From assembly GCA_965603825.1 (NCBI GenBank), contig CBFDEM010000056.1:558001-622000 (forward strand): DNA of 64,000 bases, written 5' to 3'. Position 1 is the stretch's first letter, and every line of letters starts with the position of its first letter. Positions 1 through 64,000 of the stretch are shown in pieces. The stretch comes from Blepharisma stoltei ATCC 30299 (lineage: Eukaryota; Protista; Ciliophora). Below the pieces are notes generated by a model, which did no database searches, was not told the origin of the DNA, and worked only from the letters and a program-made list of their open reading frames with translations. Both the position numbers and the translations under genes were made by a program.

Positions 1-25700: not shown

Positions 25701-28700
25701 CAGGAATTTTTATAGAAGTCTGTTCATCTGATGCTTTGGCTGAAATTTCTTCTGCTTTTTTCTCAGAACTTTTTATAGAAGTCTGTTCATCTGATGCTTT
25801 GGCTGAACTTTCTTCTGCTTTTTTCTCAGGACTTTTTATAGAAGTCTGTTCATCGGATGCTTTGACTGAACTTTCTTCTGCTTTTTTCTCAGGAATTTTT
25901 ATAGAAGTCTGTTCATCGGATGCTTTGGCTGAAATTTCATCTGCCTTTTTCTCAGGACTTTTTATAGAAGTCTGTTCATCTGATGCTTTGGCTGAACTTT
26001 CTTCTGCTTTTTTCTCAGGATTTTTTATAGAAGTCTGTTCATCGATTGCTTTGGCTGAACTTTCTTCTGCTTTTTTCTCAGGAATTTTTATAGAAGCCTG
26101 TTCATCGTGCTTTTTAGATTCCTTTTTCTCTTCTTCTTCTTTTTTGGTAGTCTGGGCTGAAGCTTTCTCAAGTTTACTTTCTTTTGCTTTTTGAATTTGC
26201 TCACTTGTGGCTCCCTGAGACTTTTGCTCTTTTTCTGAATTAAATCCTTCTGTTGATTGAACTGTAGATGCTTTAGCCGAATTTTTGCTTTTTGTTTCTT
26301 CTTCTCCTCCTTTCAAAGATCCTTCTGTGTTTTGAAGTGGAGTAGTTTGAGCTTTACTGGGCTCTTCCGCAATAGCTTGGCTATTAGATTCCTCTTTAGA
26401 TTTTTGAGTAGGTTCAAAACTATCCTTATTAGATTTTTCAGGCTTTTCTTCTACTTTTTGAATAATATCAGGTATTGTTTTAGTTTTGTCTTCTTCTATA
26501 GATTTTTCTTTCAACTTGTCAGTAGACCCTGCACTTGACTTCGTCTCTTCAATTACTTTTTGAGCGGGTTCAGGGATTGATTGAGCTTTGCTTGCTTCTT
26601 CAGCTTTTTCTTTCGGATTTTGAGCAGGCTCTACATTTGTATTAGTCTGTTCTTTTAATTTTTTAATCGGCTCATGGATTTCTTGAGCTTTACCTACCTC
26701 TTCTGATTTTTCTTTAGAGCTTTGAGTAGGCTCAGCACTTTTCTTGGTCTGCTCACTCGATATTTCAGCTGGCTGAGAAATTGCTTGAGTTTTGGCTACT
26801 TCCTCAGTTTTTTCTTTCAACTTTTCACCAGATTCCACGTTTGTTTTCTTCTCCTCATTTGATTTTTGAGCTAACTCAGGAGTTAATTGACTCCCGCTTG
26901 ATTCTTCAGTTTTTTCTTTAGATTTTTGAGCAGATTCAGCTGATTGCTTTTTGCCTACTTCTCAATCATTTTCGTTTGTTTTTAACACAGGATCTGGAAT
27001 TATTTGTGATGTCTGAGAGGAGGACTTGCTTTCTTCAACAACAGGCTTAGCTTCTACTGTTGATTTTTTTTCATGTTTTGCCTCAGATTTCATCTCTTCT
27101 TTGTCTTCTTCTTTCGGAGCTTGGTCAGCAGCATGAGCTTGTTTAACTTCATCTACTTTAGCAGCTTCATTATTTTTTGCATCTGCACTTTTTTGCGCTG
27201 GGGCATTTTGTTCTTGCTCTTTTTCTTTTGCTATCTCAGGCTTAGATAAAGGAGCTTCCTCTTTAATTTTTGCCTGAGGTGCCTCTGTCAGCTTCTGGGT
27301 TTCTTTTCTAGCTTTAGATTCTTCTTGCCCTTGGTGAGAGGAAATCTCAGTTTGGTTTGGAACTTCTGCTTTTTTATTTTTGCTTTCTTCTACATTTTTT
27401 ATTGGCTCACTTGGAGTTGATGAATCAGCTTTTGACTTAGACTCGACTGAAGGCGCTTTTGCTTCTTCTTTTCTCGGCAATTCCTTAGAATCCTCGTGAG
27501 AGACTAATTGTTTGTCTTTTTGCTGAGAAGGATTCTCTGGAGCATGAGATTCATTAACTGCCTCTGGAGTTGGGGAAGCATCCTTGGAGAGCTTGGACTC
27601 TTCTATTTTTGGCTGCTGAGAAGTATTTTCAGGCACTTTAGCTGCAGTTTCTTCAGTTTTCTTCGTAGAATCCTTTATAGAAGTTTGCTCAACTTGCTTT
27701 TTAGAGGCTTTTTTCTCTTCTTCTGAATTGGGAGCAGGCTGGGCTGGAATTTTCTCAGGTTCACCCTCTTTTGCCTTTTGAATTGGCTCAATAGTAGTTT
27801 TTTGAGGCTTTTCCTGTTTCCCTGTCTTTGATTCTTCATTTGATGCAACGTTAAGTCCTTTAGACGATTCAGTATCTTTTTTTTCTTCTTTCTCTGCTTT
27901 CACGACTCCTTCTGTTTTTTGGGTCTGAGCTTTGCTTGACTCTTCAGAAGTAGATTTCTGTGGAGACTCTCCTTTTTGTTCAGCAACTTTAGGAGTATTT
28001 TTATCTGTAGCTTCTTCTGAAATATTGGTTGGCTTAGAAGACTTATCCCCTTCTATTTTTTGTACTGGCTTGACCCCTGTATCTTGCTCCTTACTTGATT
28101 GAATCTTTTCTTTGGTTTCTTCATTAATATTCTGAGATGTAGTAGCTTGGCCTGACTTATTATCTTCCTTTTTAGTTGGGTCTGCGCTTTTTGGTGTTGC
28201 TACAGTTTTATCTTGCTCTTTTGCTGTTTCAGACTTTGACAAAGGCATTTCATCTTTGCTTTTTGATTGAGATTTCTCAGACTCTTTTGGGTTAGGTTCT
28301 TCAGTTTTCTTTTGGGGGGTAGGAATATTCTCATTTTGCTTAAGCGCTTCATCTGATTTATGTTTGTTTTCTTCTGCTTTTGATATTGAATCATTCGATA
28401 CAGCTGATTTTTCTTTATTTTCCTCAACTTTTTTCGAAGAAATTTTATCTTTTGTCTCTTCTGCCTGTCCTGTCGCTGACTTTTGCTGAGGGGAACTTTC
28501 AATAACTTTAGATTGTTGGGCTTCTTCAGCTTTAGCAGTTTCATCAGAGCTCTTCAATTTTCTTAGTTCTTCTCTATCAAGATGCCCTCTTGCTCCTGCC
28601 TTAATTGCAAGATCGTTTATTTGCGAGCCACTTTGACTGACTTCCTTATTTTCTTCAATTGATATTTTTCCAGATGCTTGCTCAGATTCTTTTTTATTTG

Positions 28701-29112
28701 TTACATTTTCAGACTTACTTTCATGAACAGGAGCACTTTTTGGTGCTTCTGATGATACAGATTTAGTCTTTGCTTCTTCTGCACTTTCAGCAGGTTTGAT
28801 CTTTTGAGAGGATTCTTGGCTTGATTTTTTATTATCTTCTTTGGCTGTTGTTTTAGCAGACGTATTTTCAGTAGAGCCTGGTATCGCAGATGTTTGAGAT
28901 TTGGTCTCTTCATTGGATTTTTTGGATGACTCTGCTGATGTGTTAGCAGGAATTTTGGATTCTTCTTGATGAGCTTGGGATGGATCAGAAATCTTTGATT
29001 TATCTGACTGTGGTTGACTTTCAGCTTGATTTACAGTTCCAGCCCCTGATTTTGGCTGCTGGATAGATGACGAATTTTCTGAACTTTCTTTGGCGCTATT
29101 TTTTCCTTCCAT
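22786..29112 (-). CDS. Giant (about 2108 aa) Glu/Lys/Ser-rich protein with IQ motifs, tandem repeats, coiled coil and C-terminal membrane anchor
   Basis: ORFs 26962..29112 and 22786..26838 are in frame with no TAA/TAG between them and join through TGA 26962-26964. IQSFARKYL twice, IQSVARKHL once; terminal LWMLIGIGVICAIIISNLII. Confidence 0.82.
23989..24132 (-). repeat. 24-bp coding tandem repeat, about 6 copies (AKKAEEIE)
   Basis: Visible in both DNA and translation. Confidence 0.9.
25412..26107 (-). repeat. 63-bp coding minisatellite, about 11 near-identical copies (DEQTSIKSPEKKAEESSAKAS)
   Basis: Plus-strand unit GATGCTTTGGCTGAACTTTCTTCTGCTTTTTTCTCAGGAATTTTTATAGAAGCCTGTTCATCG repeated head to tail without spacers. 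Confidence 0.97.
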
Positions 29113-29393
29113 TTATAAATTGAAGCTCTTAGCATTTCTATTTGAATTCAATAATCTTACTATAAAAAAATTCCTTATTAAAATATTATGTTTAAATAAT
29201 TAATTAGTGCAAATAAAATTCTATTTTTTGGGGTTTTTTATTATAAATAAATTTAAATGCTCTTGATCCAATTTATTTAAGATATCTAAATGCCATATTT
29301 CTAGCCTAGCAAAATTTCAATAAGTTTAAATAAAAAGCTTACTCAGCTTAACTAAACATAACCCTTTTAACTATTAGTTTTGTGATTAAGAAG

Positions 29394-30080
29394 TTAAAAA
29401 AGATCCTCATTGGTGCCCTCTAGCAGATAATTATTGATTTCTCTAATTTGTTGTATCAAACTTCCTAGTTCGTTCGGGTACTTACCAACCCCAGCTTCAA
29501 TTTCTTCAGGCTCAAACCCAAACTCATCAAAAATTTCATCTTCGAGCATCCTCATCTTAATATTCAGTTCATTAGGATCTTCTTCATTTATCTCCTTAGA
29601 TTTTGATATAGTAAATTGCATTATTTCAGTCAGCCTCGCTGGATTCAGCAATGGCGATACATTTGTAACTAAAACTGTGCATACTTTACTAAACGCCAAA
29701 GCAACTTCAGGGTCATTTTCCATATGGTTATAAGAATCATTTAATATTTCCTCAGTTAACCGTGAACGTTCAAGAACATCTGCAAACGCTTTTTCATTAG
29801 CCCTCCTGGCATGGTCTTTTAAATCCCTTATGCAAATCCTATATTCTCTTCCTCCTCGATGCAGATTTCTCCGTTTCCTACGATTCAGCTTCAGCAGTGT
29901 TGCAAAGTTTTCTGAAAATGCCTGGCGTATTTGGTTAAGGACTCTTATCAAGGAAGCTTTATCAAGGAGCTTTATAGTGGAAAATTTCATTGGAGGCCCT
30001 CGTGTCTTTCAATACAGCAAGCCAAGTGCGAAAATACAAAAGAGCCCTTCTATTACATAAAGAACCTTTTTGTTTTCCAT
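29394..30080 (-). CDS. Hypothetical helical protein with N-terminal membrane anchor
   Basis: ORF extends to the ATG at 30080 through TGA 30009-30011, adding MENKKVLYVIEGLFCIFALGLLYWKTR. Confidence 0.75.
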
Positions 30081-30115
30081 ATGGAAATTAAAGCTAATTA
30101 TAAGAATGGCTTAAC

Positions 30116-30790
30116 TTATTTTCTTTTGAACACCCATTCTAAGTTTCTTGCAAGCTGGGCTTCCCATCTGTCGCCGTTATCAATGAGCTTGGTTTTGGTA
30201 AAAAGCATGTCAGAATGAGCTATGGTTGCGAACTCAAAGTTGGAAGATAATACGATCGCATCCACTGGGCAGGCTTCTGCACAGTATCCACAATAAATGC
30301 ATTTAGTCATGTCAATGTCATAACGTGTTGTTTTCCTTGCACCGTCTGGTCGAGGCTCTGCTTCGATTTTTATTGCTTTTGGAGGGCATGTGGCTTCGCA
30401 GAGCTTGCAGGCGATGCAACGTTCTTCACCAGTTGGGTACCTTCTGAGACTATGCTCACCGCGGAATAGAGGACTGAGTGGACCTTTTTCTGCTGGGTAA
30501 TTGATGGTTACTTCTGTTTCAAAAGAATGCATACCCATTGTCCAGACCATCTTCAAGATATCAGCTTGCCAGAATTTGCGATGCCAGTGGTTCAAGGTTG
30601 ATTCCCAATCCACATCTGTGCGGATTTCCAGGGGGTGAGGAGCCAATTCGTCTTTGGTTGCCCAATAATAATCTTGGTGTGGAGTGTAGTGGGGGTGGTT
30701 GCTGTCCATAGGCACTTGAGTGTAAGAGTATTCTTGCCCATCACTACCTTTTTGCAACTGAGCGAATCTTCTTATAACTCTACGTATCAT
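30116..30790 (-). CDS. NDUFS8: NADH:ubiquinone oxidoreductase TYKY subunit (two 4Fe-4S clusters)
   Basis: [28 protein letters not shown] and [20 protein letters not shown]. Confidence 0.98.
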
Positions 30791-30849
30791 TATTTAATAT
30801 TTAGTTAATTCTCTATTTAATTTCCATCTTAGACATAGGAATATTTGAA

Positions 30850-32013
30850 TTATGACTTTTCGTCATTCAATTTTGCAAGCTGCTCATACAGCCTCCTTTC
30901 TTCTCTTGTTAAATGCTTAGGGATCACTACTGTGAATTTAATATAATGATCTCCTTTTTTCGTCTGATGAGGAGGCAAGTGGCTTATTCCTTGACTCGCT
31001 AGTTTAACAGTTTGTCCAGGATTTGTGCCTGGTTCTACTTTTAACTTTATATTTCCTGCCAAAGTTTCGACGTCTATTGTACCTCCAAGTGCTGCTTGGG
31101 AAACAGATAATGATACTTCAGAGTGTATATCATATCCTATTCGCTTAAAAACTGGATGAGGCTTGACTATAAACTTTATCAAAAGGTCGCCAGGGTTGTC
31201 TCCGTTTTCTGAAAAGTTCCCTCCTCCTTTGATTTTTAATGAAGAACCTGTATTAATCCCTGGTGGAACTATGACTGTATCTGTGTGTCTTTCATGGGCT
31301 ATGCCTGTTCCTTTACATGCAGTACAAAACGATTTTATTATTTTGCCTATACCTTGACAATTTTTACATGTCGTCTGGATAGTTATTGGACCTTTTTGGA
31401 ATACTATGACCCCAAGTCCTCCGCAAAGATCGCATTTTACTGGCGAAGATCCTGGTTTTACTTTTGTGCCTTTGCAAGCTTTGCAAATCGTCCTTTTGTC
31501 TAATATTATTTGTTTTGAGACACCATTGACTGCTTCCAAGAACGAAATTTCCATAGTTAACACTATATCTTCGCCTTGATAAACACTTTGATCATGATTG
31601 GAGGCTCCTTGGCCAAAAAAGTCACCGAATTCGCTAAATATATCTTGAAAGCCTGTGAAGTTATTCGTAAATCCTTTACTTGTAAAATTTCCAAAAGGAT
31701 TAAATCCATTGAACTCAGAAGCATTGAACCCTGAAGCTTTTGCTTGCTCTTGTTCATCTCCTGTCATCCCAGTATTATCATAAGCTTTTCTTTTTTCTAA
31801 ATCTCCCAATGTTTCATACGCATTATTAATTTCTGCGAATTTTGCTTTAGCATCGAGAGATTTGTTGACATCTGGATGATATTTTTTAGCGAGCTCAAAA
31901 TAGGCCTTTTTTATATCGCTTTGAGATGCATTTGAAGATATACCTAGAATTTTATAGTAATCCTTTTTGTTCAGTAATCTTAATGAGCTTCGGAAACCTC
32001 TAAGTAATATCAT
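30850..32013 (-). CDS. Mitochondrial type I DnaJ/Hsp40 (Mdj1/DNAJA3-like)
   Basis: J domain with HPD, G/F region, four CxxCxGxG-type motifs, C-terminal domains, presequence-like N-terminus. Confidence 0.95.
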
Positions 32014-32455
32014 GTATAATTTCTAGAAATGGTTTTCACGAACTTTTTATTTAAATATGATTTAAAATTTACTATTAATTTTGATAATTTAAATGCAGCA
32101 ATCTAAAATTTTTATTGGTAATAATTTATAAGTTGATTATGAGAAAATCAATTTGGATTTTTCAATTTACCTTCCTTGATTTATTTTTTAAAAGCTTCTT
32201 TAAGAAAGCTAAAATTATTAGTAATTTACAAATTTTCTAAACAAATAAATTGCGTTCTTTCATTAATTAAAATTTATACTGATGATTATGATAAAAATAA
32301 ATTATCTATACTTATTATATATATCTTAATGAAAGTACGTTTTTATCAATGTAAATGTCATATAATAGCAGCTGCACGCCAGCATAAAATTCATTAAGGT
32401 ATTAAAATCATAAAAATTTCAAAATAACTTAAAATTCTTGCAGTTCAAACAAAAT

Positions 32456-34561
32456 ATGGACCCACGAGACTTTGAAAAAGGTTCGAGACTTCTGCCAAAC
32501 CTTGGAACTTCCACAAACGAGATCAAAGAAATTGTCCAAGGCCTAAACGGCCCTCCATTCAGTTATAATTTGACACTAGTCAGCTTTGACGAAAAAAGCC
32601 CTCAAGAGCTGCAAGAATTATTAATCGATATCATTACGAAGCTCAACCCAAAGCAAAAAATCGACCTCTCTACCGATCAAAGCGAAATCGCTCAAACAGT
32701 TGTGGAGTTCTTAAAAGTGTTAGGTTATACCAGCAACTTTGATATGGAATTCCAACGCGGGCTTTTATACGGCGATAAAAGAATTCTCTATCCAATCTTC
32801 CACTATATCATTTCTAACCTCCCCCTAATGCAAGCAAGAGCATATCTTGGCAAATTCTTGGTCACCATACACGTTCCGGACGAGTTTTTAGTGGAAGAGG
32901 ACATGAAAGAGTTATATCAAACTTATAAGGAATTGATGGCACAGTTCCAAGTAACCCACCAAGAACTTGAGCAGGTCCGCCAGCAAGCTTTGCCTCCTCA
33001 AGAACTAAAGCGTGACATCGACCAATTAGAGCTTGAAAAAGAACAACTTGTCACCAAAATTTCTAAACTGAAAGCAAGATACCAAGGAAATGAAGAATTT
33101 CAGCAGCTGCTAGAAGCGACAAGTAAGCTTAGAAAGGAGCAAGAGGAAGAAGCAATGCTAGTAGAAAAGCTGCAAGAGCAACAGCAGCATTTAGAGTGGT
33201 GTGAAGGGAACTTAATGTCTGCCCAACAAAGGCTGATTGACATCAAAAAAGTAACTGCCTCTGATACCAGTGCAGCTGATATGCTTAATTTGCTAAGGGT
33301 TGATGTAAAAAGGAATAGAGAGTTTTGCAATGAAAGGATTGGAAGAGAACTCACTGAAAAAATAAAAAGACTTGAGCAAGTAGAGCAGCTTCTTAATGAG
33401 CCTATTGTCAGCCAAAAAGACTTAGATGGTCTACAGAATGATGTAAGAAATCTGCAAAGAGAAGTTCAATTATTGGAAGAAAAAGCAAACAACGCCCAAA
33501 ATCCTGCAGAAGATAAATTGGGCGTTTATAAGCAGCAAGCCTCACTTGTGTCTAAGAAAAAAGAGAAAGCAATCGAAAAATTGAAATCCTTGGAACAAGA
33601 AGAGTCAAAATTGGAGAAAAAAATGATGCAGAAAGAAAAAGAATACGAAAATGTCAAAGGTGGTAACAAATTTATGAGCAGAGATGAGTTTACCAAATAC
33701 TCGCAATCTTTAAGGGCGAAGAAAACTCAATACCAACAGATGAAAGCTCAATTAAGAGACATCAGAGCTGATCTTGCAGTGCTAGGGAGGACAGAAAAAA
33801 TCCTAAAAGGCGAAGCAGAAGAGCAGATCCGAGAAATGAGAAACCTCGAAAGGGAGCATGGAATCGAAGGAGGCTTCCAGTATCAAGAAGAATTAGAAAA
33901 GATTTCAGCTGCTAAGCAGGAAATTGATATCCAAAAAGGAGCCACTCTTGACGAAATTGCAAAAATTGTAGAAGAACTCGACTACAAGATTAAAGAAAAC
34001 AGAGCAAGGTTGAGTCCCTTAGTAACTGAGCTGAGAACTGCAAGGGCAAGATTCCAAGAACTTAATGCTGAATATGAGTCTAAAAAGGCGCAATACGACA
34101 CGGTCAATGCTTCAGTAGAGTCAGACAGAGCTAAAATAGACGAAGAAGTTAAGCAGCTATTAGAAGAAACCAACGCTATGGAAAGCAAATATCATCTTAT
34201 TAATGGCCGCATTCAACTTGCAGATGCCCAGCTAAAACGGCTATTGAACGAACAAGCCTGCAGGAACGGAGAAAGAAAGCTCAGCTCTGAATACAACTCT
34301 CTCCAAGAGTGCTATAATATCAAGCAGGAACAGCAAACTAAGCTTATCTCTGATCTTAGAAATAAGCAAAAGATGATCAAGGAAACCCATGATACTAATT
34401 CCAGACAAGTGAAACTGTTTTCTGATTTAAGACGATTTTTAGACCTGAAGATTAGAGTAACTGAAGAAGAAAACAGAGGGCAAGGACGTGCGTTGAGAGG
34501 TAGAGATCTTGGAGGGGAAATCGGAGTTGGCGGGGTAAATCGTTTGGTATTAAATGACTAA
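32456..34561 (+). CDS. IFT81: Intraflagellar transport protein 81
   Basis: N-terminal LNGPPFSYNLTLVSFD domain, RAYLGKFL, long coiled coils, C-terminal NRLVL. Confidence 0.95.
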   Translation: MDPRDFEKGSRLLPNLGTSTNEIKEIVQGLNGPPFSYNLTLVSFDEKSPQELQELLIDIITKLNPKQKIDLSTDQSEIAQTVVEFLKVLGYTSNFDMEFQRGLLYGDKRILYPIFHYIISNLPLMQARAYLGKFLVTIHVPDEFLVEEDMKELYQTYKELMAQFQVTHQELEQVRQQALPPQELKRDIDQLELEKEQLVTKISKLKARYQGNEEFQQLLEATSKLRKEQEEEAMLVEKLQEQQQHLEWCEGNLMSAQQRLIDIKKVTASDTSAADMLNLLRVDVKRNREFCNERIGRELTEKIKRLEQVEQLLNEPIVSQKDLDGLQNDVRNLQREVQLLEEKANNAQNPAEDKLGVYKQQASLVSKKKEKAIEKLKSLEQEESKLEKKMMQKEKEYENVKGGNKFMSRDEFTKYSQSLRAKKTQYQQMKAQLRDIRADLAVLGRTEKILKGEAEEQIREMRNLEREHGIEGGFQYQEELEKISAAKQEIDIQKGATLDEIAKIVEELDYKIKENRARLSPLVTELRTARARFQELNAEYESKKAQYDTVNASVESDRAKIDEEVKQLLEETNAMESKYHLINGRIQLADAQLKRLLNEQACRNGERKLSSEYNSLQECYNIKQEQQTKLISDLRNKQKMIKETHDTNSRQVKLFSDLRRFLDLKIRVTEEENRGQGRALRGRDLGGEIGVGGVNRLVLND

Positions 34562-34585
34562 TTTAGGCTTAAGTTATAATTAGAA

Positions 34586-34894
34586 ATGGTAAATGTCATA
34601 TAGAGTGAAATAGAAGAAGCATTTATGAGGATCAAAACACATAAAGGAGTCAAGGGAATCATTATCGCGAACTATGCAGGAATTTCTGTGAAAAGCTCGA
34701 TGAGTCAAGCTGATACTCATAAATATGCTAGCTTAATTTCAAGCCTAACATTGACTGCAAGATCAACTGTTAAAGATCTGGATTCGCAAAATGATTTGGT
34801 GTTTCTCAGGATAAGAAGTAAAAAGCATGAAATTATGGTAGCGCCTGATCATGAATATATGCTTATTGTGATCCAAAATCCTGATGAGGAGTAA
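34586..34894 (+). CDS. DYNLRB: Dynein light chain roadblock (LC7)
   Basis: ATG 34586-34588, 15-nt intron 34589..34603, then [18 protein letters not shown]...[20 protein letters not shown]. Confidence 0.97.
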
Positions 34895-35119
34895 GAATTG
34901 AATATAAATGAAATAGATGAAATTCGTTTTAATGAGTTTTAATGAGTTTTAAGATAATTAAATTGTGGAGATCCTGCAGCAGAAATCAGCTAGAGGATTG
35001 CTTAAAGCTCGAGATAAGAGGAAAATTGCGCCATATTAAGAAGTTGTTAAAGGAACTTTATATTTAAATACAGCTAGGAACTTAAAAAATAAGCCAGAAA
35101 TAGCAGGATTTTAATTATT

Positions 35120-35734
35120 TTAGTTTGGCATCGGAAACATTTTTTTTCTTGGTAAATAACTATTAAAATTTGGAGATTTTATGCAAGATCTTTTGATTTC
35201 TGCTTTTTTCTTTTCCTTTTCATTTGATGAAGGACTTTTCGGAGATTCATCACGCAGCGTTGACTGAGTAATGTCTGAGCAAGTTTTCTGTCACCATCTC
35301 GTATTCGTCCTTTCTACAGAAATCGTGGTTTTAGGCCTCAATGACTCTGGAAGCACCTGACCCGCATCGACTCTTAATATAGATTCATTCATAGAGTGCC
35401 TTTTTTTCCTAGGCACCATTGTGGCTTCAAAAACAATTTGATGACCTATATAGTAGTATCCATTATTGGATAAATCCTTTTCTGCATGAAATTTTCTGTA
35501 AACAGGCCCTGAGCGCTTTCACCTAGGGCTTACTTCGTATGACCCAGGACCCACTCTGTAGCCTGTGATTTTAGAATTGAATTCATATTGAGGGAACCTT
35601 GGCTCTTTAGCAAAGGAGGGCTTTATTTTTACTGGGGATATAGATAGTGAAGATCCATTGGAAGTTATTGAGGCATTATGAAATTCACCTGTTCTCTCTT
35701 TTGGGCTGCGAAATTTTAAATCAGTTGGTCTCAT
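35120..35734 (-). CDS. Hypothetical protein with a PGP(G)xY (SHIPPO/STPG-like) motif
   Basis: ORF extends through TGA 35519 and 35291 to TAA 35120-35122; SFAKEPRF...VGPGSY. Confidence 0.65.
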
Positions 35735-35917
35735 TTAACTGTAATTGATTAATTAATTAATTAATTTTATACTTAGCCAAGTATATTAACATTTACATTA
35801 AAAAACAAATTAAATAATTTTGCGAAGCAATAAAACTATCTTTATCTGATAATTTTTGAAATCTATGGAGAATTCCTACTATAATCAATAATTTTTGTTA
35901 CTTGGAAATAAATCAAA

Positions 35918-37342
35918 ATGATGCACAGAGTTACCCTCAAGAAGCAATGATTTGTAGGTTCAAAATCTACCAACATTGAGAATTCTTACCGATTCGACGC
36001 TGAGCTTGGAAGTGGAGCATATGGGAAGGTAATAAAAGCAACTAATTTGAGTAGTAACCAACAAGTCGCTATCAAGATGGTCCAGAAAAATAGAGTAAAA
36101 GACTACAAGACCTTCAACAAAGAGCTCTCAATTTTAAGAGTCATGGTAACCTTAACTTAGGACCACCCAAATATCGTAAAGATCCTCGAAACTTATGAAA
36201 CAGACAGAATATGCTACTTGGTCATGGAATTATGTGAAGGTGGGGAACTCTTCGATAGAATTATACAAGAAAAAAACCTTTCTGAAGCACATGCAGCTTT
36301 TATTATGAGAAAATTATTTAGTGCCCTATCATATTGCCACGATCAAGGCATTTGCCATAGAGACTTGAAGCCAGAAAATCTTATGTTTTTGACGAAAAAT
36401 CCAGAAAGTGATATAAAACTTATAGATTTCGGACTCGCGAAAGAGGTGAGTGAAAGCTTAGTAATGCATAGATTTAATGGGACTCCCTACTATATAGCGC
36501 CTGAGGTCCTCTCAAGAAACTACTCATATGAAGTAGATTGCTGGTCTCTAGGTGTAATTATGTACGTTATGCTTTCTGGAACTCCTCCATTCAACGGAAG
36601 AAATAATGAAGAAATACTTATGTCGGTATACAATGGATCTTATTCATTTCGTCCAAGAGCTTTTCAAATGGTATCGAACATGGCTAAAGACTTGATAGCT
36701 AGGCTTCTTGTAAAAGATCCACAACTTAGATACACTGCAAGAGCTGCATTTAACCACCCATGGATCCGAGGACTTGCACCTCTGCCAGAAGTTCCTTTGA
36801 GTGTAGAAGTTTTCATGGATATCAGCCAATTTGTTTCGTCAGAAAATTTAAAAAAAGCTACCTTGATGTTTGTAGCCTCTAGGCTTTCAGAACGAGACCT
36901 TGATCAGCTCAAAGAAGTTTTTATCGCATTTGACAAAGATGGTGATGGGCTACTTTCCAGAGCTGAATATGAAGCAGGATTACAACAAAGTGGGATTTAT
37001 CTTGACAAATCAACATTAGACAATATGTGACATATAATAGATTCTAACAAAAACAACTTGATCGATTATACAGAATTCCTTGCTTCTTGCTTGCATAACC
37101 AGCAGTACTTAGACCGAGGGATCTTAAAAACTGCTTTTGAGTATTTTGACATGGTAAAATGTATTTAGGATGGAAATGGACTTATTACGCATTCAGAACT
37201 GAGGAGCGTGCTCAGGGATAGAGAAGTCACGCTAACTATCAAAGACCAAAAGGTAGAAGAAATGATTAAAGAGGTAGACAGGAATGGGGATGGGTATATA
37301 GACTATCAAGAATTTCTGCAAATGATGGCAGGAGGATCGTAA
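35918..37342 (+). CDS. Calcium-dependent protein kinase (kinase plus 4 EF hands)
   Basis: LGSGAYGKV, HRDLKPEN, DFG, GTPYYIAPE; EF hands DKDGDG, DSNKNN, DMDGNG, DRNGDG. Introns 36146..36160 and 37154..37168. TGA at 35948 and 37028. Confidence 0.96.
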
Positions 37343-37440
37343 ATAAGATGGAATTTATATGATCTGAAAATAAATAATAAATATTTAATATACATTTAGA
37401 AAGCTATTATCAATGAGGATTATAGTAAAATTCACCTAAA

Positions 37441-38658
37441 ATGGAAGATGTAAGAAGAACTCATATAATTACAAATGATACTTATGTAAAAACATCTTTC
37501 TTATATAGAGGTCTGGCTATTGTGCTACTTCTTTTTATAATTCCTCTAGAAAGTTTGCTTGGAAATTACATTGAAGATTGAGGAGGGTCTCTTGTTTATG
37601 AAATCCAAAAGTGCAGGACATATGGAGGAGACCAATTTTTTAAAGTAATTTCATGACTTGGTACAAGCTTTACCTTTTTTATCATATTTCCTGCTATATA
37701 CAATTTATATGACACAAGAAGGGCTATTAAAGCTATTTTGATTATCAGCTTCTCTATGTATGCGCTTAGCATTTTGAGTTTAATTTATCAAGAGCCAAGA
37801 CCTTATTGAAAGTCAAGCGATATAAGAGGAGTGAATTGCGAAAGAGGCTTTGGAAACCCAGCCCCAGAAACAATGATCAGCTCTGTACTCTATACAACTC
37901 TTGTTGTTGAATTTTTGCATGAGAGAAAGCATTTATCAAAATATTTATTTTACGGCGGAACCATTGCCTTGCTTGTATTATTGGGATTTAGCAGGCTTTA
38001 TCTAGGAGAAAACTATCCTCATCAAATAATTATTGGCTTATTTTATGGGTTTATCTATGTGACTCTATGCTTTGCATTTGATAAGCAAATTCTTAAGCTT
38101 TCTATTCAAAGCTGTTTTAACTGGACGAAAAATAGAAAAAATGTGTTCTATTGGTTTGCAGTCATTATGTTCATGCTTTTAGGGGCTGTTGCTGTGTTTG
38201 ATGTCATTACTTTATCAAATAATGTTAGCATTGACTGGAAAAAAAATGCTTTAAAGCATTGTGATGCAAATTATTCTGTAGGTGGAGGAGCTTCATTTTA
38301 TATGTCAAGCTGAATTTTTTACAACTTGGGAATTGTTTCAGGGAATATGCATTCTAGCAAAACTGTTACGCTATTTTGGTGGCACACAAACTGAATTAAA
38401 AGGTGGACGAGAGTTATAATCTCATCTGGATTATGTGTAGGGATCTATTTTCTATTCAGTAATTTATAATTAGACTTGATCCCAACTTATGATACCACTA
38501 CCTCTTATGTATGAAAATATGTAATCCCAGAGTTTCTTATGGCCTACCTTTATACAGGAATTTTACCTATAATTTTCGTAAAATCCAAACTTGGGACCAA
38601 TATCGCTGAAGAAGATGAAGATGAAGAATTAATGTCAATAGTCCAGCAGGACGATTAA
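37441..38658 (+). CDS. PAP2/glucose-6-phosphatase-family membrane protein with degenerate active site
   Basis: EPRPYW, CERGFGNP, FSRLYLG and several TM helices. TGA at 37579, 37654, 37807, 38311, 38392 and 38512. Intron 38459..38473. Confidence 0.85.
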
Positions 38659-38673
38659 ATATATCATTAAGGC

Positions 38674-39207
38674 TTAAAATTTATTTATTTTAGCTGCTAA
38701 AAATTCTTCATGCTTAGAAAGCCATTTCAGCAGTAAATATGAGTCGTATTTATATATCACAGAAATAATACCTTTTAATCTGGCTTTATTTTCGTTATAA
38801 CTATGAGTTTGAAAAATGATTTCGTCACAAACTCCGATAGTTGCTTGGTACCCAAATCTAGCTTTTGTTATTGCATATTGGTAATCCCATTGTCTTAACT
38901 TCATAAAAGCTCTAAATAGGGCATCAGGATTTTCAATACTAAGAAGGCTTTCTTCCTTGGCAGTAAGTTCTTCTTTACGGAGAGGTCTAGCATCAGGTTT
39001 TGTATCTGGAAAAGAATTTGTGATAGGGCAAGGAGGTTTATAGTCACTTTGAGGAGGGGAAGGACTGTAGTGGCATAATATAGGATTTTGATTGGGATAC
39101 TGCCAAGCTTGCAAATGTTGGCTTGAGGGTTTTTGATGGGATAAAGGACGGCATCGAGGATCAGTATCTATAATCATTGGAAGTTCCATATTATTATTAG
39201 CCCCCAT
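38674..39207 (-). CDS. Hypothetical protein (177 aa, Pro-rich N-terminal half)
   Basis: Uninterrupted ORF with an AT-rich leader; no family recognised. Confidence 0.7.
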   Translation of the reverse strand: MGANNNMELPMIIDTDPRCRPLSHQKPSSQHLQAWQYPNQNPILCHYSPSPPQSDYKPPCPITNSFPDTKPDARPLRKEELTAKEESLLSIENPDALFRAFMKLRQWDYQYAITKARFGYQATIGVCDEIIFQTHSYNENKARLKGIISVIYKYDSYLLLKWLSKHEEFLAAKINKF

Positions 39208-39787
39208 TTATTGCTTGATTATTTTATTAAAATTATTTATGCTATTTTCGATTTGCTTTCCTTAAATTTAGCAATTTTTTAACTTGCAATTATAATTTAT
39301 ATATTTGCTCTATTCTTAATATAAATGCTTAACTTAAAAATTAAAAAATTTCTATCATTCGTTGGTTAATTATCAAATGCAGATTTCATTTATTGTAAAT
39401 TATGTGATTGATGGAATCTTCATGTTGCAATTCTTATCTGCGTACATTCTTGATCCACTAGCTCCAGATGCAAAATTGCTTGATATATAGAAAAAGCAGA
39501 GATGATCTATTTAGCAATCACATAGCTTAATATTATGATTCTAAAATAAAAGTTAAACTATATTTATTCGAGGCTTAGGCTTTAAAAAGTAGCAACTCGC
39601 TACAAAAAACATTTTCATATTTTTATACTAAGTTCTCTAAGCAGACTAAATTAAAAAGCGGGCATTTCTAAACCAATTTATCAAAAAAATATCTAAATGA
39701 TTCTAGATAACCAATCCTCATTTTCTACCCTTAAAAACGTTTAATAGTAAAAATGCTTCTCCATAAATTTAAAGCCAACTCCTGTCA

Positions 39788-41005
39788 ATGTCGAGATTCT
39801 ATATCCCAAATAATCTCTCAACGATTTATGAAGCGAGTGAAAACAGCCATTCAAATACCTCAACTCTACTAACTGGCACATTCATTTTGAACAGCGTCGA
39901 AATACATGTGAGCAATCCAATCATCCAAGAAGACAGTCCTTTTTCAAGGCATGTCTTATATTTGGTTCATGGAGAAGACTCATCAGGACCTTTTGAGGTT
40001 CATCGAAGATATAGCGATTTTCAAACTCTTCGAACTCAGCTGCAGTTGAGATGGCCTGGATGCTTCATACCTCCAACACCTCCAAAAAAATACCTTGGAA
40101 ATTTTTCTGCAACTTTTATTGAGAGTCGAAGATCTTTCCTTGAAATGTTTGTGGGAGAAATTTCAAAAATCAATTTCCTTTATACGTGTGAAGATTTCCA
40201 AAATTTTATAAGAGGAAAAGGTGACTATGAAAAGAGCATATACAATCAAAAACCATCCATAAGTGATTTAGCAATTGTCTATCAAAGTATTTTTAGTGAA
40301 TTTGTTGATATTGGGATCAATGATGAGATGCTGGTCAAGATGCAGGAACATGAAAACTTTTTGAAAGCAAATTTGAGTAATTTGAACGCTTTTAAAAAAA
40401 ATGCGAAAAATATTTATTTACATGCTGATAGCTTGAATATGCAATGGATGAATTTAAACGAGAAAATCAAAGAAATTGAAGGAGAGTATATTAAGAAAAT
40501 GAAGGAAAATCAAGAAAATCAAAAAATTAAGCCTATAGAAAGGCATAATCCTTTCAGAGAATTGTATGAGTGAGCAAAGCTGGAAGTCATGAACGTAAAT
40601 GCTATGATTGAGACAATACAAACCAAGCATGAATACAATGCGCTCAGGCATGTGAAACAAAAAGAATTTAAAAAGGCTACAAAAAATATAGTGAAAACCG
40701 ATGAGCCAATTTCTGGAACTGAATATGTCCAAAAATTCGTAAACAAGCTTACTAAGAGATCTGAAGGTAAAATCAGCATATTGGGTAAAGAAATTGATGA
40801 TTTAGAGTTAATATTACATATCATTACTGTGCGGCTTTGCGAAGAAGAAATTCCAAATTTTAAGGCTGCGAGAACTAAAGAGTTTGAAAGAATGGTTGAA
40901 AAGTACTCAAAAATTATTAATGAAGGATTTAATAATATTTCTGGTAAAGATTCCCCTCTCCTAATGAAATTTGAAGAAGAGCTTACCTTTAGCAATGCTC
41001 ATTAG
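39788..41005 (+). CDS. PX-domain sorting nexin-like protein
   Basis: VHRRYSDFQTLR...WPGCFIPPTPPK...FIESRRSFLE; helical C-terminus joined through TGA 40571. Confidence 0.9.
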
Positions 41006-41243
41006 CTTGATAGCCTGCTATCATTGTGCTTTTGCATACAATAATTAATTTTTCTAATTTATTTATAATTATTATATTAATTAAATGCATAAAATTCAAG
41101 TGCTTTTTTTAATTTCAGCTGAAATTTTTGTTTCAAAAGATACACAGATATAAAGCTCTGTGCAGATTTTGGTTCTGGCGATTGTTATTTTTAATATCGT
41201 TTAAAAAGTTGAGAAATTTCACAAATTAATAATAATAATAATT

Positions 41244-43244
41244 ATGGGTCTCGGATCATATAGCACACCTGTACATCAGTATAGCCAAGCTATTTCCGGT
41301 GAAGAAAAACCCGGAGAAACTCCAATTTATGTAAGTCCTTTAGCAAAACCATATCTTTACACTCCCTTAGAAACAGGAGCCACAACTTTGTATCAAAATT
41401 TTCAAGTGAGTGTAAAAAATCATGGAGAAAAGCCATTCCTAGGGACACGTAGAGTAAAAAATGACGGCTCTTATGGAGAGTATATATGAAAGACCTATGA
41501 CGAAGTATCAGAGCTTTCAATGAAAATTGGTTCGGGACTGCATGCTCTAGGTCTCACAGAGAAAAATGATGAAAATTTGTCAATTTTAGGGATTTATGCA
41601 AAAACTTCTGAAGAATGGATGATTACAGATATAGCTGCAATGAGTCAAAATATTACTATTGTTCCGATTTATGAGGTTCAACAGCCTGAAACAATTAGAT
41701 TTATCATTAATCAGACCCAAATGAAGGCTGTGGTCTGCTCTGTCATGCAACTTGAAAAATTAATGTCAATAAAAGCAGATGGAAGTCTACCAAGTTTAAG
41801 GATTATTATTGTGTTTCCTGAAATTAATGAAGACATAAAAGCTAGATGTTCAAGCATAGGAGTTGATGTTTATAGTCTCCAAGAAGTTGCAAATCTGTCC
41901 CAGGAAATTGTGGAATCTCCTCCAAAGCAAAGCGACGTTTATACAATTTGCTATACAAGTGGCACCACAGGGAGGTCAAAAGGTGCAATAATCACCCATT
42001 CAAATGTGATTGCTACCATCGCTGGGATTTCTGCGTCTGGGTTTTTATTTAATCCAAATGACAGTCATTTATCATATTTGCCATTAGCCCATATGCTCGA
42101 AAGGCTTATTTCTCAGATGATAATTTTCTATGGGGCAAATATAGGCTTCTATTCAGGTGATGTGAATAATATAAAAGACGATCTATCAGCTCTCAAGCCG
42201 ACGATTTTTGTATCAGTTCCCAGACTTTATAATAGATTTTATGACCTTATGATTCAGCAGTTCAATAATATGACAGGGATTAAAAAATTCATAGCTGACA
42301 GAGCGTTGGCGTGAAAAATGTCAAGCTATCATACAGATGGAAGCGTAAGCAATAGGTTCTGGGATACCTTGGTTTTCAACAAAATCAGAAATAACTTAGG
42401 CGGAAGGGTCAGATTCATGCTTACAGGCTCAGCACCTATTTCTGGAGAAGTTTTAAGCTTTTTGAGGGTAGCATTTGCATGCCCAATTGTTGAAGGCTAC
42501 GGACAAACTGAATCTTGCGCTGGAAGCATGGTTACGCGCCCTACAGATAATGAATGTGGGCATGTAGGTGGTCCTTTACCTTCTTTAGAGGTAAAACTTG
42601 TCGATGTACCTGATATGAAATATCTATGCACTGATACAGATGAAACTGGAACATCAGCCCCTAGAGGAGAAATTTGCATAAGAGGGCTTACAGTCTTTAA
42701 GGGTTACTATAAAGAGCCTGAGCACACTAGCGAGGCTATTGACTCTGAAGGGTGGCTTCATACAGGTGACATAGCAACAAGGCTGCCACATAATGGCGCC
42801 TTTAAAATTATTGACAGAATAAAAAACTTCTTTAAGCTTGCGCAAGGTGAATATGTGGCAGTAGAAAAAATAGAGCTGATGTATACCAAAAGCAAATTTA
42901 TCAGTCAAATCTTTGTATATGGGGATTCATTCCAATCGTTTTTGGTTGGAGTGGTGGTCCCTGATGAAGAATATATAAGAAATTCATGGTTAGGGGAGCA
43001 TGGAATTAGCCCTGATACGCCATTTGATGTCATCTGCAAGAGAAAAGACTTAAAACATGATATTTTAGAAGATATGAAAAGAATTTCTAATGAAGCTGGG
43101 CTGTTTGGTTATGAGCAAGTAAGAAAAATTCATCTGGAGCCAATTCCTTGGAGCACTGATGATTTGATTACTCCAACCCAAAAACTGATGCATTTTAAGG
43201 CAAAACTTAAATATCAAGACGTAATAGCAGAACTTTATTCTTAA
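41244..43244 (+). CDS. Long-chain acyl-CoA synthetase
   Basis: CYTSGTTGRSKG, SYLPLAH, EGYGQTE, GWLHTGDI, IIDRIKNFFKLAQGEYVA. Three ORFs join through TGA 41487 and 42312. Confidence 0.97.
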
Positions 43245-43267
43245 GTAATGCATTAATTATGGCAAAA

Positions 43268-45295
43268 TTACATTCAGCATGGCTCTGCGATCTGTTGGGA
43301 ATTATCCTTTTCACCAATTGAATTCTGTCTAAATGATATTGAGCTTGCTTTCCTCCTTTCGCTGCTTTCTCTTGCTTGCTCTTTTTCCCACCTCTTTTTC
43401 CTTTCATAATTCATCATTAATTGATCCCAAACTGCTTTGTTTACGACCCCATTCACTAACATTCCCGCTTCTTCCTGGAACCTTTTAACTAAGGCTTCAG
43501 TTTTTTTCCCATAAATTCCATCAGCTTTATGCCTCGTCCCAAGGGAGCTATTAAGTGCAGCTTGTAGCAGTTTGACGTCATCAGGGTCGTTTTCTGGTTT
43601 TAATAAGGAAATGTTGTTTTTAAATGGTGGGATTTGAATCATTTGGCGCTCTGACATTTCATTCATAAAACTTTTCATGAGTTCTCTGTGCTGGGAGTCT
43701 TTTGACTGGATTTCAATAGGTGAGGTATTTCCGCTAGAAAAGGAAGGGCTAGGAATTTCATGAGAGGAGAATTCCCGTATGATATTTTCAAAGCTGCTGT
43801 TTCGAGAGCCCATCCCAGAGCTTATAGGAGTGTAAGCTGTTGAGTCATCGTGAATGTGCTCAAGCTTTTCTCGGATTACCGATGCAATTTTGGAGATAAA
43901 AGAAGGCCGAAGATTAAATGCTGAAGCCATTTCTTCAGCTACTCCTTCAGGAGTGTCTGCATGAAGGTTAAAAACAAAATCCAATTTTATAGGAGAAACT
44001 TTGCCAGTTGCGGCATCTCTGTTTCCGATATTGATTGAGATTTTTATTTCTGTGTCCTGCGGCTCTTGCGGAGCATTAGCGAACTGTATGATATCAGGAC
44101 GATGCACATTTTTTTTATTTTCATTGATGACTGTTCGACTCATATTTTCTGGTATTTCTTTTTCCTTCCCTACATGACTTTGGATTTCTTTTTCTTTCAA
44201 GGTCTCTTTGGTTTTTGATAAAGTTGCAGGCTTTTCCCTCACTGAACTATTTTTTTCCTCTTTTTCATTATTTTTTGGCATTGAATGAGGAGACTCGTTT
44301 TTTATTTCTTCATAATCTATATGTGGAAGAATTTCTGGGGTTTTGTGCTCAAGGTTTTCTTCAGATTTCAGCGCAATGGGGTGGTGGACTCTTTCATCAT
44401 TTTCATCAATAAATAGAAATGGATGATCTAATAGTTCTTGCGCGTATGGTCTTTGGTCAACAGGAGCTAGACAGAGCTCAATAAATTCTTTTACTTCTTT
44501 GTCAGCAATTCTTTCAAGGACGAGTGGCTTAATTCCGTTCGTGACTTTTCTATAGACTTCAACAGGAGTCTTGCATTCGGAATATGGAATTGCGTGGGTG
44601 CACATTTCGAGTAAGCACAAGCCGAATGAGTATATGTCGACTGTCGGGCCATATCTTTCTTCGAATAGCTCAGGAGCCATGTATTGAGGGGTTCCAAGAA
44701 CAGTCTTATTGTGAGAGGTCCTCATAAAAGTGGATAGACCTAAGTCGCCGATTCTGATATCTCCAGTGCTTGAACTTACGAAAATATTGTCGCATTTTAG
44801 ATCTCTGTGAATGACTGGGTAAGGTTTCTGTGAGTGCAAATAATGGAGCCCATTCAAAATATCTCTGCATCATTGTTTAATGACCCGAAGATGTGGAGAT
44901 CTGATTTTTTTCAAATATTGCTTCAAAGAGCCACCTGTCATGATTTCAGTGATAAATATGACTTCTTCTCTTTCTTTATTGTGCCATGCTTTGATAAAAT
45001 GTATGATATTTGGGTGCATTAATTTTTGAATCATCATAATTTCGTCTCGAACTTTTTCTTTCTCGATTTTGCTCATTCCTCCAGTTTTAACAACATTTCA
45101 CGCGACTTCGCAGCCGGTATCATTGTCAATAGCTCGGTATACTGTTTTATACGCACCACTGCCTATTTCTTCATTGAACTAAATAAAGGGTACTCGAGAA
45201 AAGCGGCCTTTTGGAGAGTCTTCTACGATTTTGTAGTGAGTCTCTTTGATTTTGTTGAGGTCTTCTTCGTTTTCGCCTTCTTCTTGGCTTTTCAT
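43268..45295 (-). CDS. WNK: WNK-family Ser/Thr kinase with CCT-like domain and C-terminal peptidoglycan-binding-like domain
   Basis: GSGAYKTVY (Lys in subdomain I), EVAWN, IHRDLKCDNIF, IGDLGL. Intron 45179..45193. TGA at 45098, 44870 and 43274. TAA at 43268-43270. Confidence 0.93.
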
Positions 45296-45848
45296 TTTTA
45301 GGGTTTATTATAAAAATAATTCTACTTGATATCGTGACATAATTTTCTTGACACCTACAGAGAACACCCGGTCCTAAATCCTTGGTGTATGCCGGCGTGA
45401 ATTTGTTTCGTGCCTCAGGGAGCTAATCCCTGGGACATAAGTTTTTACCTCCAGAGACTCTTGGAAAGCATATTCTAATGATCGATCAGCACTGCTATTA
45501 TAAAAATATTTTCTTTCATATGGAAAATTCTTTTAATTATAAATAGAGATAAATTCTTAAAATCTTTTAACTGCGTTTAATAATTTATCCTTACAAATCG
45601 ACTGCATTTTTGATGTTTACATCTGCCAAAGAGATTATATCATTTTTGGATAAAATATTGATATGAACAAAAAATGAATATATAATTGGTCGCAACCAAT
45701 CATTAAATTCCAAAAAATTATTCTTCCATTTTAAAAATTAGCTATAATTTTATGAAAATACTTATTTTTTCCTTTATTTCAATAAAAAACAATAAACTAA
45801 TATATCTCTGAAAACGTATTTATTTAATATATTTTACCTTTATAGTAA

Positions 45849-46652
45849 CTAAAACTTAAAGTTTATACTTGGAGATTCCTCCACTAGGTCCTCAATCATA
45901 TCCCCAGAAATATCGTTTCCTTCTAAACTAAGTGTCTTGATGTGCTGCAATTTCTCGATATTGTCTAAAAAGTGTTTTGCACCTGCATCTCCAATTGCAT
46001 TCTGTGATAAGAAAATGGTTTGCAAGTTCGGCATGGCAACAAATGCAGCAATCAAAAATTTGATCTTCTCGGGGCCGATTTCGTTTTCAGTTAGGCTGAT
46101 TGTGTTGAGTTTTTGCAACTTTGGAAGGTCCTTGGCTAAAATTTCTGCGCCTTGAGGTCCGATACCATTAATATGGAGTTCTAATGTTTGCAATGATTCA
46201 AGCTTAGCAAATGCTGTGCAAAGGTGATGAATTCCATCAGAGCCCAGATTATTATCAGCTAAAGATAAATACTTCAGCTTGCTCAAACTTTGAATTGGCT
46301 TTGCAAGATCTTTAATTCCTTCAGCTCCCAGCCTAGCCTTTCATAGATTCAGACTATTAAGGTTAGAAAAAGACGGGAGAATTGTGGCCAGATGCGAATG
46401 ATTGGTGCAGAGGTCAATAAATTTCAAGTCAATAGTAAAAATCTGCTGATCCTCATGGGCGAAAACAGCTTCGTATAAAGTTTTGATTTTTCGGTTCATG
46501 CCTTGCTGGGCGATAAAGTAAGACTGGAGGTCTGATAACTCGGTGTTATTAGCAGAGATGAACGTTACTCTTTCGTGCGTGTCAGATGCTTTTTCTTTCG
46601 GCTTAATTGTTGATGATGATTGTCGCTTACCTGATCCACATACACTTCCCAT
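45849..46652 (-). CDS. RNI-like leucine-rich repeat protein, probably N-acylated
   Basis: LxxLxLxxNxIG repeats of about 28 aa; ORFs join through TGA 46341; starts MGSVCGS. Confidence 0.88.
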
Positions 46653-46979
46653 TGTAACAAATTAATAGAATACGTATTTAGCTGATGCAAATATATAAAC
46701 AATCATAGATAAATTTATTATTATAATTCAGTAACAGTTTTAGCTTTTTGTCTTTTAAATAATGGCGAATAAAAATCTTTAGGTGCAAAAGGCATTATAT
46801 TCTATGAAAAATTCTGAGGAATTTCACCTGCATTTTTAAGGTTTTTGTGGATAATATTTTATTGAAAATTTAAAATTGGCAGTTGCTATGTGTTTAAGAA
46901 ATCGCTTTTTAAGATAAAACAGTCATTAGCGATAATTAATAAATAAATAATATTTAAGATTTACTATGAGCTACTACAA

Positions 46980-49900
46980 TTATATATGAGTATGCCTGCC
47001 ATGAGGGGCGTCAGAGCCCGAAAAATCTGAGCCGCTTTCAGAAATACTTGAGCTGGAATCGATCTGATCCCTTGAGTTCGCTATAGAAGCTTCACTATTC
47101 TCACTCATGCATTCGCAAGAGCATCCGCTTGATCTGGAACTATGCGAGCAGTCACAGGACGGGCAATGACTATCTTGTGAGACTTGTGAGCTTGATCTGC
47201 TCTCCCAGGACCTATCAGAGCTCTCTTCCCATTTTGGGGAATCTTGATAAGACCTTCTAATATCTTGTTCAGACTTATAAGTTGGGAATCTGTCATCAGC
47301 TCTTGACTCGAATTGTCTATGGTCATAAGCTCTTAATGCAACCTGTCTTGAATCAATTTCTTTATCTTCATCAATAGGCTGCTCAAAGTCTTCAGACTTC
47401 CTAAGCTGCTCTTCGTATATTGGCTCATAAGCCCTTGTCCTTGGCTCTTCTAAGCGAGGCTCATAACCTCTTATTCTTGGCTCTTCTAAGCGAGGCTCAT
47501 AACCTCTTGTTCTCGGCTCTTCTAGCCGGGGTTCATAAACTCTTGCTCTTGGTTCTTCGTAGATTGGCTCATAAGCTCTTTGTCTTTGATCCTCTATGTG
47601 TGGCTCATAGTCCCTTGCTTCGGCTTGCCGGGATTCAAACTGTCTTGGCTCTTCCATCCTTGGATCATAGCTTCTTGATTCAATATGTCTTGTTTCTAAG
47701 TTTCTAAAACCTTCTTCTCTTGGCTCATACCCTCCTCTAAGTTCGGTTTTTCTCGCCTCAAAATTAGGCTCAAATCCTCTGGAGTCAAACCCTCTTGAGC
47801 TTCTTTTTTCAATTTCTTTTAGTTCTTGCTCTCTTTGCTTTATAATGGTGTCCATTTTGAGCCTATGTGCTCTTTCTCTAGCAGCTGAAATTTCTTCGCT
47901 TTCTTTATTCAATTGCAACCGTAGCTGATTAAAAGACTCTCTTTGGTCTTGTAGAGCCCTTTCTTCATTCCCTCTTAGCGCTTTTTGGAATGCTGCCCTT
48001 TCTTTGATTTCTTTTTCTTTAAATTCCAAATCCTGCTGTAACTGCCGTTGCATTCTTCTTTCTTCTTCTATTTTCAGTAGCATTTCTTGTAGCTGCTTTT
48101 CTTCTTCAATTCCTTTTATTTCAGTCATATGCCTCATTTCGTTGACTTTATCATTTAATATTTTTCTTTCTAGCTCTTTTTCTAAGTCTTCAATTTCTTT
48201 TCTGTTCCTCTGCATTTCGTATTTTTGCTTTTCTTTTTCTTCTTCCAAAACTCTTAGCCTTTCATCAGTTTTCCTCTGCGCATATTCTTTTTCTTCATTT
48301 AATAAATTTTCGAAATATTTTTCTTCATGTTCTCTTAGCAATTCTTGTTTTCTCTTCATCGATTGTATTTGATCTTCATGTCTCAACAATTCTTCTTCTG
48401 AAACTTGTCTAATCCTTCTTTCCCTTTCAATATCCTGCCCTTTTAGCTCCTTTTCAAGAATTGTAATGTGCTGCTGAATTTCGACTCTTCGCCTATCATT
48501 ATAGTCTGATAAGGTTTGAAGTTCTTTTTGTTTATTTTCACGCATAATTTCTAGTTTTAGCCTACGCTCTTCATCATCAATATGCCATTTATTCTGAGTC
48601 AGCCTGTCTTTCATTTCTTGCTCACGCTCCCAATTTTCTGTATCAAGTCTAAGCTTTCTCATAGACTCTTCGCCAGCTCTAACTCTCATCAATTCTAGTA
48701 GCCTTTGAGTCGCTTTAAATTCAAGAAGACTCAAGGCTTCTTCTTCAGTACGGTTTTGCATGTAATATCGATCTTCTTCTTGCTTTCGGGCAATTTCTTC
48801 TTCAAGTCTTCTTAATTCTTGCTTTCTGATCTGCTCTTGGTGACTTAATGAACTTTCAACTGTATTCTCAATTTTTTTAATTTGATTGAGCCTTTTTTCT
48901 CTGATTTCTCTATCTAATTTAAGCTTTTCTTGCATCCTAACCTGGTCTTCAATAGCTGCAGCTTTTCTTCTTTCATATTCTGCAAGAAGTAAAGCTTCCT
49001 GTTCTTTTCTAAATTGAGACTCTTGCTCTTCCAGCATGGTTAGTCTTTCGTTGATTCTTTCAATATGTTCATTCTTTTGAAGTAGCTCATTCTCTTCTAA
49101 TAAAAGCCTTTCTCTTACCTGAGCTTTATATTGGACAGAAAAGTCAGGATAGTTAGTGAATAATGGATACTCTCCGATTGGCAATGGAATCCTAACTTCA
49201 AAATTCGGGATTATTATATTTTCCCTATTATCATACAGCCTCAAAGCACCTTTTACGAGCTTTTGTATATTTATAGGATTTTGGCGATGCAGAAAATAAT
49301 TAAAATCTTCATTAGAATTTATAGTCATAATTGTAGGCCGGAAGTACATGAAATACTCTGCAGCAATAAAAATAAGGAGGTCTGGCTTGGATTTTTCACA
49401 AAAAATATGATCCATTAGAGATATAAACTCCTCTCTAGTCATGACTTCAGTAAACACATTTTTAAGCACAGGCCAAATATAGCTGCTGCAATTAACTCCT
49501 AAATTTCTGATATGCTCGAATAATTTGATATCATTTTTTTTAATCACGTCTTCGATTGCAACTAAATACTTTATTGGTGGCTCAGGAAAGTTTTCAAACC
49601 AATGCTGAAACCAGTATAAAATAAGAGAAACAGTGATTTCAAAGGTTATTAATGGATCTCCATTGGAAAGCTTTAAAAATGGAAATACTATTGAAGGCAT
49701 AAAATCTGCTTCGCCTAAAGCAGGACACCAATATGAAAGAGCGCTCATTACAACTGATAAAGGACTAATAAGGCTTTTTTCTTTTAGTGGAAACCTTTTT
49801 TCTAAACTAGATTGAGAAGGATGTAGACCTCTGCTTTTTAGTCTTTCAAACTCGTTTGAATTCGATGGCAAGTTTAATAGGTTGCTTCATATAGCGATTC

Positions 49901-51065
49901 TATGCTTTTCTGGGAATTCTCCATATTGAGATAGCATTTTTTTTAATGCAGGAAGTTTAAATGTGACTTCATTTGCGGGCTTTAGGGCGATTAAAGGTTT
50001 TATATCTTGGGCATCTTGATTATCTTTTTTATCAGAGCTTTTGGCAAGATTAGGGGAAATTCCGATATCAAGTCTCTTTTTTGTTTGAGATTGGCTACTT
50101 GCCAGCAAAACGTTTATATCGTAAATCACTACATTCCCATTTGCTAAGACTCCTGACAAAAGTCCATTTCCACTAGTCTCAAAATTAACCATTGCATCAA
50201 TATTTTCAATTTTCGTTTCAATTTTGCTGGTTTTCACATTAATCAAATAAAATTGTCCGTTTCCTCCAATGCATGCAATGATGTCTCCTCTCAGCCAATC
50301 TAGTTTCACAATCCCTCTCAGCTCTGCTGGAAGCTTTAACGCCCAGCTTTCTTGTTCTGGATTTTCAGACTTCCACACGTGCAAATTCCCAGATTTCCCA
50401 ACCCCAATAACCAATTCATAGTCGCTTGAAAACGTAAACCCAAGTGGCTCATTTTCATTCATAATAAACTTCCTCACAAGTTCATAACTGTTTAAGCTTC
50501 ATTCAAAAATTATCCCATCTACAAAGCACGTCAATATTGACTGCATATTTGGGGCAAATTTTCCTGCTATAAAAGCAGCCGCCTGTGCATACAGTGATCT
50601 TACCCTTGTCCATGTTTCCACATTCCATATAATGCAGCTATCTGAGCTTATAGAAAGTAGCAGCTTTTTGACTGAATTTACACTGATTCCGATAACAGGC
50701 CCGCGATGGCCTCTGAGACTGCTTACTAATCTTCCTGTTAACTGATAAATTTCTATGTTTTTTGTTGACATCCCTACTGCAATTTCATCAGGCTGTCCTG
50801 GAATTATAGCGAGACTGGTTGGAGAAACGCAGCCTCTTATTATAGTGGAAAATCAGTTTTGGGAAAAGTTAAAGAGTGTTATAGTTCCTTTTGAATCTCC
50901 GATAAGAGCAATGTCGCCTGAAATATTGAAGGTAGATTGCTTTGCGAGAGCGCGGGGCTTTGTAATTGAAAAATCGATCAAAACTTTGAGACCTGATGAT
51001 GAAGTCTGAGTTTTTGTGTTCCAAATCCTGCCTGAAGACGCATTAAGCGCGAGGTTTAAAGCCAT
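46980..51065 (-). CDS. TBC1D31: TBC1D31/WDR67-like protein (WD40 + Rab-GAP TBC + coiled coil), about 1361 aa
   Basis: Four same-frame ORFs join through TGA 50853, 50499 and 49887. LRGHRGPV WD40 repeat, YGEFPEKHRIAIWSNLLNLP, WFQHWFENFPEPP. Confidence 0.9.
47408..47615 (-). repeat. 36-bp coding tandem repeat, about 6 copies (YEPRLEEPRTRG)
   Basis: GGCTCATA-type unit recurs every 36 nt or so; visible in the translation. Confidence 0.85.
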
Positions 51066-51316
51066 TTTGAAAATATGAAGGTATCACTTGTGTAGAGATT
51101 ATAGAGATTTAATTAAAATATTAGCTTGCATTAATTGCTTCAAATAAGCTTGGCTATTAGTTATATAAGAGCATTTAATAGAACACTCATATGATTAGAT
51201 TTATATTATAAGCAATCCTTTATATATAGATTATAAAGGAAATAATTGTTTAAATCAGTTTTTTAAAAATAATTTTCTAAACCCATGAGAGAAAAAATTA
51301 ATAAAACCATTTTCTT

Positions 51317-53395
51317 ATGAGTTCCTGGAAACAACTCTTAAAAGAAGAAAAGCTCAAATGAGACGTGGTTTCTGATGAAAAGGTCACCCCTACTTAGCTT
51401 TTTACCCAGCTTGAGTCTATGGCTGAGCATATAATCCAGCGCAGTACTCAGCTTAAATGGGATCTCGATACCCTTGCTAAAGACACAACAGCAGCTTCAG
51501 TCCAAGTAAGCAGTGTCTTGAACACTCTCGCAAACTTAGCTTCCTCCCAATTCGTTGCAAACGTAATAATCATTCAGAGTATCTCCGAAAGAGAACCAGA
51601 AAAACTTGACCAAAAAATAGCAGAGCAGCAAACTCCATCATCCTCAACCACTTTGACTCCTGCCAAAACTCTACGAGATGCTAGAATGGAAAAAGTTCAC
51701 TCACAAGAGGTGAGGGAAAACAACTTGCTGCCTAAGCATATACAATCAGTCAAACTCGGGATCGCAGGGCTAAAAGTTGACGATTTACTGAAAGAAAGCA
51801 AAGATGAAGACGCTATAAGTACCACGACGCTAGGAAGCCAGATTTTCAGAGGGACGGTAAAGAAGCTTCCACACGTGTATGGAACCTCGTTTTTCTTTAA
51901 TGACCCATGGATTGGACTTTATGAAGAAAATGAGCAAGTCTTAGACGGAATGGATGAAATCCCTACAGATTCAACACCTATCAAAACTCCTGATAGAACT
52001 CCTAGTCAGTCAGTGTCAGGTTCAACAGCTCCTCCAATTCCTCCACCATTACCAAAAACAACGCCACCTCCACCGCCTCCAATGACTGGAACAGTTCCTC
52101 CACCCCCACCTCCACCACCGCCACCTCCACCACCAGCTCCTCCTGCAATGGTGCCTCCACCAATACCTCCACCTATTTCCAAACCCCAAACACAGTCTCA
52201 GACTTCCGCTCCAAAGCCTCCAAGTGTTGGAACTTTCCAGCAAGGTCTTGCAGCAACCCTAGAGCACCGTCGTCAAATCATTGATGGAGAAGTCAAAGGC
52301 GATTTAAGTGTAAAGGACACTCTTATTAGTGAAAGTGAAGTGTTAGGCCTCCCAACTCCTAAAGTTTTCAATACTTTTTCACATCCTGCACCTTCACAGC
52401 CTGTAGAGCGAAGCGTGAGCACTAATGAAGCCCCTAAAAAGAAGCCAGAAGAAATGACGATGGAAGATAAGCGAAAACAATTGGCAGGAATTTTTGGAGG
52501 CGCGCCAATAATGAGACCACCTCCTCCACCTCCTGTCAAGGAAAACCCACCATCAGTGGCAACCCAGCCTGTAATGCCTCAAATTAGCAAGCCTCCAACT
52601 GCTCCAAGCCCTCCTTCAGTTACTCCACCTAAACAGCCAACTCAAAAAGCACCTGCTAAGCCAGTAGAAGAAGAGGAAGAATCTTCGTTATTCAGACCTT
52701 CTAGGCCTTCTACCCAGAACCAGAAGAAGTTTGCAGGTATTTTTGAAGATACACAAGAGGAAAGTAAGCAGCCAAAAGCAAAGGACTCAAAAAGAGCAAT
52801 GAATATGTTTAAATTTATAGAAGAAGAAGATGAAAATACAATTGACGTTCTTCTTAATTCAGAAATTGCCAAAGGAAAGCTCAAAGGAAAAGAAGACAAC
52901 CCGTTCATGTTTAAACAGCCAGAGCCGAAAGCTCCAGAACCTCCAAAAGAAGATAATCCTTTCATGTTTAAAGCTCCAGAGGCTTCACAAGAAAAACCTA
53001 AAAAACCAATAACCATTGAGCCGGAAGAGAAGAAGAGCGTGGAAGCTTCTCCTAGCCCTGAAAGACCAGCAGAAGAAACCAAGGCTCCAATGCCTCCGTT
53101 TCCATTTGGAATGAGGCCACCTCAGCCTCCAAAAGATACCCCCGCAGAAATTAACGTTGATATCAATATGAATAAACCTATCCGATTTGGAAGGCAAGCT
53201 TCTTCAGCCAAGAAATTTGATGAGTTTGAAGAAGATGTCAAGCCAGCTGTAACTGAAGAAAAGCCAAAAGGTAGGCCGAGTCTGTTTGATGAAGAAACTG
53301 ATTACCCCCCGAACCGTCCTTCTAAAATGAAGTCAATATTCGATGAAGACGAAGACTCACCTAAAGGAGGGAAAAAGCCTTCATTATGGGATTAA
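51317..53395 (+). CDS. WASHC2: WASH complex subunit 2 (FAM21)-like
   Basis: WDVVSDEKL head (TGA 51359), QFVAN, KLPHVYGTSFFFNDPWIGL, poly-Pro, LFa-like motifs (SLFDEE, SIFDED). Introns 51383..51397 and 51563..51577. Confidence 0.8.
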
Positions 53396-53413
53396 GCTAA
53401 TTCTAATTATAAA

Positions 53414-55636
53414 ATGGAACTTCATCACATCCCAGTTGCATATTACGATGAAGCAGGGATCTGGCCTTTATTTTCAAAAGAAATTATTGACAGGACTCCC
53501 ATACCTGGAGCCACTTTTTCGACTTTCCAGGGAGAAATCCCTCTTCCGCCATTAAACATCAGGTTTATTAAGCATGAAGAAGCCTATTGGGAACCCAAAA
53601 TCGAAGATGCCTTTCTCAAGCCTTATCTCTGGATCTTTTTACTACACTGTAATAACTTTGAAATATATAAGCGAGATATCAAGCATAAATTGAGAGAATT
53701 AGTGAATGCCATGGGTGTGCAGAGAGTAGAATGGCTTGTTTTATACGTGCCGTCGCTTACACAGCTAGGCAAATCCCAACACAGTACCTTTGCGAAGGTT
53801 TTTGAAAAAATTCAAAAGGATATTTTCTCAATGTTTGGTCTTCGACAGTGTGTCAGACTGTTTTCCCAAGCTACGAAATCATTTATGGCAATTGACCAGC
53901 CGAGCAAAATCAGAGACGATTTTTGGGCTGATTTAATAAAATCTATAGGAAAAGGAGTAAGCGCAGGACTTTGCAACAGAATGGCCTTATTTTTAGAAGA
54001 ATTATCAATATTAGAGCAGACTAAAGATTTCTATAAGTACTGTCTTACGAAAGAAGGGCTTGCTATTATGTACTCTCTTGCAGGGTTAAATTTGCATGCT
54101 AAAATGTGCTACGACGATCTTTTGGCACCTCCTGAGCCGTATTTGCCTTTAGATTTTATCCAGATTTCAATGCGGGATTTGCAGCATAACTCAGAGATGA
54201 CAATGCAAGATTTCCGAAACGCTATGGAAACAGGCAGCATGAGTGAGCTTTCTTTCAGAGAATACGTGTTTTCCCGACAGAAGGCACAGTTAGAATATAT
54301 AAAGGCTTATGTATTGATAGGAGAACTCAGCTTGAATTTAATATCTACATCGATGCGGCTGTTTAGGATGCTTCCTAATGACGAAGAAAGAAAGTTTGGA
54401 AGCGTTTGAGTGTATCAGACGTCATTAAAGCTGGCTGAATATCTGCAGCAAAACATAGATGGTATTTGATAATAAGACATTGATGAAGAAGAAGTAAGAA
54501 TTGACGTACATTATAGTGTGGGGTTGCTGCTTTCTATTGCAAGAAGCAGGCTTGAAAGATTAGCATCAGACAGGTTTGGGGACTTTGAAATATTTGTAAT
54601 ATATAATTAGACCAAAGTGGACCTAGTTGACGATTTTGCACTAGATAAATCTCCAGTGAAAATTGAAGGAAAAACCAAATCTCCTCAGGTCATGCTTTCT
54701 GATAGTCCCACTATAGACATGCCAGAGCATGGAGGTGATCTTCCACTTTCAGATTCGTCAAGTTTGCCTGAAAATGACCTAAATCCTGAAGATGTCCTGT
54801 CCAACCAATTTAAATTTGAAGACGCCTTGCTAAATATGACTGGGACTTTATATGAAGAATTCAGTCTTGCCAAATATTCGAGGATCTCAAATCGATATAG
54901 GGTAGAGCAAGGAGTTTTGCTTAATAATCGCGGCTTTTATGAGCAAGCAATTAGAGTTCTGAAATCAGTATCATATAATGATTGAAACAGCTTAGACTTA
55001 GTGATACAAACAAATTTATTCCAATGCTACATACAGACGTCTAAACTTCAAGAAGCTTATGATACTGCTATGATTATTACAAAACAGAGCCATTGCGTAT
55101 CTTCTGCATTTTTAGCTAAAATGTCTAAGTGATTAGAAGAAATCTCTTATATTTCTGAAAATTTTTCCTATAATTCTAAAAAGAACTCTAATGTAATGCT
55201 TTCACCTGTCAAGACTTTAAATGAAGAAAATGCTGGCACAGAATCTGAAACAGTTAGACTAAGGACTGGAGTTAATATAGAGCCTCTAGATGTACATAGC
55301 AAAATTTATAGGCAAGATGATATAAATGTAATTTCTATTTGTGTAACAAACCAAGCTCATACTTCATTAAGGCTTCATAATTGAAAAATAATAGGCTGTG
55401 ATATTCAAATCGACTCGAATCAAGAAGACTGCATCTTAAGGACTGGACAGCAGCAATATATGGCATTTTTAGCAAGTAATATTATAAACCCAGAAATTGT
55501 TTTCAAATATTCATGTGTGCCAAGGAGGAAGGACAAAAAAGCAAATCATAAAGCGAAAATTTCGATGTTTGAGTTCACTCATGTAATTTCTAATGAAGAA
55601 ATAATTCCTTGTAAGAACAATGATGAGATAAACTAG
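53414..55636 (+). CDS. TRAPPC10: TRAPPC10/Trs130-like protein (about 730 aa)
   Basis: KPYLWIFLLHC...YKRDIK...EWLVLYV, KEGLAIMY, FREYVFSRQ. Introns 54462..54476 and 54596..54610. TGA at 54407, 54983, 55130 and 55382. TAG at 55634-55636. Confidence 0.72.
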
Positions 55637-55695
55637 GGGATAAATATATTTTCCAAGAAAACTTAATTATAATCACTGCTCCTATTAATAATTAT

Positions 55696-56011
55696 TTAAC
55701 TATCATAATCAGGCTCACTTCCAGGAACAATCTGCGTAAGCGTTACCATCAAAATATTGGCTCCATTAAGCAGGATGCTATGCCTTGTCGTCAGAATTCT
55801 TTGATTTTCTACAAGCTCACCTATTAATTCATTACTATTCCTTGACTTCTTGTAGAACCATATTAAAATACTCATCATGCCCCTTTAAAACTCCACAAAA
55901 TTCTCTATCATCCCTTAAAATCAATCAAACTTTTTGCCCAATGCATTTGTCAAGCATTTCTATCTATTTTTTACTTAAAGGTAAAATGCTTCCTCCGCCC
56001 TCATAAGCCAT
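55696..56011 (-). CDS. LSM5: U6 snRNA-associated Sm-like protein LSm5
   Basis: Spliced product MAYEGGGSILPLKMLDKCIGQKVWLILRDDREFCGVLKGHDEYFNMVLQEVKEYELVENQRILTTRHSILLNGANILMIVPGSEPDYDS, using introns 55960..55974, 55820..55835 (16 nt, GT-GG) and 55732..55746, with TGA at 55925. Confidence 0.92.
55820..55835 (-). other. Candidate non-canonical 16-nt GT-GG intron (GTAATGAATTAATAGG)
   Basis: Unspliced and 15-nt spliced forms both give GAA TAG. Removing 16 nt gives GAA TAT GAG and restores the Sm2 motif frame. Confidence 0.8.
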
Positions 56012-56037
56012 TTTATAAATATTTAAGAAAAATAAAA

Positions 56038-57042
56038 TTAATTTTCTTCATCTTCTGTGTTTAACTTTCTTCTTTTTCTTGGCTCCTTCGACTTCTTCCT
56101 TGCCAACTTCTGCTGTTTTTTCCTCTCAACATTTTCTTCTTGTATCTTTTTCCTCATTTCTTTTAACTCTTTTTTCTCCTTCAGGATTCTTTCTGCTTCT
56201 TTTGCAGCTTTTGGATCTTTGTGTATTAAAGAATGGTAAAGGACATTTCCTCCACAAATCCCTTCTTCAATTTTGTGAAGCTTTAATGACATTCTTGGGC
56301 CTAGCTCTACAAGTCTTAGGGAAAGTTTTGAGGACTGGTCAGAGACAGTCGCTTCTTCTCCTTCGCTTTCACTTGCGTTGCCTGAGTTTTCTAGCCACTC
56401 TGAGACCGAATTAAACTGGTTCAAATTTGGGATTTGGTTTTTAGCGATTTTTTTTAAGGATTGGCTGATTCCTGTAGGTCTTGTTTTGATGAGATAGTGC
56501 CTCATTTGTAAAGTGTCGTCTTGATTATCGATTAAAACGACTCGTTTGCACTTTTTTAGCTTGATTTCTGACACGTCGAGAGTGGGGAAAATGCTCTTGA
56601 ATAGGTTGTTGGGAAGACCATCAACACCACGCATTATCAGAATTGGGGAGGATTTGAAGTCCGGTTGAAGTCGGCTGGCTTTTTTTAGTGAAGCTCTAAC
56701 ATCACTAGAAAGTGTGTACTCTAAGATTTTGAAAGAAATTGTTGGACCATTTGGCAATTTCACAGCCTTTAGATAGGTTGAATTCTTTGTGCAAGTGACA
56801 AACAGCATATTGTTTACCTCAAACTCGTTGGCCATGTTAATCAGATCTTTTAGATTGCTTTTCGAGCTTTCTTTGAAATCAAGAGGACAATTGGGGTAAA
56901 GGACAATTCTCAACTCACTGACAAGGTGCTTTAGAATGGGACCTATTTTCCCTCTTCTTGATACAATTGTGACTGGCTTTTCTTCATCGTCATCTTCTTT
57001 ATGAGTCCTGTGCTTTGTCCTTCTCCTCCCTCTTCTAGGCAT
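56038..57042 (-). CDS. PPAN: Brix-domain ribosome biogenesis factor Ssf1/PPAN
   Basis: KHRTH, LPNGPTISFKI, CKRVVL, MRHY, LRLVELGPRMSLKLHKIEEGICGGNVLYH. Confidence 0.93.
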   Translation of the reverse strand: MPRRGRRRTKHRTHKEDDDEEKPVTIVSRRGKIGPILKHLVSELRIVLYPNCPLDFKESSKSNLKDLINMANEFEVNNMLFVTCTKNSTYLKAVKLPNGPTISFKILEYTLSSDVRASLKKASRLQPDFKSSPILIMRGVDGLPNNLFKSIFPTLDVSEIKLKKCKRVVLIDNQDDTLQMRHYLIKTRPTGISQSLKKIAKNQIPNLNQFNSVSEWLENSGNASESEGEEATVSDQSSKLSLRLVELGPRMSLKLHKIEEGICGGNVLYHSLIHKDPKAAKEAERILKEKKELKEMRKKIQEENVERKKQQKLARKKSKEPRKRRKLNTEDEEN

Positions 57043-57550
57043 TTTATTAGATTATTTCATGCCGATTCTAATAATAGACTAACTAAAAAGTGGTTTAAAG
57101 CAAGCCAACATGCATCAAAATGTGTATAAAAACGCATAAAATTTATACTAAAATAAGTTGCGTCCAATATATGTGTTTGATCCAATCAACTTTTTATATA
57201 ATTAATATAAATTGCCAGTCAAAAGCATTTATGCTATATATATTTGATTAGTGATTTTTATAAGATTAGATATCATTAATCAATCATAATATATACTATT
57301 AATTTGGATTTCGTTATAAATTTCAATTATATATTAAAATCGTAAATCCTCTGCGCAAAATCAGTAAATCAAGTGAAGAATGGCTTAAAAATTTGTATTT
57401 TTAAAATAACTCTTTAAATGGTAATAGTTAATTTTTCCTGAAACTTAAAGACTTCGCACATTTTAACAAATCTCAAGCTGAAATTTAAATTCCATATAAA
57501 TTTCGGCCAAAGCGAATAAATAAAGTCTTAGAATTTTATTAATCTGGATT

Positions 57551-60286
57551 ATGGGAGGTTGCTTCAGTAATAGACCCAAAATTAAAGACATCTCCTCAAC
57601 TTGTAAGCAAAGCTCAGCTCGAATTTCTAATAGTAATCTTGCCTCTGCCACTATGTCCAACCGATTCACAACTGAAGAGGTTAAAGATAACTCTCGCCCA
57701 GGCTCCGCCAATAGAAAAGCCCATAAAAAAGGAGCCCATGTGAAGAATATACAAAGAAAAGCCAGTATTATAACAGAAGCGACCACTGCAGCAATAAATA
57801 CTCGAGATAAAACTCTGGAAGAAATGATAGAAATTAGGGAAGCTTTAAACCAACATTTCATTTTTAATAGTTTACCCGATGAAGTTATAGACGTAATCGT
57901 ATCGATGATGAAGTTATTTGTTTTAGAGCCAAATCAATTAGTTTATGCACAGGACCAAATGGGTTCTCACTTCTTTGTAGTCACAAAAGGAAAGCTAGAA
58001 ATAAAGGTAAAAAATGAACCGAAAGGCGTTATAACTAAAGGGATGAGTTTTGGGGAGTTGGCATTGATGCACGACTCGAAACGCACTAATTCAGTCTATA
58101 CAATAGAAAGGACCTTGCTGTGGGGAATTGATAGATATGAATTTAGAAATGCAGTAGCTTCTTATAACTCACAGAAATTTGAAGAAAATAGAAAGTTCAT
58201 TGATTCAGTGCCTTTATTGCAAATTTTAACAAATGCTCAAAAAGAAGCATTATTAGCAGTACTGAAAAGCCAAAGCTATTTCCCAGGGCAAAAGATTGTG
58301 ACGGAAGGAGAACCTGGAGATTTATTTTATATAATAAAAGAAGGTACAGTAAGCTGCTATGTCCAAGGAAAAATTGTGAGGCAATTAGGCAAAGGCGATT
58401 TTTTTGGTGAGCAAGCTTTGCTTTATAATTCATTAAGAACTGCAACTATTGTTTCAAATACAAAGGTTGGGGTTCTTTCTTTGTGTAGAGAAGATTTAAT
58501 CAGTGTGCTTGGAGACCAGCTCCAACTTATTATTTATAAGAACTCTCAAAGAATCGCTATAGAATCTAGTCCGCACTTGAAAGACCTGACAAAAAACCAA
58601 GAAGAGGCTGTGATACAAAAAATGAAGGTTGTCAGCTACCAAAACGGAGAAATTATAATTAATAAAGGTATGCCTAAAGGGCATAAACTATGACTTGTGG
58701 TAAAAGGGGCAGTAATTGCTGAAGAATCCGGCAAAAGAATTCTGTCCCTGCATTGTATAGGTGATGAGGAATTAATTAACCCAATTCAAAGTAATTATGA
58801 GGAAAATTATATCGCTGAAGGCTCTGTTGATATAGAAGAAATATCAAGGGCTGAGTTTGAAACTTGTATAGGAGGGAAATTAAACAATATAAAATCTCAT
58901 AATGAAGTGCTAAAAATTATGAGGAATGTACAGCTTTTTAGGGCTTTGCCAACAAACAAGCTTGAATCTCTAGTAAATATGATTTATGTGCAAACATATG
59001 GAGATAAGCAAGTTATTTTCCACGAGTTCTCGCTTGGTGATGCATTTTACATCGTCAAATCAGGCCAAGTCGATATTATTAAAGATAACACTGTATTAAG
59101 AACTGTTGCTAAGCATGGCTATTTTGGAGAAAGATCTATAATTAACAACGAAAAAAGAACAGCCACAGTCGCTGCAAGTGGAAAAGCGAAAGTCTGGGTC
59201 CTTAACAGAGAAGATTTTTTAAATTTAATTGACGAAGGAATAAGACACCAGCTCCTCAAAAGAATGGAGCTTCAAGATGATTCCATCACCTTACCCGACT
59301 TGTCTATAATAAAAATCCTGGGAAAAGGGATGTTTGGAAATGTCTTCATGGCAATTAACAAAAATAAAGGCACGTTGTACGCCTTAAAAACTGTGAATAG
59401 AGCAAAAATAAGAAGCTATGATTTATATACAAATTTGTTACTAGAAAGGCATATTTTGTTGCAAATTGACCATCCTTTTATCATGAAGCTTGTAAAAACG
59501 TTTAAAGATGAGGAGCGTGTATATTTTTTGACAGAGCTTGTGAGAGGAAAAGACCTATTTGATGTGCTCAGGGAAATGAACTTACTTACTGATTCTGATA
59601 CAAAGTTCTTTTCATCGTGCATTTTAATGATTCTTGAGCATATCCATGAAAGAGGAATCATATATAGAGACCTCAAGCCTGAAAATATTATGATTGATGA
59701 AGATGGCTATCCCAAACTTATCGATTTTGGAACTGCCAAAGTCGTAGAAGGCAGGACTTATACGGTGGTCGGAACCCCACATTATATGGCCCCAGAAGTA
59801 ATTTTAGGCAAAGGCTATGGACTTTCCGCTGATTATTGATGCTTGGGAGTTATGATATATGAGTTTGTAGTTGGCTCCATGCCTTTTGGTGATGAAGAAG
59901 AAGAGCCATACGCAGTCTATGAGCAAGTGCTTAAAGCTAAGTTAATCTACCCTCATCATACAAGAATTAATGCAAAATGCAAAGAAGTTCTTGAAAAGCT
60001 ACTTGAGAAAAATCCAGTAATGAGGGGGACGATTGAAACTATTAAAGCAATGAAGTGGTTTGAAGATATAGATTGGGATGCCATGCTTGGCAAACAGATT
60101 AAACCTCCGTATATCCCTCGTTTACCTAATCAGTCAGCTGAACTTAATCAAGCCATGAAATCAAAAGTGTCATTAACAGCAGTCATTTCCGTAATTTTTA
60201 TGTAGAAAGAAGAAGCTCAGGATAGTTTTGAAATTCCAAGAGGCAGAGGAAAACCTCCTCCAACTGCGTGGGATGAAGTTTTTTAA
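57551..60286 (+). CDS. PKG: cGMP-dependent protein kinase (alveolate type, multiple cNMP-binding domains)
   Basis: MGGC acylation start; FGELAL...RT, FGEQAL...RTA, FGERSI...RTA; GKGMFGNV, YRDLKPEN, GTPHYMAPE. TGA at 58691 and 59837. Intron 60191..60205. TAA at 60284-60286. Confidence 0.95.
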
Positions 60287-60382
60287 ATATTATATAGCTA
60301 AAATAAGTTACTGTAAAGAAAATATAATAAAGATAGTTAAAGAGACAAATCCGTTCACCTATAAATGAATTAATGTTTATAA

Positions 60383-61360
60383 ATGGAGCAAGACTTAGTT
60401 CTTTATAAATGCAGCGATCTCTACGACCCAGTTATCCAAATGGTGAGATGCTGGGTAGCGTTTTGCCATATCCAAGGATATAAAGAATGTGAAAGTGAAT
60501 ATTATTGGAATGCTGTTGGGAATCTACCTGTTTTAAGGTATGAAAGATCCGTTTTCGCTAAAGAGCATATTTTGGAGTTTCTTAAAATTGCTTATGATAT
60601 TAATTTCAATTTAACTGAAGAAGAAAGAAGAGAATCTACCTTATTAGAAGAAATATGTGTCAGCAAAATTCATCCAGGCACTATATTTGCTATGTGGATT
60701 GATGAAAGCACGAGCAAAGGATTTTATGAGAAAAGTAAGAGCAAAATTTGGAAATTCTTGATGAAGCCTTTTGCAAAATTAGGGTTTTGGGTAGAAAAAA
60801 GAAATATTAAAGACTATTTGAAGTATCAGCATGGCTTTACCTCAAAAACAAATGCATTCTCCCATATCCATCAAGCTCATCAGCTCTTAAGCGAAAAACT
60901 AGGAAATCAAGCATTTTTCTTCCAAACAATGGATAGAGCGAATTTCCCAAGAAGCGCAGACATTACCATTTATGCCTACTTATTAGAAGAAATCATATAC
61001 TTACACTCCCATCCTCATGTTACAGATTCTTTAAATAGCTTCCCAAATCTACTGAATTTTATGAAAAGGATGAAAAATTTATTATCAATAAATAACCCAA
61101 AAAAAGAAATCCCAGAATATAGTCTTGTGTATGGGTATTTTTTGCATCCTCCTAGCAATGAAGATCAAGAATACTACCCACCTGCAATAGCAATCAAGCC
61201 TTATCAAGAGAATAATTGGGAACAGATTAAGTATAAACTTCAAGGCCAAACTCCAACCTTAAAAGCATCTGTAGAAGATGCTACTAGAAGAAGGATTTAT
61301 GTGACTAGCGTCTCTGCAATCTTATTTCTCTTTATATATTTAAGATTCAATAAACACTAG
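60383..61360 (+). CDS. Metaxin/Sam37-like GST-fold protein with C-terminal TM
   Basis: GNLPVL, LSEKLGNQAFFF...PRSADITIYAYL, FPNLLNFMKRM, terminal hydrophobic helix. Confidence 0.78.
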   Translation: MEQDLVLYKCSDLYDPVIQMVRCWVAFCHIQGYKECESEYYWNAVGNLPVLRYERSVFAKEHILEFLKIAYDINFNLTEEERRESTLLEEICVSKIHPGTIFAMWIDESTSKGFYEKSKSKIWKFLMKPFAKLGFWVEKRNIKDYLKYQHGFTSKTNAFSHIHQAHQLLSEKLGNQAFFFQTMDRANFPRSADITIYAYLLEEIIYLHSHPHVTDSLNSFPNLLNFMKRMKNLLSINNPKKEIPEYSLVYGYFLHPPSNEDQEYYPPAIAIKPYQENNWEQIKYKLQGQTPTLKASVEDATRRRIYVTSVSAILFLFIYLRFNKH

Positions 61361-61453
61361 TTAAGATTATTCGTCATAAAATAATTAATTAACACCGTTA
61401 AATAACTAATAAATATTTTTCAAAACGTCCTACCTTATAAACCTGAGCAAAAT

Positions 61454-62449
61454 ATGGAGAGGACAAACGATCAATCTCTCTACCCCAATGTTTCTCTACT
61501 TTCTCTAAACTTATTCCTAAGACCCCCAGTAATCAAAACTAATATCTCTGACTACAAATCTGCGAGAGCGAGGTATTTCTTAGACAATATTATTTCAAAA
61601 TATGAGATTGTCTGCTTGCAAGAAGTATTTACAAGTTTCAGCTCGAGAAGAAAAAAAATCAAAAAAGAAGCATATCGTAAAGGATTTAAAGACTTCGCAG
61701 AAAGCCCAAATCCTGGGTGATTTGGTAGACATCTAACTGATGGAGGATTGCTAATACTTAGCAAATACCCAATTGTACAAAAAGATTTTTTTGGGTTCAG
61801 CCGCTCCAAGATGCCAGACACTTTAAGCCTAAAAGGCGTCCTTTATGCCAAGCTTCAGATAAATGATAAATTTGTCCACTTATTCACAGCACATTTGCAG
61901 TCATCCTACCCAACATCAGATTATCATAAATTTTTGAAATATCGGGAAATAAGAAGATCGCAGATTAAAGAAATGAGAGAATTCATGGATCGAAAAATTG
62001 AGTCCAGCAACGAATTGGTTATTTTAGTAGGAGATTTCAATGTCAATGGACGAGAAGAAATCAAGCCTCCGAAGTTCAAAGACCAGGAATGCCAAGATGA
62101 TTATTCTTGCTTTATTAATGAAATCAGTAAGGGAGGAAAGGAAGAAATTCTAGATGTGTTGAGAATGAAATTTGGGTATACCCCTGCGACTTATGGTAGA
62201 GTAGATAGAAATGGAAACGCAATTGAAACTGTGTTGAGCGAAAAAGACGAGACTATGAGTGATGAAGGGCTAGACCACATATTCTTTTGTAATATTGAGA
62301 AAAGCATTGAAAATGATTATAAAGTTCACATCAATATGGAAAGAACGCTAGTGGAGCCATTTTATACCCCAAATCAACCTTTTACACAGATAAGCGACCA
62401 TGCTGCCGTCCAGACGTCGTTTACATGGCTTAAAAATAATATGAGTTAA
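61454..62449 (+). CDS. Endonuclease/exonuclease/phosphatase-family, neutral sphingomyelinase-like enzyme
   Basis: CLQEVF, DGGLLILSKYPI, TAHLQ, VGDFN, LDHIF, ISDH; joined through TGA 61718. Confidence 0.9.
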
Positions 62450-62457
62450 TATCGTAA

Positions 62458-63438
62458 CTATCTTGCAATGTCAAAAGTCTGCACAACAGGTTTTGATATT
62501 GTTCCTAACATTAATCGCTTATATGGATGCTCTCTATCGAACTCTTGTGGGCATAAGACTACAACTGTTTCGTCACTTCTTTCAGGCAGCTCCAGTCCAT
62601 CTGGTATCTTTGCTTGTAAATATGGAGCGAGCGGCTGAGTCTGAGCTTGACTTCCTACAACAGATATGTTGAAGTAAAGTCCTCTGTCTTTGGATCTAAA
62701 CAAATAAATTATTATAAACAAGCTAATAGTCTCACACACCTCACCAAAAATGACAACAATATCTCAATATATCTCAGGAGGATCTAAAAAGCTTGCAACT
62801 ATCATCAGAAATGTAATTGTCAAAATTTTTTGAAAATAAAAAAAATAGCAAACTTTCAAGAAAAATTTGAGCATAGAAACTTTCTCCGATGTTGGCGGAA
62901 TCATTTGAGTTATGTTGGAATCTCTCAAAGAATTCAATCGGGTTTGCAAAGCCTTTATGTTCGCAGAACAGTATTTTCAGGTAAGGTAAAATAATATAGA
63001 GAGCATTATGTCCAGTAAAATAATCAACTGCTGTGGGTTGATCATAAATGCACTAAATCCTAAATAAACGGCTCCCATCGTCATTGCAATAACTGTGACT
63101 TCACTTCTTTCTAGCATATCCCTAGTGATCCCAAACCCTTTACTAATTAAAATTAAGGATGTGAAAATAAAGGTGTTGTAAAGCGTATATGTCGAACTTC
63201 AAGCCAAATCTCAATAGTCATAAGCAGCTGATTCTTGGCATGTAAAATATCTAGGAGATAAAAAAATATCATTGAAAGTCTTGAAGCATAAAACCAAAAC
63301 TATCACTTTTTGCAGAGGCTTGGTGAATCGTCAGTTTATTTTTCAGGTATTTATGATTCACCAGATAAAGCAGCTACCCCAGGCTATGCTAGCGAAGATG
63401 TAAAAATAGCCTAAAACCAAGCTATTCGAGCATGTCAT
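62458..63438 (-). CDS. Multi-pass membrane protein (GOST/GPR107-like 7TM, tentative), about 326 aa
   Basis: One frame from ATG 63438 to TAG 62458 with seven TGA codons; repeated hydrophobic helices; LISKGFGITRDML. Confidence 0.75.
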
Positions 63439-64000
63439 TTTTTAATTTTTATTATTTTTCACCAAATTGCTAGTCTATCTAATAAAACCTATACAAAATT
63501 GCTTTATACAGCAAATCAAAGGTGCTTTAGATTATAAATTCAAAATATCCGCTATAGAAAAGGCTTATTAGAGGCTTCCCCTAAATCAAAAATTTAGCAT
63601 TTTAATTGTGATTATCTGCTGTCAAAATTTGAATTGAGTATTAAAAATTCATGGCTCCGAACTGAATAAAAAAGAAAACTTTAAGATTTTCAATTCTTAC
63701 TTCTATTGTGCTTTTTATCTGCTCCGTTTCTAGTTAACCTTCATAAATTCCTTTTTATTTTTCTCCGCTGACAAAGTGTGTGAATTTTATCAACAGCCTC
63801 GCTAAACCAAACAATTTAGCTCCTCAGAGTAAGGATCTGATTTTTCAAAATTAGCACAAAAATCAAATATCAAGAATAACTTCTTTGATAAATTGTTTAA
63901 TGAATATCTTCATATGCTTCATGAAATATATCTTCAATAAATTTTGAGAGTTGTACTTACAAAATGAGAGTATGTTAAAAAAGTAAGCATAGCATATATA

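Follow-up and report, generated by a model that had tools for sequence, protein, structure and literature searches.

Why should a WNK-type kinase in the ciliate Blepharisma stoltei end in a PG_binding_1 domain (PGBD, PF01471), the three-helix module of phage endolysins and bacterial wall enzymes? The earlier note on this DNA proposed a horizontally acquired module that could link sensing of bacterial wall fragments or endosymbionts to kinase signalling in a bacterivore, and knew of no other WNK with such a domain. The Blepharisma gene is found on the minus strand of the window, by which we mean the whole stretch of 64,000 nucleotides that was analysed. We consider here whether the gene is genuine, where the fusion may have come from and what the domain may do.

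Gene structure and kinase identity

Blepharisma stoltei reads UGA as Trp and has 15-nt introns (PMC9942806). Read in this way, the locus has these features:

43268-45295, minus strand: WNK gene with PGBD, 670 amino acids in total, UGA read as Trp, one intron
45194-45295, minus strand: exon 1, ATG at 45295, 34 codons; by translation an acidic N-terminus and no signal peptide
45179-45193, minus strand: intron, 15 nt, GT..AG, with an in-frame TAA inside
43268-45178, minus strand: exon 2, 636 codons, TGA for Trp at three of them
44414-45178, minus strand: WNK kinase domain, from motifs, homology and the kinase tree
44057-44413, minus strand: charged, fast-evolving linker, dN/dS about 0.2, low pLDDT in a poor single-sequence model
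43877-44056, minus strand: CCT-like (OSR1_C-type) module, PF12202 E 8e-4, 19.9 bits, under the cut-off of 22.4
43418-43582, minus strand: PG_binding_1 three-helix domain, with a conserved lead-in to about 43630
43349-43408, minus strand: charged helix continuing helix 3, perhaps a coiled coil, and longer in the myzozoan clade
43268-43270, minus strand: stop codon TAA, the preceding TGA at 43276-43274 being Trp

This gene is genuine and transcribed. The 15 letters at 45179 are missing from transcript contigs in 4 of 4 runs, all from a single study, so the intron is spliced; the runs were taken as RNA by guess, and they plausibly are RNA because they skip this intron. A transcript-like contig (X4 record 16) covers positions 43276-44983, from the kinase C-lobe through the PGBD, with zero differences, and one open frame runs through the kinase C-lobe, the CCT-like segment and a 60-residue PGBD segment (minus strand, about 43597-43418). 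At the other end of the protein, the exon 1 product matches the N-terminal start of a paralogous protein (P0122).

A long-chain acyl-CoA synthetase gene (window 41244-43244, plus strand) lies tail-to-tail with the WNK gene, with the stops 24 nt apart and the synthetase poly(A) site at 43267 abutting the WNK stop. The same convergent arrangement is kept in a relative that carries the syntenic ortholog (L015). Elsewhere in the window, a complete rRNA unit (18S, 5.8S and 28S; 9481-14615, plus strand) accounts for the GC-rich stretch, and an open frame of 2108 codons (22786-29112, minus strand) holds a long tandem repeat region at about 25250-26650.

The kinase was called a WNK from the letters alone, and this identity holds. 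As in animal and plant WNKs (the WNK/NRBP family), the lysine sits in the glycine loop (45163-45137, with GSGAYK at 45163) and there is none in subdomain II, which reads VAWN at 45106 with its Trp encoded by the TGA at 45100. The catalytic motifs are intact (HRD at 44809, DLG at 44746, APE at about 44670), the best named matches of the domain are WNKs, and the kinase tree groups it with WNKs. The animal and plant enzymes also share the long low-complexity linkers and the charged C-terminal helix, and in them a CCT-like module follows the kinase. The CCT-like segment, likewise proposed earlier, gives a weak PF12202 match in this protein and exceeds the cut-off in four paralogs. Homology searches and folding were run on the separate exon pieces rather than on the spliced, joined protein, and the single-sequence model of a 531-residue piece is poor (pLDDT 37). 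The highest 19-residue hydropathy value (KD19) is 1.16, within the kinase, and there is no membrane span or signal peptide; the protein is predicted to be soluble and cytosolic.

The PG_binding_1 domain and its carriers

The peptidoglycan-binding pattern that the earlier note recognised is a significant one: the PF01471 profile scores 50.3 bits on 43582-43418 (E 2.8e-13; cut-off 23), and the PDB sequence matches are all PGBD-bearing wall enzymes, including endolysins. The predicted structure bears it out. An alignment-based AF2 model is a three-helix bundle (pLDDT 88) that matches the solved PGBDs of SleB, SleC, CtpB and endolysins with TM scores of 0.7-0.84 (Foldseek probability 1.0, though E >0.001), and 10 of 10 Atlas structure matches are PF01471. 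Fold and core motifs (LQ..L, DG.FG..T, V..FQ, DG.V) are thus those of the domains in phage endolysins (phiKZ gp144, AP3gp15, LysT84) and wall enzymes (SleB, SleC, Zn DD-peptidase, CtpB), but unlike these the alveolate domain is joined to a cytosolic eukaryotic kinase, without a hydrolase domain or export signal. The matrix metalloproteinase pro-domain is a eukaryotic PGBD-like fold without known peptidoglycan binding. The model matches proMMP-2 weakly (TM 0.51, probability 0.16), and the alveolate PGBD is far closer to the prokaryotic ones.

At the level of sequence, the PGBD is demonstrably under strong purifying selection in Blepharisma. Its pN against the closest relatives is 0.06-0.14 with synonymous sites saturated, and in the same comparison it is better conserved than the CCT-like module and far better than the linker.

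A search of the genome (41.5 Mb, 64 contigs) places 5 of 5 PGBDs downstream of a WNK kinase domain, and four further WNKs lack the domain. Homology searches find a kinase with PF01471 in dozens of homologous proteins, among them heterotrich carriers from B. japonicum, Climacostomum virens, Fabrea salina and Stentor coeruleus (SteCoe_13555, 25049 and 32824). Heterotrich WNKs lacking the PGBD nest within those that bear it in the kinase tree, as with the C18 paralog and P0019 (100/98), and therefore represent losses of the domain. The C18 and C2 paralogs (L021, L022) stop directly after the CCT-like module, with no PGBD remnant found downstream of either, and because P0019, their closest relative, retains the PGBD, the loss is a clean one.

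The pairing extends beyond heterotrichs. Four proteins (P0176, P0177, P0181, P0231), from genes with about 50% GC, ordinary stop codons and longer introns, combine a WNK kinase, a CCT-like module and PF01471 over the cut-off. Scanning metagenomes with an alignment of their kinases added L031, L034, L036 and L040. In L031 and L034 a related C-terminal domain was detected by family-built profiles; L034 has no Pfam match by itself, and L031 is weak evidence because a frameshift separates its kinase from its tail. The L034 transcript opens with the final 11 nt of the spliced leader used by dinoflagellates; the Perkinsus leader has a different sequence at the matching position (PMC3101222). L036 and L040 are ciliate WNKs of 1761 residues when TAR is read as Gln; in their PGBDs (L036 4480-4790, L040 4470-4750) an insertion of 30 residues separates helix 1 from the first Asp-Gly repeat, and the second half alone exceeds the Pfam cut-off. 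For most metagenomic carriers the taxon is deduced from their placement in the tree, their genetic code and a leader rather than from names. The myzozoan-type WNK on a freshwater metagenome contig that is possibly perkinsid (L025) has tandem secreted-looking metallophosphoesterase genes upstream (383-4594).

The distribution has gaps and a boundary. The PGBD is missing from the Euplotes-like and rumen-type WNKs of ciliates and from several others. Among 97 named non-alveolate WNKs (plant, stramenopile, rhizarian, fungal, red-algal and heterolobosean), 0 of 97 score above the reversed-sequence maximum (3.1 vs 3.7 bits). On the alveolate side the survey covered heterotrichs, ciliates other than Tetrahymena and Paramecium, and myzozoan-like rows other than apicomplexans and named Perkinsus.

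What had looked like a novelty of Blepharisma, or of bacterivores, is instead a family that spans heterotrichs, other ciliates and dinoflagellate-like protists. The view that no WNK was known to carry a PGBD survives in that our literature search, which took in the Stentor kinome preprint apart from its Table 3 (extra domains), found no paper on the combination; it does not survive for the databases, where automatic annotation already shows the kinase and PF01471 pair. That preprint (10.1101/168187) counts 10 WNKs, and the text outside that table does not mention peptidoglycan. WNK plus PGBD is apparently an undescribed WNK variant and probably alveolate-wide. Two findings appear to be new here: that ciliates reading TAR as Gln have it, and that it also occurs in a clade of six members, with deduced taxa, that is sister to the ciliate WNKs.

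Origin of the fusion

We favour a single fusion, no later than the alveolate ancestor, followed by repeated losses, with a probability of roughly 0.7 and with the carriers' taxa partly inferred. A PGBD of prokaryote or phage type would have joined the C-terminal tail of a WNK once, at the latest in the ancestor shared by ciliates and myzozoans, and would then have been kept under purifying selection, as seen in Blepharisma, and lost repeatedly, as seen in some paralogs. In the kinase tree, built from a 61-row set less 25 near-duplicate or long rows, the six myzozoan-like sequences group as one clade (100/100) that is sister to all ciliate WNKs (ciliates 96/88), and the two group together (97/93) apart from stramenopiles, Plasmodiophora, plants and others. 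The pairing occurs in ciliates and in this sister clade and in none of the 97 non-alveolate WNKs, so that the fusion is probably older than the divergence of ciliates and myzozoans; ciliates and dinoflagellates would then have separated only after a prokaryote-type domain had been captured.

For the domain itself, a single heterotrich/myzozoan origin is not rejected by a PGBD tree of 61 columns with weak support (79/71) and a limited outgroup: the AU value is 0.59, and constraining the tree improves it by 10.5 lnL. The best prokaryote and phage matches are about 40% identical, and a phage tblastn search returned scattered matches of 38-47% with no donor preferred. A search of representative sequences brought up only unnamed multi-repeat PGBD proteins, which point to no donor. 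Of the horizontal acquisition first proposed, the prokaryote-type fold stands, while no donor is singled out, and any transfer must be ancient because the pairing spans heterotrichs, other ciliates and dinoflagellate-like protists.

The domain might instead have been gained independently two or three times, in heterotrichs, in TAR=Gln ciliates and in myzozoans, or drawn from a stock of older eukaryotic PGBDs, not from a fresh prokaryotic transfer. The patchiness among ciliates, the insertion in the L036 and L040 domains and the weakly supported domain tree all suit independent gains, and the modest identity to prokaryote and phage domains, with no donor favoured, suits these as well as an older stock. 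We nevertheless regard this as unlikely. In all carriers the PGBD occupies the identical position, between the CCT module and the charged helix; a profile-profile comparison of heterotrich and myzozoan domains gives a probability of 97.7 (E 1.8e-12); and the one-clade test is not rejected. An artefact of misassembly, contamination or chance matching is ruled out, for practical purposes, by the single open frame, the spliced transcript contigs and the five paralogs, as well as by the syntenic L015 ortholog beside the same acyl-CoA synthetase gene and a GC3 in the PGBD equal to that of the kinase part (0.39 vs 0.36).

Possible roles of the domain

The absence of a signal peptide and the single PGBD copy make a repurposed interaction, docking or anchoring module likelier than a peptidoglycan sensor, and we give this reading about even odds. 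On this view the protein would belong to a WNK subfamily spread across alveolates and would work as an active kinase in the cytosol. Its PGBD and the following charged helix may bind a host protein or cortical structure, or may cluster the kinase, and by analogy with WNK biology such docking or clustering could place trans-autophosphorylation and substrate access at the right site. Other WNKs have oligomerising tails at the position where alveolate WNKs have the PGBD, and tail-driven clustering of WNKs is described in a preprint (10.1101/2022.01.10.475707).

Residue conservation speaks to both sides of this question. We compared 40 heterotrich and six myzozoan domains, column by column, with 973 domains from unnamed multi-repeat PGBD proteins. 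The heterotrich domains keep the hydrophobic core and have Asp at the two repeat positions in 72% and 75% of cases, vs 68% and 70% in this comparison set, which is skewed towards the query and whose bacterial origin is assumed. The second-repeat Gly and Thr, present in 61% and 88% of the comparison domains, are replaced and are not among the top residues in heterotrichs. In the protein at 43268-45295 itself, the first Asp-Gly-x-x-Gly-x-x-Thr repeat is intact, and the second has Asn for Asp and neither Gly nor Thr. Both Asp are replaced in 6 of 6 myzozoan domains; such a clade, in which the fold persists without its fingerprint, is in line with repurposing for docking or clustering. Against a role in docking only, the heterotrich Asp are kept as often as in the comparison set at positions that correspond, by motif, to the two aspartates which, with an upstream arginine, are the proposed peptidoglycan recognition residues of AP3gp15 (PMC5674055).

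This retention of the core and of both Asp-Gly positions is an argument for a cytosolic peptidoglycan sensor, at least in heterotrichs, in which the domain would bind wall fragments that leave the food vacuoles or the surface of a cytoplasmic endosymbiont and recruit or activate the WNK. Strong purifying selection on the PGBD, best structural matches that are wall enzymes, and the bacterial diet of heterotrichs would also suit such a sensor. However, prey walls are located in the vacuole lumen, and a protein without a signal peptide has no route there; the single PGBD copy, the Asn and the missing Gly and Thr in the second repeat of this paralog, the loss of both Asp in myzozoan copies and the loss of the whole domain from several close heterotrich paralogs weigh against it too. 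We consider a sensor possible but doubtful. The more specific proposal, that a cytosolic WNK inherited from the alveolate ancestor directly detects bacterial peptidoglycan leaking from prey or carried by endosymbionts, with the domain functional in heterotrichs and degenerate in myzozoans, is a shade less likely again. If true, it would be a protist counterpart of NOD-type sensing made from a prokaryotic wall-binding domain.

Least probable of the three is that the PGBD binds another GlcNAc-type or structural glycan, or a glycoprotein, of the host itself, such as in the cortex or in cyst wall precursors. Its sugar-binding ancestry with altered surface residues and its spread through the alveolates, a group with a cortical alveolar system in common, would be in keeping with such a ligand, but glycans of this kind are mostly luminal and the kinase is cytosolic.

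Bacterial PASTA-domain Ser/Thr kinases (PknB, PrkC, StkP) are membrane receptors with extracellular PASTA repeats. The alveolate WNKs resemble them in concept, as a kinase joined to a module of wall-binding type, but differ in the fold of that module, in the WNK-type kinase and in having neither a membrane span nor a signal peptide.

No match to SLC12/AA_permease, or to OSR1_C outside the WNK loci, was found in the genome, where a PF03522 control also gave no signal. The kinase therefore probably signals by a route other than the SPAK/OSR1-SLC12 one of animals. For WNK signalling in protists without SPAK/OSR1 or cation-chloride cotransporters, the PGBD offers a handle on the inputs. Cytosolic peptidoglycan sensing by a protist is directly testable, since Stentor and Blepharisma are amenable to RNAi and localisation. 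The myzozoan-type domains (P0176, P0177, P0181, P0231 and L034) have one further peculiarity relative to phage and bacterial PF01471 domains, a conserved Cys in place of Gly after an aromatic residue (5 of 6), which may be a redox or metal site.
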